This document shows positions 1 through 64,000 of a DNA stretch of 64,000 nucleotides, piece after piece. A program made the position numbers and the translations under genes. The stretch's first letter is position 1. Each line of letters starts with the position of its first letter. This DNA is from Candidatus Marinacidobacterales bacterium (GTDB lineage Bacteria > Acidobacteriota > Vicinamibacteria > Marinacidobacterales > SMYC01): assembly GCA_965224085.1 (NCBI GenBank), contig CBDCYI010000011.1:288001-352000 (forward strand), given 5' to 3'. The notes beneath the pieces are model-generated. The model ran no database searches. It had not been told where the DNA came from and saw only the letters and a program-made list of their open reading frames with translations.

Positions 1-605
1 CGGCATTCGAGGCCCTTGAGCGCCGCGTGCGCGAGGGACGATTGAAAGCCCCCGAGAAAATCGGTGCCGCCGCCGCGCGCATACAGGCACGCCACCACGG
101 TCACCGTTACTACGACTGGGAGTACAAAAACGCTCGCTTCCGCTTCTTCGAGCACCCGGTCAACCTCAAGCGCGAGCAAGCCTACGAGGGTAAGTACGTT
201 ATTCAAACCGAGGAGCAAAACCTCTCTCCGGTCGACGCCGTGCGCCTTTACAAGGACCTAAACGAGGTCGAGCGAGCCTTCTCATGCCTTAAGGATGTCA
301 TTGAGATGCATCCCGTTTACCACCAGACCGATGAGCGTGTGGAGGCACATCTTTTCGTAGCTACGCTGGCCTTCCTTGTGCATCGGGCTCTTGAGAAAAA
401 GCTCAAGGTCGCCGAACTCGACCTGTCCGCAACCGAGGCACTACAAGCGCTACGCTCGGTCCGGCTCGTCGACTTACAGCTGGGTTCTGGGCGGACCAAG
501 CGCGTCGTCACGCGCGGCACCGCTCGCGCCAACTCGATCCTGACTGCACTCGGAATCGTTGAACGCGACCCGCCAGCCTTCTCCGAGGAGGTGCTGTCAG
601 CGTAG
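1..605 (+). CDS. IS1634-family transposase, C-terminal part (runs off the window start)
   Basis: Motifs EGKYVIQT, Y..L.EVERAF..LK and PVYHQTDERVEAHLFV..LA are typical of IS1634 (IS4-like DDE) C-termini. Confidence 0.85.
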   Translation, partial: AFEALERRVREGRLKAPEKIGAAAARIQARHHGHRYYDWEYKNARFRFFEHPVNLKREQAYEGKYVIQTEEQNLSPVDAVRLYKDLNEVERAFSCLKDVIEMHPVYHQTDERVEAHLFVATLAFLVHRALEKKLKVAELDLSATEALQALRSVRLVDLQLGSGRTKRVVTRGTARANSILTALGIVERDPPAFSEEVLSA

Positions 606-669
606 AGACAAACCGCGGATCTCAGTCCTTTGTTTATGATGACTTAGAGACCTAAAAGGGAAACATGGG
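1..669 (+). mobile_element. Right part of an IS1634-family insertion sequence
   Basis: Transposase followed by a short tail ending ...GGGAAACATGGG(669), near where the neighbouring Rpn-like ORF terminates. Confidence 0.6.
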
Positions 670-1150
670 CTAGGGCTGTGTAGAGCACATTGCTCTTCTC
701 AACATACTCTTCTGCCTTCAGCGGTGCCAGTCTCAAGCTCTCGTAGCGAAACCTCAGCCGCTCACGCCCCATGAGCGTGATTTGGAACTCCTCCTCTGTC
801 AGAGCCTGTCCTCCTCCGCGTAGAAACGGCACGATGGGAAGAATCGGTATTTGATGACGCAGCCAGAGCAAAGCGTGGTAGTTGTACATCCTTCGTTCGA
901 AATCCTGCTCTTGGGCCGCTTGGACTTCGACATGAACGAGAATGAGCTCGGCGTCTCCTTCGAGGGTTTTGATCTCAGCGACGACGTCGGCTTCCCGCCG
1001 TCTGCCCTCTGGAAGGTCCATGAAGAGCTCTTTGTCCAAGAAACGAAGCGTGTCGAAGTCGAGGCGCTTCTCTGCGTCCGGATAGAACATCTGCAAAAAC
1101 TCACGAAATAGGCCTTTCAGAAGATCCTTGAATAGTTGGTCGTGACCCAT
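644..1150 (-). pseudogene. Rpn-family / PD-(D/E)XK putative transposase-nuclease, truncated by IS1634
   Basis: MGHDQLFKDLL..F.EFLQMFYP, FLDKELF, ADVV..ILVHVEVQ and FERRMYNY; the C-terminus reads into the IS end. Confidence 0.8.
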
Positions 1151-1252
1151 CTGAGCTGTCTCCCTGTGCACAACAGACGACAAACTCAGGGACAAACCTC
1201 CTTTCCTCCTCCGATTTTCTTCCGGCGACCGGGTGTTAGAATTGCCGACGAC

Positions 1253-1313
1253 GTGATCGGCCAAACGCTTGCCCACTGCAAGATCCTGGAGAAGATTGGC
1301 CAGTGCGGAATGG
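1253..1313 (+). pseudogene. Ser/Thr protein kinase, 5' fragment (before IS110 insertion)
   Basis: GTG start, MIGQTLAHCKILEKIGQCGM = kinase subdomain I; continues in frame at 3953. Confidence 0.85.
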
Positions 1314-1354
1314 ACTCCCCACGCCGGATCAAGAGAAAACGTTCTTCGTAATAG

Positions 1355-2611
1355 TCATCCGCGATTCGCTTTTTTTGTGGGCCACCGGGAGGGGTCGTAA
1401 AGGGTTCCTTGTCGAAGCATCGCAATGGCGATGGGGAGAATGCGGTCCATGACGCCTCTGAGAGCTCTGGCATGGCTGTGGCCTCTGTCACGAAGCCGGT
1501 CGTAGTGTTCTTTGAAGTGGGGGTCGTGCAAAACGGCAGTGCGTGCCCAATGGTGGAGAGCATTATTGAGGGGCAAAGAGCGAGCTCTCCTCATCAGGAT
1601 CGTTGGTCGCAACTGACCGCGCTTGCCGCTCTTTTTTGTGACAGGAGCAATGCCGCCGAGAGTCCTGAAGGCGTTGAGATTACGGAGCCGAATGGGGTCG
1701 TGGGCATAGCAGAGCACGGAGGCGAGCACGTAAGCACCGACGCCGGGCAAAGAGGCAAGAATGGCAGGGTCGGAGCAATGCTCGTCGGTTAGTGCTTGCA
1801 CGCGCTTGAACCACTTCTCGAGATGCTGGTCGGAGGCACGACGATGTTGTCGAACGAGGAGCAACTGCTGGAGTAGTAGTTGGAGATGCTCGGCGGTAGC
1901 TTGAGTGGTTGCGGTTGCGACCCGGAGAGGTTTTTGTTTGAGGGTATCGAGGATCTTCTCGGGTTTTAGACGTCGGATGCGGTGTTTTTGAGCGAGGGTC
2001 TCAATGGAGTGGCGGCTAAGAGGGTTGGGGCTGGATTCGAAGAAGAGTTTTAGGAGCTCGCAGAAAAAAGCGTCGAGAGCCTTGTCCTTTGGCGCGAGCG
2101 AGACGAGGTGAGGCCAGCAACGAGTAAGGAGTTCTCGGATCTGCGAGCTGAGGGCCACATGGTTTTTGACGAGTTGGTCGCGGGTACTCAGCAACCCGCG
2201 CATAGCGAGGATCTCCGTAGGTGGGAGATGCAAGCGCTGAAAGCGGTGGCCGTCGGTTCTGAGCGAATCGGCGAGAACGAAGGCGTCTCGCCGATCATCC
2301 TTGGCGCCGCTCATAGAATGCCGGTCGCGGAAACGGTCGACCTGCTTGGGATTGATGGAGAAAATGGCGATGCCGTGGTCAAGAAAGAGCTCGACGACGG
2401 CCCCATGAGGTTTTTCGATCGCCACCGCGATGCGCTCGGTATCTTGCGAGGTCTCTTCCAAAAGCCAGTCGATGGTTCCCGATAGTCCTTCGCGGCTATG
2501 GGGGAAGCCTCTCTCCGCCAAGAAGTTACCTTTGGCATCGACCACACTGGCCAAGTGAAGCCATTGACCCAGGTCGATACCGACGAAGAAGTCGTATTTG
2601 AGTTGATTCAT
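1355..2611 (-). CDS. IS110-family DEDD recombinase/transposase
   Basis: FVGID, AIE, KDDRRDA (DEDD RuvC-like) and C-terminal SLPGVG..GIAPVTKKSGK with the catalytic Ser; start 2611 or 2623. Confidence 0.95.
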   Translation of the reverse strand: MNQLKYDFFVGIDLGQWLHLASVVDAKGNFLAERGFPHSREGLSGTIDWLLEETSQDTERIAVAIEKPHGAVVELFLDHGIAIFSINPKQVDRFRDRHSMSGAKDDRRDAFVLADSLRTDGHRFQRLHLPPTEILAMRGLLSTRDQLVKNHVALSSQIRELLTRCWPHLVSLAPKDKALDAFFCELLKLFFESSPNPLSRHSIETLAQKHRIRRLKPEKILDTLKQKPLRVATATTQATAEHLQLLLQQLLLVRQHRRASDQHLEKWFKRVQALTDEHCSDPAILASLPGVGAYVLASVLCYAHDPIRLRNLNAFRTLGGIAPVTKKSGKRGQLRPTILMRRARSLPLNNALHHWARTAVLHDPHFKEHYDRLRDRGHSHARALRGVMDRILPIAIAMLRQGTLYDPSRWPTKKANRG

Positions 2612-2636
2612 GGAAGAACTCATTTCCGCCAGCGCA

Positions 2637-2775
2637 TGTGATGTTTCATCGGCCCCTGTACTGGCGCTCGAAGCGCAACTCCCCACTGGATGTCCATCAC
2701 AAAAGAATTGCCGGCACGCATGTCCATTCCTGGCGCTAGGAGCGCAGGGCGACGTATGGCGTTGCCGGCAAGCTG
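2637..2775 (-). ncRNA. IS110 bridge RNA (target-binding loop about 2708-2771, donor-binding loop about 2637-2701); 5' end uncertain
   Basis: Two stem/internal-loop modules share the inner hairpin GCGCT-NNN-AGCGC. Guide segments match the target (2747-2755, 2724-2730) and donor ends (2678-2686, 2655-2661). Confidence 0.88.
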
Positions 2776-2818
2776 CTGACGAAATCGAAAATAGTCCAAG
2801 CTCATCGTGATATTTGCT

Positions 2819-3235
2819 CTACCATGGCAATCGGAGTTGTCGCGCGATGCCACGAGTTCGTGCTCGGTTTTTTCTCGGTAGTTTCGGGCGAAGCACGTCC
2901 GAGAGTTTTTCTCGAATGTAAAGAACATAAGGCGGGTCTAGATATTGACTTTGCACTTCCTGGAGCACAGGTGAAAAATAACGAAGGGAGCGAATGGGCT
3001 GCAGTGGCTCCTCATGTTCTTGTAGCTCCCTACGAGCGCAACCCAGAAGTAGGGCACACTCGAATTCGTGTAACGGGACTCCTTGGCGGTAGAGCTGCGT
3101 CGCGATGAAGCGGTCGTCGCGCCGTGGCCGCTCAGGTGTGTTCGGAATGGAAAGATAGAGGTCCAAAATCGTCCGGACGTAATTGTTTTCTGTCAGAGCA
3201 TCGCTCGTGAGCGGTTCATTACCCAGCTTCGACAT
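2819..3235 (-). CDS. IS110 passenger ORF B, hypothetical 138-aa protein
   Basis: Protein-like ORF (LYLSIPNTP..R.DDR..A; PIRSLRYF.PV..EV), overlapping the end of ORF A. Confidence 0.7.
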   Translation of the reverse strand: MSKLGNEPLTSDALTENNYVRTILDLYLSIPNTPERPRRDDRFIATQLYRQGVPLHEFECALLLGCARRELQEHEEPLQPIRSLRYFSPVLQEVQSQYLDPPYVLYIREKLSDVLRPKLPRKNRARTRGIARQLRLPW

Positions 3236-3632
3236 CCTTTAGCCTCCCGCGTCGGCCGCAGATACAGCATTTGGCATATCTGATACTGTCAATCTTCGTT
3301 TTCATTGAATGAGCCATCGGGCCACTAGCTTGAATTTCACGAACTCCTAGACTGCCAGAATTACTGGGGTGAATGAACCCTTGCTCCGTCACTATTTTCG
3401 CCGCCTGGCGTAGACGATAATTCTGTTGCCGAGCCGCGTGGAGTTTTCGTGAGTTGAAACCTTTCTGGTAATTTCGGTTATTTTCGCGCTGGTTCTCTCG
3501 CCGGGTTTCGTCACGGCAGGTTGGACCGCAGTAGCACTGTCCCTGGTAACATGACTTGCAGATGAAGAAAGGCATCCCACAGCTTTTGTTGCGGCAGAAA
3601 AGCCGGAGAAGAACGACAGGTTTGGTGGCCAT
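3219..3632 (-). CDS. IS110 passenger ORF A, Cys-rich basic putative Zn-binding protein (start 3632 or 3728)
   Basis: C-x4-C, CxxC, YC-x3-C followed by an Arg-rich helix and a C-terminal CxxC. Confidence 0.7.
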   Translation of the reverse strand: MATKPVVLLRLFCRNKSCGMPFFICKSCYQGQCYCGPTCRDETRRENQRENNRNYQKGFNSRKLHAARQQNYRLRQAAKIVTEQGFIHPSNSGSLGVREIQASGPMAHSMKTKIDSIRYAKCCICGRRGRLKDVEAG

Positions 3633-3790
3633 TCGGAACTCAGCAAAGTGCTGGACGATGGCCGCCCGGATGTGAGAGGCTAGCTTCAACTTGTAGTGGA
3701 GCGCCTCCTCCGGGGGCCATCCAAACATCAGAGCCCCGGTCGTTTGTAGCGGCTGGGGCTCACTATTGTCGCACAGCAGGTTCACCCTCT

Positions 3791-3867
3791 TCTTGCCGGC
3801 GCGAGACGATCTGACTGACTCGCGCCAAAGGCGCGAGAGGATGCTGGCCTCGCGCCAGAGGCGCGGG
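3791..3867. repeat. Tandem palindromic repeats in the IS110 left end
   Basis: CTCGCGCC-AAA-GGCGCGAG (3819-3837) and CTCGCGCC-AGA-GGCGCGGG (3849-3867), 30-bp period, plus a degenerate copy at 3791-3805. Confidence 0.75.
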
Positions 3868-3952
3868 ATGAGGCCTTGTACACAGACATTTCCTACCGAC
3901 TCTTCCCGCAACACACGCTTTCGCTGCACTGATGCTTCGGCAAGCGTACAGG

Positions 3953-4140
3953 GTGACGTTTATCTGGCCCAGGACACGAAGCTCGGTCGCAGGGTTGCGC
4001 TCAAGGTTCTCCCTCCCGCGCTGGCGGAAAGCGAAGCGCGCCGGGCTCGCTTCAAACGTGAGGCCAAAGCCCTCGCAGCCCTGAATCATCCGAACATCAC
4101 GACACCGTCTCGAGCGCTATCAAAGCGTGCGGGAGCTTGA
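3953..4140 (+). pseudogene. Ser/Thr protein kinase fragment (after IS110), truncated after HPNI
   Basis: [36 protein letters not shown]. Confidence 0.9.
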
Positions 4141-4259
4141 AGGTCGACGCGGGCGCGGTCCTCACCGCGCATTCGTCGGGATCGCTGACGTAAGGCGTCG
4201 GATCGTCCAACGGCCACACCATCACGATGGGCCTGTCGCGGATTAGCGGCGCGACCTAC

Positions 4260-4907
4260 TCAGTCCGCGGCGGCGCCGGTGCCGATGGCGCCCAGCGACA
4301 CGAGCCAGATCGAGAAGGGGATCGCTCCTAGCGGAAAGAGGAACGACCACCCCGAGTCTCGGGTGAGGACCGCGATCGGTGGGGCCGCGCCGTACACGAG
4401 ACCGCCGAGAATGCCCACGACGGCCAGGGGACGCGCCAACATCACCCAACGCCATCCGACGCGCCCAGCAACGACGGCAGAGGACCAACATAGCACCGGA
4501 TAGGCCACGACGGAGAGCATCAGGTGCGTGTCGAGAATGGGCGTCGCGCCGCCTGCCGAGAGAGCGGCCACATCCATATCCGCGATCAGATGGAAGAACG
4601 CTTCGACGGACCAGAGCGCGCTCCCTACGACGGCCCACGTCATCGCCCGTCCGGCCCGTCGGCGAAACGCGTCGTCGCGTCTGGCGAGGACGAAGGCGAT
4701 CACGAGGAATACGGCTCCCGCGAGCGTTAGCCAATGGGAGAGCGGCCAAGACGGATCCGAAAGCATTGCCACGAAGTGCGCATCGAAGCCGGCAGTTGGA
4801 TCACCTGGCGGGTGGTTCATGCCGCCCGCCACGAACAGCACCCCCGCCACGACCATCGCAGCCCGCCACGACCACGATTGGCCCGCCTTGGTGCTCGATG
4901 CAGACAT
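4260..4907 (-). CDS. Integral membrane protein (DUF4386-like)
   Basis: 215 aa with about 6 hydrophobic helices and an N-terminal HP motif. Confidence 0.65.
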   Translation of the reverse strand: MSASSTKAGQSWSWRAAMVVAGVLFVAGGMNHPPGDPTAGFDAHFVAMLSDPSWPLSHWLTLAGAVFLVIAFVLARRDDAFRRRAGRAMTWAVVGSALWSVEAFFHLIADMDVAALSAGGATPILDTHLMLSVVAYPVLCWSSAVVAGRVGWRWVMLARPLAVVGILGGLVYGAAPPIAVLTRDSGWSFLFPLGAIPFSIWLVSLGAIGTGAAAD

Positions 4908-5199
4908 GGTGCGAGGAATCTACCAGATCCTCCTTCTGATGGCCAATGCGTCGTGGAATTGAGGAATAGGAACTTTGACTCCAAGCACCTCGTGTACTGG
5001 CACGAACTGGAGTGCTCGGGAGTACGGAACAGCGGGATGGATGGGGAGAGTCCGTCCTAGGGCCAGCACCCCGGTGTTGTTTTGTGCCGAGGCGGTTCCT
5101 AGGGGGCGCCGGGCGCAGACGGGTATCGCGCTGGGACGGGTGCGGTGTTGTCAGGTCGCTGGTTGTGGCGGAGGAGCTCGGCGTAGATGGGCTATAGCT

Positions 5200-5663
5200 C
5201 AGCCCTCGCCGATACCGGTTCAGGCGCACCGTGGGGTACGGCGAGGACTTACATTCTGGGTGTCTGGGTCATCCCCGTCGAAGGTGTTGACGCTAGACAT
5301 TTGGCGACGCCAGGGTCTTTGCCAGATTGGTCGCCGGATGGGCGATTCATCTCCTTTCCTTTGAGGGTCCCCGCCGCGTCCCGGCAGATGGGGGAATCCT
5401 GAGCAGTTAGCGGAGGCGGAAGCGGTCGAGGGCGTACGATGGTCGAAGGATGGCCGCGGATCAATTTCTGCAGAAGCACCGATAGCGGAAGAAATTTCTG
5501 GGAGGTGTCGGCCGAAGGCGGGGCGGAACGAGCTCTAACCGAGCTCGAGGGCAAGCGAGGCATCGCGAATAGGTGGGCCCTGTCAACGGACGGACACTAT
5601 CTCTACTTTGTGTGGCAGGAGGAGTTCGGAGACATCTGGGTCATGGACGTCACCCAAGATTAG
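5200..5663 (+). pseudogene. Fragments of a TolB-like beta-propeller C-terminus (kinase-TolB type)
   Basis: PDWSPDGRFISF and STDGHYLYF..GDIWVMDV in different frames. Confidence 0.6.
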
Positions 5664-5688
5664 CGAACGCCACTCTCGCTCGCTTCTA

Positions 5689-5724
5689 TTGACTACCTAT
5701 AGGAGTTGTCGTGTACTCCTATAG
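5689..5724 (+). promoter_or_regulatory. Putative padR promoter with inverted-repeat operator
   Basis: TTGACT at 5689; CTATAGGAGT (5697-5706) / ACTCCTATAG (5715-5724). Confidence 0.55.
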
Positions 5725-5740
5725 TCTAGCTGTAGAAGTC

Positions 5741-5956
5741 ATGATGAGAGCATCGAAGACCGACGTCCCGCCTGGAACGCTCGAGCTCCTGATTCTGAAG
5801 ACTCTGTCTCTCGAGCCCATGCACGGGCTCGGCGTGTCGAAACGGCTCGAGCAGATCACCCGCGGCACGTTTCAAGTGAACCCTGGGTCGTTTTTTCCCG
5901 CGCTTCATCGTATGGAGCAAGAAGGGTTCCTGGAAGGTGAGTGGGGTCGCTTGTAG
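5741..5956 (+). pseudogene. PadR-family regulator (acidobacterial type), truncated
   Basis: GTLELLILKTL..PMHG.G...LEQ....FQVNPGS.FPALHRME..G; stops after EWG. Confidence 0.85.
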
Positions 5957-6357
5957 CCCCCGAAAGATTTAGTCTCGGCTTGCTCGGTACATTCGGGATG
6001 ACGGGGTTTCTCCTGGCGCTCGTCGGTGTATACGGCGTCTTGTCCCACGTGGTAAGCCTGAGGCGACAGGAGTTCGGTCTTCGTATTGCCCTTGGTGCAC
6101 GAACGGTGGAGATCGCACGCATGGTGCTCGCGCGGGGAACGCGAGTCGTCGCCTCCGGGGTCGCGATCGGTCTCGTCGCTGCCATCGGTCTCGCCCGCCT
6201 CATCGAGAGCCTGCTCTACGCGGTCAGCCCGACGGGTCCCGCGACCTATGCGATCGTGGCGGCGCTCGTTCTCGCGGTCAGTCTCCTAGCGTGTGCCGTT
6301 CCCGCCTACCGGGCTGCGCAGATCGACCCAATGAAGACGTTGCGCTTGGAGCAGTGA
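5950..6357 (+). pseudogene. ADOP-type ABC permease, C-terminal fragment
   Basis: GVYGVLS..V..RRQEFGLRIALGA ... PAYRAAQIDPMKTLR. Confidence 0.85.
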
Positions 6358-6526
6358 CGGCGAGACACACGACGAGCGCCACCCGCGCTGACGATGAGAT
6401 GTTACTGCTTGTCGTGAACTCGTCTCGCATGGGGTGTGCGGATACACCGGATAGCGAGCCGTTGAGGTCTCGAGTTCAGATGACGTCGATGCGCACCTTG
6501 CGTTCGCGCTCATTTGATTCGGCCGG

Positions 6527-7873
6527 CTAGATTGCCTTCGCGACGCTCACGATGGCTTCGAGGCTCTTTTCGACGTCCTCTTCGGTCGTTGCCCAGGACG
6601 AGACGCTGATGCGCATCGCGCCTCGGCCTCTCCAGTTGGTGCCGCTGCACCAGCACGTGCCCTCCTCCTGCACCGCGGCGATGACGCGCTCGGTCTGCTC
6701 GTCGCTTCCAAAGGAGACGAGCACTTGATTGAGCACGACGTCGTTGAGGATCACGTAGCCCGCGCCGTGGAGGCCGGCCGCGAAACGGCGCGCGAAGCGG
6801 CAGTGGCGTTCGATGAGCTCTCGCAAGCCCGAGCGGCCCAGAGATAAAAGCGCCGCCCAGATCTCTACGCCGCGGGCACGCCGCGAGGACTCGGGCGTGT
6901 AGTCGCAAGGCTGGCGCTCTTCGCCTTTCGGCAAATAGGCCGCTGTAATCGAGAGCGCTTGGCGCGCGGCCTCCGGGTCACGATAAAGCGCGAGCCCGTT
7001 GTCATAGGGTACGTTGAGCCACTTGTGAAGATCCGTAGCGATGGAATCGACGTCGGCGATACCCTCTGTGAGCTGGCGCGTCTCGGGCGAGGCCGCTGCC
7101 CACAGACCGAAGGCACCGTCGAGATGAATCCACGCCCCCGCGTCTCGTGCGCGTGCAGCAATCTCCGCTACGGGGTCGAAGCTTCCTGTGTTGACGTTCC
7201 CAGCTTGCAGGCAGACGATGCTTGGCGCACGTAACGTTGGAAGCTTGTCCGCCCGCACCCGTCCTTGTCGGTCGACGGGTACTTTGATGACGCGCTCTCG
7301 GCCGAAGCCGACGAGTGCGAGCGCTTGCAATAGAGTCGTATGGGCTTCGGCCCCCACGATGACTTGAACTTCAGGAGCACCGAAGAGTCCCTGCGCCTCG
7401 ACGTCCCATCCGACCTTTTCTAAAACCGCGTGCCGTCCTGCGGCCAAGCCGGAAAAGTTGCCCATGGTCGTCCCCGTGACGAAGCCGCCGCCCCAGCTCT
7501 TCGGTAGATCCAGAATCTCGCGAACCCATGAGAGCGCGGTGTTCTCGATCGCGGCGGCGACGGGTGAGCCGATGACAAAATGCGCGTTTTGATCCCACGC
7601 ACCCGCGAGCCAATTCGCGGCCAAACTCGCGGGGAGTGCTCCGCCAGTCACGAATCCAAAATATCGAGGTCCCGCATTCGCAATCGTGGCGGGCGATCCC
7701 CATTCGTCGAGTCGTTGCAACACTTCCTTGGGTGCGGTGGGTGCTTCCGGTAGCGCGCCTAAAAAAGCTCCCAACCTTGCGATCGCATCGGGTCTCGGCT
7801 CGACCGGGCGATCGGAAAGGCCGTTCAAATAGTTGACCGAGCGCGTGAGCGCATCAGAAAGGAGATCCTTCAC
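6527..7873 (-). CDS. Group II PLP-dependent decarboxylase
   Basis: PRYFGFVTGG, HLDGAFG, DSIATDLHKWLNVPYD (PLP lysine). Confidence 0.9.
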   Translation of the reverse strand: MKDLLSDALTRSVNYLNGLSDRPVEPRPDAIARLGAFLGALPEAPTAPKEVLQRLDEWGSPATIANAGPRYFGFVTGGALPASLAANWLAGAWDQNAHFVIGSPVAAAIENTALSWVREILDLPKSWGGGFVTGTTMGNFSGLAAGRHAVLEKVGWDVEAQGLFGAPEVQVIVGAEAHTTLLQALALVGFGRERVIKVPVDRQGRVRADKLPTLRAPSIVCLQAGNVNTGSFDPVAEIAARARDAGAWIHLDGAFGLWAAASPETRQLTEGIADVDSIATDLHKWLNVPYDNGLALYRDPEAARQALSITAAYLPKGEERQPCDYTPESSRRARGVEIWAALLSLGRSGLRELIERHCRFARRFAAGLHGAGYVILNDVVLNQVLVSFGSDEQTERVIAAVQEEGTCWCSGTNWRGRGAMRISVSSWATTEEDVEKSLEAIVSVAKAI

Positions 7874-7888
7874 TCTTCGATTCTAAAC

Positions 7889-7913
7889 AAAAAAAGGGGG
7901 CCCAGGGCCCCCT
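7889..7913 (-). terminator. Rho-independent terminator
   Basis: AGGGGGCCC-N-GGGCCCCCT inverted repeat followed by a T-run on the minus strand. Confidence 0.75.
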
Positions 7914-7938
7914 GTGTCCGGAGAGAAACGAAGGAAAA

Positions 7939-8088
7939 TTAATTGGCGCCTTTATCGGCGTTGGCCTTCTGATTCTTGTTTCTCTCGCGAGTTTTGGCGC
8001 GTGTTTGCGCGGCGAGGCGCCGAAAATAGCGCTGCCTCTCGGCCCAACCGCCGCGCCTTCTTCTGGCGAACATATTGTGTGCGTACAT
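7939..8088 (-). CDS. Small basic protein, 49 aa (absent from the ORF track)
   Basis: AAAGGT SD-like motif, ATG, MYAHNMFARRRRGGWAERQRYFRRLAAQTRAKTRERNKNQKANADKGAN, TAA, then terminator. Confidence 0.55.
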   Translation of the reverse strand: MYAHNMFARRRRGGWAERQRYFRRLAAQTRAKTRERNKNQKANADKGAN

Positions 8089-8180
8089 TGCTTGCTACCT
8101 TTGCTTTTTCTGTCTCTTTGTATGTTAGACGTACGAAGCGGGGGTAAAGTTCCCCTCTTTTTACGATAAGCTCCTCCGCT

Positions 8181-9096
8181 ATGACCGTGCGTTACAACTT
8201 GGTCCCTCGCCGGCCCTACTCGCTCGCCCGCACGGCCGCGCGTCTCGCACGCTTTCCCGAACGTGTCGATCGCTTCGAGGATGGTGTGTTTCGCCGGCTT
8301 GTTCTTCGTGAAGCGGAAGCCACTCCTTCTGCAAGTCCGCCAAGAGGGATCGCCGTCACGAGCCACGCTTCGGCTAACGCTCCACGGTGATGTCGCGCGA
8401 TCTCAGGAAGCTCGGACCGCGGCGGCCGAGGTGCTCGATCGCGTCCTCGGTACCTCGACCGACGTTCGACCTTTCTACCTACGCTTCCGGGACGATCCGT
8501 TGCTCGGGCCAATGATCAGCGAACACTTTGGCTTGCGCGTCGCCGGGCGTTTGCGGCTTTGGGACACACTGATTCAGATCGTGCTATCTCAGCAAATCAA
8601 CTTGACGCTTGCGCACGATATCCTCTGTGAGCTCGTGCAGCGCTACGGCCGAAGTGCTCGTCTCGACGGCGCGCGCTATTTCTCGTTTCCCACGACCCGT
8701 CGTTTTGCCGCACTCACCGAGACGGAGCTTCGAGGGTTTCGATTGAGCCGTGCTAAAGCCTCGACACTCATAGGGTTGGCGAGAGCGTTCGAGGCAGGAG
8801 AGATCTCCGACGGAGCGATCGGCGACATGGACAACGAGAAGGCCGTTGAGTCTCTGATGTCGTTCAAAGGCGTGGGACGATGGACCGCGGAGTTCGCGCT
8901 TCTTCGAGGGGGCGCGCGCATGGATATCTTCCCCGGCGGGGATCTCGGCGTCGTGAAGTATTTGGCGCGAGATATGCTCGGGCATGAAGGCGCGGCGAAA
9001 GAAGAGGAGATGCGTCTCTTCGCTGAACGCTGGCGTCCTTATCGAGGGCTCGCGCTCATCTATGCCTATGCCGAGCTCGCACGGAGAGGATCGTGA
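8181..9096 (+). pseudogene. DNA-3-methyladenine glycosylase (AlkA family), frameshift near 8300
   Basis: IVLSQQI, HhH KGVGRWTAE, FPGGDLG, WRPYRG; N-terminus lies in another frame. Confidence 0.85.
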
Positions 9097-9665
9097 ATAC
9101 CCCGGGCCACGCCGTCGTCAACTTGCTCGTTTTAGGAAAACGCGATCGCCGGTCTCTCTTCGCGCCGGTCGCGTTCGGCGCTGTATTGCCGGACCTACCG
9201 ATGTTCGTATTCTACGCCTATCAGAAGAGCTGGCTAAAAACACCGGAGCGGGTGATCTGGGCCGACGCCTATCACGATCTCAGCTGGCAAGCCTTCTTCG
9301 ATGTCTTCAACTCCTTGCCGCTTTTAGCACTCGGGGTGCTTGTGGCGCGCCGGCTCGCGCGCCCACACGCCGCGGTACTCTTTCTCAGCATGATGCTGCA
9401 CGCCGTTTGCGATTTCGCGCTCCATCGCAAAGACGCGCACCGGCAGTTTTTTCCATTCTCGGATTGGCGTTTTCAAAGTCCAGTCTCTTACTGGGACCCC
9501 CGGCACTATGGCGGCATCGTTACGACGATCGAGATGGTCGTGGTCGTCGCTGGAGCGGTCGTGCTTTTCAAGCAATGCCCCGGACGCGGCCCTCGCGCTT
9601 TTCTGGGCCTGATCCTTCTGTGCTACGCGGTCTACATCGGTTATGCGCTCGTCGTCTGGGCATGA
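9093..9665 (+). CDS. Membrane protein, metal-dependent hydrolase-like
   Basis: TP.H, GAVLPD, H...D..LH..DAH, SPVSYWD. Confidence 0.7.
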   Translation: MNTPGHAVVNLLVLGKRDRRSLFAPVAFGAVLPDLPMFVFYAYQKSWLKTPERVIWADAYHDLSWQAFFDVFNSLPLLALGVLVARRLARPHAAVLFLSMMLHAVCDFALHRKDAHRQFFPFSDWRFQSPVSYWDPRHYGGIVTTIEMVVVVAGAVVLFKQCPGRGPRAFLGLILLCYAVYIGYALVVWA

Positions 9666-9861
9666 CGGAGCACCCGAGCCACGTCGGGCAGCAGTGCTTG
9701 CGCCAGGCCGAGCGCGGGAATACGATTGGCGTGGCGGTCGACCCGTACGTCGCTTCAGCGGCCACGATCAAAAGCACCGTAGCTCCTGTCATCGACACTC
9801 TCTCCAGAACCGCCGGGGCGACTTCGAAGGCTCGGGAACGACTTGCCGAACAAGGAGGAGA

Positions 9862-10527
9862 ATGATGCTCAGGCAAAAAAAGCGTGCAGGGCTCTTGGTC
9901 ATCCTCTTGGGGGTGTCTTGTACGGGTGGCGAAAACGAGGTCGTTAATTCGTTCTTGGCCGCCATACAAAGCGGTAACGAATCTGCCGCTAAAGCAGTCT
10001 CAGTGGTCGAGTTTGCGGGAGAGGTCGTATCTTGGGAGATCGTCGAGGTCGGTCCGACGTTGACGGAGCCTTTCGCGCTCCCGGAGCTCGACGACAAGAG
10101 GTCCAAGCTCTCCCGTGAGCGCAGGCAGTTGGCCGAGCAGAACGCGTTCTTCGTGCAAGATCACAGGAGCGCCTTCGACGAGTACGAGGCCAAGCGTAAG
10201 GACGAGCCGGAATACGAGTTCGAGGGAGAGATGGCGGAATTCCAGAAGCAATGGGAAGAGAGGCGTGGCAAGCAGGAAGAGGCCGACCGTGTTGCGATCG
10301 ATTTGGGTAAAGAGATCGATAGCTTGCGTTCGGCCGCCCGGCTCTCGGTGAATGTCAACGTCAATGAGAAGTTCGTGGGCGAAGTCTCTGGGACGGAGCT
10401 GACCCTCAGAGTCAATGACGGGTCGTCTGAAAAGACCCATACGTTCACGCTGCAAAAGTTCAATATCGTCGACGCGGGACGAAACCTCAGCCCCATCGGG
10501 CGCTGGGTTATCACCGACATCAGTTGA
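9862..10527 (+). CDS. Hypothetical lipoprotein with coiled coil
   Basis: AGGAGG SD, lipobox-like LGVSC. Confidence 0.7.
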   Translation: MMLRQKKRAGLLVILLGVSCTGGENEVVNSFLAAIQSGNESAAKAVSVVEFAGEVVSWEIVEVGPTLTEPFALPELDDKRSKLSRERRQLAEQNAFFVQDHRSAFDEYEAKRKDEPEYEFEGEMAEFQKQWEERRGKQEEADRVAIDLGKEIDSLRSAARLSVNVNVNEKFVGEVSGTELTLRVNDGSSEKTHTFTLQKFNIVDAGRNLSPIGRWVITDIS

Positions 10528-10794
10528 TACGCGTCGTTGTCGGTCGTCGTTCCGGGCGTAGCGGACACCTGAGCGCCCGATGCGACGCTCGCGAGCGGTT
10601 TTGCCACGACGGTCGTCGCTTGGTTCGCGTCGTCCGAGAAGTGCTCGAGTCTCGTGGCCGAGCTCCCGCGGGAATGAGAGCGCCGCTGTGATAGCATCTT
10701 CGCTGGGCAAACACATAGGAACCTCTTTCGATGCTCGAGCTTTCGAGCCTTCCCCGCGGCGCGGTCGCGAGCGGCCTCTAACACAATCTCGTTC

Positions 10795-11146
10795 TTTTGG
10801 GAATCCGCCGCCCGTTTGTCTTCGAGCTTCCGGTGACATCGAGATGCTCGAATCGACGGGGCTGATTCTGACTCCGCTCTTACCGCATGACGGCGCAACG
10901 CTCGACGAGCGAAGGCTCATGGCTTCAGACCGGCTCCTCATTTTCAGCGACGGGATGTACGAAGTGCTGGACTCGCGCGACCACGAATGGGGCGTCGAGG
11001 GTCTGACCGAAGCGCTGCAAGCGACACGCGACGCGAGCCCGCCGGAAGTGCTCGACGGGATCATGGACCGACGGCGAGACCACGCAGGGGGCCGTCCCCT
11101 GGATGACGACGCAACCGTTGTTTTGATCGAGCGGCTTGCCGACTAG
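10795..11146 (+). pseudogene. PP2C/SpoIIE phosphatase, C-terminal fragment
   Basis: GNPPP, DRLLIFSDG, DDDATVV. Confidence 0.75.
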
Positions 11147-11869
11147 TCGGGCTCCGGCTCGAAGGGTGGCACGAGCAGAATCTCGATGCGGCGGTTCTTT
11201 TGGCGTCCCGAGTCGGTGTCGTTGCTCTCGCGCGGGTGGTACTCCGAGAGCCCGCTGGCGGACAGCATCGTTGGGTCCAGATTTGCCGTTTCCTGAAGAA
11301 AGCGAACGACGTTGACGGCGCGGTGCCGCGGAGAGCTCCCAGTTCGTTGGGAAACGCTCGGCGAGACGACCTTCGATGGGAACATTGTCAGTATGTCCCT
11401 GGACTTGGATCACCCGGTTCGCGTTCGCGAGGACGGAAGCGACTTTCTCGAGCACCGCCTGGCCTTCCGGCTTGAGCGTTGCTTGACCGGAGTCGAAGAG
11501 AATCTCGTCCACCATGTCGACACGCAGTTGACCGCGCAGCCTTTGGACTTGAATCTGGCCGTCGGCAATCTCCTGCTCGAGCTCGGCAACGAGCTCGTCC
11601 TGCGTCGACTGAAGCTCGGCGAGGACCGCTTCTTTGGCCTGCACTTCGGCTTCGAGCTCCTCGCTCTCGGCTCGAACCTCATCGAGCAAGTGCTCGAGGT
11701 CCGCAACGCGGCTGTTTAGGTCCGCCCGCTCGTGTGCCATCAGGCTGGCCTCCCGCCGCGCGTCTTCGAGCTCCTTCGTCTGCGGCTGGTAGTAGAGAAC
11801 GAACGCTGCGGCCAGAACCGCGGCTACGATGAGCAGGATGGCGAGGAGGCTCAGCAGAAATCTACCCAT
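11143..11869 (-). CDS. OmpA/MotB-family protein (frameshift near 11325)
   Basis: TM plus coiled coil, ILFDSG.A.L, VQGHTDN, NWELS then RAVNVVRFL..NRRIEI in another frame. Confidence 0.85.
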
Positions 11870-11991
11870 GGCTTTCTCCTAATTCTCGTGTTCCTCCGAT
11901 GTGTGAAGGGTACGGATAAAATTATCTTAACAAAAGGCGAGCCCCATTTACGTGTTGCAAAGTTTGCGCAGTGAGGCGTCGCCTCGCGCGC

Positions 11992-12891
11992 TTACTTTAG
12001 CGCCGCGTCCGCGACGAAAGCGAGGTGTTTCCCGGACGGGGAGACCGCGAGCCGCTTGATGTTTCGAATGCTGGACGCCGACCAGTCAGCGGCTTCACCC
12101 CACGCGCTGGACTCACCGTGGAGGGTCGCTCGGTACAGCTTGCCGCCTCGAGCCATGACCAACGTTCCGTCGGGAAACCAGGCATGGTCTTCGCTGCCTT
12201 CGAGCGTCGCTATCAGCGGGGTGACCGCTCGTGTTCTTGGGTGTAGCTCGCGAATCCACCATGTCGCATCGCTCTTGTCGACGAAGCTCATGGTGTCGCG
12301 TTCGGGAATCTTGTGAAGCGAGCGCCCCGGGTCGTTCTTTACTATCGTCGCTTCGCCTGTCGCGGCATTGGCCAGGCGCAAGGTAGGAGGCCTACCCAGA
12401 ACGAATAAGAGAAGCGTTCGCTCATCTCCCCAAACGTGGTAGCCGACGGGCGCGACGTCCGGAAGTACGAGGCTCGGGCCGGCTCCGTCGAGCGAAAAAC
12501 GCCAGAGCCTTTGCCTCTCGTCCTTCTCGACGCGAATGACCGAGAACGCGTCGCTCCCCGGTATGGGTGTTGCCGAGTATTCCGACTCCGGAGTACGGGT
12601 CACAGCACGGGTCGTTTGCGTGTCGAGATCGTAGAGCATGATGTCCGTCTGCCCGTCGGTCTGGAAGCTCGTAAAGAGAACACCCTCACCATTCGGTAGA
12701 AAAGCCGGTTGGTTGTCGTAGCCCTGCCGTCGCGTAATATTTCGAGGCGCTTCGCCGAGGCGGAGTCCATTGGCGCTCGGTGTCACTTCCACGAGATAAA
12801 TGTCAGTCGGGGGAGGGCCTGTCTGGGTAAGACCGGGATCGGGCCGAACTAGAAGGAGCGCTGCTGCTATCCAGGAAATCTTATTCGTCAT
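11992..12891 (-). CDS. Secreted TolB-like beta-propeller protein
   Basis: Signal peptide; GYDNQP.F, ESEYS, PVGYH.W, RLAVSP.G. Confidence 0.75.
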   Translation of the reverse strand: MTNKISWIAAALLLVRPDPGLTQTGPPPTDIYLVEVTPSANGLRLGEAPRNITRRQGYDNQPAFLPNGEGVLFTSFQTDGQTDIMLYDLDTQTTRAVTRTPESEYSATPIPGSDAFSVIRVEKDERQRLWRFSLDGAGPSLVLPDVAPVGYHVWGDERTLLLFVLGRPPTLRLANAATGEATIVKNDPGRSLHKIPERDTMSFVDKSDATWWIRELHPRTRAVTPLIATLEGSEDHAWFPDGTLVMARGGKLYRATLHGESSAWGEAADWSASSIRNIKRLAVSPSGKHLAFVADAALK

Positions 12892-12989
12892 GGGAACCTC
12901 GGTCCGTGAGATAGGCGACGACGGCCGCCGCCTCGTCATCGGTGAGCCATTGCCATCCCGCTTCTCGCTGCATCCGCCTCACTGTACGC

Positions 12990-13368
12990 GCCCACCAAGC
13001 GCGGTCCTGATCGTGATCGTAGATTCGTTCGTGATTGTGGCGCAATCACGAGCACACTCAATGCGCTCTCGGTGAAGGTGCCGAGCGGTGCTTGCCGGAT
13101 CCAGGAGACTTGGTTCCGCGTAGCGTCGCAAAGTACGACGTCGAGAAGGCCGTCCTGGTCGAGGTCGACGATCGCCAGATTGGTGATCCACGGTGGCGGG
13201 TCGGCCGGCGGATCACCGATTGTGCTCTTGTCCAAAAAGTCGACGATGACGCGCTTCATGCGTGCGATCTTCCCGGCGAAAGCGGGAGTCTCAGAAGCGG
13301 GATCGTTTTCGCACGCGCTCAACAAGAGGTTCAGCCCGAAGGCCCCGATGACGATGACGCGCTTCATG
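12990..13368 (-). pseudogene. FG-GAP repeat lipoprotein, N-terminal fragment
   Basis: Lipobox LSAC, DLDQDGLLDVV; loses protein-like character after LVIAP. Confidence 0.6.
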
Positions 13369-13379
13369 CGTGCGATCTT
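13242..13379. repeat. 30-bp perfect direct repeat
   Basis: GACGATGACGCGCTTCATGCGTGCGATCTT at 13242-13271 and 13350-13379. Confidence 0.9.
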
Positions 13380-13446
13380 ATCGCAGCGCGGGAAGCGGCG
13401 AGAGGGCGTTACAATGACGGGCGATTCCGAACGCGCAGGAGGATCT

Positions 13447-14280
13447 ATGTGGAGCAAGAGGCATCCATCGAAGAAGTGGCTCACGGTCGTGGTGATGTGT
13501 ATCGCAGCGTCGGCGATGAGCCAAGAGCGGTTGGATGTGGCCAACATGCCTCGTCCGATCGAGGCGCTCGACAGCGTCTGGATCGAAGAGCTGACGATGA
13601 TGGAGGTGCGCGACGCGATCGAGGAAGGGAAGACGACCGCGCTCATCTTGACTGGCGGCATCGAGGAGAACGGCCCTTATCTCGCGACCGGCAAGCATAA
13701 CTACGTGCTGCAAGTGATGGGCGAGTCGATTGCTCGCGAGCTCGGAGATGCATTGGTAGCACCCATCGTTACGCTCGAGCCCGGGAACCCGGAGCGCGTG
13801 CGCACGCCGGGCACGATCTATTTGTCGCGCGAAACCTACAAATCCTTGCTCAGGGACATCGCGACGAGCTTGAAAACCCAAGGTTTCACGGACATCTTCT
13901 TGCTCGGTGATAGCGGCGGGAACCAGACGCCGATGCGAGAGGTCGCCGAGACTTTGATCACGGCGTGGGGTCGAGGCCTGACGCGGATCACGTTCATTCC
14001 GGAGTACTACAATTACGACGATGTGCGTGAGTTCGAAAAAAACGAGCTAGGCATTCACGAAGTGCTCGAGGGGTTGCACGATGACTACTACATTTCCTCG
14101 ATCATGATGAACGCCGATCCGACTTCCGTGCGCATGGAACAGCGCATCAAAGCGGGCAAGTTTGTCATCAACGGCGTGAGCCTGGCACCTGCGGAGAAAA
14201 CGATCGAGAACGGGAAAAAGATTATCGCGTTCCGGACCGAAGCCACCGTTGCGGCGATTCGGAAAGCTCTTGCGCGCTAG
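13447..14280 (+). CDS. Creatininase-family protein, probably exported
   Basis: GGAGG SD; GGIEENGP.L.TGKH, PGTI, GDSGGN, HDD. Confidence 0.85.
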   Translation: MWSKRHPSKKWLTVVVMCIAASAMSQERLDVANMPRPIEALDSVWIEELTMMEVRDAIEEGKTTALILTGGIEENGPYLATGKHNYVLQVMGESIARELGDALVAPIVTLEPGNPERVRTPGTIYLSRETYKSLLRDIATSLKTQGFTDIFLLGDSGGNQTPMREVAETLITAWGRGLTRITFIPEYYNYDDVREFEKNELGIHEVLEGLHDDYYISSIMMNADPTSVRMEQRIKAGKFVINGVSLAPAEKTIENGKKIIAFRTEATVAAIRKALAR

Positions 14281-14411
14281 ATAGAGAGTTCTTCACGAGC
14301 GAGCCAACGACACCCGTCAGTTCTTTGTGATTTACTCATCGCCTGTTTCGGTGACGCCGGCTCTTGAGCGCCGATGCGCTCGTCGGCTACGGCTGCGCTT
14401 TGAATGGGGCG

Positions 14412-14849
14412 CTACTTCAGAATCACACGCAGGTGGCTCGACTTGGCATCGGTCACGGACGCGATCGGAATGCCCCTATCGAAGGTCGCCAAACAACCGT
14501 CGTGTTCCACGGCGAGGCCCAGGAGATAGACATCGGTCAGCTGTCGGTAGCCTTGAACGTGCTGTGTTCGAAAGCGTCTTTCGTCGCGCATGGAGAGGGA
14601 GTCTTTCCAAAAGATGTGCTCGCTTCCGCGGCACAACGTCAATAGCCGATCGCTAGCGTCATGGATGGTCGTGTGGCGTCCGGGGTAACCTGGATTCGAC
14701 AAGACGCGTATCAGGCCGTTCTCGGTGAGCGGACACGTGGCCCACCCCGATCGGCTCGACTCCGCGAACCAATCGTGAGCTGCTTCGTGGTGGATGTGCT
14801 CCGGGTCGAAAAGAGCAACGAGGACGTTCACATCGAGGAGCGCAGCCAA
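14412..14849 (-). CDS. vapC: VapC-family PIN toxin
   Basis: LLDVNVLVAL, TCPLTENG..R, TDVYLL.LA, LATFD. Confidence 0.9.
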   Translation of the reverse strand: MAALLDVNVLVALFDPEHIHHEAAHDWFAESSRSGWATCPLTENGLIRVLSNPGYPGRHTTIHDASDRLLTLCRGSEHIFWKDSLSMRDERRFRTQHVQGYRQLTDVYLLGLAVEHDGCLATFDRGIPIASVTDAKSSHLRVILK

Positions 14850-14857
14850 GGAATCCC

Positions 14858-15088
14858 TCAGGGTTCGTCGAGCAGTCTCTCGACATCTTTCGAGCTGACA
14901 GGTCGTGAGCCGTCCCGAGGCGGCAACAAGGGCACTCCGTTTCGCATCGTGATCCCATCATCATCCTTGCGGCCAAGTGCTTTACGCGCCAACTCCGAAA
15001 GTATTCTGCCTGCTGTGGTTTTACGGAGTGCTGCAAGTTCCTTCGCCGCGTTCAACACGTCGTCGTCAATGTCTAATGTGGTTCGCAT
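14858..15088 (-). CDS. VapB/CopG-like antitoxin
   Basis: MRTTLDIDDDVL.AAKE.A ... RNGVPLL. Confidence 0.88.
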   Translation of the reverse strand: MRTTLDIDDDVLNAAKELAALRKTTAGRILSELARKALGRKDDDGITMRNGVPLLPPRDGSRPVSSKDVERLLDEP

Positions 15089-15225
15089 CATGAATCTATT
15101 GTATCATCATTCATCAGATGCGTGATGACTAGGACGATGTGCGTGGTAAGATTACCGCCTTCCGGACCGAAGCCACCGTCGCGGCAATCGGAAAGCGGCT
15201 TGCGCGCTAGATAGAGAGGTCTTCA

Positions 15226-15774
15226 TTGGACGTCTATTTCGTCATCAATATCGATAGCGACCCAGACCCGGAAGACACTCCGCGCCACGACGATGCGGTG
15301 ATAGAGAAATACCGCATCATGAAGAGCATCGTCGAGGAGCGCGTCGACGGCAAAGGGACGATCTGCGTTCAGACGAGCCCGATGTATCGCGATCGTTTCT
15401 TCGAGCCTCAGTTTCTCGATTTCTGGCGCGGGTGGGTGCCGGACGGCGGCGACTTGACGCTCCATCCCGAGGAGGACCTCTATTCGACGCCCGAGACTCG
15501 CCTCGCGCGCGGGTCCTATTACGGCAACGCCGCGCACATGGAGGCTGTGATCCGCCCCAAGGTCGAGTTCATGAACGCGGAAGGATTGCCGTTTGCGGCC
15601 TACAAAGGTGGTTATCACGGACTGACGATGGATATCGTCCGCATATTGGAGACAGTGGGAATTCCTATCGAATTGACCTGTGCTCCAGGGATCGAATGGC
15701 CGGAGAAATTAGGGCCTGGGGTGATGCGCCGACGAGCGCTTATTACATGTCGCCTGAAGGCCGACATCGCCTGA
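15226..15774 (+). pseudogene. Deacetylase-like hypothetical protein, truncated
   Basis: NIDSDPD, LHP.E, AYKGG; breaks at about 15720-15770. Confidence 0.5.
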
Positions 15775-15998
15775 AGGCCGACACGTGCACCGTACTCTCC
15801 CTGCGAAAGGTCGCTCGACGAGGGACGTCCGCCATTCATGAGCTCCCAGGTTTGTGTGTCGACGTCGAAGGACACAAGCACAGCGACGCGACTGTTCTCG
15901 GGCCAACGTTCGGCGACGAGGCTTCGACCGGCTGAAATTTCAGAAGCGAGAGTGCGCAAACTCTCTTCGCTCATCTGCCAACCCGGGTGCTCGGTCAT
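15770..15998 (-). pseudogene. Polysaccharide deacetylase, N-terminal fragment
   Basis: WP...RVAV..SFDVD ... LSQGEYGARVG, then an abrupt junction. Confidence 0.75.
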
Positions 15999-16193
15999 GG
16001 TGCGACGAGCTCCAGCGCGGGGCCGACGGCGCTCAAAGGTCCGCTGATGAGCTCGCACTCGAATCCCGTGCGCGCTGAATAATCCGCCGTCGTTCCGCTG
16101 AGCCAGCCGACTGTTCCGTATTCATGGGCGCGAACCTCGCCGACAGAAACGCCGTGGGTGACGCTGACTGCCAGCGAGAGAGCGAGCATCTGA

Positions 16194-18470
16194 CTAGAAA
16201 TCGAAAAGATAGGTGTACTTCACGACGAACGACCGGCCGATGAGGTTGGGAACGACGACGCCGGTGTCCGGATCGATTCGGGTGAAGTTCGCGATGTTGC
16301 GCTGATCGTTGTAAACGAAGAACAAGCCGGTGCCGCTGCGATTCAGCAAGGCAAAGCGGACGTTCGAGGAGATGTCGGCGGTCTGGCTGTTGTACTGGAT
16401 CAGCGCTTGGATGTTCATGAGAGGCGTGAACGAGTAGTTGAACCGCACCGGAACGAGATCCGTCTTGAAGTCACCTCCGGGCAGCTTGACGTCGTCGCGG
16501 CGCCAGCCGACGCTCGCTTGAATCTTTGCGCCCACGCGGGCGTTAATCGTCACGTTGTATTGGTTGAAGTCCCCATCATAAAAGTCTCCCCACTTGTAAC
16601 GCACGTTGAAGAAAAATGGGGCGCTCGGATTGCCGGTATATGACAGCGTCCATTCGTTCCACGTATAGAAGCCGGGCGGGATGACGACGGAATCGCCACT
16701 CGGATCGCTATAGACGGGGAACGGGGTCACCGGACGATCTTGTTTACGATCGAGCGTCATCCCGAAGCGGCCGCCGGCTTGCTGCTGGATCTCGACGAAG
16801 TGGAAATGTCCCGACGAAGTCTCGACCAAGCCGTCGAAACCGTAATGCGCGCTCCACGTGGCATGGGGCGATAGGCGGCGAATCCAGGGATATTTTTTCG
16901 GTTGGTAGTCGAGAAAGAACCGCGCTTGCGGCTTGCGAAAGCCGCGGCGAGGAACGAAACCCGCTTGCGCGTCGAAACGTTCACCGACTTGGGTGTAGCC
17001 GACATGGCCACTCCACCAGTTGGTGGCGTATGTGACGAGGGCGCGGCCGGCATAGTCGGTGCCGAGCTCTCCAGACGATGTCGTGCCAGCCAGGAACGTG
17101 AAGAGCCTCGTGTTCACGGTGAGCTGGATATTGGCGTCGACGCCATATGCGCGGTTGTTGTGGGCGAGCTCGGGCGACGTCGCGCCCGTTTGCTGGCGGT
17201 TGACGAAAATGCCGCCAAAGTTCGAGCGGCCGACCTCGCGCTGGACTCGCGTGACAAAAAAGTTTTCCGCTGGCGCGATGAGATCTCCCGTACGGTCGTT
17301 GAACGCCTCCCGGGTTTGCATGTCCAGGACGCCGACGTTATACGCGCCGACTTTCCCGCTCATGCGGGCGCCGCCGAGAATAGGGATCGGGATCCCGCTT
17401 TCGAGACCGATGCGCCTCGAGAAGAAAAGATCGACTTCTCGGGGGGCTCCGAACGAAAAGGTCGAGGCGTTCTCGAGAAAGAACGGGCGCTTTTCCGGAA
17501 AAAAAAGCGGAAAGCGGGTCAGGTTGACCTGCTGCTCGTCTGCTTCGACTTGAGCGAAGTCGGTGTTGACGGTGAAGTCCGTGGTGAGGTTGGGCGTCAG
17601 GCCCCACTTCGCGTCGATGCCGATCTCGAAATCACTCTGTCTCTGGTCGGATGCGGCGAGGTTGTCCTCACCTGTGCTCCCGAGGCCATATGGCGTCACT
17701 TTGACGTCGCGTCGTCCCGGAAGCTGAAGGCCTTCGAGCTTGGCCGCGAGCGAGACGCGGTAGATGTCGTAGCCGCGGGGGATGGGTGCGAGGAACACTT
17801 GCTCGTTTTTTCGGCGGATATTGCGAAGTACGTTGAATCCCCAGATTTGGTTGTCGCCGGGCGTGTAGCGGAGCGTTTTCAGCGGGATGGCCATCTCGGT
17901 CTCCCAACCGCGCTCGGTGATCGCGGAGCGCACGGTCCAATTGCCATCCCAATTGGGGTTCCAACCGCTGACTTGACCGCGCCGGGCCCCGCCCTGGCCA
18001 GACTGGCGAGTCGTGCCGCCCGTCCGACCTTCACCTGCGACTTGCCCGTCATATTCGATACCGACGGGATTAGTGCCGAAAAGAAATCCGTTCTGGTTGT
18101 CGTTGAATGTGTCGAGGATGATTTGAACAGAGTCCGTCTCGTTCAGTTGCCCGTCGCGGCGGCTGTCGGTGACGAGAATCTGGCTCGGATCGGAATCGAA
18201 GAGAATGATGCCGACATAGAGTGTGCTCGGGTCGAGAAGAAGCCGGACCTCGGTGCGTTCACTAGCGGGTGCGCCCTCGATCGGGTTTTGTTGGGTGAAG
18301 CCGGTATGAGGCTCGGCGTGGGTCCAAGCCTGTTCCCTGACGCGGCCGTCGACGACGACTTCGACGCCGTCCTCGAGATTTTGGACGGTCAGCGATCGGG
18401 TTGCGGCACTTTCGAGAAGCGAAGGGGAAACGAGCGAGGCAGCAACGATCGCCAAGGCGACTTTACGCAT
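16194..18470 (-). CDS. CBM9-like / DUF5916 outer-membrane protein
   Basis: Signal peptide, VDG...E.AW, D.TVNTDFAQVEAD, FFPEKRPFFLE, FFSRRIG, terminal Phe. Confidence 0.85.
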   Translation of the reverse strand: MRKVALAIVAASLVSPSLLESAATRSLTVQNLEDGVEVVVDGRVREQAWTHAEPHTGFTQQNPIEGAPASERTEVRLLLDPSTLYVGIILFDSDPSQILVTDSRRDGQLNETDSVQIILDTFNDNQNGFLFGTNPVGIEYDGQVAGEGRTGGTTRQSGQGGARRGQVSGWNPNWDGNWTVRSAITERGWETEMAIPLKTLRYTPGDNQIWGFNVLRNIRRKNEQVFLAPIPRGYDIYRVSLAAKLEGLQLPGRRDVKVTPYGLGSTGEDNLAASDQRQSDFEIGIDAKWGLTPNLTTDFTVNTDFAQVEADEQQVNLTRFPLFFPEKRPFFLENASTFSFGAPREVDLFFSRRIGLESGIPIPILGGARMSGKVGAYNVGVLDMQTREAFNDRTGDLIAPAENFFVTRVQREVGRSNFGGIFVNRQQTGATSPELAHNNRAYGVDANIQLTVNTRLFTFLAGTTSSGELGTDYAGRALVTYATNWWSGHVGYTQVGERFDAQAGFVPRRGFRKPQARFFLDYQPKKYPWIRRLSPHATWSAHYGFDGLVETSSGHFHFVEIQQQAGGRFGMTLDRKQDRPVTPFPVYSDPSGDSVVIPPGFYTWNEWTLSYTGNPSAPFFFNVRYKWGDFYDGDFNQYNVTINARVGAKIQASVGWRRDDVKLPGGDFKTDLVPVRFNYSFTPLMNIQALIQYNSQTADISSNVRFALLNRSGTGLFFVYNDQRNIANFTRIDPDTGVVVPNLIGRSFVVKYTYLFDF

Positions 18471-18525
18471 GGTGCATGAGTTTCTTTTCTGTGATTCCGC
18501 GTACGCCCAACCTATTTTAACGCAG

Positions 18526-18790
18526 TTAGGAACCGCCTGCGGAATATTGTGCTCGAGGTGAACGGCCCGTGAGCCGCGTGTACATCTGATAGCCGAGCCA
18601 TCGAAAGGGCTCGGGCGGAATGAAGCGAAGATCTTGCTGGTAGAAGGGGAGCCCGCGCCAACGCTCGTCCGCGTCGCTGTAGATACCGGTGAGGACTTTC
18701 CCCGCGAGATTGGCAAGTGTGACGCCGTGCCCGCTATAGCCGAGCGCGAAATAGACGTTCCGGTCTCGATCAAGCCAAAGACGCCGTCGA
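18526..18790 (-). pseudogene. FAD-dependent oxidoreductase, C-terminal fragment
   Basis: [22 protein letters not shown]. Confidence 0.7.
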
Positions 18791-18853
18791 TCCGTCTCGC
18801 GTCGCTTCGTAGATAAGAATCCAGTCATTGGCGGCGCCCATGCTATCTCGGGC

Positions 18854-20257
18854 TCAGGAGGCTCCGTCTCGTGCGTCCGTCAATAGTTCGATGAGAGCGT
18901 CGATGTCCTCTTCGCGGTTTCTGAAGTTCGTGATGCAGGCCCGAAGAGCCGGGGTCGTGTCGCCGAGGCTCATGATGGATATCCAAGTTTTTCCGCTCGC
19001 GATGACGCTTTCCGCCATGGCCTTCAAATAGGAAAGCTCGCGTCCCTCAGGGTGCGAGGCGTCCTGGAAGCACGCGACCGGAAGCGGCGTTTGGTTGACG
19101 AGAGCGAAGCCGGCCGCCTCGAGCTTTTTTCGCAACACGCTGCCGAGCCGCACCATTTCTCGAATCGTTTGTTCATAGCCTTCCCATCCAGCGACGAGAA
19201 GAGAGAGAAACAGCTTCAACCCGATGAAGCGGCGCGTCCACTGCATCGAGCTTCGATGCGGCTCGACGATCTCGACGCCGTCCTTCGCGCGCGGCATGTA
19301 GCCTGCGTCGATCGAGAACGTGCGCTCCGCCATGTCCGGATGGCGAGTGAAGAACATGCCGGCGCCCATGGGCACACTGAGCCACTTGTCCGCTTGCTCG
19401 ATCCCCGACAACGTCTGACGCATCTCCGGGAGTAGCGCCGCTGCGCCGCCCCAAGCCGCGTCCGCATGGACCCACACGCCTTCCTCGTGCCCGACTTTTG
19501 CGATCGCGCCCACGGGATCTACGAGACCTGCGCCCGTGGTACCGAGCGTCGCGACAACGAGTAGCGGGATGTCGCCGTTCGCGCGATCCTTTGCGATCTG
19601 ATTCTGCAATGCGCTCGGATCCACCACGTATCGTTCGTCGAGCACGACATGGCGCACCGCGTGAGTGCCGATCCCAGTGAGCCGTGCCGCCTTGACGAAA
19701 GAGTGGTGGCTCTCGGGCGAGACGTAGACGAGCGGGCGCCCATCGAGCGTCCGGGCCCCGTCCTCTCCGAAGCGTGGGAAGCGCCGCATGAGCGCCATCA
19801 GGAGGGCGGTGTGATTGGCCTCGGCCCCGCCAGATGTGAAAGACCCGGAGCACGTCTCGCGCGCGTAACCGAAGCGAGCTCCAATCTCGCGGATCAGCAT
19901 CTGGTCGACTTCACAGGCAAACGGGGCATGCGTCCACGCCGCGAGCTGAGGATTGAAAGCTGCGACGAGCGTATCCGCCGCGATGCTCATGGTCGTGGTG
20001 GCGGGATTGAAGAGGCCGAAATAGCGCGGGTGACCGTTATGCACCTGGTGGTGGCGGAGTCCCTCGACGGCGAGCGCGAGCGCCGCTTCCGGATCTATCG
20101 GCCGATCGAAGTCGACTTGCGAGAGGAGGACGCGGGGGAGCTTGGGGTCCATCGAGGGCGATACGGGGAGCTTTTCTAAATCTTCCGCGAGGGCCTCGAC
20201 GGCGTCGAACGTCTTCTTCCACAGGGCAATTCGGGATGCGCGCGGCAGCTCTAACAT
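18854..20257 (-). CDS. Group II PLP-dependent decarboxylase with a deletion at the PLP motif
   Basis: [26 protein letters not shown], but ADKWL instead of ADSxxxDxHKWL. Confidence 0.85.
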
Positions 20258-20427
20258 GCCGCGATTATAGCGAAGCGGCAATAATGCGTGGACACACCGG
20301 GCGGGGCTGACAGCAAGAGATTGGGGGCGGTCCCGCCCGGAGCACTAGACAGACTAGAGCAGTTATCGGCGCCGGCAGTCATGCAGCCGAGTAAGTAAAA
20401 GCCCTCGGTAGAGAGGTGACGCTACTC

Positions 20428-20461
20428 AAAAAAGAAAGGGGACCCGTCTGGGTCCCCTTTC
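20428..20461 (-). terminator. Rho-independent terminator
   Basis: GAAAGGGGACCC-GTCT-GGGTCCCCTTTC with an adjacent A-run on the plus strand. Confidence 0.8.
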
Positions 20462-20475
20462 GGTGCTTTTGAGCG

Positions 20476-22047
20476 CTACCGTTTGAAGAAGTAGCGAATA
20501 CCGCCCATATAGAGATAGTTGTTGTCAATCATATTGAGCATCGATGTGAACAATCGGCCTTCGATGAAGAACTGGGCCTTTTCGGTCACGTTCCAACCGC
20601 CGTGGACGAAGAGGCTACCGTCGACCGTGTCACTATGGTTGAAGTCCCAGATTCCGACGCCCGCACCGATGAAGCCGGCCTCGAAGAGCTTGTCGATGCC
20701 GATATCGGCGAAGACGCTCGTGTTCTCCGAGTCGCGCAAGTTGATCGCCACACCGCCCTGTCCGAAGACTTGAGCGGCTCCGTCGGCGATAGGATAAGCG
20801 ACGCCGAACGTGCCGCCGACGAGAACCGCCGAGCGATCGTGCAAATCCGATTCGCCTTCCGTCGGTGCGTCCTCGATACCCGGACGCCAGCGGCGCTCGT
20901 TACCCACGAAGAGCGTGAAGAACGGGTCGAGCTTCGCTTCGGGTTTGGCGAAGTTGTAATCCGCCTGGCAGGTCGCGGTCATGCTGCGATCGTCGACGAC
21001 TTCGCCTTCGAGCCGGTAGCGGCCATATTCGGCCATCAGGAAGGTGGAGCTGCACTCGGCGTCGAGCGACATCGTGTCGATGAGCTGCTCGGAGCCTTCG
21101 AGGGGCGTGTGGAAAATCTTGACGGTCTTGCTCGTCAACGAGCCGACGCGCGTCGCGCTCGAGCACATGTCGATACCGAAGCTCGCGCGTCCGGCCTTGG
21201 GTGTCGGATCCATCGGCGGCGGCGTGAGCTGCAAATTGCATGTGGGCTGGCACGGCTCGAGATTCAACCGCTCCGTCGTCGTGCGCGTCCTTTCGGAACC
21301 GCGTAACACGGTAGCGCTGAACGTATAGGCGCCCGCGTCGGCCAGCTTGCCTTCCCAGCGGTAGCTGGCGCCAGCGCGGCTCGGGCTCAAGGTCTCGCGT
21401 TGGCCGCTCGGGCGCGTCAACGTGAGCTCGAGGCTTGCGCCCTCGGGCATGCCGCCCGGTGTCGAAACGTCCACTGTGACGTTCGCGCCCGTGCAGCTAT
21501 TCGGGCTTTGAACGTTCACTCGGGGACCCGCCAGGCCAGTAATCGGCGGCGGTCCGACGGTCCTCATCTCGATGAGAGACAAGTTGCCGCAAGCTTTTGG
21601 GATCAGGAAACGATGCTCCTGCCCCCTCGACTCGAACCGAATCTCGAAAGCTTCGAAAGGATCGCTCCCGGCCCAGCGAAGACGGCCGGTCGGCTGCACG
21701 ATGCCGTTCTTGCGTACAGCCATCCACTCGAACGTATGGCCGACGGGATATTGGGCTTCGCTGAAGCTCCCGCTCTCGACAGCATTGAAGAGGTCGTCGT
21801 GGTCGCCCGGCCAATTCGCGTCGTTGAGAACCTTTTCGTAGTCCGCCCGGTTCTCACGAAATATACGCTTGAGCTCGTCTCCGTCTTGAGGGCCGGGCTT
21901 GAAGACCGCGTTGCTCGTCCCGAGCCGACTAAAGTCCTGATATTCCTGGCCGACGGCCGTATTGGCGAAGAGCGCCGCTCCGACGAGAGCGACGAGCCCC
22001 ACGGTCGAGGGCAGCCGGAGCAGCGGCGAACGGTGACACAGTGACAT
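20476..22047 (-). CDS. Secreted multidomain protein with probable C-terminal outer-membrane beta-barrel
   Basis: AGGAG SD, signal peptide, Cys-containing beta-rich middle region, C-terminal YMGGIRYFF. Confidence 0.7.
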   Translation of the reverse strand: MSLCHRSPLLRLPSTVGLVALVGAALFANTAVGQEYQDFSRLGTSNAVFKPGPQDGDELKRIFRENRADYEKVLNDANWPGDHDDLFNAVESGSFSEAQYPVGHTFEWMAVRKNGIVQPTGRLRWAGSDPFEAFEIRFESRGQEHRFLIPKACGNLSLIEMRTVGPPPITGLAGPRVNVQSPNSCTGANVTVDVSTPGGMPEGASLELTLTRPSGQRETLSPSRAGASYRWEGKLADAGAYTFSATVLRGSERTRTTTERLNLEPCQPTCNLQLTPPPMDPTPKAGRASFGIDMCSSATRVGSLTSKTVKIFHTPLEGSEQLIDTMSLDAECSSTFLMAEYGRYRLEGEVVDDRSMTATCQADYNFAKPEAKLDPFFTLFVGNERRWRPGIEDAPTEGESDLHDRSAVLVGGTFGVAYPIADGAAQVFGQGGVAINLRDSENTSVFADIGIDKLFEAGFIGAGVGIWDFNHSDTVDGSLFVHGGWNVTEKAQFFIEGRLFTSMLNMIDNNYLYMGGIRYFFKR

Positions 22048-22324
22048 GATCAACTCCTGTTTGGTATCGTGATGGAGTACGGGAAGCTGTGTTTCCTGAT
22101 GCGCTGGCGCGGCAGGAGCGCATCGTCCGATGTGGAACGGTTAACCCGTACGACAAAACTCGTCTTTGAGAGCGCTTGGCTCTCGAGTAGTCTCCTTGAA
22201 TAGCCTGCAGATGTGTCCAGGCTCTTCCGAGCCTGGCGAGTTTCTAAGTGTACCTCACGCTGGAACTTGTGTAAACAAGAAGCCCGCGCTGGCCTAAAAT
22301 GTGGACGCTCCAGGAGGCTCTAGC

Positions 22325-23128
22325 ATGATCGGATCGAAAGTGACACGAAGAGGATTCTTGGGTGGTGGCATGGCAATGGGCGCGAGTGTCGTGGCCGCAA
22401 CCGCGAGCGCACAGGCTTTCGAGCTGGACGAAGTGACGATTTCCGGGCTCCAGCAGGGCATGGCGTCGGGACGCCTCACGGCACGCTCCATCACCGAGCT
22501 CTATCTCGGCCGCATCGACGCAGTAGACCGGCAAGGGCCGGCGCTCCGCTCCATCATCGAGACGAATCCCGACGCGCGACGCGGGCGTTGTTGAAAGGCT
22601 GCGCCAGGCAGGTGCCATCCTGCTCGCGAAGACCAATTTGAGCGAGTGGGCCAACTTCCGATCCATGCGCTCGTCGAGCGGTTGGAGTGGGCGAGGTGGC
22701 CAGTGCAAGAACCCCTACGTTTTGGATCGCAATCCGTGCGGCTCGAGCGCCGGTTCCGGTGCCGCAACGTCCGCCAATCTCGGCGCCATCGCGTTAGGTA
22801 CGGAAACGGACGGCTCTGTCGTCTGTCCTTCGAACGCGTGCGGCCTCGTTGGCATCAAGCCGACCATCGGTCTCGTGAGCCTCGCGCCGGGATCATCCCG
22901 GTCGCGCATAGCCAGGACACGGCCGGACCCATGACCCGCACCGTTACGGACGGTGCGATTATGCTCGGGGCGATCGCTGGCGTCGACGCACGAGACGACG
23001 CGACGCGTGCGAGCGATGGCCACGCGCATGCCGACTACGCGCCGTTTCTCGAGCCTGTTGGGCTCCGGGGCGCACGCATCGGCGTCGCGCGCCAATATTT
23101 TGATTTCGCGAAACTCTCGCGGGAGTGA
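22325..23128 (+). pseudogene. Amidase (Tat signal), internally deleted and frameshifted
   Basis: [35 protein letters not shown] across three frames. Confidence 0.85.
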
Positions 23129-23157
23129 GTGCGGAGGTGGTACGGTAGAGCCGCAAG

Positions 23158-23730
23158 GTGGAGACTCTCAAACAATATCTTCTAGCGTTCGGCCTGCCCG
23201 GACTGTTCTTGATCGCGTTCATGGACTCTGCGGGCGTGCCGCTTCCGGGCGGCGTCGATCTCGTGGTCATGGTGTTGTCGTGGCAGCGTCCCGGCATGTT
23301 CATCCTCGTAGCGCTCCTCGCGGCTATTGGATCGACCGTGGGTTGCTGGGTTCTCTACCGCATTGCACGCGTCGGTGGCGACGCCATGCTCGCCCGCTTT
23401 CCGAAAGAGAAGCAGGAATGGGTGAAGGAGAAGGTGCACCGAAACGACATCCTTGCGGTGTCGGTGGCGATGCTCGGCCCGCCGCCTTTTCCGACCAAGC
23501 TCTTCATTCTCGTAGCGGGCATAGTGCGCATGGACTGGCGCCGCTTCGTTGCGGCCGTCTTCGTGGGCCGCTTCGTCCGTTTCTCGGCGGAAGCCTATCT
23601 CGCGGTGCGGCTTGGGGATCAAGCGGTGGAGACGTTGCAGCAGCACTATCCGAGCATCGGCCTCGCGCTCGTGATTGGTGTCGCCCTCGTTCTCGCGGGA
23701 CGCCGTTTCACGCGCCGGGCGCCGGCGTAG
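23158..23730 (+). CDS. YqaA/DedA (VTT) membrane protein
   Basis: F.DS.GVPLPGG.D, PPPFPTKLF...AG, GR..RF. Confidence 0.85.
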   Translation: METLKQYLLAFGLPGLFLIAFMDSAGVPLPGGVDLVVMVLSWQRPGMFILVALLAAIGSTVGCWVLYRIARVGGDAMLARFPKEKQEWVKEKVHRNDILAVSVAMLGPPPFPTKLFILVAGIVRMDWRRFVAAVFVGRFVRFSAEAYLAVRLGDQAVETLQQHYPSIGLALVIGVALVLAGRRFTRRAPA

Positions 23731-23736
23731 TCGGTC

Positions 23737-24165
23737 ATGTTCACAACGCTGCTCCTGCTCGTTGCTCTCGGCGGGCTCGTCGGTTGGCTGGTCGCGCGCT
23801 CGCGTGGGCGCACGAGGATGCGTGTGGCGCGCGAGCTGATTCCCGAGATTCGAGAGCTCATCGACTCGTCGGATCCGAAAGGCCTTTCAGACGGTGAGCC
23901 CGTCGCGGCAAAACGCTACGAGGCCGAACAAAAGCGATTGCCTCAAGTCCTTCCGAACGATTCGTTGTGTGCGGTGGAGACGTTTTATCGGTGCATCGAC
24001 TCTTATCGGTCGGCGCGCACGCACATGGCTCGGTCCTTCTCGGAGATTGACACGATCAGCCTCGGCGATCGCATCCGCGCCAAAGATGGACGCGATCGAT
24101 GTTTGAAAGACGTCTATCTTACGGGTGAAGCAGCCGTTCAAAAGCTCGAGACGCTACTCGGCTAA
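23737..24165 (+). CDS. Hypothetical membrane-anchored protein
   Basis: N-terminal TM helix, operon spacing. Confidence 0.6.
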   Translation: MFTTLLLLVALGGLVGWLVARSRGRTRMRVARELIPEIRELIDSSDPKGLSDGEPVAAKRYEAEQKRLPQVLPNDSLCAVETFYRCIDSYRSARTHMARSFSEIDTISLGDRIRAKDGRDRCLKDVYLTGEAAVQKLETLLG

Positions 24166-24175
24166 AGGAGAGCGC

Positions 24176-25309
24176 ATGCGCTATCCGCTGATTCTGATGC
24201 TGCCGTTTCTCGCGGCGGGCCAGGGGAGTGATGTCTATTACCCGGAGCGGGGCGAAGCGTGGAAAAAGCGCACGCCCGAGTCGATGGGACTCGACGCGAC
24301 GGCATTGCGCGACGCGATCGCCTACGCCGAGGCCCACGAAACCTCCATGCCGCAGGACCCGGGCGCCTATCTGCGCGACCGTTTCGAAGGGCAAGCCGAT
24401 CAGGACATTGTCGGCCCGACCAAGGAGCGCCGCGGCGTCAACGGCATCGTGATCTATCGCGGCTATATCGTTGCGGAGTGGGGCGATACCCCCCGCGCGG
24501 ATATGACGTTCAGCGTGACGAAGAGCTACCTCTCGACCGTGGCGGCGCTCGCCGAGCGCGACGGTTTCTTGCCCGACCTCGATCGCCGAGTCAGACTTGA
24601 GGTTCTGGGTGGTCTCTTCGACTCTCCGCAGAATCGTGACATCACGTGGCGGCATTTGCTGCAGCAAACGACCGAGTGGGAAGGGACCCTATTCGGAAAA
24701 CCCGACACCGCGGACCGGCGCCGCGGCATCGATCGAACGCTGCAGCGTCCCGGGACGTTTTGGGAGTACAACGACGTTCGGGTGAACTTGCTGGCGCTGA
24801 GCTTGCTCCGCTTGTGGAAGAAGCCTCTCCCGGGGATCTTGAAAGCAGAAGTCATGGATCCGATTGGTGCTTCGGATACGTGGAGCTGGAACGGCTACGA
24901 CACGTCCTATGTCGAGCTCGACGGCCGGCGCGTGCAATCGGTGAGCGGCGGCGGCCATTGGGGCGGCGGCCTGTTCATCAGCACGCGCGACCATGCGCGT
25001 TTCGGCTATCTTTTTTTGCGCAACGGACGATGGAGGGATCGGCAGATCTTGCCGGAAGATTGGGTCGCGCGAGCGACGACGCCGGTCGCCATCCAGCCGA
25101 ATTACGGCTTCATGTGGTGGCTCAACACGGGCCGCGAGCGTTTCCCGAGCGCCCCGGAGTCGAGCTTCTTTGCGCTCGGCGCCGGCTCGACGAGCACGAT
25201 CTGGGTCGACCCGGAGCATGACCTCGTGGTCGTCTCGCGCTGGGTCGAAGGCGATGACGTGGACGGCGTGATCGCTCGCGTTTTGAAAGCGATGGGCGGA
25301 TCGGACTAG
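24176..25309 (+). CDS. Serine hydrolase (beta-lactamase class C-like)
   Basis: SVTK (SxxK), LL..T, WEYND, GGG, YG.MWW. Confidence 0.88.
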   Translation: MRYPLILMLPFLAAGQGSDVYYPERGEAWKKRTPESMGLDATALRDAIAYAEAHETSMPQDPGAYLRDRFEGQADQDIVGPTKERRGVNGIVIYRGYIVAEWGDTPRADMTFSVTKSYLSTVAALAERDGFLPDLDRRVRLEVLGGLFDSPQNRDITWRHLLQQTTEWEGTLFGKPDTADRRRGIDRTLQRPGTFWEYNDVRVNLLALSLLRLWKKPLPGILKAEVMDPIGASDTWSWNGYDTSYVELDGRRVQSVSGGGHWGGGLFISTRDHARFGYLFLRNGRWRDRQILPEDWVARATTPVAIQPNYGFMWWLNTGRERFPSAPESSFFALGAGSTSTIWVDPEHDLVVVSRWVEGDDVDGVIARVLKAMGGSD

Positions 25310-25340
25310 CCCTCTACTTCGTGGGTGCGAGGCGCTCGAG

Positions 25341-25805
25341 CTATTGGAACCAGTTGAAGACGACCTGGAACTCCGTCGTCGAACGGTCGGTCACGACCAA
25401 AAAGCGCTCTCCGTCGGGCGAGACGTCATAGTAGGTGCCAAATCCGTAACCGCTTCGGTCGAACGGCTGCTCGTGGAGCACCGTGGGAGTCGATGCTTGA
25501 AACTCAAGATCGTCCATCCACAATTTCGATGCGGGCGTCACCGATATCGCGTAGACGCTCGCGAGGGTCCTTCACGAAGCACCGCTCTAGAAGCTTTCGG
25601 ATCCTCGGGTCGAGGCTTGCTGTAAACCGCGACCAGTCCGGCTCCGTCTTGATCACCGCGGCAAGAATCTCCGAGACGTCTTCTCCTCGAAACGCTTTCA
25701 CGCCCGTCAGCATTTCGTAGACAACACTGCCCTACCTCCCACGCCGAGAAGAGACAGGATCTCGTACTCCGCGAGTTTCGTACCGGACGCCAAGCTCATG
25801 TCCAT
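25341..25805 (-). pseudogene. Heavily deleted Ser/Thr kinase-TolB remnant
   Basis: MSLASGTKL..YEILSLLG.GG joined to YEMLTG..AF.GE..PDW..KDP.ERLRDIGDARIE and YDVSPDGERFL..VVFNW. Confidence 0.85.
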
Positions 25806-25810
25806 TCGCC

Positions 25811-26632
25811 TCATACAACCGTGTGGCGATCGAGCCCCCGTGTCTGCACGACGCGCGTAGAGATCTCCTCGACCGATGTAGTGGTCGTGTTGATGAACGG
25901 GATGTCGAAGGACTTGAAGAGCGCCTCCACCTTTCGCACCTCGGCGCGGCACTGCTCGATCGATGCATAGCGGCTCCCCCTGCGGCGCTCCTCGCGGATG
26001 CTGGCGAGGCGCTTTGGATCGATCGTCAAACCGTGCAACCGTTCGCGAAACGGTGCGACGGGCGCCGGAAGCTTTGAAGTCGAAAGGTCCTCCTCGGTGA
26101 TCGGGTAGTTGGCCGCGCGTATGCCGAAATGCATCGCGAGGTAGAGGCACGACGGCGTCTTTCCGGAGCGGGACACACCCACCATAATAATGTCCGCTTT
26201 GTCGTAATCCTTGATGCGCGCGCCGTCGTCGTGCTGCAGGCTGTAATCGATCGCCGCGATGCGCGCCTCGTAGGAAGACAAATTGCTGATGCGGTGCGAG
26301 CGCGTTCGCTTGACGACGGCCTTCGCGCCGAGCGCCTGCTCGAGCTGACTCAAGAAGCCTTCGAAAAGATCGAGGATCAGGCCTTGGGATTCGTGGATTT
26401 GGTAGCGGATCACAGGGTCCGCGAGCGTGCTGAAGACGAAGGGCATTTCGCCATCGGCCTCGGCGGCCGCGTTGACCTGGGCCACGACCGCCGCCCCCTT
26501 TTCCGGAGTGTCGATGTAAGGTATGGTAACTTCTTTATAGTCGGGCGCGGTCTCGAACTGCGCGAGCAGGCTATGGCCGATAGTCTCGGAGGTAATCGCG
26601 GTGCGGTCGGAAACGTAGAACATGGTGCGCAT
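25811..26632 (-). CDS. ppsR: PEP synthase regulatory kinase/pyrophosphorylase
   Basis: [34 protein letters not shown]. Confidence 0.92.
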
Positions 26633-29012
26633 GTCGAAACTATCTTACGTCAAACCTCTCCACGAAACCGGGATGTCGGATGTCGGCGTCGTCGGTGGCA
26701 AGAACGCGTCTCTCGGCGAGATGATCCACCACCTCACCGAGGTCGGCGTCCGGGTGCCCGGAGGCTTCGCGACCACGACGGACGCTTTCCATCTGTTCTT
26801 GAAAGAAGCCAGGCTCGACGAGCGTATCCACGACACGCTCGAAAAGCTCGATGTCGAGGACGTCCACGAGCTCGCGCGCGTGGGCCGCGAGATTCGGAGC
26901 GCGGTCGAACAAGCGCCGCTTCCCGACGCTGTCGCGTCCGCTGTCCACGAAGCGCTCGAAGCGCTCGATGAGGGGGACGCGTTCGCCGTGCGCTCTTCTG
27001 CCACGGCGGAGGATATGCCCGAAGCGTCTTTCGCGGGCCAGCAGGAAAGCTTTCTGAACGTCGAAGGTCTCGACCACGTTCTCGTGGCGATCAAGAAAGT
27101 GTTCGCCTCGCTCTTCAACGACCGCGCCATCGCCTATCGAGTGCATCAGGGATTCGAGCACCGCGAGGTCGGGATCTCGGCGGGCGTGCAGCGCATGGTG
27201 CGGAGCGATCTCGCCTCGAGCGGGGTCGCCTTCACGCTCGACACGGAATCCGGTTTCGAGAACGTCGTTTTCATCACCGGAAGCTACGGTCTCGGTGAAG
27301 CCGTCGTCCAGGGGGCGGTCAACCCCGACGAATTCTATGTCTATAAGCCGAATCTCGAAGCGGGACGGCCGGCCGTTCTCTCGCGCATGCTCGGCGAGAA
27401 AGAGACGAAGATGATCGATGCCGACGGCGATCAGGTCGAGGAAAGAGTCCGCTCCGTCGAGACCTCCGCCGAAGAGCGCGCGCGGTTTGTCCTCACCGAT
27501 GACGAGCTCGAAGAGCTAGGGCGCCAGGCGCTCCTCATCGAGAGGCATTACGGCCGTCCCATGGATATCGAGTGGGCCAAGGACGGCGTCGACGGGCAAA
27601 TCTACATCGTGCAGGCGCGCCCGGAGACGGTGAAGAGCCGCGGCGACGGCCAAGTGCTCGAGCAGTATCGGCTGAAAACGCAGAGCGAGGTCCTTCTCGA
27701 AGGCCGCGCGGTAGGGCAGAAGATTGCTTCGGGAAAAGTGCGCTTGATCGCGGATGTCGAGGATATGGACACGCTAGCGCCGGGCGAAGTGCTCGTGACG
27801 AACATGACCGATCCGGACTGGGAGCCTGTCATGAAACGCGCTGCCGCCATCGTCACCAATCGCGGCGGGCGCACCTGCCACGCGGCCATCATCGCGCGCG
27901 AGCTCGGTGTTCCCGCGATCGTCGGCAGCGTCGAGGCCACGAATCTATTGCATACCGATCAAGCTGTGACGGTGAGCTGCGCCGAGGGCGATACGGGATT
28001 CATCTACGATGGCGCACTCGAGTTCGACGTAAACAGGATTTCTCTCGACGCGATGCCGGAGGTTCCGCTCGACGTGACGATGAACGTGGGCAACCCGGAA
28101 AGGGCTTTTCACTTCGCCTCGCTCCCGAACGCCGGCGTCGGGCTCGCCCGGCTCGAGTTCGTCATTAATAATATGATCGGCGTTCATCCACGCGCACTTC
28201 TCGAGCTCGACGACCTGCCCGCGGACTTGCAGGCGGCGGTGCGCGAGCGCATCCGTGGCTACCCGGATCCGGTCAGCTTTTACGTGGACAAGCTCACCGA
28301 GGGGATCTCGATGCTCGGCGCGGCCTTTCATCCAAAGAAAGTCATCGTCCGCTTGTCGGACTTCAAATCCAACGAATATGCGCACCTTCTCGGGGGCGCG
28401 CGTTACGAGCCCAACGAAGAGAACCCGATGATCGGCTTTCGCGGCGCGTCTCGCTACGTCTCGGAAGAGTTCTCCACTTGCTTCGCGCTCGAGTGCCAAG
28501 CCGTGAAGCGCGTGCGGGAAGAGATGGGGCTCGACAACGTCGAAGTCATGATCCCCTTCGTGCGCACGCTCGACGAGGCTCGAGCCGTCATCGAGGCGCT
28601 TCGCGCCAACGGACTCGAGCGCGGAAAGCACGACCTCAAGCTCATCATGATGTGCGAGATCCCGTCCAACGTCATCCTCGCCGATGAATTTCTCGAATAT
28701 TTCGACGGCTTCTCGATTGGCTCGAACGATCTCACCCAGTTCACTTTGGCTGTCGACCGCGACTCCGCGCTCGTCGCCGCGACTTTCGACGAGCGGAACG
28801 ATGCCGTCAAGAAAATGGTCCACGAGGCCATAGTGGCGTGTAATAAAGCCGCGAAGTACATTGGGATATGCGGGCAGGGACCTTCGGACTATCCAGATTT
28901 CGCGAAGTGGCTCCTGGACGAAGGTATCGACAGCGTTTCACTCAATCCCGATACCGTCGTCGAGACTTGGCTTTTTCTCGCCGAGCAAGCTGGCAAAGGG
29001 GAAGTAGCGTGA
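26631..29012 (+). CDS. ppsA: Phosphoenolpyruvate synthase
   Basis: [58 protein letters not shown]. Confidence 0.97.
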
Positions 29013-29704
29013 GAAATCGTGTTGTTGCGGCAGTGCTTCTTCTCGTCGCCGGCTGCGATTCCGGTCCCACCTCTACGACGCCGACGCCTCCAGTGGCGCC
29101 CGCGCCGCTACCCACACCCGATGCCACCGCGAGCTATGTCGTGACCTTCGCGGCTACCTGGAGCGCCGCGACCCATCCCAACATGTTCCCGTCGAACCCA
29201 CACTTTTCGGGTCTCATCGGCGCGACCCATCGCGCGGGCATCCGTTTCTGGACCCCCGGCGGGATCGCGTCAAACGGTATCGAGGCGATGGCCGAGCTGG
29301 GCTCCAAAACGCCGCTCGACGTCGGAATCGGGCGCGCGATGACGAACGGCAACGCAGAGCACCTTCTGTCCGGCGGCGGCATCGCGCGCTCGCCAGACAA
29401 CGTGACGCTTGCTTTCGACATCAGCGTCGAGCATCCGTTCGTGACCCTCGTCTCGATGATCGCGCCGAGTCCCGATTGGTTCGTCGGCGTGAGCGAGATG
29501 AGCCTGTTCGACAACGGTGATTGGGCCGACGAGATCGTCGTCGAGCTCGAGCCCTACGATGCCGGCACCGATAATGGCAACACCTACAACGCGCCCGACA
29601 GAGACACGGTGCCACGTATCCCGATTGCGCACCTCGAAGGCCCACCGTTGGCCGTAGGCGGTATCGTGCCTCCGGTCGGAACGTTCACGTTTCGGCGGCA
29701 GTAA
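29009..29704 (+). CDS. Spondin_N domain lipoprotein
   Basis: Lipobox VAGC; [28 protein letters not shown]. Confidence 0.88.
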
Positions 29705-29859
29705 GCCGTCGTCGATTCGCTGCATTTCGTAACACCTCGTCCGAACGAGGTCCCGTGTCCTTAGAAGCGCTGGCAACCTCGAGTGATAGTCGAGCTCCGC
29801 GCACACCTGTTCGTCGCACGACCCGCCGCAGAGACAGTGCCCCGGCGGTAAAATAGGGC

Positions 29860-30100
29860 GTGACTTCCAAATCGACACCGGAACAACGACGGCGAGCCCG
29901 GCGCAATGGGGCATTCACGCGAGTACTTCGAGGAGAACGAGAACCACGAAGGGACGAGCATACGTTGTCTTTGTCTACTGCCGAGCGCATGGCCATGGTG
30001 TGGCCGTTGACGCTCGAATGTCTTGCTTGGACAGGTGCGGATGCAGACGAACCAGACTTCAGAGATCTGTTTGCCGCGTTAAACGACGCGGACGCTGCAA
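29860..30100 (+). pseudogene. Remnant of a small-protein / nucleotidyltransferase pair
   Basis: LS.AERMAMVW.L followed by DFRDLFAALND, resembling the start of a nucleotidyltransferase-like protein. Confidence 0.4.
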
Positions 30101-30134
30101 CCCCACCTTTAGCGCCGAACGGAGCGGTCCCTCC

Positions 30135-31164
30135 TCATTCGACGAATAGCTTCACTTCGCCGCTTTCTTTCAGCGACGTCACCGCTTGGTCGATGCCGTC
30201 TTGAATCGCTTGCTGCTTCAAATGTTGCTCGATCCGCGGATGCACATCTTCGTAAGACATCAGCTGTCCTTCGATCTTCTCCGACAGCTTGATGATGTGG
30301 TAGCCGAACTGTGTCTCGACGACGGAGCTCAGCCCGCCAGGTTCGAGCGCGAAGGCGGCTTGCTCGAAGGGCGGTACTGTTTGACCGCGCGTCACGGTGA
30401 GCCCGCCGCCGTTTTGCGCTGAGCCTGGATCTTCAGAATGCTCCCGGGCGAGCCCGGCGAAATCCGCCCCGGATTTGGCTTCTTCCAAGATGCCTTCGAT
30501 AGCGGTGAGCACGGTGGCTCGCTCCTCGGCCGTCGCCTCCGGACTGACGCTTTTCAGTATGTGGCTCAACCGCAGCTGCTCCGGCTGGCGCATTTGTTCT
30601 TGATTCTCGTCGTAGAAGCGTCGTTTCGCTTCTGGAGTTACGTTCGCTCGACTGACGATACCCGTCTCGATCAATTTCTGGATGCTCAGATTTCGCTGGA
30701 CTTCATTGCGTAGTTCGTCAAGGGTCATGCCTCGAGTTTCGAGAGCTTGGTCGAACTGATCGGGTTGCGGGAAGCGGCTCTTCATGTTGTCGAGCTCTCT
30801 ATCAACGTCGGCGCTCGCCACAAGCATGTCTCGATCGCGGCTTGCCTGGTAAAGAAGCTGCGCGCCGACCAGTTGATCCAGGACTGTGCGATAGAACGCG
30901 ATGGTCTTGGGGCCGGGGGTTCCGCCCATTTGCGCGTCGGCGCCGGCGATACGCTCGAGAAGCTCGGTTTTCAGGATCGCTACCCCGTTCACGGTCGCGA
31001 CGATGTCGGGGAACGTTTCGGGGTCGGCCGGCTCTTCATTCACTTCCAGAGCCATGGTGGCTTCGGGAGCCACGTCGGGCTCTTCTTCGTTTTTTGTTGT
31101 TGGAGCAGGCGGTGATCCCGAGAGCCAGCAAGCTAGCTGCGAACATGTTCAGACGTGGGTACAT
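30135..31164 (-). CDS. Parvulin-type peptidyl-prolyl isomerase lipoprotein (PrsA/SurA-like); frameshift in an A-run near 31090
   Basis: VATVNG, SHIL, F..LA..HSEDPGSA..GG, F...AF.L..G..S..VETQFGYHII; lipobox ITAC out of frame. Confidence 0.88.
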
Positions 31165-31279
31165 AAAACACACGGGTTTCCTTCCTCTATATCAGGTTTT
31201 TGGATGTCCGTCGCGCGTCATGCGTGGTCGGGCCATCATACGGTGAACAGCGCCGAACCCCCAATTCGCTATCGCCTGA

Positions 31280-32212
31280 GCACCGCCGGGCGGGCGAAGT
31301 AATCCGCCGCGAGCGGATGGGCGTGACCGGATAGCCGTATTGACCTTCGAGCACGAAGCGCGTCGCGCCTGCGGAGCTGGACGAAGTCGGCGCGTCCCAA
31401 GCGAGCGCCACTTCGGCACGTCGTACGTGCCGAACGTTGCGGCATCCGAAATTGACACCGCCTTCGACCCAGCCGGTATCGGTAGCGACGACCTCGGCGC
31501 CTGTCTGGCGCGCGAGTTCGTCGAGCGTGTCGTGCATCTCGGATGGGTTCTGGTCCACGGGAAAGATAAGCGTTCCCGAGGGATAGGTCCGCCCGCCTTG
31601 CTCGATCGTTTTGTCGGAGCTCAATACGCGAAGATCGGCGCGGAGCGCTCCTGCCAGCAAACGCCCGGCCGCGGCCGTGCCCCAGGGCGCGAGGTAGGCG
31701 ACCCGCGCCCGGCCTCCCGTGATCGTCGCGGGGGTCACGCGCTCGCTCCCCGCGGGGCCGAAACTACCGGTGGGTACGACATCGCAGGTGACCGTCTCGA
31801 GGTTGAACAGCTGCGGCAACGACCAGCCCGTAACGTCGTAGATCTCGCTGGGAAGATTTCTCTTGCGCCGGCGCTCTTGCTCTTCCAGAAAGTCATCGCC
31901 GAGCGGGACGTCGGCGTCGAGGATCGTTCGAATGAGCCGCTTCGCCGGCTGCGCGAGCTCGACGATCAGGCTTCCTGCGGGAAAGTCGCCGCTGCGGCCG
32001 CAGCCCGTGAAAGCTGCCGTTGCGCGGCTCACTTCGATACCGTGCTCGGCGAGAATGCCCGCGAGCTTTCGCACCGCCGCAGTGTCCCCGGCGTTTCTGA
32101 TGGCGTAGGCCGCAACACTCTCGCTTCGGCCCTCCTCGATGGCGGATTGGGCGCTGGCGGAGCCAGCGAGGAACAGAGTTGAAACAAAAGAAAAGACGGA
32201 CGCACGGACCAT
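31280..32212 (-). pseudogene. M14 zinc-carboxypeptidase-like protein remnant (signal peptide fused to C-terminal region)
   Basis: QPAKRL, IYDVTGWSLP, AG.TRFVLE.QYG; catalytic region absent. Confidence 0.65.
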
Positions 32213-32281
32213 GAAACACACCTCGCTCGATAAAAGAACGCGCGATGTTAGTGCGCGAGTGCTGGTCGAAGCAAGCTGCCG

Positions 32282-32947
32282 CTAACGGCAGTAAGCTTCT
32301 CGGAGGGTGTTGAGGTCACTTGCGGTGAGAAGACTCACCGGATCTTTGGCTTGATTGTGAGCGCCGAAATTGCCTGCCGCCGACATCTTGTCCTCGGAGG
32401 ACGGAGAGTGATCCACGATGCCAAGCACATGGCCGAACTCGTGCGCGGTCGTGTTGGCGATGTCGTTCACGAGAAAGCGCGTGCGCTCGTAGTGGCTACG
32501 CGTCAGCTTGATTTTCGCGTTCACGATGAGCTCGTCGGTGAAGGTGAGCTCTGTGATGCCCATAGCGTTTTCCGGAAGCGGGCCTTTTGTGAGGGACAGG
32601 GTGACCGGGGCTGCGTTCGGAGAGTAGCTCACCCGAAACTGAACCATGCGGCCCATCGTCCGTTGTAAGGCTTCTGCCCAGAGATGGATGCCGCGCTCGA
32701 CGCCTTCGCGGTAGACGTCCAGCAGCGTTTCGGGAATCGGACCGAGATCGACATAGACGTCGACAGGAAAGCTCTGCCACCTTTTCAGTTGGGTCGCCGA
32801 GGCGAAGTTCGGTTGCGCGCCGCAGGTGGCGAGAATCTCCGGCGCCCTATCGGGTGAGCTCGGAAGCGGCGTACAGGCCACCAGCGCGAGTGCGATGTGG
32901 CACAGAAGACCCAAAAGGTAGCGAAAACGAAAGCTCGAAGCGCTCAA
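32282..32947 (-). CDS. Matrixin-family zinc metalloprotease lipoprotein
   Basis: Lipobox LVAC; HEFGHVLGIVDH and Met-turn. Confidence 0.85.
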   Translation of the reverse strand: MSASSFRFRYLLGLLCHIALALVACTPLPSSPDRAPEILATCGAQPNFASATQLKRWQSFPVDVYVDLGPIPETLLDVYREGVERGIHLWAEALQRTMGRMVQFRVSYSPNAAPVTLSLTKGPLPENAMGITELTFTDELIVNAKIKLTRSHYERTRFLVNDIANTTAHEFGHVLGIVDHSPSSEDKMSAAGNFGAHNQAKDPVSLLTASDLNTLREAYCR

Positions 32948-33093
32948 ACGACCCTCGTGAGCAGACAGACGACGGCGTTCGAAAAATGTTTAGTTCCGTT
33001 GCCGCGAAGGTGAACTGGATTGTGGGTTGTTGGATCTAGTGTAGCATTTCACACAAAAAAAGGAAGGGCGAGGAGAGCCTTTCTACTAGGCTA

Positions 33094-34777
33094 GTTCCTG
33101 TCCAGAAACACCATAACTTGTGGTGTACGAGAGGCCTATCGAAGATGTGGGTATTATACGTTTTCAGTCGGCACCTCGTAGGCTCGGAAGCGAATGAAAA
33201 TCTTGGACGAAACGAGAGGCGAATCGTCAGCAATCCATGGCTATAAACGCAGTAAGAGTAATCATTATTATCGTAATAGGTGCCTTGCCATTACCAACAG
33301 GTTGCAGGTGATGATGGAACTCCATACGTAGGATTTGAAAGAAGGCAATGAGCGCCATGTGCATCGGTCGAGACCAAAGACTCGTTTCAAGAACGAAATG
33401 ACGCCTTCGATTCCGCAGCGAAATCGCCGTAGGCGTTGATAGACCCAGGAACTCTTGACCATATCGGTCACCGCGAAGTGAGCCTTGGTAAAGGCAACAT
33501 CTTCAACTCCCTTGCCTTTGATGGCTTCCAAGTTTGCCTTTGAAGAAAACGCGCCATCGTAGGCAACCTGGCGCGGGGCCCGTTCGTAGAGTTCGACTTG
33601 ACGGTCGATCATGGTTTCCGCGAGAGTTGAATCGGACGGATTCCCATCCAAGATCACGCAATCCAAAATCATCGAGGACGAGCCACCAGTCAAACACACC
33701 TTGTGACCGTAGAGAGTCTCGCGCCGGTCTTTGCGAATAATGTCGGTGTGTTCTTCGAAGATCGAAACGACCTTTTCCTCCGCAGGCACACGCTCTTCAT
33801 CAATCACTCTACGCCGAGTTTGGTTGATGACTTTTTCGGTGAGGACGAGAAAGTGCTTAAAATCCGCGGCGATCTTCTCCGCACTCGCTCGCTTCACCGG
33901 CTCGGTCAAGCCGGACTCGTCCAACTGGTCTGCAACGCGTTGAGCGGAGCGATAGGTTTCTTCCGACACCTTCAGTAGATCTCGATAGACGCGACGCCTT
34001 TGTTCCTTATCCTTCGCGTTTAGAACTCCCAGTCGACGTCTCTTCGCTCGACGCGTTCGATTGCCGAAGACCACTACTGTACCCAGCAGTTCGCGAGTTC
34101 GGCACATGAGGCGAGTGAGAACTCGGACGCAGTCATAAAGAAGCTCGGAGTCCGTAGGAGAATGAATATTCGACTCCACTACCGTGCAGTCCACTCGTAC
34201 TTTTCTTCCTTTTTCGATCGCGGTCTTCTCGGCAACACTCACCAACTCTCGGTTGATTTTCTCCAGCGTTTCGAACTTCACGGCTTTGATGTTTGCTGCT
34301 AGGGTCGACTTCGACGGGCTCGGCTCTATGATGCCGAGCTGGCAAAACGTCCGATAGCTTCGAGAGTCTGCCAAGTGAAACGCCAGCTCCCGATAGGTGA
34401 ACTGATTCAGCTGCTTGACCAACAACGCCCGGAGAACCTGCTCCGCGCTCATTCCCCCACGACCAACATCGCTCCCTGCCGATGGGGTGACCGACCTCAG
34501 GTCTTGCAGTACCAGCTCATTCAGCTTAGGATGGGCATCGAGCAGCGATGATATCGTTTCGAGCTCGCGTGCGTGCTCCAGCTCCAGCCAGGGCTCGCGA
34601 AGGCTTGGTTGTGGGTTGATCGTTTTTCGCATTTAGGGCTGGTCTCCTTTGGAGTTAAGTCGTTTAGAATCTGCGTTTTTGTCGACTCGATACTAAACGA
34701 CACTCCCTCAGAAGGCTAGCCCTAAATTTGCGATTACCCCTTTTTTCTCAACCTCTTACACCTGTCAGGACGGGTAC
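33094..34777 (-). mobile_element. Complete ISNCY/IS5-like insertion sequence
   Basis: Imperfect IRs GTTCCTGTCCAGA / GTACCCGTCCTGA; direct repeat TAGGCTA at 33087-33093 and 34778-34784. Confidence 0.8.
33268..34632 (-). CDS. ISNCY-family DDE transposase
   Basis: RVDCTVVESNIHSPTDS.LL.D, EK.VSIFE.HTDII.K, YDG, FR.GIEG.IS.LKR.FGL. Confidence 0.92.
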   Translation of the reverse strand: MRKTINPQPSLREPWLELEHARELETISSLLDAHPKLNELVLQDLRSVTPSAGSDVGRGGMSAEQVLRALLVKQLNQFTYRELAFHLADSRSYRTFCQLGIIEPSPSKSTLAANIKAVKFETLEKINRELVSVAEKTAIEKGRKVRVDCTVVESNIHSPTDSELLYDCVRVLTRLMCRTRELLGTVVVFGNRTRRAKRRRLGVLNAKDKEQRRRVYRDLLKVSEETYRSAQRVADQLDESGLTEPVKRASAEKIAADFKHFLVLTEKVINQTRRRVIDEERVPAEEKVVSIFEEHTDIIRKDRRETLYGHKVCLTGGSSSMILDCVILDGNPSDSTLAETMIDRQVELYERAPRQVAYDGAFSSKANLEAIKGKGVEDVAFTKAHFAVTDMVKSSWVYQRLRRFRCGIEGVISFLKRVFGLDRCTWRSLPSFKSYVWSSIITCNLLVMARHLLR

Positions 34778-34820
34778 TAGGCTAGTTGCATCGACGTGCC
34801 CATCCCTTTATCCTCCCGCG

Positions 34821-35027
34821 ATGGTGCGCTATCCAAAATGGCTGTTCGCGCTCGTGCCCGGCCTCATCGTGTTGCACCTGAACTATTGGATGTGGGATGA
34901 CACACGCCTTGTCTTCGGCCTGCCCGTAAACTTGCTGTACCACATCCTTTTGTGCGCATCGCTTGGCTTTATCATGCGCAGCCTAGTGAAGCGCGCCTGG
35001 CCTTCTTACCTGGACGACGACGGATAA
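34821..35027 (+). CDS. DUF3311-like small membrane protein (symporter partner)
   Basis: W.WDD..LVFGLP, directly upstream of the symporter. Confidence 0.75.
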   Translation: MVRYPKWLFALVPGLIVLHLNYWMWDDTRLVFGLPVNLLYHILLCASLGFIMRSLVKRAWPSYLDDDG

Positions 35028-35041
35028 GGCCTTTTTTCGAA

Positions 35042-36523
35042 GTGACGCCGGTTCTCTCCATCCTTCTGCTTTATCTTGGCGGTGTGCTCGCCGTCGGGCT
35101 CTGGGGTCACCGCATGTTTCGTGGCACCGGGGAGGACTTCTTTCTCGCGAGCCGCACGATTGGCCCCTTCGTGCTCCTGATGACGCTCTTCGGGACCAAC
35201 ATGACCGCCTTCAGCGTTCTAGGAGCGTCGGGTGAAGCCCATCGACACGGCATCGGCGTGTTTCTCTTGATGGGGACGGGCTCGGCGGTCGTGATCCCGC
35301 TCGTCTTCTACTTCGTCGGGATTCGGCTCTGGTGGCTCGGCAAGCGAGAAGGCTTCGTGACGCAGGCTCAGTTCCTCCGTGCCCGTTACGGCTTCGACGC
35401 CCTTGGGCTCGTCTCATTCGTCGTGCTGATCGCCCTTTTGATCCCGTATGTCTTGATCGGCGTCAAAGGCGGCGGCGACGTTTTGACAGCGCTCACCGGC
35501 GGCGCCCAGGAGGGTTTACCCTCTTGGGTCGGAAGCCTCTTGATGTGCAGCGTCATCTTCACCTATGTCACCTATGGCGGGATGCGCAGCACGGCCTGGG
35601 CGAACACGTTTCAAACGCTCGTCTTCATGACCGTCGGCGCTCTCGCCTTTTTCGCGATTTTCGGTGAGTATGGCGGCCTTCGCGCGGCGATGGAGCGCGT
35701 CGCGGAGAGGGACGAGAGCCTCTTGGCCGTTCCGAAGAACGCTCACGAGCTCTCGAGGATGATCTCCTACTTGTTCCTTCCGTTATCGGCCGGCGTCTTC
35801 CCGCATATTTTCAGCCACTGGCTTTCCGCCAAGAAGGCGGAGACCTTCCGCTTGGCGATCATCTTCTATCCGATCTGCATCACCGTCGTTTGGATACCGA
35901 GCGTCATGCTGGGTGTGGTGGGAAACATCGACTTTCCGCCGCCGACCGAAGGTCCCATTCTCGTTATTCTGATTCTCGAGCACGCGGGGGGTGTTCTCGC
36001 TGGGCTCCTCGCGGCGGGGGTGCTCGCCGCGATCATGTCGTCGCTCGACTCGCAAACGCTCGCGACGGGCTCGATGTTCACAAACGACATCGTGCGCCAT
36101 TACGGCTTCCACGATCGTCTGTCCGAGCGGCAGCAAGTCCTCTTTGGCCGGATCTTCGTCATGGGTTTTCTCGCTATGGTGCTCGTCATTTCGCTTTTCA
36201 CCTCACGCTCGATCTTCAGCGTGGGGGTCTGGTCGCTCTCCGGTTTCGCGGCGCTTTTTCCCGTGCTCGTGGCCGCCCTCTACTGGAAGCGGAGCACGGG
36301 CGCGGGCGCGCTCGCGGGGGTCGTTACCGTGGCCGTGTTGTGGGGTTTGTTCTTCGCGCGCTCTCTCGCCGTCTCCGGCGAGTACACCATGGGCGGCACC
36401 GGGCTTCTTCCCGTGGTAGCGATGTTCGGCGGGTGTTGTATCAGCCTCACGGTGGTGTCACTTTTCACCGCCCCGCCGGATGAGGCCGTGCTGGCAAGGT
36501 TCTTCCCTGAAGAACTGCGCTAG
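35042..36523 (+). CDS. Sodium:solute symporter family protein
   Basis: FFLASR.IG, YV..GGMR.TAW.N.FQ, AAIMSSLDSQ. Confidence 0.92.
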   Translation: MTPVLSILLLYLGGVLAVGLWGHRMFRGTGEDFFLASRTIGPFVLLMTLFGTNMTAFSVLGASGEAHRHGIGVFLLMGTGSAVVIPLVFYFVGIRLWWLGKREGFVTQAQFLRARYGFDALGLVSFVVLIALLIPYVLIGVKGGGDVLTALTGGAQEGLPSWVGSLLMCSVIFTYVTYGGMRSTAWANTFQTLVFMTVGALAFFAIFGEYGGLRAAMERVAERDESLLAVPKNAHELSRMISYLFLPLSAGVFPHIFSHWLSAKKAETFRLAIIFYPICITVVWIPSVMLGVVGNIDFPPPTEGPILVILILEHAGGVLAGLLAAGVLAAIMSSLDSQTLATGSMFTNDIVRHYGFHDRLSERQQVLFGRIFVMGFLAMVLVISLFTSRSIFSVGVWSLSGFAALFPVLVAALYWKRSTGAGALAGVVTVAVLWGLFFARSLAVSGEYTMGGTGLLPVVAMFGGCCISLTVVSLFTAPPDEAVLARFFPEELR

Positions 36524-36559
36524 TATTAAGGTGCTGATTAACGACAAACGACAAATGAC

Positions 36560-38601
36560 ATGCTGGCTCTCACAGGCATCGCGCTCCTTTTTCTGAGCGG
36601 CGTTCTCTTCGGGTGGACGCTTCGGCGCGGGAAATATCGCCGCTATCCGTTCGAGCAATTCGCGCTCGTCGGCGCGAGCGCGGCCATCGGCTTTGCTAGC
36701 GTGCTGACGAGACCGAACGTCGTTCACTGGATTCTCTTCGTCGTCGAGCTCGTGGTGCTCGCCGTCCTCACCTGGTACGTGAGCATGGGCGCGCGATTTT
36801 CGCGCGGAGAAACCAGCTTGAAGCTCGGCGAGCCGTTTCCAAGCTTCACGCTTCCGGACTCCCGCGGCGGGACCTTCGTGTCGAAAAGCCTCGAGGGCCT
36901 CGACGGCAAAACGGCGCTCTACCTCTTCTACCGGGGCCCATGGTGACCGTTCTGCACGAGTGAGCTCGGGCAGCTCCAGAAATTCCAAACGCGGGTCACC
37001 GATGCAGACGCCCGCATTTTCGCTATAAGCGTCGATCCTCCTGAGATCTCGGAAGCCTTCCGGCGAAAGCTCGGGGCCGATTTCACCTTTCTCTCCGACG
37101 AGAACGGTGAGCTTATTGACAAGCTCGACATCCGCCACCGGGGCGGCGGTCCCGGAAAAGATGTTCCATTTCCGACGGGTATCCTCGTCGACAAATACGG
37201 GATCGTTCGCTGGATTTACTACGCCGAGTTCGGCCACATGCGCATGACGCCACAGGACTTGTTCGATGCTCTCGAGAGACCGACGCTCCACGAGCAAAAC
37301 CGCGAGCTCCGCCGAGGCCGCTCCGTCGCCAAAGTGGTGAGACAAGTCTTCTTGATGCAGAAGCCGGACGACCTCGCGCTCGCTATCGATGTCTTGCAGG
37401 ACGAGCTGTTGCGGCTCGGGCTTCGCTTTTCGGTCTGCGGCATCGCCATCATCAATAAGGAAGAGCAGAAGGTGCAGACTTACAGCGCAACGGAGGGCGG
37501 CGGGCTAGTGACAAAGGACCTCTCCGTCCACGGCACGCCGCAGGTCCGGCAGCTCATCGATGCATGGAAAGAACAACGGGTCGAGACCCTGCGCTTCGAC
37601 GGCACTGATTTTGTGGAAGAGGGCGGGCACCCCGAGTGGCGCTGGCTCGTCACTGTGCCGTTCTCGCACGGGGTCCTCTTCGTCGGTGGCTCGCAGGCGG
37701 ACGAGCCGACAGAAGAGCACGTGACGACGCTGACCGAGTTCGCCGATGCGATTTCGGTCGCCTTCCAGCGCTTCGTCGATTTCCGGGAGCTATCAGAGAC
37801 GCAGCTCCAGCTCATTCAGGCCGAGAAAATGGCATCGCTCGGACAGCTCGTCGCCGGCGTCGCCCACGAGCTCAACACGCCCATGGGAGCCATTCACAGC
37901 AATACGCAGACGGAAGGAAAAACGCTCGAGCGTGTCGGTGAACGACTGGCTTCCGCGGAGAGCTTGAGCGCTTCTGAGCTAAAATTGGTTTCGAGCTCCA
38001 TCGACGTACTGCGTGAGATGAACGCCGTCAACGAGACTGCGTCTCGCCGCATCATTCACATCGTCTCGAATCTGAGGAAGTTCGCGCGCCTCGACGAGTC
38101 GGAGTGGCAGAGCATCGACATCACCCAAGGGCTCGAAGAGACGCTCGCTCTCGTCGAGCACAAAACGAAAAATCGCATCTCGGTCGACGAAATCTACGGC
38201 GACATCCCGTACGTGAACTGTTATGCGGGACAGATCAATCAAGTCTTCATGAACCTCATCGTAAATGCCATTCAGGCTATCGACGGACGCGGCCGGATTC
38301 GGATCGAGACGTTTCGTGACGGCGACGAGGCCATCGTGAGCGTTTCTGACGACGGAGCCGGGATCGCCGAAGAGGATCTCGCCCGGATATTCGACCCGGT
38401 TTCACGACCAAGGGTGTCGGTGTAGGGACGGGCCTTGGCTTATCGATCTGCTACCGCATCGTGCAGAACCATGGCGGGCGGCTCACGGTGACGAGCGAGC
38501 TCGGAAAGGGCTCGACCTTTACCGTTGCGATCCCCATTCAAGGTGCGCCTCCCGCCGAGCGTCCGCGGGCGGCGGCCACCTATTCGACGACACCCACGTG
38601 A
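36560..38601 (+). CDS. Candidate selenoprotein: TM - AhpC/TSA redoxin (UxxC) - GAF-like - histidine kinase (1-nt frameshift near 38399)
   Basis: FYRGPW-UGA-PFC continues stop-free into the 37238 ORF. H-box [21 protein letters not shown]-box [11 protein letters not shown]1 DDGAGI; [13 protein letters not shown] lies in the shifted frame. Confidence 0.82.
36944..36980 (+). promoter_or_regulatory. Putative Sec codon and bacterial SECIS element
   Basis: TGA, then TCTG..GAGCT-CGGGC-AGCTC-CAGA hairpin; apical loop about 20 nt downstream with G in second position. Confidence 0.65.
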
Positions 38602-38608
38602 GACTGCC

Positions 38609-38857
38609 ATGCCAGCTAGAAACGATATCGAGCTCGTCAACGTTTTCGACTCTGCGAACCCGGGTCTCTTAGCCCTCGCGAAATCGCTTCTCGAAGGTGC
38701 CGGCATCGAATACCTCGCCGTGGGTGAGAACGCGGGGGCCGTGTTTTCCGGCAATCCTTTCCTGGGGAAGGTGCGCCTCGACGTCGCCAAAGATCGCGCG
38801 GAAGAGGCGACGGCGCTTCTCGCCGAGCTCCAAGACGAACCTCCCGCGTCTTCCTGA
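38609..38857 (+). CDS. DUF2007-like protein
   Basis: LAKSLLE.AGIEY...GE, V.L.V...RAEEA. Confidence 0.8.
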   Translation: MPARNDIELVNVFDSANPGLLALAKSLLEGAGIEYLAVGENAGAVFSGNPFLGKVRLDVAKDRAEEATALLAELQDEPPASS

Positions 38858-38907
38858 CAAACATCTTCTTGCCGTACGGACGCCGGCCGTAATACCCTTG
38901 GCACCCC

Positions 38908-39969
38908 ATGTCCAAGCGCGCCACCGCTACCTTTCTCGTCTTTCTCTGGGTCGCCATCGAAGTCAAGCCGCAGGAGCCGGCGGCGTGGCCTCAGTGGGGT
39001 GATGACCTCATCTTTCACACTTTCTCGATCGCCGCGATCGATCCCGAAACGGGTGAATCCGGCGTCGCTGTCACGACACGCAACCCGTGTGTCGGCAACG
39101 GCGTGCCCTGGGTGCGCGCAGGCGTTGGCGCGGTTGCGACGCAAGCGAGCACGCGGACGGCGTACGGAAACGAAATCCTCGATCTGCTCGCGGAGGGCCA
39201 CAGCGCGGAGGAAGCGCTCAGCCGCACCATCGCCGATGACGAGCGGGCCGCGCATCGTCAGATCGGCGCGATCGGATTGAAAGGCGGCACCGCGCAACAT
39301 ACGGGCTCCGAAACGCGCTCCTGGTCGGGTCAACTTGCGGGCCGGAACTACGTGGCGCAAGGGAACTCGCTCGTAGGACCTCAAGTCGTTCAGGCTGTCG
39401 CGCGCTCGTTCGAGTCGTCCGAGGGGAGCGGCCGCCACCTCGCCGACCGCCTCATCACAGGGCTCGAAGCGGGCCAAGCGACCGGCGGCGATGCACGCAA
39501 AGGTCGTACGCAGTCCGCGGCGGTCATAGTCGCGGACCCGCGCGAAGGGCATTCACGCCGACCCGACCGGGTCTCGACCCACGTGAACGTCTGCGAGAAC
39601 GAAGCGCCCGTCGCGGAGCTCCGGCATATCTACGACACGATCGGCCAGACGCTCGGTTTTCGGACGCTGCAGCAATATTCGGGCCGCGACATCGTACAGC
39701 TCAAGATCATGCTTCACGCGCTTGGCTACTTTCGCGCGGGCCAATCCAAGCTCGCAAGCGAGAACGGCGCTCCTATCTACACAGAGGAGCTCGTCACGGC
39801 CGTGGATGCCTTCCGCAAAGCGGAGGGACTCACGACTTCCGAATCAGGATCCCCACCCGGCCTCGTCGATCGCGACACGGTAGCGTTTCTATGGACGCGC
39901 CTCGAGGAGGCGGGAAAGGCCACCGCCATCCGCGAGCAGATCAAAGAGATCACGGCCGTCACGCGGTAG
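38908..39969 (+). CDS. DUF1028 Ntn-hydrolase-like protein with C-terminal peptidoglycan-binding-like domain
   Basis: TFSIAAIDPETGE.GVAV, GAVATQA, GGD.R..QSAA. Confidence 0.88.
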   Translation: MSKRATATFLVFLWVAIEVKPQEPAAWPQWGDDLIFHTFSIAAIDPETGESGVAVTTRNPCVGNGVPWVRAGVGAVATQASTRTAYGNEILDLLAEGHSAEEALSRTIADDERAAHRQIGAIGLKGGTAQHTGSETRSWSGQLAGRNYVAQGNSLVGPQVVQAVARSFESSEGSGRHLADRLITGLEAGQATGGDARKGRTQSAAVIVADPREGHSRRPDRVSTHVNVCENEAPVAELRHIYDTIGQTLGFRTLQQYSGRDIVQLKIMLHALGYFRAGQSKLASENGAPIYTEELVTAVDAFRKAEGLTTSESGSPPGLVDRDTVAFLWTRLEEAGKATAIREQIKEITAVTR

Positions 39970-40007
39970 CGCTCGCCTAAAACGCTACAGCATTTGGCTG
40001 ACGCGAC

Positions 40008-40334
40008 CTATTTCTTCTTGGTCTTCTTCGTCGGCGTGAAGCGGTAGCGCGCCATCGAGAGCTTGCCGTCTTCGCTGAAGCGAACGCCCTCGCTCTCGAG
40101 CAAGCGCCGCTGCAAATCGGGAGGATCGACGAGGTGCTCCGTCGAGATCCCTCCGGAGGCGTTGACCACCCGCTGCCAGGGTACGCCTTCCGGGCAATCT
40201 TGCATCGCCCAGCCGACCGCGCGAGCGGAGAGCGCCCGACTCAGAAGCTCCGCAATTTGCCCGTAGTTCATCACGCGGCCGCGCGGGATACGGCGGACGA
40301 TCGCGTAAACTTCGTCGAACGCCGAGCCCGCCAC
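40008..40334 (-). CDS. Alkyltransferase-like protein (ATL, MGMT family)
   Basis: IPRGRV..YGQIA, ARAVG, PWQRVVN (Trp replacing the catalytic Cys); AGGAGG SD. Confidence 0.88.
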   Translation of the reverse strand: MAGSAFDEVYAIVRRIPRGRVMNYGQIAELLSRALSARAVGWAMQDCPEGVPWQRVVNASGGISTEHLVDPPDLQRRLLESEGVRFSEDGKLSMARYRFTPTKKTKKK

Positions 40335-40537
40335 TACCACCTCCTGAGTGCTAACACCGCTGCCGGCACGACTGCTAGTAGGGCGCCAACATGACAGCTT
40401 GTGCGAAGTAGCTCGCGACGCGCGCCCGCATATTCTCGGTGTCCATATCGATTTCATCGTACTACAGACTGCGTTGCTCAGAAGGAGGCATGTTGGGGAA
40501 AAACTGGTGATAGACTCGCCCTCGCGAGGCAGAGACC

Positions 40538-42247
40538 ATGACGACAGAAATGAACCGCCGACGATTCGTGGCATGTTTTTCTTCTCTCGGGCTCGGGACC
40601 AGCTTGATGCCAGGAGCTCTGGCGGCCGTCGCGGAGGATGCCGCGACCGTGACGGTCGAGATGATCGACGCGGCACAAAAGATCGCTGGCCTCAGTTTTA
40701 CGCCGGCCCAGCAACAAGCGCTTCTCGATAGGCTTAACGGAGAGCGAAGTCCCTTGAAAGGATTCGACGCGATCCGCGCTGCCAGTCTCGGAAACGACAC
40801 CGCCCCGGCGCTCGTGTTCAATCCCGTTCCGCCCGGAAAGCGGATCCCGACAGGCGAGAGCTCGATGGCGCCGAGCGACGTCAACGTCTCCACGCCGTCG
40901 ACGGACGAAGAGCTGGCCTTTTTGCCGACGACTCATCTTGCACGGCTTGTCGCGAGGCGTGACGTCAAACCGACGGAGCTCACGAAGCTCTATCTCGCGC
41001 GTTTAAAAAAATTTGACCCGGAGCTTCACTGCGTCGTGAACCTCACTGAAGACATCGCGATGAAGCAGGCGAAGCGCGCCGACGAAGAGATCGCCGCGGG
41101 CACTTATCGCGGACCGCTCCACGGCATCCCGTGGGGCGCGAAAGATCTTCTGGCCGTGCGCGGCACGAAGACGACCTGGGGCGCCACACCTTATGAGGAT
41201 CAAAGGATCGACACCGACGCGACGGTTTACACGCGGCTCACCGAAGCGGGCGCCGTGCTCGTGGCGAAGCTTTCGATGGGGGCACTTGCTTCCGGCGATC
41301 GCTGGTTTCGCGCGCGCACGCGAAACCCGTGGAACACAGAGCAAGGCTCGAGCGGCTCGTCCGCGGGACCGGGCTCCGCCACCGCCGCCGGGCTCGTGGG
41401 CTTTGCCATCGGCACCGAGACGCGCGGCTCGATCATCTCGCCTTCGACCCGCAACGGTGTGGCCGGACTGAGACCGACTTACGGTCGAGTGAGCCGCTAC
41501 GGTGCGATGGCGCTGTCGTGGTCGATGGACAAGATTGGCCCGATGTGCCGCTCCGCCGAAGACTGCGCGCTCGTCTTCGATGCGATTCGGGGACCGGATG
41601 GAAAAGACAACACGCTCTTCGACGTCCCGTTCGTCTGGGATGGCGGGCGCGACGTGCGCGAGCTTCGCATCGGCTACTTGCGATCGGCTTTCGACGAGAT
41701 CGAGGGCGACCCGGAAAACGCTGATCGCGTCGCACGGCAGCGGGCGACCCAAAGAAACAACCGCGAAGCGCTCGACGTGATCCGATCGCTGGGTGTCGAG
41801 CTCGAACCCTTCGACCTGCCCGACGTGCCTTCCGACGCCATCGGCTTCATCCTCACGACCGAATCCGCCGCTGCTTTCGACGACTTGACGCTCGAGGGCG
41901 ATATCGACAGTATGAAGGCGCCTCCCGAAGAAAGCCGGTGGCCGGAAAGCTTTCGCTCGGCGCGCTTCGTTCCCGCGGTCGAGTACATCCAAGCGAATCG
42001 TCTGCGCATGCGCATCATGGAACAAGTCGACGAGGCCCTCGGCGACTTGGACGGGTTCATCGGGAGCAACCTGGGTCTAACGAATCTGACGGGCCATCCG
42101 GAGATCAGCGTGCCGGGTGGCTTCTTCGAAGGCACGCCGACGAGCTTGCGGTTCACGGGCAAGCTATTCGGGGAAGCGGAGATTCTACTGCTGGCGCACG
42201 CGTTTCAGTCGAAGACCGATCATCATCGAAAACACCCCGTTCTTTGA
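40538..42247 (+). CDS. Amidase signature family enzyme with Tat signal
   Basis: NRRRF, GPLHGIP.GAKD, GSSAG, GTETRGSI.SP. Confidence 0.92.
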   Translation: MTTEMNRRRFVACFSSLGLGTSLMPGALAAVAEDAATVTVEMIDAAQKIAGLSFTPAQQQALLDRLNGERSPLKGFDAIRAASLGNDTAPALVFNPVPPGKRIPTGESSMAPSDVNVSTPSTDEELAFLPTTHLARLVARRDVKPTELTKLYLARLKKFDPELHCVVNLTEDIAMKQAKRADEEIAAGTYRGPLHGIPWGAKDLLAVRGTKTTWGATPYEDQRIDTDATVYTRLTEAGAVLVAKLSMGALASGDRWFRARTRNPWNTEQGSSGSSAGPGSATAAGLVGFAIGTETRGSIISPSTRNGVAGLRPTYGRVSRYGAMALSWSMDKIGPMCRSAEDCALVFDAIRGPDGKDNTLFDVPFVWDGGRDVRELRIGYLRSAFDEIEGDPENADRVARQRATQRNNREALDVIRSLGVELEPFDLPDVPSDAIGFILTTESAAAFDDLTLEGDIDSMKAPPEESRWPESFRSARFVPAVEYIQANRLRMRIMEQVDEALGDLDGFIGSNLGLTNLTGHPEISVPGGFFEGTPTSLRFTGKLFGEAEILLLAHAFQSKTDHHRKHPVL

Positions 42248-42546
42248 AAACTGGAGGTTCCCAATGAAGCCCGCCCTCCCTGCGGGAACCTACTCCGTCG
42301 TCGCTATCGAGGCCGTCTATTTTCCCCCGATCAAGCCCATGAAACTCGGCGACCGTGAGGCCGGGCTCGATGCGTTGCAGGCTGCGATCGACTGTCAACC
42401 CCCCTCGCCGTGTAGAGATACGAAAGGACAAGGAGCTCGAGCCCTCCGCTCCGAGCCCGGCTCAAGGCGGTCCTCACTGGCAAAGGAGAGCTCGGCAAGA
42501 GAAGCTAGAAGCAGGCTCTTTCAAAAGCTAAGCCGACGAAGCCAGT

Positions 42547-43401
42547 TCAAGGACGTAAGGCGCTTTCCAGTGCGACCGCGGCATCGGTTCTGGGATCGCG
42601 GTACTTGACGATGATAGGTGCATAGAGATGGAGGCCATCTCGCGAGGCGAGGCTCCCTCGCGCCGGTCGGCTCCCCGGTACTACCACCGCGCCTCGAGGT
42701 ATGCTCAAAGGCGAGTCCGCGCTTGCCCGCAGCACCGTTTCGTTCACTAGATCGTAGACGGGCGTGGACCGAGTGAGTATCGTCCCGGCTGCCAACACCG
42801 CTTCCTTCTTGACGATGGTGCCCTCGTACACCCCGCAGTTCCCTCCCACCAGTACGCGGTCTTCGATGATCACCGGCATCGCTCCCACCGGCTCGAGAAC
42901 GCCGCCAATCTGCGCACCGGCGGAAACGTGCACGCGCTTGCCGACTTGAGCACAGGAACCCACCAGCGCGTTGGAGTCGATCATCGTCTCTTCATCCACG
43001 TAGGCACCGACGTTCACATACATCGGTGGCATGCAGACGACTCCTCGGCCCACGAACGCCCCGGCCCGAATCGAAGAACCGCCTGGGACCACCCTGACCT
43101 GCTCTTCGGGCTCCAGGTCCCGAAGCGGAAACGTATGCTTGTCGAAGAACCGCATCGGAGGCTTCTTTAGAGAGAAGTCCTCGATTCGTCCAAGGCGGAA
43201 TCCCAGCAGAATCCCCTTTTTCACCCAAGTGTTGACTACCCAACCATGAGGACCTGGCTCGGCGGCACGCACCTCCCCTCGGGACAGCATCGCCCTGAAC
43301 TCGACGAAAGAACTCTCAGCGTCTGACGGAAGGTCGGCACCCTCGTGCTCGAATAGCCGTTCTATCGTCTCTTGGAGAGCAGTCTTTGCCTTCGTCGTTA
43401 C
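42547..43401 (-). CDS. dapD: Tetrahydrodipicolinate N-succinyltransferase
   Basis: W.VN.WVKKGILL.FR, DK, RVVP, VGSCAQVG..VH.S.G..IGGVLEP; start ambiguous (GTA after AGGAG). Confidence 0.92.
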   Translation of the reverse strand, partial: VTTKAKTALQETIERLFEHEGADLPSDAESSFVEFRAMLSRGEVRAAEPGPHGWVVNTWVKKGILLGFRLGRIEDFSLKKPPMRFFDKHTFPLRDLEPEEQVRVVPGGSSIRAGAFVGRGVVCMPPMYVNVGAYVDEETMIDSNALVGSCAQVGKRVHVSAGAQIGGVLEPVGAMPVIIEDRVLVGGNCGVYEGTIVKKEAVLAAGTILTRSTPVYDLVNETVLRASADSPLSIPRGAVVVPGSRPARGSLASRDGLHLYAPIIVKYRDPRTDAAVALESALRP

Positions 43402-43403
43402 GG

Positions 43404-44312
43404 TTAGCTCCTTTTGCCGGTCAACTCCTCGACCAACTCCAATTGCAGCAGGTGCTCACGTAGTCCACTGCGATTCTCTGCACTCATCGGCACGAGCGGA
43501 AGCCGATAGTGTTCACCGATGAGCCCCATCATCGCCAAGGCCGCCTTGACCGGGATGGGGTTCGTCTCGATGAAGTTAGCGTTCATCAATCCCAAGAGCC
43601 GGAAATGGATCTCCCGGGCGTCGGGCAGTCTCTCCGCCAACGCCTCCCGGACCATCCGACTCATCAGCGTAGGCACTTCGTTCGAGACCACCGAGATCAC
43701 TCCATCGCCCCCGAGGGCCAGAATTGGTAAGGTCAGATTGTCTTCCCCGGAAAAAACGCTAAAGCCGTCTGGCCGGCGCGACAGGATCTCCATCACCTGA
43801 ATGAGGTTGCCCGATGCCTCTTTCACCCCTCGAATGTTCTCGTGCTGGGCGAGGCGCATCAAGGTCGCGGGCGAAAGATTGGCGCTGGTTCGGCCCGGAA
43901 CGTTGTAGACGATCACCGGTATTTCGATCGCATCGGCCAGTTCGGAGAAATGTCGAAACAAGCCTTCTTGGGTAGGTTTGTTGTAGTAAGGAACGACGGA
44001 GAGAATCCCATCTACCCCCAGCGAAGCGACCACGCGGGCCTGAGCCACGACCTTTTCCGTGCTGTTCCCGCCTACACCGGCGATCACCCGAACCCGCGTG
44101 TCGACTCGGTCTCGTACCACTTGAATAACGCGGAGCTGCTCCTCGCCGCTCAGAGTGACGCTTTCCCCGGTCGTGCCGCAAGCAACGATTCCCTCCACCC
44201 GTCCGTCGATTTGAAGATCCACGAGCCTCTCGAGCGCCTGTTCGTCCACGGCTCCGTCGGTGCGAAAGGGGGTCACCACCGCAGTATAGGTTCCCTGCCA
44301 CGGCTCATTCAT
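43404..44312 (-). CDS. dapA: 4-hydroxy-tetrahydrodipicolinate synthase
   Basis: GTTGES, PYYNKP, YNVPGRT, KEASG, ETNPIPVK. Confidence 0.96.
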   Translation of the reverse strand: MNEPWQGTYTAVVTPFRTDGAVDEQALERLVDLQIDGRVEGIVACGTTGESVTLSGEEQLRVIQVVRDRVDTRVRVIAGVGGNSTEKVVAQARVVASLGVDGILSVVPYYNKPTQEGLFRHFSELADAIEIPVIVYNVPGRTSANLSPATLMRLAQHENIRGVKEASGNLIQVMEILSRRPDGFSVFSGEDNLTLPILALGGDGVISVVSNEVPTLMSRMVREALAERLPDAREIHFRLLGLMNANFIETNPIPVKAALAMMGLIGEHYRLPLVPMSAENRSGLREHLLQLELVEELTGKRS

Positions 44313-44315
44313 GAC

Positions 44316-45053
44316 TCACTCCAATTCCAGTAAATCGCCGAACTCGAAAACGCCCTTCTTGTCGTGGACCCACTCCGCGGCAAAAAGCGCGCCCCGCGCG
44401 AAGCCTTCTCGATTGCGGGCGGTGTGCACTATTTCCACGCTGTCGGCTGCACTATCGAACCCCAACTCGTGTCGACCCGACGCTCCACCCGCCCTTAGCG
44501 AAGAGATATGAAGCGCTTCGGGATCGATCTTCCCCTCCGGGCTTCCGATCTGCACCCGGGTCTTACGTTCAGTGTTCGCGACGACGATCTCCGCCAGCCG
44601 CAGCGCCGTTCCACTGGGCGCGTCGACCTTCTCTCGATGGTGTTGCTCGAAAACGTAAGGGTCATACGCGGAGAAAGGGTCGAAGAGGCGGGTGGCGACC
44701 TCGGCGAGCTTTAGGAAGAGATTGGCCCCGATCGAAAAATTCGCGCTGTAAACGAGCGCAGTTTGGTGCGTCTCGATCAACTGCCGTACTTCTCCAAGAC
44801 TATCGTACCACCCAGTCGTCCCCACGATCATGTGAACGCCTGCCTCTGCTACGCGGCGGATATTGTCTAGGACGGCTTCCGGCCAGCTGAAGTCGATGAC
44901 CACTTCGATCCCCGCGAGGGCATCCTTGGTGAGGCCGATCCCGTCCGGGTTGGAATACTCATCCAGTGAGAGACGAATTTCGTGGCCATCTGCGCGAGCC
45001 AGGCGCTCGACCTCGGAGCCCATGCGGCCCCGGCCGGTGAGTCCCAGGATCAA
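44316..45053 (-). CDS. dapB: 4-hydroxy-tetrahydrodipicolinate reductase
   Basis: GRGRMG, IDFS, GTTG, NFSIG, E.HH..K.DAPSGTA. Confidence 0.95.
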   Translation of the reverse strand: MILGLTGRGRMGSEVERLARADGHEIRLSLDEYSNPDGIGLTKDALAGIEVVIDFSWPEAVLDNIRRVAEAGVHMIVGTTGWYDSLGEVRQLIETHQTALVYSANFSIGANLFLKLAEVATRLFDPFSAYDPYVFEQHHREKVDAPSGTALRLAEIVVANTERKTRVQIGSPEGKIDPEALHISSLRAGGASGRHELGFDSAADSVEIVHTARNREGFARGALFAAEWVHDKKGVFEFGDLLELE

Positions 45054-45269
45054 GGCACCATCTCCTTATCCACCGCCTCGGGAAAGGATAGGAAAATTCA
45101 TACGTGTCCAGCCCCGATCCTCACGAAATTTACCCACTGGGATGGGACTGCAGTCCGATTGAGTCCTGGTGAGGGTAGCAGAGCTCGAGCAAACAAGGCA
45201 AGGCGGGAGGAGTGTCTCCCGCCGGGGGGATGGGTATGAAGTTGCCCTGCTGAAGACTACACTTTCAAG

Positions 45270-45810
45270 TACTTCAGCGTGGATCACAGTATGGCCGTCC
45301 TCTATGGGCCGAACCTGACGCCCTTCGTCCACTACGCCCTGGAGATCGCGCCCGAGAAGTTCTCACTCGAGTCAGACCCCGACGAGATGAGGCATTACAC
45401 CAGCCTGGATGTCGACCTCGAGATTCGCGACGCGGAAGGTCGTCTGATGGCCGTGGACGTCAACCAGCCGCTACTGCAGCTTAGTGCGAGCCAGTCCAGA
45501 GCGCCAAGAGCTTTCCTTTTGGCTATCGAGACAACTACCCGATTCTTCCCGGGGACTACAAGGTGAGTGTCGTTCTGAAGAATCGCGCCACCAAGGAGTA
45601 CACGGCATTCTGGCAACAGATCCACGTTCCCGCGGTGGAACCTGGAACGCCTTTTCTCGGAGAGATCGTTCTGGGCTACGGCAAGGGAATTGCGAGGACA
45701 CGTCAAGGTGGTCACTTGACGTACCAGCTGGGTGCCGAGGAAATCTATCCCGTTACCGTGGCGGCCTTTCAGTCGTCTGCGAACATGCAAGTGCTGGTTC
45801 AAGCACTCGC
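45270..45810 (+). pseudogene. Internal fragment of a large protein (GWxTD-protein C-terminal-like), frameshifted
   Basis: FVHYALEI.P, V.VVLKNRATK; no start or end. Confidence 0.4.
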
Positions 45811-46530
45811 ATGGAGCTTGACGGAACCGCTTCCGACGTTCGTGTCGTTGCGGAAACGGTCGAAGGTCCACCCGAACACGACGTAGAGCGACATGGCGAG
45901 GGCCCCGGTAGGCAGAAGGAAGGTTCCCGAAAGAGTGTCCAAAAAAACGAACGAATCCATATCGAAGATACGAAAGCCGGACCACGGACCCTGGGACAGA
46001 ATGACCACGGTCGAGAGCAGCAGGAACACACCGGCTAGAAGCCACGCGCCGGCGCGACGACTGATCGGTACGAGGTCGGTGAGGGTTGCGGTCAAGACTT
46101 CGTGATGCGCCGTCGCCGACGTCATCGCGGCGAGGATCAACAGGAAAAAGAACAGGCTGCCAAAGAAGTAGCCTCCCGGCATCTGCGCGAACAGGTTCGT
46201 CATCGTGAGAAACAGCAGGCCGGGGCCGGCATCGGGCTCGAGACCGAAGGCGAAGAGCGCCGGGAAAATCACGAGGCCCGAGATGAAAGCCACGAGAGTG
46301 TCACAGCCCACGACGATCGCAACGCTTCGGGGCACGTCGCTGTTTTTCGGGTTGAGATAGCTCCCGAAGCCGAAGGCAACCGCCATGCCGATACCGATCG
46401 AGTAGAAGGCTTGGCCGAGCGCGGCAAGTACCGCCTGGGCATGGATGGCGGAGAAGTCGGGTGTCAGATACCACGCCAGACCGCGCGAGGCGCCCGGAAG
46501 CGTCAGCGAGCGAATCGCTAGTCCGACGAG
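45799..46530 (-). pseudogene. Sodium-dependent transporter (NSS/SNF family), internal fragment
   Basis: RSLTLPGA..GL..YL.PDF, ALGQAFYS..IG, GSY, IFPA.F, GPGL.F. Confidence 0.85.
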
Positions 46531-46788
46531 CTCAGATTCATGACATCGCAGCACTGTCGGGAGGCCCGGGCTTCGCCGCCTGTTTCTCCTAGCCAACGAG
46601 ATCTCCGACTGCCACTGTCCAAAAACACCGGTGTCGGGGAGCGAAACAGCGTCTATTTCGACGATTGATTGTCAGGGTCAGGCTGAGCACTACGATACGC
46701 TTAGAGGGAACGGAGCTAGACTGTTCCCCTCTTGCGGAGTAGAAAGCGTAGATTGATTACACCCCTGTGTTCACAAGATATACATGTG

Positions 46789-46815
46789 TAAACACTAGTG
46801 TGTTTATGATATAAT
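46789..46815 (+). promoter_or_regulatory. Palindrome and -10 box upstream of the ATPase gene
   Basis: TAAACAC-TAGT-GTGTTTA followed by TATAAT. Confidence 0.5.
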
Positions 46816-46822
46816 ATCACTC

Positions 46823-48178
46823 TTGTATTTCAAGAGAGACATCGACGGCATCCTAATGGAATGGAGCGAATCCACTGGGCGCAAGCCGTTGATTCTGCGA
46901 GGTGCGCGCCAGACGGGGAAGACGGCGTCTGTTCGCGAACTGGCCAAGCGCTTCGAGCTGTTCCTCGAGCTCAATTTGGAGCGTTTCGAAGATTTGGCGT
47001 TGATCCGAGCTTCGAGCTCGGCCGAGGATTTGCTGGCAGGCCTGAAGGCCCGGTTCAATGTCGCGGCATTCCCGGAGCGCACATTGGTCTTTCTCGATGA
47101 GATTCAGGAGAGTGCGGAGGCCATTCATTGGCTGCGTTTCCTGAGGGAGGATCATCCGGAGCTTGCGGTGGTTGCCGCCGGCTCACTGATGGAGGTGCGA
47201 CTTCAGGAGCGCGGATTCGCGTTTCCCGTGGGCCGGGTGACTTTCAGAACGCTACGCCCGCTGAGCTTCATGGAGTTTCTGCGGGCTTCGGAAAACGATG
47301 TCCTCGCCAGTCAGATTCTGGAATCAGCCTCGGGTTGGCAGCCGATCCAAGCGCCTGTGCACGAGCAGGCGACCGAGCTTTTCCAAACTTATCTCCAGAT
47401 CGGCGGCATGCCCGAGGCCGTCGCGAGCTGGGTGGAATCGGGGCAGCCTGCCGCGGCTTCTCGGGTGCATGCGGATCTAATCCAGTCGCTGGCTGAAGAT
47501 CTTCAAAAGTACCGGGGCGTCCGGGATCTAACCTATCTCGAAGCTGCGTTCGAGAGCCTTCGACATCATTATGGACTGCGCTTCAAATACGAGAACTTTG
47601 CTCCGGGCTATCGTTCTCAACTCATGAAGGCTGCTCTGGGCAAGCTCGACGCCGCGCTTCTCATCACTCAGGCGTGGCCGACGAGCTCCCTCACGCCACC
47701 TCTCGTGGCTCGTGCGCGCTCGGCGCCGAAACTCCTTCCTCTGGATACGGCGTTAGCCCTCGCGACAATGGGCTTCGACTCTGAAGAGCTCCGTCGTTGG
47801 CCCGTCGACAAGATTCTCGGAGGGCGTATTGCCGAGATGTTCGTTGGACAGGAGCTTTTGGCTGGAAGAGGCCCGTCGCATGAGGAACTTTATTTCTGGG
47901 TCAGCGAGTCTTCACGGTCGAATGCCGAGATCGACTTTCTGCTGTCAGCTCCGGGCAAGCTCGTCCCTGTCGAAGCGAAGTCCTCGGCATCGGGCTCCCT
48001 CAAGTCTCTCCATCAGTTCCTCTGGCGCTCTGGCCTGGACGAGGCCGTCCGCCTCCACAGTGGACCGGTTGCTGACGAACGTCACGAGGTCAAGATGCCG
48101 GGAGGCGTCTTGCACTACCGTTTACTCTCATTGCCGTTGTATCTGGCTTCTCTTATACCAGATCTGATCTCGGCCTAG
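46823..48178 (+). CDS. AAA+ ATPase with DUF4143 / PD-(D/E)XK C-terminus
   Basis: GARQTGKT, FLDEIQ, GS, FPVGRV, GGMPE, EIDFL..PVEAKS. Confidence 0.9.
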   Translation: MYFKRDIDGILMEWSESTGRKPLILRGARQTGKTASVRELAKRFELFLELNLERFEDLALIRASSSAEDLLAGLKARFNVAAFPERTLVFLDEIQESAEAIHWLRFLREDHPELAVVAAGSLMEVRLQERGFAFPVGRVTFRTLRPLSFMEFLRASENDVLASQILESASGWQPIQAPVHEQATELFQTYLQIGGMPEAVASWVESGQPAAASRVHADLIQSLAEDLQKYRGVRDLTYLEAAFESLRHHYGLRFKYENFAPGYRSQLMKAALGKLDAALLITQAWPTSSLTPPLVARARSAPKLLPLDTALALATMGFDSEELRRWPVDKILGGRIAEMFVGQELLAGRGPSHEELYFWVSESSRSNAEIDFLLSAPGKLVPVEAKSSASGSLKSLHQFLWRSGLDEAVRLHSGPVADERHEVKMPGGVLHYRLLSLPLYLASLIPDLISA

Positions 48179-48316
48179 CGGTCCTACCCGAGTTTCCGTT
48201 GCGTTGAAAGTCGTTCGAAGAGCTACTCAACGCCCCGCGCGTCCGGTATCCTGGAGCTATCCAGTTTTCATCGTGAATCCAAATGCGGGCCGCCCGGATG
48301 GGCGGGGGAGGCTCCT

Positions 48317-48613
48317 ATGCTCATTTGGAAACCACCAGGATTTTTCATCGTTGGCGCGAATATGGCGCTCTTCCTGGTCGGCGGCGGGTTCTTCGGCGTC
48401 CATGCGCTCGAGATTCTCCCAGCGGAAGACTCGACGATGATGGCGCTCATGCGCTTGACGGGTGTCGGGATCATCTTGTCGGACATTTGGTTTCGGCGGG
48501 ATCAAGGCCTGTCGTTTCTGAGCTTGGAGGCGTCGACGTTCTTCTTCGTGATCCCCACGTGGGCCATCGGCGTGTTTTTCCTCCTCGCCTCGAAGCAGTT
48601 TCTGATCGGCTGA
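48317..48613 (+). CDS. Small hypothetical membrane protein
   Basis: GGAGG SD, three hydrophobic segments. Confidence 0.55.
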   Translation: MLIWKPPGFFIVGANMALFLVGGGFFGVHALEILPAEDSTMMALMRLTGVGIILSDIWFRRDQGLSFLSLEASTFFFVIPTWAIGVFFLLASKQFLIG

Positions 48614-48619
48614 CGCTGA

Positions 48620-49192
48620 CCGCTCGTCTTGCGAGCTTCATTCGCTGCGGAGCGCGACGGGCGGGGAGATAGCTCGACAAGAGAGCAACCGCAGCGAGCG
48701 ACAAGACGACCGCGCCGATCACTGACGTGTCATGCGGCGTGACGCCGAAGAGAAGGCTCGACAGAAATCTACCTCCGAGCAAACCACCCACCACACCCAG
48801 ACCGATACCTGACGCCGTCAGCTTCGCCCCCTGTCGTAAGACCATCGCGACGATGCGGCGATCGTCGGCGCCCATGGCAACGCGCACGGCAATCTCCCGA
48901 GTTCGCTGTGACACGTTGTAGGCCATGACGCCACCGATCCCTCTGCCGCCAGCAACATCGCGAGTAAGGCGAAGGTCGTCAAGAGCACGGTCCGGAACCG
49001 TGGCTCCGCCACGTCTGGCTCTCTTTGAGGGCGCTACCCCGGGAAGCCGCCCCGATGGCCTTCGAAACCGGAGCGTACGTGAGATGAAATGCCGGAGCGA
49101 GCCCAAAAACCAGCGGGTCAAAAGCGAAGCACCAAAGGTGAAGAGAAAGACGTCCGCGTCGAGGCCGATCTCGTCGAGCCGGGGGAGCCTTT
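48620..49192 (-). pseudogene. ADOP ABC permease fragments
   Basis: LPRLDEIG.D, PRFRT.LL..FA, VSQRTREI.VR.AMGA, YLPARRA. Confidence 0.8.
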
Positions 49193-49194
49193 CA

Positions 49195-49498
49195 TGTCGC
49201 GCCCGCTCACTCTGGACCAACTGGCTTGCGAAGCCGGTCTTCACCGCTGCCACTTCGCGCGGGAGTTGCGGCGCCACCGTGGGATGAGTGCGGGCGACTA
49301 TCGCCGCCGATTGCGGGTCGCTCTCGCTGCGAAGAAGCTCTCTCTGACTTGTCTTGCCCTTGCTGAAATCGCCCACGAGTTGGGCTTTGCCGACCAGAGC
49401 CACATGGGAGCCAGTTCAAACGCTTTGAGCCACATGGGAGCCAGTTCAAACGCTTTATCGGCATGACTCCCGCTCAATACCGGGCGCCGGTAGCGTGA
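49195..49498 (+). pseudogene. AraC-family regulator C-terminal HTH fragment
   Basis: LTLDQLA..AG....FAR, EIAHELGFADQSH, GMTP.QYR. Confidence 0.75.
49397..49456. repeat. 30-bp tandem duplication
   Basis: GAGCCACATGGGAGCCAGTTCAAACGCTTT x2. Confidence 0.9.
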
Positions 49499-49892
49499 TC
49501 GCTGCGCCTCACACAGTCATCGAGCTCCGCTTCGCACAAAGCAGTCAAGGTGCGGCTCGTTTCGCTCGAAGGGATTCTTCGTCGTGCCCGGATAATTTAG
49601 ATCGCATGAAGTCTCGGCTCGAGACGAAGTTGTCACGAGCGCGAGGAATCGCCACTCTGGTCATGTCGAAGCTTGGAGGCGTTGGCCCTTTGCTGGCTCT
49701 GGTGGCGCCTCGCCGCTTGCTAACTTCCCGCACGGCGCGCGAGCCGTGTCGATCCAACGGGCGATGCTCCGGATGGATTGACATTGAATCCGGACGGCGT
49801 CCGGAACCGCCACCGGGGAGAACGAAGAGCAGCCGCCACGACGCACGCTATTTTTTCTTGCCCTGGACAGCTGAGCGTCGCAGCATCATAGT

Positions 49893-49920
49893 GACTCATA
49901 ATGAGTCGTAATATGACTCA
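49893..49920 (+). promoter_or_regulatory. Putative antitoxin operator
   Basis: Overlapping palindromes GACTCAT-A-ATGAGTC and TGAGTC-GTAATAT-GACTCA. Confidence 0.65.
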
Positions 49921-49928
49921 TTAATTGG

Positions 49929-50197
49929 ATGGACATGAAGCAGCTTACGGTACGTGGTTTCGACGACGATCTAGCCCGGAGAATCCAGCACTTGGCGAAT
50001 CGGGAAGGGATCTCACTCAACCAGGCGGTACTGCGACTTCTTCGCAAGGGTGCTGGCCTCTCAGAAAACGGACCTCACGCCGATAGGGTGGGGTCTTCGC
50101 GCGATCACCTAATTGGAACGTGCACGGCAGAGGAGGCGGCACAACTCGAGCGCGCGCGCGGGATTTCGAGGAAATCGACGAGTCCATGTGGGAATGA
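49929..50197 (+). CDS. Ribbon-helix-helix antitoxin (frameshift in a CG run near 50155)
   Basis: MKQLTVRG.D..L...I..LA..EG.SLNQ; C-terminus FEEIDESMWE in another frame, overlapping the toxin start. Confidence 0.8.
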
Positions 50198-50592
50198 GAC
50201 TCCTCCTCGACTCCAATGCCTACTCTCAACTCAAGCGAGGACACCGTCCGGTCGCGGAGCTAGTACGCAAATCCGAGGAGGTGTTCTTCTCGGCCATCGT
50301 TGCCGGTGAATTGCTTTACGGATTCCGGCACGGCTCCCGCTTCGAGCGGAACCTGCAAGAGCTCAACGCTTTACTCGACAATCCGTATGTTACGTTCGTG
50401 CCGGTCGGCATGTCGACGAGCAACCGTTACTCACGCGTCGCAGCGCAGCTACCTCAGAAAGGACGCCCGATCCCTACGAACGACATCTGGATCTCGACGC
50501 ACACGATGGAAACCGGAGCCGATCTCGTTTCTTTCGATGAACACTTCGACAACATTGATGGACTCGCGTGGATCCATCTGTCGGCCGAATAG
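50194..50592 (+). CDS. vapC: VapC-family PIN toxin
   Basis: LLDSNAYS, GELL.GF, G.PIPTNDIWI, SFD.HF. Confidence 0.92.
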   Translation: MRLLLDSNAYSQLKRGHRPVAELVRKSEEVFFSAIVAGELLYGFRHGSRFERNLQELNALLDNPYVTFVPVGMSTSNRYSRVAAQLPQKGRPIPTNDIWISTHTMETGADLVSFDEHFDNIDGLAWIHLSAE

Positions 50593-50671
50593 CGTGGACC
50601 CGACGACGTAATCCGTCGTCGCAGCAGCGACGTCGAATTTGGTCCAGACCAAGCACCTCGCCGGCTCGATG

Positions 50672-51499
50672 CTAACCGGTCTCGACGGGGCGGCTGTCAT
50701 CGGCGCACCACTCCGACCATGACCCGGGATAAAGTCGCGCACCTCCGATGCCCGCAATCTCCATGGCGAGAAGGTTGTGGCACGCAGTCACGCCCGAGCC
50801 GCAATAGCACACGACATCCGACGTATCGCGCTCACCGATGACGGTCTCGAAGCGCCGACGTAGTGCCTCGGGTTCGAGGAAACGTCCTTCGTCGTTCACA
50901 TTCGCTGCCGAAGGCAAGTCGTGGGCGCCGGGGATGTGGCCCGCAACGGGGTCTAGTGGCTCTGTCTCGCCGCGAAACCTCTCGCCCGCGCGGGCGTCGA
51001 TCAACAGGTAGTCGTCGTGATGCGGTGCGAGCACCTCCACATCGATCCGCATTGCTTCGCGGGTTTTAGGTGTGAACCTGCGTGGCGCGCGGTCCTCGAG
51101 TCCATCTCGAAGCTCGCCGTCGTAAGAAGAAAAGCCGCCATCGAGAACGGCCACTGCGTCGTGACCGAGGTAACGCAGCATCCACCAGAGGCGCGAAGCG
51201 AATGGGCCGCCGGCGTTGTCGTAGGCGACGACTTGGACATTCTCGTCGATACCCCATTTCGAAAAGCGATCGACCATGTGCTCGAGGCTCGGCATGGGAT
51301 GGCGGCCGTTGCTGCCTGTTCGAGGGCCGGATAGGTCACGGTCGAGGTGAGCGTAAACGGCGCTGGGTAAATGGGCTTCCAAATACTCGGTTTCGCCCTT
51401 TTCAGGTTCGGGCAGGTAGAAGCGCGTGTCGACGATGGCCCAGTCGTCGTCGTCCAGCTTGGTCCGGACTTCGTCGGCCGAAATCAAAGCAGAATACAT
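50672..51499 (-). CDS. Sulfurtransferase (tandem rhodanese, SseA-like)
   Basis: GRHP.P, RLWW.L...GH, GHIPGA, YCGSGVTA, YPGSWSEW. Confidence 0.92.
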   Translation of the reverse strand: MYSALISADEVRTKLDDDDWAIVDTRFYLPEPEKGETEYLEAHLPSAVYAHLDRDLSGPRTGSNGRHPMPSLEHMVDRFSKWGIDENVQVVAYDNAGGPFASRLWWMLRYLGHDAVAVLDGGFSSYDGELRDGLEDRAPRRFTPKTREAMRIDVEVLAPHHDDYLLIDARAGERFRGETEPLDPVAGHIPGAHDLPSAANVNDEGRFLEPEALRRRFETVIGERDTSDVVCYCGSGVTACHNLLAMEIAGIGGARLYPGSWSEWCADDSRPVETG

Positions 51500-51517
51500 G
51501 GAACCCTCTTCTCGAGC

Positions 51518-51765
51518 TTACTCGCTGTAAAACAAAGATCGGAGATCCGCCTCCGGGATGAATCTCGCCGCCTGACGATAGATAGCCTGAATTGTGCCGA
51601 GATCGAGCTCTTTGCGCAACGCAACGGTGAGCGTTTGCGTCTCGCCCCCATCGATCTCTCGTCGTAGTTTGCATGACTGCCGCGTGTCGCGACGACTTCG
51701 AATCTGAAGTGCTTCAGAATGCCGAGGACGTCCCTAGCCGAGAGCCGTCTGAGTCGAGGTGTCAT
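51518..51765 (-). pseudogene. hicA: HicA-family toxin (frameshift near 51668)
   Basis: L...S..DV..IL..F.F..V..RGSH, then TLTV..KELD.GT..AI.RQ in another frame. Confidence 0.78.
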
Positions 51766-52294
51766 TCCTAGGCTGCCTAGTGCCGAGCTGGCTCTCGTAG
51801 GTGATGACGAGACGCGGAGAGGGCGTCAAGCCGAGCGCGCGCAAGTCCTCGCCGTCGAGGTGCAGCTCCAAAGCCTCGCGTAAGTTTGCCACGACTTCAT
51901 CAAGGGTTGTGCCCTGGGTCACGACTGCTACCTCCAGGCATTCGGCGACGTAGAGGCGTTCCCCGCGTGAGACCGTCGCGTGCACCGAGTCTCGAATGGG
52001 CGCCGTTCCGCAGGTCGGGCGACTCTCCGCGACGCGGGATGGCTTCGCGCTTTTGACGCGCCGGTGGGCGGGCAGAATCTCATACACACCGCGCCGCACG
52101 CGATGGAAGTAGTCCCACTTGTGCGGGTGGTTTTTCGGCGCATTGACGCAGCAGCGACTCACGATGTGGGTCCGGACCGAGCTCGCGTTCAGGTCCGGTA
52201 GGGCTCGAACAACCTCTTCAGGTGTGAAGGTCCAGCCGCGCCGCTCCCCGCAAAGACGCCGGGCCGCTCGGAGAACCTCGTCGTGGATAGCCAT
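51734..52294 (-). CDS. HicB-like antitoxin fused to an N-terminal winged-helix-like domain
   Basis: YVAEC....VVTQG.TLDE...NLREALELHL; N-terminal FT..EV..S.RTHI.SR.C.NAP.NH. Confidence 0.78.
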   Translation of the reverse strand: MAIHDEVLRAARRLCGERRGWTFTPEEVVRALPDLNASSVRTHIVSRCCVNAPKNHPHKWDYFHRVRRGVYEILPAHRRVKSAKPSRVAESRPTCGTAPIRDSVHATVSRGERLYVAECLEVAVVTQGTTLDEVVANLREALELHLDGEDLRALGLTPSPRLVITYESQLGTRQPRNDTSTQTALG

Positions 52295-52334
52295 AGAGTT
52301 AGTGTAAAGTTGTAACTCTATATTCTCAAGTTGA

Positions 52335-52988
52335 TTATTCTTGCCACCCGTGTACGATGATCTCGCCGAAATCTTCGAGCTTGGCTTTGTAGAGTGGATG
52401 CTCCGAGCTTTGTATCTCGTCGAGCGGTCCGACGAGGACGGCCACGAGGTCTTCGGGGCGGTAGTACTTCCGGGCGGCGGCTAGAACCTCTGCTTTCGTC
52501 ACCGTGCGGATGCGCTCGACATAACCCTGGCTCCAATCGTGGCCGCCTTCGAAGAAGAGCTCTTCGGCGAAGCTGAGCGCGGTCGCGTGGGCGCCCGCGT
52601 AGCGCATCTGGAAGTAGCCTTGGGTGAGGGCGCCTTTGGCGATCTCGATGTCGCCATCTGCGACGTCTTCGCGGATCTTGCGCCACTCGTCGTCGATGAT
52701 CTTCAGTAGAAAGGCGATGGATTCCGGGCGGCCCAAGGTGACCGCGTAAGTGAGCGCCGGTGCGCGGAAGCCCACGGGCACGTAGCACGAGATGTCGTTC
52801 GAGAGGCCGCGCTTGCCTCGGCTTTCGACGAAGAACCGCGCGTCGAAATGGCCCTCTGCGCGCGCGGGAGCGAGCTCGGGATGGACTCGCTTCCAGATGG
52901 CGCCGTTGCCTCCGAGGATGTAGTTCGCGACTTCGAGCGCCGCGTGCTCGTCCTCGCGGCCTTGACGGCCGAGATGTCCGACGAGCAT
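52335..52988 (-). pseudogene. M16 peptidase (inactive-domain-like) C-terminal fragment
   Basis: ALEVANYILGG, I..VT..EV..AARKY. Confidence 0.65.
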
Positions 52989-52994
52989 CCATCC

Positions 52995-53260
52995 CTGGAG
53001 TTGGTCGACTTCCCAAACGTGAATCTTGCGCGGCGTGGCTCTCGGGGGACTGGTCGGGCTCGGCCTCGCCTACGGGGGCATTCGTCTTCTCGTCGCCATA
53101 GGGCCGGCGAGTGTGCCGCGGCTCTACGAGGTGGGTATCGACGCGACCGTGCTTCTGTTCACTGTGGGGATCTCTCTTCTCGCTGGGGTCTTCTTCGGTC
53201 TCATTCCCGTCCTCAAATATGCGAGACCGAACGTAGTGACGGCGCTCAAGGAAGCGGACG
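52995..53260 (+). pseudogene. ADOP ABC permease internal fragment
   Basis: GG.VGLGLAY.GIRLL..GP...PRL.EV.ID..VL.FT..FGL.P. Confidence 0.8.
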
Positions 53261-53339
53261 TGCGTCGAGCGACGGCAGAGAGCGGCATCGGGCGCGTGGG
53301 ACAAACCCGAGCTCACCCGCTCCGAGTGGGCCAAAGTCG

Positions 53340-53870
53340 AGCAGCACACATTCTTGACCGACAGGATTCTCAGGACCTCACCGGCCCTGGACAGCTATGC
53401 CAAGCTGGCTTCGTCGCACCACGAGCGCGCCGATGGTTCCGGTTATCACCGTCAGGTGGAAAAACCCGATCTTCAGTGCGCGATCGTGGCGGCCGCCGAC
53501 TGCTACCACGCGATGCTCGAGGACCGACCCCACCGGCCCGCGCTCGGACCGGAGAAGGCTGCCGAGGAGCTTCTCGCCATGGCCGAGTCCGGCCGGCTCA
53601 ACCGAATGGCGGTCAGAGCCCTGCTGGATGCGGTGAGCGGCCGGCCGGAGAGCCAGCAGCAAGAGCCTGCCGGCGGATCTCACCAAGCGGGAGGCCGAGG
53701 TCATTTGCCTGATGGCCCAAGGCCTGTCCAACAAGGAGATCGGGGGCAAGCTGTTCATCTCCGCCAAGACGGTGGAGCACCAAGTCGGCCATATCTACGA
53801 CAAGATCGGCACCCGCACCCGGCCCGGGGCGGCCATGTTTGCGGTCGAGCACGGTCTCTGCACCAAGTAG
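53340..53870 (+). pseudogene. HD-GYP + LuxR-HTH regulator, C-terminal fragment with frameshift
   Basis: HHERADGSGY, AADCYHAM.E.RPHRPA, LT.RE.EV..L.A.GLSNKEI...L.IS.KTV. Confidence 0.85.
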
Positions 53871-53876
53871 GCGGGC

Positions 53877-53922
53877 ATCGGGGAACTCCCCCATTTTTGC
53901 CAGTATAGGGGAGCTCCCCGAT
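53877..53922 (+). promoter_or_regulatory. Two palindromic boxes, putative LuxR-type operators
   Basis: ATCGGGGAACTCCCCCAT (53877-53894) and ATAGGGGAGCTCCCCGAT (53905-53922). Confidence 0.65.
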
Positions 53923-53991
53923 GTGGCCGATCGGGTTCTTCTGTAGCCTGGGCTCACCACGAAAACAAACCCAAGGCATGAGGAGGCCACA

Positions 53992-54396
53992 ATGCATACC
54001 GTCACAGTTCTAACCCACCTTTCCGCATCCACCGACGAGGCCTGGTCCAAGTTAGGTGACCCCGGCACCATCAGTTCCTGGCATCCGGCGATCGCCAAGA
54101 GCTCGCTGGAAGGAAAAGACCGCAAGTGCACCCTGGTCAACGGGGCCCAGATCGACGAGGAGATAGACAATATCGACGATGCCAATCGCTCCTACAGCTA
54201 CCGGATCGTCGAAAGCCCCCTGCCGCTCGAGGACTACCGCTCCACGATCAAGGTCGTGGAAGCCGATGGCGGCTGCTCCGTGGAGTGGACCTCGAGCTTC
54301 GACGTGTCCAGCGGGCCGGCCGAGGACACGGTCGCGATGATCAAGGACGTTTACGCCGCCGGTCTGGGCGCGCTGCGCGAGAACTTCAAGAGCTAG
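53992..54396 (+). CDS. SRPBCC-family protein
   Basis: AGGAGG SD; W..L.D...I..WHP.I, YSY.I..SPLP...Y.ST, Y.AGL..L. Confidence 0.88.
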   Translation: MHTVTVLTHLSASTDEAWSKLGDPGTISSWHPAIAKSSLEGKDRKCTLVNGAQIDEEIDNIDDANRSYSYRIVESPLPLEDYRSTIKVVEADGGCSVEWTSSFDVSSGPAEDTVAMIKDVYAAGLGALRENFKS

Positions 54397-54415
54397 GGCG
54401 AGTCCGCTCACGGAG

Positions 54416-54453
54416 AAAGGGGCCGGCACCGGCAGGTGCGGGCCCCTTTGTTG
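54416..54453 (+). terminator. Rho-independent terminator
   Basis: AAAGGGGCC.GCACC / GGTGC.GGCCCCTTT hairpin followed by a T-rich tail. Confidence 0.7.
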
Positions 54454-54702
54454 TGGTGCGCAGACGAGCCCGTACGCGAACGAAGCGTTTCGATGTCCGT
54501 CTTGCGTGGCGTCCTGAAGTGGAGGGTCTTGTCGTCGAAAGGATTGACACCTTTGTCCAGGCTGGGCGATCCATTGGCTGCGCTCCTCCATCATTTCTTC
54601 CGGCCAGCCTCCGACCTCGACGGCCGTTCGGAAGTCCTCAGCTGCGCCCGCATAGTCTCCGAGCATTCCACGCGCGACGCCTCGGCTGTCCGTGAAACCC
54701 GG

Positions 54703-54731
54703 TTGACTTCATAAAATGATCGTTTTAATTT
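54703..54731 (+). promoter_or_regulatory. Sigma70 promoter with TetR operator (probably leaderless)
   Basis: TTGACT-17-TAATTT; palindrome TAAAATGATCGTTTTA in the spacer. Confidence 0.7.
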
Positions 54732-54737
54732 AACGGT

Positions 54738-55316
54738 GTGGTTCGCAGCAAGGAATATGATCGCGATGACGTCTTGGACAAGGCCGTCGGTTTGTTTTGG
54801 CAGCAAGGCTACAAAGCCAGTTCTGTGACGGATATCGTCCATGCGACCGGGCTGAATACCGCGAGCATGTATAAGGAATTCGGCGACAAAGATGGAGTGT
54901 TCGAGGCCGCGCTCGCACACTATCGCGAGCATGTTATGGGCCCACGGTTCCAGATGCTAACCACCGAACCGAACATCAAGGGGGTCGCGGCGTTTCTCGA
55001 AAGCGTCGTCAAGGGCTCGGCGTCGGAGGAATACAAGGGCTGTCTCATGATGAACCACCTCGCCCAGAAACATTCCATAAGCCCGCGGGCCGCCAAGCAA
55101 ATCGGCGATTTTTGCGCGACGATGGAAGGCCTGTTGGAAGCCGCCCTCCAAAACGCGCAGGCAAAAGGAGAAATCCCAGCCGACAAGGATCCGGCGGCAA
55201 CGGCAAGTTTTATCATGTGTTGCGTTCACGGTTTGGTTTTGTACGGGCGGCATCCGGACAAAAGAAACGATATCCCCAATCTTCGCGACGTTATTTTGCG
55301 GGCCCTGCAGGCGTAG
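54738..55316 (+). CDS. TetR/AcrR-family regulator (NemR/ComR-like)
   Basis: A..LFW.QGY..S..DI...TG....S.Y..FG.K, GCL..N. Confidence 0.92.
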   Translation: MVRSKEYDRDDVLDKAVGLFWQQGYKASSVTDIVHATGLNTASMYKEFGDKDGVFEAALAHYREHVMGPRFQMLTTEPNIKGVAAFLESVVKGSASEEYKGCLMMNHLAQKHSISPRAAKQIGDFCATMEGLLEAALQNAQAKGEIPADKDPAATASFIMCCVHGLVLYGRHPDKRNDIPNLRDVILRALQA

Positions 55317-55359
55317 CCGTCGGCCATTGTGAATGACACCTGATGAGATCATTTTAAAA

Positions 55360-55388
55360 TAGACTTTTTAAAACAATCATTTTAGTAT
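55360..55388 (+). promoter_or_regulatory. Second promoter/operator copy upstream of the SnoaL-like gene
   Basis: TAGACT-17-TAGTAT; TAAAACAATCATTTTA. Confidence 0.7.
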
Positions 55389-55475
55389 AACGGTGTGCCG
55401 GACGACTGGAATGAAATACTCGATGCGTGCGCACCCATGCGTCCGTAGGCACCTCAAAATAGGGAGACGAAGGCT

Positions 55476-55868
55476 ATGTCAATTTCTGAAACTGCCATGA
55501 CTTTTTTCGATGACCTAGAAACTGGTAAGGGCTGGGAAGTGTGCAAAGAGTGGTGCCACGAAGATGCAGCCTTTTCGTGCCAGGCGGATGCAATTGCCGG
55601 AATCACCACGGTTGAAGGCTATGTCGAATGGGTAAAGGGGTTGTTCACGCCGGTTCCGGACATGCACCCTGAGATCAAAGCGTTCGCGACCGATCAAGAG
55701 CGGAATTCCGTTACCGCCTTTGCGATTGTCCACGGAACCCAAACCGGCGAGGGCGGGCCGGTTCCCCCGACCGGCAACACCGTAGCCGCCGATTATGTCT
55801 ATGTCATGGAATTTGACGGAGACAAGATTCGCCACATGACGAAAATCTGGAACGATGGGCATAAGTGA
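55476..55868 (+). CDS. SnoaL-like ester cyclase / NTF2 family (C-terminus possibly clipped)
   Basis: FF...ETGKGW..C, GT.TG.GGP.PPTG, YVYVM.F.GDKI.HMTKIWND. Confidence 0.82.
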   Translation: MSISETAMTFFDDLETGKGWEVCKEWCHEDAAFSCQADAIAGITTVEGYVEWVKGLFTPVPDMHPEIKAFATDQERNSVTAFAIVHGTQTGEGGPVPPTGNTVAADYVYVMEFDGDKIRHMTKIWNDGHK

Positions 55869-55899
55869 GGCCGTTGGTTGTACTGCTTGTTAGGAACGC

Positions 55900-56490
55900 G
55901 CCTTGGAGAGCAACATCCATTACCCCACAGATAGCTCACTGCTTGCCGATGGCATCCGGGTGCTCACCCGTAGTCTGAAGTGTATTGCAAAGGCTTGTGC
56001 TCAAGGTGCGCTCAAGGTGGTGGACCACAGCCGATCAACGAAAAACAGGCAGCTTGAGATCGACCGCGCCAGCAAGTCGTTCACCGAATCGAGCCAAGTC
56101 AAGTTCAAGCAAAGTTATCGCAAGCTCATGGGCACGGCGCGCAGCGTGGTCCGGCAAGCCGACGAGGTTATTCAGTCGCTCAAGAGCGGAAAGCTTCCGG
56201 TCGTGGGTTCGCTGGTGAGCATCATAAGCAATCAGAGCCAACTCGAACATTATCTGCCACTGTGCAAAAAGGTGTTAGCTCAGACAAAGGCCCGTGTTTT
56301 AGGGGGCCATCGTCACCATCCGGACAAGATCGTCAGCCTGTTCGAGGAGCATACGGCCGTGATCCGAAAAGGCAAAACATGGAAGCCGACCGAGTTTGGA
56401 CGACTCGTGCGAATTGATGAGGTGGAGAACGGCATTGTTAGCCACTACGAAGTTGCCGCAGGCAATCCGGCGGACCAAACTCAGTGGAAT
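55900..56490 (+). pseudogene. ISNCY-family transposase internal fragment
   Basis: ESNIHYPTDSSLL.D, KIVSLFE.HT..IRKGK..KPTEFG. Confidence 0.85.
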
Positions 56491-56529
56491 GCCCGCGCTG
56501 GAGCAACACAAAAAACAGAGAGCTTGCAG

Positions 56530-57054
56530 GATTGTCTGGAGGGGACGGCTACGGCAAACGATACCTGCTAGGCCCCCTCTACATGTTGCTGGGTGACGTG
56601 GATGGCGCGCTGGCGTCGTTCGACTGGTACGAGAAGGCGTCCCCCGATGATGATGTTGGGAGATCCCTACCAATACCTGACTTGGGCGTTGGGGTTGTAT
56701 AAAGGCGAACAAAAGCAAGAGGCGTTCAACAAGCTGTACTCTACGATGCTCGAGAACCTCTATCTCGTGCCGCTTGTTCTACGGCAGACTCCTCAACCAC
56801 TTGATATCTGGCACGGCAGCAACCTGGCGGAGATGGAGTACGCGATGTCCATACCCGAAGAGTTGCTCGATCTTTGGGATGATGAAGCCCGTCAGTGGGC
56901 GCAAGAAGTCTCGGAGCATCCTGACGTCGATGAGAGGATAGCGCGCTGGGTCGAGATTCACCGCGAGCTCAATGCGGAGCCGGCCGGGCCGAAGCGCACT
57001 GCGCTGGTGGACGAATCGTACGCCTTACGGAACCACAAACTTCGGTATTGCTGA
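56530..57054 (+). pseudogene. Hypothetical protein fragment with frameshift
   Basis: DG.GKRYLLGPLYML..ALA.F.WY, continuing DPYQYL.WAL.LY in another frame. Confidence 0.5.
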
Positions 57055-57310
57055 TGCGGCCGTGGCTGGTCAGTGGCCTAGCCGGTCGGGCCGGAGACGT
57101 CACGCGTCCGGGTGGGTACCGGCCCGGCCGCTGGGTTTAGCCCGCGTCTACGAATGTGTCGAATGTTCGCTCTCTGCACTCCACAATGTTCGTGCGAACA
57201 GCACCGCTCCACGCTCGGGACGAATGAGACGGCGAGAGCGCTCTTTCTTCCGACCAAAGAGAGCCCCCGAAGCCTTCATGGAATATACTCGAGCTCTTGA
57301 GGAGGTTGCT

Positions 57311-58870
57311 ATGTGGCGAAGCATGGCTCTGAGTTGGGGATTACTCGTCGTAACCGGCGGTGTCGCTTCGGCCCAGCCGGGCTCGGAGTTCAGCACCGGC
57401 GCGCGCTATTCCAAGTTGGTGATCCGTGACGCCATGGTGGTGAACGGGCGGGGGACGCCCATTGAAGGCCCGATGGACATCGTCATCGAGAGCAACACCA
57501 TTGTCGATATGATCCCGGTGGACCCCGTCTCTCTGGCCCGCTACGGTGCCGAATGGGAGCGCCCCGGCGGCGAGCGTGTGATCGATGCCAAGGGGATGTA
57601 CGTGATACCGGGGCTCGTCGATATGCATGCCCATATTCCCGGCGACGGAGGACGGGCCGGTGACCGGGGATTCGCCTACGCTTACAGCCTGTGGCTGGCG
57701 CACGGGGTGACCACGCTGCGCGATGCGGGAGACGGCGCCGGCATCGAGAAACTCCGAGCGCATCGCCTTTTGAGCGAGGAGAGCACCGCCGCGATCCCGA
57801 GGCTGCTCCTCTACGAGCGCTGGCCCAACGTCTCCCGGCAGGGAGAAAAGGGGCACACAGCCGAGGAAGCCCGGGCCCTCGTCGGGAAGTTCAAGGAGCA
57901 AGGCGCGGACGGCATCAAAGTCAGCAAGGGCCCCGGTCATTTTCCCGACGTCATCGCCGCCATCGGCGACGAAGTCGAGAAGCTCGGCATGAACGGCATC
58001 GCGGTGGACCTCAAAGTGAGCGAGACGGATGCTCTCATCGCCTCGAACGCCGGCGTCAGCACGATCGAGCACTGGTACGGTGTGCCGGATGCCGCACTCT
58101 CCGGCACGCAACGGTTTCCCGCTGGCTACAACTACTGGAACGAGGAGGATCGCTTTCGCTGGGCCGGCCATCTCTGGAAAGAGGCCAACCAGAATCCGGA
58201 CGCCATCCGATCTGTGCTCGAACAAATGATCAAAAACGGCACCGTCTGGGATCCGACTATGGTCGTCTACGAGGCAAACCTCGATCTGGGACGTACTCGG
58301 AACTTCGCCTGGCACGAGCGCTACACCCACCCGACGCTCTATGACTACTGGAGCCCCAATCCGAGCAACCACGGCTCTTATCACGCCCGCTGGAGCACGG
58401 CGGACGAGATCGCCTGGAAGGAGAACTTTCAAATCTGGATGAGCTACGTGAAGGAGTTCTTCGACGCCGGCGGGACATTGACGGTGGGCTCGGACGCCGG
58501 ATCGCTCTATGCCCTCTACGGCTTTTCAACCATTCGCGAGCTCGAGCTGTTCCAACAGGCGGGCATCCACCCCATCGACATCATACAGATCGCAACCTGG
58601 AACGCCACGAAGACGCTGGGCCTCGACACGCTTGCCGGCATCCGGATCGGACAAACGGCGGATCTCGCGGTGATCGACGGGAATCCCCTTCAAGACTTCA
58701 AAGTGATGTACGGCACCGGTATCGAGATAATCGGGGACGATGGGAAGGTTTCGCGCCATGGGGGCGTGCGCTGGACGATCAAAAACGGCGTCGTCTTCGA
58801 CGCGAAGGAGCTCCTAAGCGAAGTAGAGGACTATGTAGGCAAGGCCAAGGCGATGGCCGTCACGAATTAG
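57311..58870 (+). CDS. Secreted amidohydrolase-family protein
   Basis: GGAGG SD, signal peptide, IPGLVDMHAH, GVTT.RD, GSDAG, G..ADL..IDGNP. Confidence 0.9.
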   Translation: MWRSMALSWGLLVVTGGVASAQPGSEFSTGARYSKLVIRDAMVVNGRGTPIEGPMDIVIESNTIVDMIPVDPVSLARYGAEWERPGGERVIDAKGMYVIPGLVDMHAHIPGDGGRAGDRGFAYAYSLWLAHGVTTLRDAGDGAGIEKLRAHRLLSEESTAAIPRLLLYERWPNVSRQGEKGHTAEEARALVGKFKEQGADGIKVSKGPGHFPDVIAAIGDEVEKLGMNGIAVDLKVSETDALIASNAGVSTIEHWYGVPDAALSGTQRFPAGYNYWNEEDRFRWAGHLWKEANQNPDAIRSVLEQMIKNGTVWDPTMVVYEANLDLGRTRNFAWHERYTHPTLYDYWSPNPSNHGSYHARWSTADEIAWKENFQIWMSYVKEFFDAGGTLTVGSDAGSLYALYGFSTIRELELFQQAGIHPIDIIQIATWNATKTLGLDTLAGIRIGQTADLAVIDGNPLQDFKVMYGTGIEIIGDDGKVSRHGGVRWTIKNGVVFDAKELLSEVEDYVGKAKAMAVTN

Positions 58871-58987
58871 CGATCTGAAAGCTCGGCCTTGGACGCAAGC
58901 TCGGGAGCGGACTCTTTGAAGGCTTGCCAGTTCACGGTCACGATCGATGCCTCCGCTGGCTGGAACGCCCACGATAGTCGCACCCGC

Positions 58988-59260
58988 TCAGTTCGGGACG
59001 AAGTCGATTCTCTGTATATCACTCTCGCTGAGCACGTAGATCCTGCCGTCGGGGCCTACGACGGCGTCCACGATGGGTCCGAAGCCGGTAAGAAACCTCT
59101 GGTCCTCCGTCAGAAGCGTATCTGCGTCCGCCGACAAGACGAGGCGGCGTAGCGTGCCTGTATTGAAATCACCGTAGAACACGCTTCCTCGGAAGTCAGC
59201 GGGATATGCGGTGACGTCGTAGAACGTGACGCCGGTCGGCGCGACGACCGAGGCGTGGCA
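58988..59260 (-). pseudogene. PQQ-dependent sugar dehydrogenase (GSDH) C-terminal fragment
   Basis: VAPTGVTFY, FYGDFN.G...R, D...GPDG.IYV. Confidence 0.7.
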
Positions 59261-59639
59261 TCGGAGGGGCGGCTTTTGGACGGGAGGCGCGCCTTCGCAA
59301 GCGATATCGCCACGCTCGCCACATTCGAAGAAATGATAGGAACTTTCAAAGCCCTCCCGGGACGTTCCATTGCGTTTTCTCCAGCTTGACCGACGTGGTC
59401 CAGCTTGACCGACGTGGCGTCACGTCATTCAGTATCGGTGACATTAGCAAAGGGCATATAGACCTCATCCGTCAAAGGCGAATAGCTCATTCTTGTAAAC
59501 GTGCCTTGTTCGGGCGCATAGATCCAGATGTCGTTGTCGCCGTTGCCACGGAGGATATCACCCAAAAGGGAAGTGGTGATCTCCTTGTGTACGTCCAGTC
59601 CTACGTATCGTCTCTATACTCTTCCACGACGGTACGGCA

Positions 59640-59894
59640 TCTATCAAGCACATGGAGACGCTCGAGCGGCAGCTACTCGTCCTTCACGGAACCGCGGACG
59701 TCAACGTGGCGTTTCGCGAATCGCTGAATTTGATCGACGCTCTCCTGAAACAAGGAAAGGCCTTCGACTTCGAAGTCTATCCGGGAGAGCTTCATTTCTT
59801 CCGACGCGAGCACATCCTTCGCGACGCCTGGAGGCGCGCCGAGAAGCTCTTTGACGCGCATTTGAAAGAGGGCGAGTGGTTGGCGAGTCGATAA
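59640..59894 (+). pseudogene. S9 peptidase C-terminal fragment
   Basis: LL.LHGTAD.NV, YPGE.HFF. Confidence 0.8.
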
Positions 59895-60050
59895 GCATTT
59901 GGTTCCTACAATGATGAGACGGTTGGCCTCGTCTCTTCCTTGTCTTTCATGCCACTACAGCATCAAGGCGGAGGGCGCCCGGGTTACTCGCGTACCCTCT
60001 TTCTGTTCAGGGCGCCGTATGCCCTTTTCGATATCACCGAGGGTCAGATA

Positions 60051-60605
60051 ATGCGAATCTTGTCTTTAATGTCGCTCTGCTCTGTAGCGATTCTGGGCTG
60101 CGCGAGTGAGCGCGCTCCTTCGACTTCCCGGGGATCGCTCAGCATCGAGCAGCTGATCGAGATCCGGCATCCGTCCCGGCCGACCTGGTCGCCCGACGGA
60201 TCTCGTCTTGCCTTCATCTGGGATGCTGCCAGCGTGCAGAATATCTACGTCGTCGACACCGGCACGGCCGCTGCGCCGATAGCCCTCACCTCCTATTCAG
60301 CGGGCATCATCGATGATGCTCCGCGCGGAGCCTCGCCTCTTTTCTGGGATTCTGACAAGTCGGTGGCCGTCGCTCGCTCCGGGGCTTTGTGGCGCGTTCC
60401 TGCCGACGGCTCCGGGGAGCCAGAAGCGGTATGGGAGGGTGACACCGCCGCCGCCACGGAAGCCCTGTCGCTCGGATTAGTAGGAAGCGGTTTCGCCCCG
60501 TCGCCGGACGGCGGTCGAATGGCATTCGTGGTCGCGGGTGACATCTGGGTGCACGACCTCACGAGCGGCCAAAATACTCGGCTAACCGAAACGCCCGCCC
60601 GGTAG
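60051..60605 (+). pseudogene. S9 peptidase N-terminal (propeller) fragment, lipoprotein
   Basis: ILGC lipobox, LSIEQL..I.HPS.P.WSPDG; ends at a junction. Confidence 0.75.
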
Positions 60606-62075
60606 CTGCCCGGATGCCATCCGAGATAGTTCTGGTCGGAACCCGACCCGTGTATCCAAACGATAGCCGGATGCTTCTGCGTTCGATCCAGCGTCTCGGG
60701 AACCATCAACGTCGCCGGCACCTGTGCCCGGTCATGGCGGCTCGGAAAGTACACCGGAACGGGTGTGGTCAGATCGGCTCTGTTCAGCCCGGCGGGCATC
60801 GAGTCGCTGAGCCGGACCGACTCGGCGTGGGCTCGGGCTGGCGCGGCGTAGAGATCCAGGGAGTTTTCGGGATCCGTGCGGTGGTAGAGGATATTCCGTC
60901 CGTCCGGAGCAAATGCCGGGCTGAAGTTGACACCGCGATCGGAAATGATGGTTTCGCTCTTACCGGTCGCCACGTCGACGATATCGATGAACCGCTCCAT
61001 CTGATTCCCATCAACGCTGTGGTGGTACGCGATCCGGCTGCTGTCCGGCGACCATTCCGGTAGGCCCGCCCCGTAGTTGCCCGACGTCAGTTGCTCGGCC
61101 TGCGCTTCGGACGTGGCGTCGACGGGCAAGACATAGATGTGAATCCATCCCGAACGATCGCTGACAAACGCGACGGCCTTGCCATCCGGGGAAACGACGG
61201 TGCGGGCATCGCGGCGGGTCGGAGACCACCACCGATCGTCGTGATCCTTCCAGAGCCTGCGCGGCGCACGGCCCATCGTGGCGACTTTGATTTCACGGGT
61301 CTTCCCATCGGGAGAGCGTTCCTCATAGAGGACCGAACCATCACCGGTGAACTGCACCGAGCTGACGTTTCCCGTCGTCGGAATCCAGGCGATATCGCCA
61401 CCATAAATAGAGACGACTCCCAGCCTGCGCTCGCCTCTCGGGTTCGATGTCCGGAACGAACGGATCAGGTCGCCGTTGAACGGCAACGGGAAGGATCGCG
61501 GGAGCGAGGTGCTGCGGCGAGCGATGAACGCGATCCACCGGCCATCGCGCGAGAAGACGGCATTTCCTGCGGCCATACCCTCTGGCATTACGGTGATCTG
61601 GCGCCGGGTCTTCGCTTCGAGCGATGCGAACCAAATGTCCCCCTGCCGGATGAATGCGACCTGCGTTTTGTCGGGTGACAGGGTGAAGCTCGCCGCGTCC
61701 GCCAGGTCGGGATAGCGCATCGGGCTCGGCGAAGAGGGCGACACCGTCCATAGTTGACCGTCCTTTGAAAATAGGATTTCGGTCGCGGACACCCAAGCTA
61801 GCGAATCGATGTCAGAGACGAGCAAATCAGGATCTACTGAGAAGTCCGTCAGCGCCACGGGTCTCTGACCCGGTGTGACGACAAACAAGTCCTGCTTTCC
61901 CCAGGAATCCCAAAGAAAAGCAATCCTCTTCCCGTCGGGCGACCAGACCGGCCTCGATGGGTACTTGATTTGGGAGATGCGCTCAATCGTAATGCTTCCT
62001 CGGGGCGCTCGCGCGGCCGCGCTCAGCGCGAAGCAGGTCACGATCACGGAACTGCCGATCAATTTTTTTATAATC
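60595..62075 (-). pseudogene. S9-family peptidase truncated before the catalytic Ser
   Basis: Several SPDG propeller blades, HPAIVWIHGSG, then a junction with the opposing fragment. Confidence 0.8.
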
Positions 62076-62126
62076 GGGTTACCCTCTGCAAACAGCGGCA
62101 CGTTATCAGCGAACGAATCGCCGAGA

Positions 62127-62381
62127 TTATCGTCTTTCCTCTGTCCCTCTATCAAGACTGCCCATCCAACGGTAAACCGTGGCAATGTTCGGATGGTTCA
62201 GCGACGCGAACAGCTGCGCTTCGCGTTCGAAGCGCGCGACGACCGCTTCGGGGAGGACTTTGATCGCGACGTCGCGCCTGAGCTTCGTGTCCCGGGCACG
62301 GTAGACCTCGCCCGTTCCACCTTTGCCGATGAGCTCGAGCATCTCATCGACGCCGAGCCGGCCACCCGCAGTGAGAGACAT
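62127..62381 (-). pseudogene. Ser/Thr kinase N-terminal remnant
   Basis: IGKGGTGEVYRARDTKLRRDVAIKVLP..RFEREA...ASLNHPNIA. Confidence 0.88.
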
Positions 62382-62414
62382 TGTTGCCACGGAGGATATC
62401 ACCCCAAAGACGCG

Positions 62415-62702
62415 TCAGGATTCATTGGTGTAGTCCCAATCGGTTGACCTGCCTGTTGGAGTGGGTACGCCTTGCTCAGTAAGGTGGATTACGATTTGTC
62501 GGACGGGCCAGTTCTCTTCGACGTAGAGTCGGAAAATCTCTCGTAGCACCTCAGCTTCGGTTTCATCGACTTCGACAGACGGTGGCTCGTTGAGATCACG
62601 TCGCCGCTGGAATCGGTAGCCGAAGGGAACTTGGGAGCTGACGGGGCGACCTTGCCGCGCCCAGTACAATCGCCCCCGCCGGGTCCTCTCCAATACACTC
62701 AT
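62415..62702 (-). pseudogene. Large serine recombinase internal fragment
   Basis: ERTRRGR...AR.G...PFGY, EA.V.REIF.LY, L...GVPTPTG...W. Confidence 0.78.
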
Positions 62703-63012
62703 GGATCAAGACGCCGATGCGACAGTGGATCAGTGCGCAAGGAAAAGCGGATAGCCAGACCGGAAACGAGAACATCATGGCGAAAAGAGCCGCTGTCAGG
62801 CCGGCGAGACCGAGGTGCGTTATAATGGTGCGACAGGTCTGTGGAGGATCGGCCGATTCTGTTGCGCACCTTCACGCGTCATCAATCACTCACGGGTCTG
62901 CTGGTAGCTCAGCAGTACCCATGCGATAATGCCGCCCGTTCACACGCCGTCCGACCTCGAGCCTCCTGAGCCCGTACGCAAGCGGCAATCGTTCCTCCAG
63001 ATGGCGCAGATC

Positions 63013-64000
63013 ATGAATCTCACGCGGCGACGAGAAGAGTGGGGTGAGCTGGATCAGCGTGTCTTCGACGTCGTCGTCGTGGGCGGCGGGATCAACGGTG
63101 CCTGCCTTTATCATTTCCTTTGCGCGGCGGGTTACTCCGTTTTGCTCGTTGATAAACGCGACTTTGCGGGAGCCACCAGCCAGGCTTCTGCGATGATGAT
63201 CTGGGGCGGTCTGCTCTACATGCGCAACTGGGAATTTCTCACCGTCCGGCGACTCTGCGCGGCGCGTGACCGTATGGTACGTCAGCATGAGGATTGGATC
63301 CAAGCGCGTCCTTTTCGTTATCTCCCAACGAATGACAACGGCCATAGCAAATGGTTCGTTCGCGCGGCCCTCTATTTGTACTGGCTTCTCGGCGCGTGCG
63401 CGCGTCGTCCGCCGCGGAGCGAATCGTAGTTCCCGGAAAGAGAGCTCCTTCGGCCAGGGGCCCATAGCGGCTCGTTGGTCTACGAGGAAGCCGCTGTCGT
63501 CCCCTCAGATGCGAGATTCGTTCTCGCGTGGCTCCTGTCCCACCGCAGCACCGAAAAAAAGGCATTCAACTATTGCTCGTTGGAGGACGGCGCCTTCGAT
63601 CCATCCGATCGAGTGTGGCGCTTGGATGTCAGCGACCGGCAGCTTGGAACCATCTACCCCGTCCGGACGCGCTGGGTCGTGAATGCGGCAGGCACGTGGA
63701 CCGACACTGTGAACCACAGATTCGGCGTGGAGTCGCCCTATAAACATGTTTTCAGCAAAGGTGTCTTCCTAGGGTTACGCAAGCATCCGCGCCATGAGCT
63801 TCCCCTAATCCTCGACACGCGCTCGGATAGAGACGCCATGTCGTTCATCCCTTGGGGGGACGTGTCTTTGTGGGGCCCAACGGAGGGGTTCGTCAGCGAT
63901 CCTGAGAGCGGGTTCACCGTGAAGCCCGAGGACGTTCGGTGGCTGATCGACGAGCTCAACCCACACCTTGCGCGACGTGTCGGACCCGAAGACGTTGTTT
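63013..64000 (+). CDS. FAD-dependent glycerol-3-phosphate dehydrogenase-like oxidoreductase (frameshift near 63420; runs off the window)
   Basis: DVVVVGGGINGA, DFA.ATS.AS...IWGGL.Y, VNAAG.W.D, SKGV.L. Confidence 0.8.

Follow-up and report, generated by a model that had tools for sequence, protein, structure and literature searches.

An IS110-group insertion sequence whose bridge RNA appears programmed against the glycine-rich-loop codons of Ser/Thr kinase genes

Within a 64,000-nt stretch of contig CBDCYI010000011.1 (assembly GCA_965224085.1), hereafter called the window and used for all coordinates, an IS110-family element of 2639 bp occupies positions 1314-3952 on the minus strand. We consider it about 90% probable that this is an active-looking IS110-group insertion sequence that uses the bridge-RNA mechanism, with the codons of the kinase glycine-rich loop (Gly-loop) as its target. 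Judged by their flanks, the element and about 45 relatives insert into many different kinase genes at one and the same codon. From left to right, the locus comprises:

1241..1313, plus strand: what is left of the N-terminal part of the split Ser/Thr kinase gene (...AHCKILEKIGQCGM); its last bases are the right half-target GGAATGG
1313/1314: left junction, ...GGAATGG^ACTCCCCAC
1314..1354, minus strand: right end (RE) of the element, whose last 9 nt, GTGGGGAGT, match the left donor guide
1355..2611, minus strand: intact IS110-family transposase (bridge recombinase), 418 aa (PF01548, PF02371, NF033542)
2627..2781, minus strand: whole bridge RNA, ~155 nt, outer stem formed by 2781-2775 with 2633-2627
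2637..2701, minus strand: donor-binding loop, with LDG GUGGGGAGU (2686-2678), a hairpin and RDG GUACAGG (2661-2655)
2708..2771, minus strand: target-binding loop, with LTG ACGUCGCCC (2755-2747), a hairpin and RTG GGAAUGG (2730-2724)
2819..3235, minus strand: accessory ORF138, 138 aa, predicted to be all-helical, present in long-form elements
3219..3632, minus strand: accessory Cys-rich ORF, 137 aa, shared by short-form and long-form elements
3633..3952, minus strand: left-end (LE) leader, beginning with CCTGTAC, the complement of RDG
3952/3953: right junction, ...CGTACAGG^GTGACGT
3953..4140, plus strand: C-terminal side of the interrupted kinase (...LNHPNI), profile positions 13-63, E 2.9e-17

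The transposase carries a DEDD RuvC-like N-terminal domain (PF01548, residues 10-167, E 2.8e-31, 108.8 bits; cut-off 29) and a C-terminal Transposase_20 domain (PF02371, E 1.1e-11, 45.4 bits; cut-off 21.3), and it also scores 162.9 bits (cut-off 140) with NF033542, “IS110 family RNA-guided transposase.” The limits of the element were fixed independently by three copies that are 100% identical over exactly 1-2639, a fourth copy being 2641 bp long. The first-pass annotation had described a kinase gene split at GGAATGG^GTGACGT, and both junctions are indeed present in the sequence. They have a CC core in common (GG on the plus strand), found once at each; neither junction shows a target duplication beyond this core, and a search for terminal inverted repeats found no inverted pair with arms at 1314 and 3952. 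The LE leader contains two tandem palindromes (3819-3874). As reconstructed, the empty site at the window locus reads ...KIGQCGM^ up to the insertion point. The kinase gene that receives the element is disrupted, not preserved, and in the window it is cut off some 50 codons after the start of its C-terminal side.

The bridge RNA, with five helices and two internal loops, lies 5' of the recombinase gene, and all four of its guide arms proposed from the letters alone were borne out. In the target-binding loop, the left arm (minus-strand ACGTCGCCC at 2755-2747) matches the flank ACGTCACCC at 8 of 9 positions, and the right arm (GGAATGG at 2730-2724) complements the flank CCATTCC without a mismatch (7/7). 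In the donor-binding loop, the left arm (GTGGGGAGT at 2686-2678) matches the right end at 9 of 9 positions, i.e., the final 9 nt of RE exactly, while the right arm (GTACAGG at 2661-2655) complements the left end CCTGTAC exactly, matching the core plus 5 nt. The target thus encoded is GGAAT-GG-GCGACGT, which reads G-M-G-D-V as in the kinase glycine-rich loop; in antisense, GGA-ATG-GGC-GAC-GT becomes ACGTCGC-CC-ATTCC. A second kinase remnant in the window, at 62305-62318 on the minus strand (GGAACGGGCGAGGT), agrees with it at 12 of 14 positions, as the earlier annotation had claimed. Each of the four guide words is rare, with 2-6 occurrences on both strands of the 64-kb window, and the naive chance of finding all four within one 170-nt stretch is ~1e-9. 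LDG is followed by U-G and not by C-C, so that it does not pair canonically with the CC core, unlike IS621 as far as the available text of Durrant 2024 (PMC11208160) describes it.

The predicted structure was evaluated on an alignment fitted to our own covariance model (spanning 2790-2620), in which, over 41 distinct sequences, 96.5% of the cells are paired and compensatory changes occur at 9 pairs, with 0 of 500 shuffles scoring as high. The fold energy of the single sequence is not significant relative to shuffles (z -1.67; 12 of 200 shuffles fold equally well), and a search of window positions 1-8000 against Rfam returned no family, the sole chance match reaching 17.4 bits where the gathering score is 229.

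To obtain a broader view of guides and insertion sites, we gathered 51 bridge RNAs from elements whose transposases are 60-94% identical, including 47 metagenome loci (60-94%) that were retrieved by transposase similarity alone. LTG conforms to AC[N]TC[N]CCC in 50 of the 51 and RTG to GG[N]ATGG in all 51, so that guide variation is almost confined to three positions, which correspond to the codon wobble positions of G-M-G-[D/E]-V. Tabulation of the homologue flanks, as suggested in the first-pass annotation, placed all 41 relatives with a recoverable flank in other genomes and metagenomes in the kinase Gly-loop, inserted in xYxIxxxGxGGM^G[EDVT]VY at one same nucleotide. This motif fits 41 of the 42 loci with a flank, the remaining one being the window itself, which reads GQCGM. 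All 10 long flanks belong to Pkinase, with the match beginning at profile position 14-15, and the clade's insertions are always antisense to the kinase. As a control, kinase ORFs adjoin 25 of 49 clade loci versus 0 of 91 more distant IS110 loci; the distant relatives keep the RNA scaffold but have different guides. Given that the whole clade inserts at the kinase Gly-loop, at one nucleotide of many kinases, the kinase paralog family can be regarded as a multi-copy landing pad, and this part of the first-pass annotation is supported. Likewise, its proposal that the bridge RNA is programmed against these codons draws support from the flanks, from the restriction of guide variation to wobble positions and from covariation.

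If the guides specify the site, their variable positions should follow the flanks, and they do at the wobble positions, strongly at RTG3 and LTG3 and weakly at LTG6. RTG3 matches the flank in 28 of 44 cases (11.9 expected) and LTG3 in 22 of 42 (11.5 expected), each with 0 of 20000 shuffled pairings as high, and LTG6 in 22 of 42 versus 16.4 expected (p 0.037); with the element's own genome excluded, the counts are 21/33 for RTG3 (p 5e-5), 16/34 for LTG3 (p 0.02) and 16/34 for LTG6 (p 0.11), although these shuffle p-values overstate the case, since related sequences are not independent. No column of the RNA core varies more than RTG3 (1.91 bits), which is followed among guide positions by LTG6 (1.55) and LTG3 (1.40), with the others at or below 0.46. 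On the transposase tree (49 rows), the guide alleles changed at least 21 (RTG3), 11 (LTG3) and 17 (LTG6) times. The bases 5' of LTG and RTG vary without covarying with the flanks (p 0.17 and 0.95), and longer guides were ruled out because adjacent positions show no covariation. Per event, the left arm has 0, 1, 2 or 3 mismatches in 3, 27, 9 and 3 events and the right arm 0, 1 or 2 in 27, 15 and 2. Of the apparent LTG3 mismatches, 15 of 20 are of the rU-dG wobble kind, and allowing this wobble makes 37 of 42 events pairable at LTG3 versus 25.7 expected, suggesting that a U at LTG3 may read both Glu codons.

These data also bear on the possibility that a protein or a short generic motif (ATGG^G) chooses the site, the guide-like matches being incidental and kinases merely the genes richest in the motif. 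The part of the site that is invariant in every case is indeed short (ATGG^G..A..GT), the copies in the element's own genome tolerate 2-5 mismatches in 14, and the fold energy by itself is not significant. However, such a choice would not lead three variable guide positions to covary with the flanks while adjacent ones do not. Nor would it account for the element with the exceptional LTG (L152, ACGGTACCC), which altered two further LTG positions along with its target (flank ACGGTTC, encoding G-T-V), or for one sub-lineage in which donor guide and matching element end changed together (GTATAGG with CCTATAC; GTGGGAAGT with ...GTGGGAAGT). Moreover, the genome holds 104 sites 2 mismatches away from the encoded target, yet 41 of 41 relatives elsewhere lie in kinases. 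We therefore regard choice by a protein or short motif as very improbable. Guidance by the RNA is further supported by two relatives at 62% (L047) and 90% (L063), which lie in kinase loops with guides changed to match.

The same genome holds three full copies of identical sequence, a fourth that is nearly so, and several that are partial or diverged, the diverged families being 85-91% and 77-79% alike. One of them, family B, has LTG ACTTCGCCC and RTG GGTATGG, and 2 of its 3 sites read GGTATGG; its first LDG base mismatches the element end. Among the 14 insertions in this genome, 8 lie in kinase loops and 6 outside kinase genes. Copies in unrelated sequence had been named beforehand as evidence against kinase targeting, a point on which the six non-kinase events of this genome are a caveat. 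The sites of the three complete non-kinase copies match the encoded target at 12/14, 11/14 and 9/14 positions, and since complete copies thus sit at partial matches, we read the six as off-targets and not as another specificity. Eight kinase genes of the genome bear the element family or its scar.

Alternatively, the element might have spread between kinase paralogs by homologous recombination or gene conversion, carrying its flanks along, with no site-specific transposition. Kinase paralogs do share Gly-loop sequence on either side of the element, and recombination does act at kinase loci, since one kinase retains a 16-nt left-end scar from a microhomology deletion. Flanks carried along should be related, however, and those of the identical copies are unrelated outside the 14-nt site; some copies lie in non-kinase sequence at partial target matches, the junction nucleotide is constant in ~40 different kinases with differing neighboring peptides, and the donor loop specifies exactly the two element ends. 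We give spread by homologous recombination next to no credence.

Under RNA-guided insertion, the element would excise as a circle, and the RE-LE junction would create a promoter (TTGAC[CA], 17-nt spacer, TAC[GT]CT) driving a single transcript in which the accessory ORF(s) are followed by bridge RNA and recombinase. In the complex of recombinase and RNA, LTG would base-pair to the bottom strand of the kinase Gly-loop and RTG to its top strand, and strands would be exchanged at CC. The window element has a -35-like hexamer, TTGATC, at 1332-1327 in RE and a -10-like TACGCT at 3948-3943 in LE. Every recovered RE has TTGAC[CA] or TTGATC at a distance of 13 nt from its end, and joining RE to LE gives, in all recovered ends and by consensus match only, one of these hexamers, a 17-nt spacer and TAC[GT]CT. 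A sigma-70 scan of window positions 1200-4100 found no site inside the element, and there is no conserved promoter directly upstream of the bridge RNA, since the first 9 columns of the covariance model vary. We also compared assembled contigs from 4 of 24 sequencing runs, namely three RNA libraries (X15, X16 and X18) and one further set (X1). RNA-library contigs of relatives (88-99% alike) cover parts of the transposase and 2655-2751, although contigs cannot show a transcript or its ends; those of X15 leave 2752-2848 uncovered, with little over the accessory ORFs, and X16 contributed one contig, at 2874-3161. Neither a circle junction nor an empty site for the window locus appeared among the contig joints, and assembled contigs are unable to reveal the former. 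We infer that the bridge RNA is made and that a change of guide would shift the target.

The clade also has one or two conserved accessory ORFs per element, on the stretch that separates the left end from the bridge RNA. Homologues of ORF138 were found at 38 loci, with protein identity down to about 31-35%, and the Cys-rich ORF, with four conserved Cys pairs and a basic helical hairpin, at 41. Neither has a match in Pfam; in NCBIfam, ORF138 has none and the Cys-rich ORF stays far under the cut-off (16.9 bits versus 117, E 0.0059). Their predicted structures are usable (pLDDT 78.1 for the Cys-rich ORF and 79.2 for ORF138), and for neither model did Foldseek find a PDB entry at E <= 0.001. An Atlas search with the accessory ORFs returned unnamed clusters only, and a search of 5.8 billion proteins with the Cys-rich ORF gave 72 clusters, every one unnamed or “hypothetical.” It is tempting to speculate, at somewhat less than even odds, that this IS110 clade is a specialized parasite of the kinase family, its wobble letters re-tuned to the codon variants of the paralogs, and that the Zn-ribbon-like basic protein and the helical protein may assist bridge recombination as new cofactors, whether in excision, in release of the RNA or in control.

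As far as the available text of Durrant 2024 (PMC11208160) goes, the element shares with the IS621/IS110-group bridge-RNA elements a DEDD plus Tnp_20 recombinase, an RNA 5' of the recombinase gene with the target loop followed by the donor loop, LTG and LDG in the same sense as the left halves and thus pairing with the bottom strand, right guides (RTG and RDG) that complement the right halves, a guide-covered 2-nt core common to donor and target, the absence of inverted repeats, and probably a promoter across the circle junction (here predicted by consensus match). It differs from the same description in several respects. The IS621 group targets REP or other intergenic repeats, whereas the target here is a protein-coding motif of a paralog family; the core is CC instead of CT; the RNA is located 600-1200 nt inside the left end across the clade, behind one or two ORFs, instead of at the end itself; LDG lacks canonical core pairing; and guide diversity is confined to codon wobble positions (PMC11208160). 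ISPpu9 and ISPpu10 of Pseudomonas putida are likewise IS110 elements with a multi-copy genomic landing pad, but according to the available parts of the reports, they land in repetitive extragenic palindromes or in a single conserved intergenic sequence and not in protein-motif codons (PMC12288879; 10.64898/2026.03.19.712850). The cargo-bearing IS110 elements of Hu et al. 2026 (10.64898/2026.08.14.744561) also exceed the 1.5-kb minimal model and carry extra genes, and, in the text available, they tolerate half-matches to the RNA, which fits the off-target copies here. Their cargo is variable and often consists of plasmid-derived or resistance genes, in contrast to the small clade-conserved ORFs here, and the words “kinase,” “zinc” and “hypothetical” are absent from that text. 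The natural bridge-RNA targets named in the accessible literature are either intergenic repeats or portions of other mobile elements. Within its available text, the literature on IS110, bridge RNA and kinases holds no report of a natural kinase target, and “kinase” is absent from the corresponding text of Durrant 2024 (PMC11208160) and of the IS110-origins preprint, although the supplementary motif tables of Durrant 2024 may list such a target unnamed.

A landing pad of this kind would be maintained by selection on the host protein motif, with the size of the paralog family supplying many copies. Inteins and group I/II introns with homing endonucleases also recognize DNA encoding conserved protein motifs, and their target sites are maintained by selection on the host protein. 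They splice out, however, sparing the host gene, whereas the element here disrupts the kinase and relies on paralog redundancy, and they recognize their sites by protein instead of by guide RNA.

Since IS110 excision is scarless in the available text of Durrant 2024 (PMC11208160), the insertions might not be only parasitic, serving as a reversible on/off switch of kinases or pruning the kinome to the benefit of the host. Several interrupted kinases are otherwise intact (at L047, 762 aa with kinase and TPR domains follow downstream, and the kinase at copy B1 covers profile positions 13-259), and the eight kinase genes with element or scar in one genome could be read in this way. Yet several target genes have decayed, including the window kinase, that of copy A3, which is frameshifted, and that of copy A5, which decays just past the loop. 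There is also no conserved frame from the element into the kinase: the open stretch has a median of 39 codons, and 0-16 in many relatives, which rules out an in-frame start from the element that would rescue the kinase, and one sub-lineage has a stop codon right at the element-kinase junction. A role in switching or pruning is therefore unlikely.

Insertion into the Gly-loop codons of kinase paralogs, if guided by the RNA as we propose, would amount to a natural experiment in guide reprogramming, with dozens of guide/target pairs that differ at defined positions and that could calibrate the mismatch and wobble rules of bridge recombinases. It suggests that a bridge RNA may work from deep within a longer, gene-carrying element, and one or two unstudied small proteins travel with the clade. 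For the hosts, it would tie a dedicated mutagen to the large families of Ser/Thr kinases in Acidobacteriota-type genomes.

The element is a mobile unit with the exact limits 1314-3952 in the window, and the plus strand passes from ...GCGGAATGG to ACTCCCCACGCC at 1313/1314 and from ...AAGCGTACAGG to GTGACGTTTAT at 3952/3953. The dinucleotide CC (GG on the plus strand), which occurs once per junction and is the sole sequence common to donor and target, is the core; the element ends carry no inverted repeats. Removing the element rebuilds an empty site that encodes ...KILEKIGQCGM up to the insertion point, i.e., the N terminus of a Ser/Thr kinase cut within its glycine-rich loop (Gly-loop). No conserved reading frame leads from the element into the kinase, so that insertion breaks the kinase. 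The genome to which the window belongs (G000; 6.87 Mb, 12 contigs) holds three copies that are 100% identical over 1-2639, a fourth that is 2641 bp long, two that have lost internal segments, and three fragments, as well as three copies of a second family (family B; 85-91% identical) and a remnant at 77-79% identity. The 418-aa ORF matches PF01548 and PF02371 and passes the NCBI model for IS110 RNA-guided transposases (162.9 bits versus a cut-off of 140).

Features of the element (window coordinates)
3952, minus strand: left end, start
3952-3633, minus strand: leader
3632-3219, minus strand: Cys-rich ORF, 137 aa
3235-2819, minus strand: ORF138, 138 aa, overlapping the Cys-rich ORF by 17 nt
2781-2627, minus strand: bridge RNA
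2611-1355, minus strand: transposase, 418 aa
1314, minus strand: right end, finish

The first-pass annotation had read this as an IS110 element whose bridge RNA is programmed against the Gly-loop codons of kinase genes. Its four guide words are present on the minus strand where it had placed them, and they match the left target at 8/9 positions, the right target at 7/7, the right end at 9/9, and the left end at 7/7. Each word is rare (2-6 occurrences in the window, counting both strands), and the naive chance of finding all four within one 170-nt stretch is ~1e-9. Within an outer stem, the RNA forms two successive loops, each bounded by stems and divided by a hairpin: the target loop has ACGUCGCCC before its hairpin and GGAAUGG after it, and the donor loop, which follows, has GUGGGGAGU and GUACAGG in the corresponding places. 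Durrant et al. (2024) describe the same loop order and strand logic for IS621; unlike there, the left donor guide (LDG) of the window element is followed by U-G, without canonical pairing to the CC core. A covariance model built from four sequences detected the RNA 5' of the transposase in 51/51 close loci (143-215 bits) and matched distant loci more weakly. In an alignment of 50 rows (41 distinct sequences) that was fitted to the model, and hence favors it, 96.5% of the cells are paired, a value that falls to 17-45% when partners are slid, 9/36 pairs show compensatory changes, and 0/500 shuffles reach the values for pairing and compensation.

Relatives were sought by transposase similarity alone in three collections. 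Among 61 related genomes, two close relatives were found, G009 (62%) and G002 (a partial copy, 80-91%); both turned up again in the species-level collection, there labelled L047 and L063, together with 58 far more distant loci, in which full-length identity is at most 46% and a few short partials reach 69% in their best segment. The metagenome collection contributed 47 loci with 60-94% identity and another 33 in the range 36-44%. A flank was recovered by script for 42 of 51 loci, and the kinase motif, G.G..(M) before the insertion and [EDVT]V[YFW] after it, fits 41 of these, the 42nd being the window element's own flank, which reads GQCGM. The prediction that homologues sit in kinase Gly-loops was thus borne out, and the differing peptides beside the insertions indicate that these were separate events. 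Twelve flanks exceed 150 codons; ten of them were tested, and all ten match Pkinase from profile position 14 or 15. With a control profile made from the kinases of G000, matches were found in ORFs beside 25/49 clade loci, the remaining 24 having flanks too short for scoring, versus 0/91 more distant IS110 loci. These distant relatives keep the RNA scaffold and have unrelated guide words: at loci L154-L186 and L166-L185, whose transposases are only 36-44% identical, the RNA model matches at 25-67 bits with the same stems and hairpins. Since the fold is common to both groups and the guide words are not, the scaffold is much older than the kinase specificity.

Within the clade, the left target guide (LTG) reads AC[N]TC[N]CCC in 50/51 loci and the right target guide (RTG) reads GG[N]ATGG in 51/51. 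Seen from the kinase strand, the two guides together specify GGN-ATG-GGN-GAN-GT, so the three variable letters are the third positions of the Gly, Gly, and Asp/Glu codons. The third RTG base (RTG3) is, at 1.91 bits, the most variable of the RNA core columns, followed in the guides by LTG6 (1.55) and LTG3 (1.40), with all remaining guide positions at or below 0.46 bits. The one LTG exception, locus L152 (ACGGTACCC), has the flank ACGGTTC, encoding G-T-V. Along the transposase tree (49 rows), at least 21 changes are needed at RTG3, 11 at LTG3, and 17 at LTG6, and near-identical transposases can carry different guides (e.g., L107 versus L108 and L126 versus L127).

Do the guides vary together with their flanks, as the first-pass annotation had proposed to check across homologues? 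After removal of duplicate events, the guides of each event were scored against its own flanks and, as a null, against randomly re-paired ones (20000 shuffles per test). Bearing in mind that related sequences are not independent, that metagenome assemblies can fuse the interior of one copy to the flank of another, and that a guide may have altered after insertion, agreement was seen at RTG3 in 28/44 events (11.9 expected; p 0/20000), at LTG3 in 22/42 (11.5 expected; p 0/20000), and at LTG6 in 22/42 (16.4 expected; p 0.037); without the element's own genome, the values are 21/33 (p 5e-5), 16/34 (p 0.02), and 16/34 (p 0.11), respectively. In 15 of the 20 LTG3 mismatches a guide U faces a target C, so that pairing to the bottom strand would be by rU-dG wobble; with wobble counted, LTG3 is pairable in 37/42 events (25.7 expected). 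The bases directly 5' of each guide are variable and show no covariation with the flanks (p 0.17 and 0.95), which fixes the guides at 9 and 7 nt. The donor guides show joint changes in one sub-lineage, where the right donor guide has become GTATAGG and the left end, in step with it, CCTATAC; the LDG has likewise changed to GTGGGAAGT alongside a change in the right end.

In G000, 8 of 14 insertion events lie in kinase loops: A1 (the window element), A3, and A5 of lineage A; B1, B2, and B3 of family B; C1, the 77% remnant; and a kinase at G000:C11:655213 with only a 16-nt left-end scar, with A5, B2, and B3 assigned from the motif alone. The other six (A2, A4, A6, A7, A8, and A9) are outside kinases, and the three complete copies among them occupy sites that agree in 12, 9, and 11 of 14 positions with the encoded target. 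Pkinase matches 61 times in the genome, 52 times above cut-off, and G-M-G is found in 25 of the 44 matches that include the N terminus. Intact kinases are mostly at least three mismatches away from the guides of the window element (guide A) and of family B (guide B); one, at C5:176698, matches guide B exactly. Genome-wide, no site matches the target of guide A exactly; 3 sites differ from it in one position and 104 in two. Lineage A may have off-target copies because good kinase targets are scarce.

Several further loci bear traces of the element or its targets. At G000:C11:655198-655229, a kinase (profile 13-245) reads ...HYEILEPIGK, then the final 16 nt of the left end (CGGCAAGCGTACAGG...), then GEVYRARD; the scar frameshifts the kinase, and the element seems, from the sequence, to have been deleted via the 7-nt microhomology CGGCAAG common to kinase and left end. 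Two truncated family B copies end abruptly (G000:C4:1482119-1483872 and G000:C11:764578-766945), one adjoining an inverted kinase N terminus with a Gly-loop that differs from guide B at a single position, the other a 28-nt piece of right end that is inverted and flanked by a GGAATGG of its own; both look like products of rearrangement between copies residing in different kinases. A second kinase N-terminal remnant in the window (62160-62339, minus strand; ELIGKGGTGEVYRARDTKLRR; profile 4-68) has G-T-G, not G-M-G, in its Gly-loop and is without an element insertion. In run X15, a marine-sediment RNA library, two contigs follow the window kinase N terminus (~1257-1300) up to 1300 and continue ...GGAATGGGCGACGTCTACCTGGCC; they represent a relative of the host kinase in which no element interrupts the gene; its Gly-loop, as judged from the contigs alone, matches the target encoded by guide A at 14/14. 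Immediately left of the element lie two more transposase-like ORFs, a weak DDE_Tnp_1 C-terminal fragment (3-605, plus strand; E 0.0048, below cut-off) and a PF04754 YhgA-like putative transposase (644-1276, minus strand; E 3.3e-5, 24 bits versus a cut-off of 21); the 5' end of the latter and the kinase remnant overlap on opposite strands.

The Cys-rich ORF (41 loci) and ORF138 (38 loci) are restricted to the clade, and neither was found in the 91 distant IS110 loci; short-form elements, with ~600 nt from left end to RNA, have the Cys-rich ORF without ORF138. The accessory proteins have diverged to ~31-35% identity while the transposases of the same loci remain at 60% or more, so the accessory ORFs are real genes. 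The Cys-rich protein conserves C-x2-4-C, C-x2-C, YC-x3-C, and a C-terminal C-x2-CGR; in its predicted structure, a long helical hairpin of basic character accompanies a beta part resembling a zinc ribbon. ORF138 is predicted to form five helices. Family, structure, and protein-cluster searches returned no family, fold, or name for either; a nucleic-acid-binding cofactor or regulator is a tentative guess.

Scarless excision to a circle and recombination at the core are described for the IS110 family by Durrant (2024), and by analogy the element would excise as a circle and recombine at its CC core. In every right end recovered, TTGAC[CA] (TTGATC in the window lineage) lies 13 nt from the terminus, and all left ends begin CCTG-TAC[GT]CT; a circle junction would put a 17-nt spacer between the right-end and left-end hexamers. 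Since a scan for sigma-70-like promoters inside the element gave no site, the likeliest reading of the conserved hexamers is one junction-driven transcript, which would comprise the accessory ORF(s), the RNA, and the transposase. Ahead of the Cys-rich ORF, the left-end leader contains two tandem palindromes (3819-3874; CTCGCGCC-AAA/AGA-GGCGCG..., 30 nt apart), which could act as an attenuator or bind a protein. The transposase frame is also open upstream across the RNA donor loop to a GTG at 2686 (2611-2686, minus strand), and in L047, which has no ATG at the usual start, the transposase may start inside the RNA.

Taken together, the element's parts, guide matches, covariation, and insertion site are directly visible, and we consider the interpretation of a kinase-targeting bridge-RNA element very probable (roughly 0.9). 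The mechanism is the known one of bridge-RNA IS110 elements, and cargo-carrying IS110s and half-match tolerance have already been described by Hu et al. (2026, 10.64898/2026.08.14.744561), although with cargo that differs from the accessory genes of this clade. What has no counterpart in the accessible parts of the literature searched, supplementary motif lists aside, is that an entire clade naturally targets a conserved coding motif of a paralog family, that its guides evolve only at codon wobble positions, and that conserved accessory genes lie between left end and RNA.
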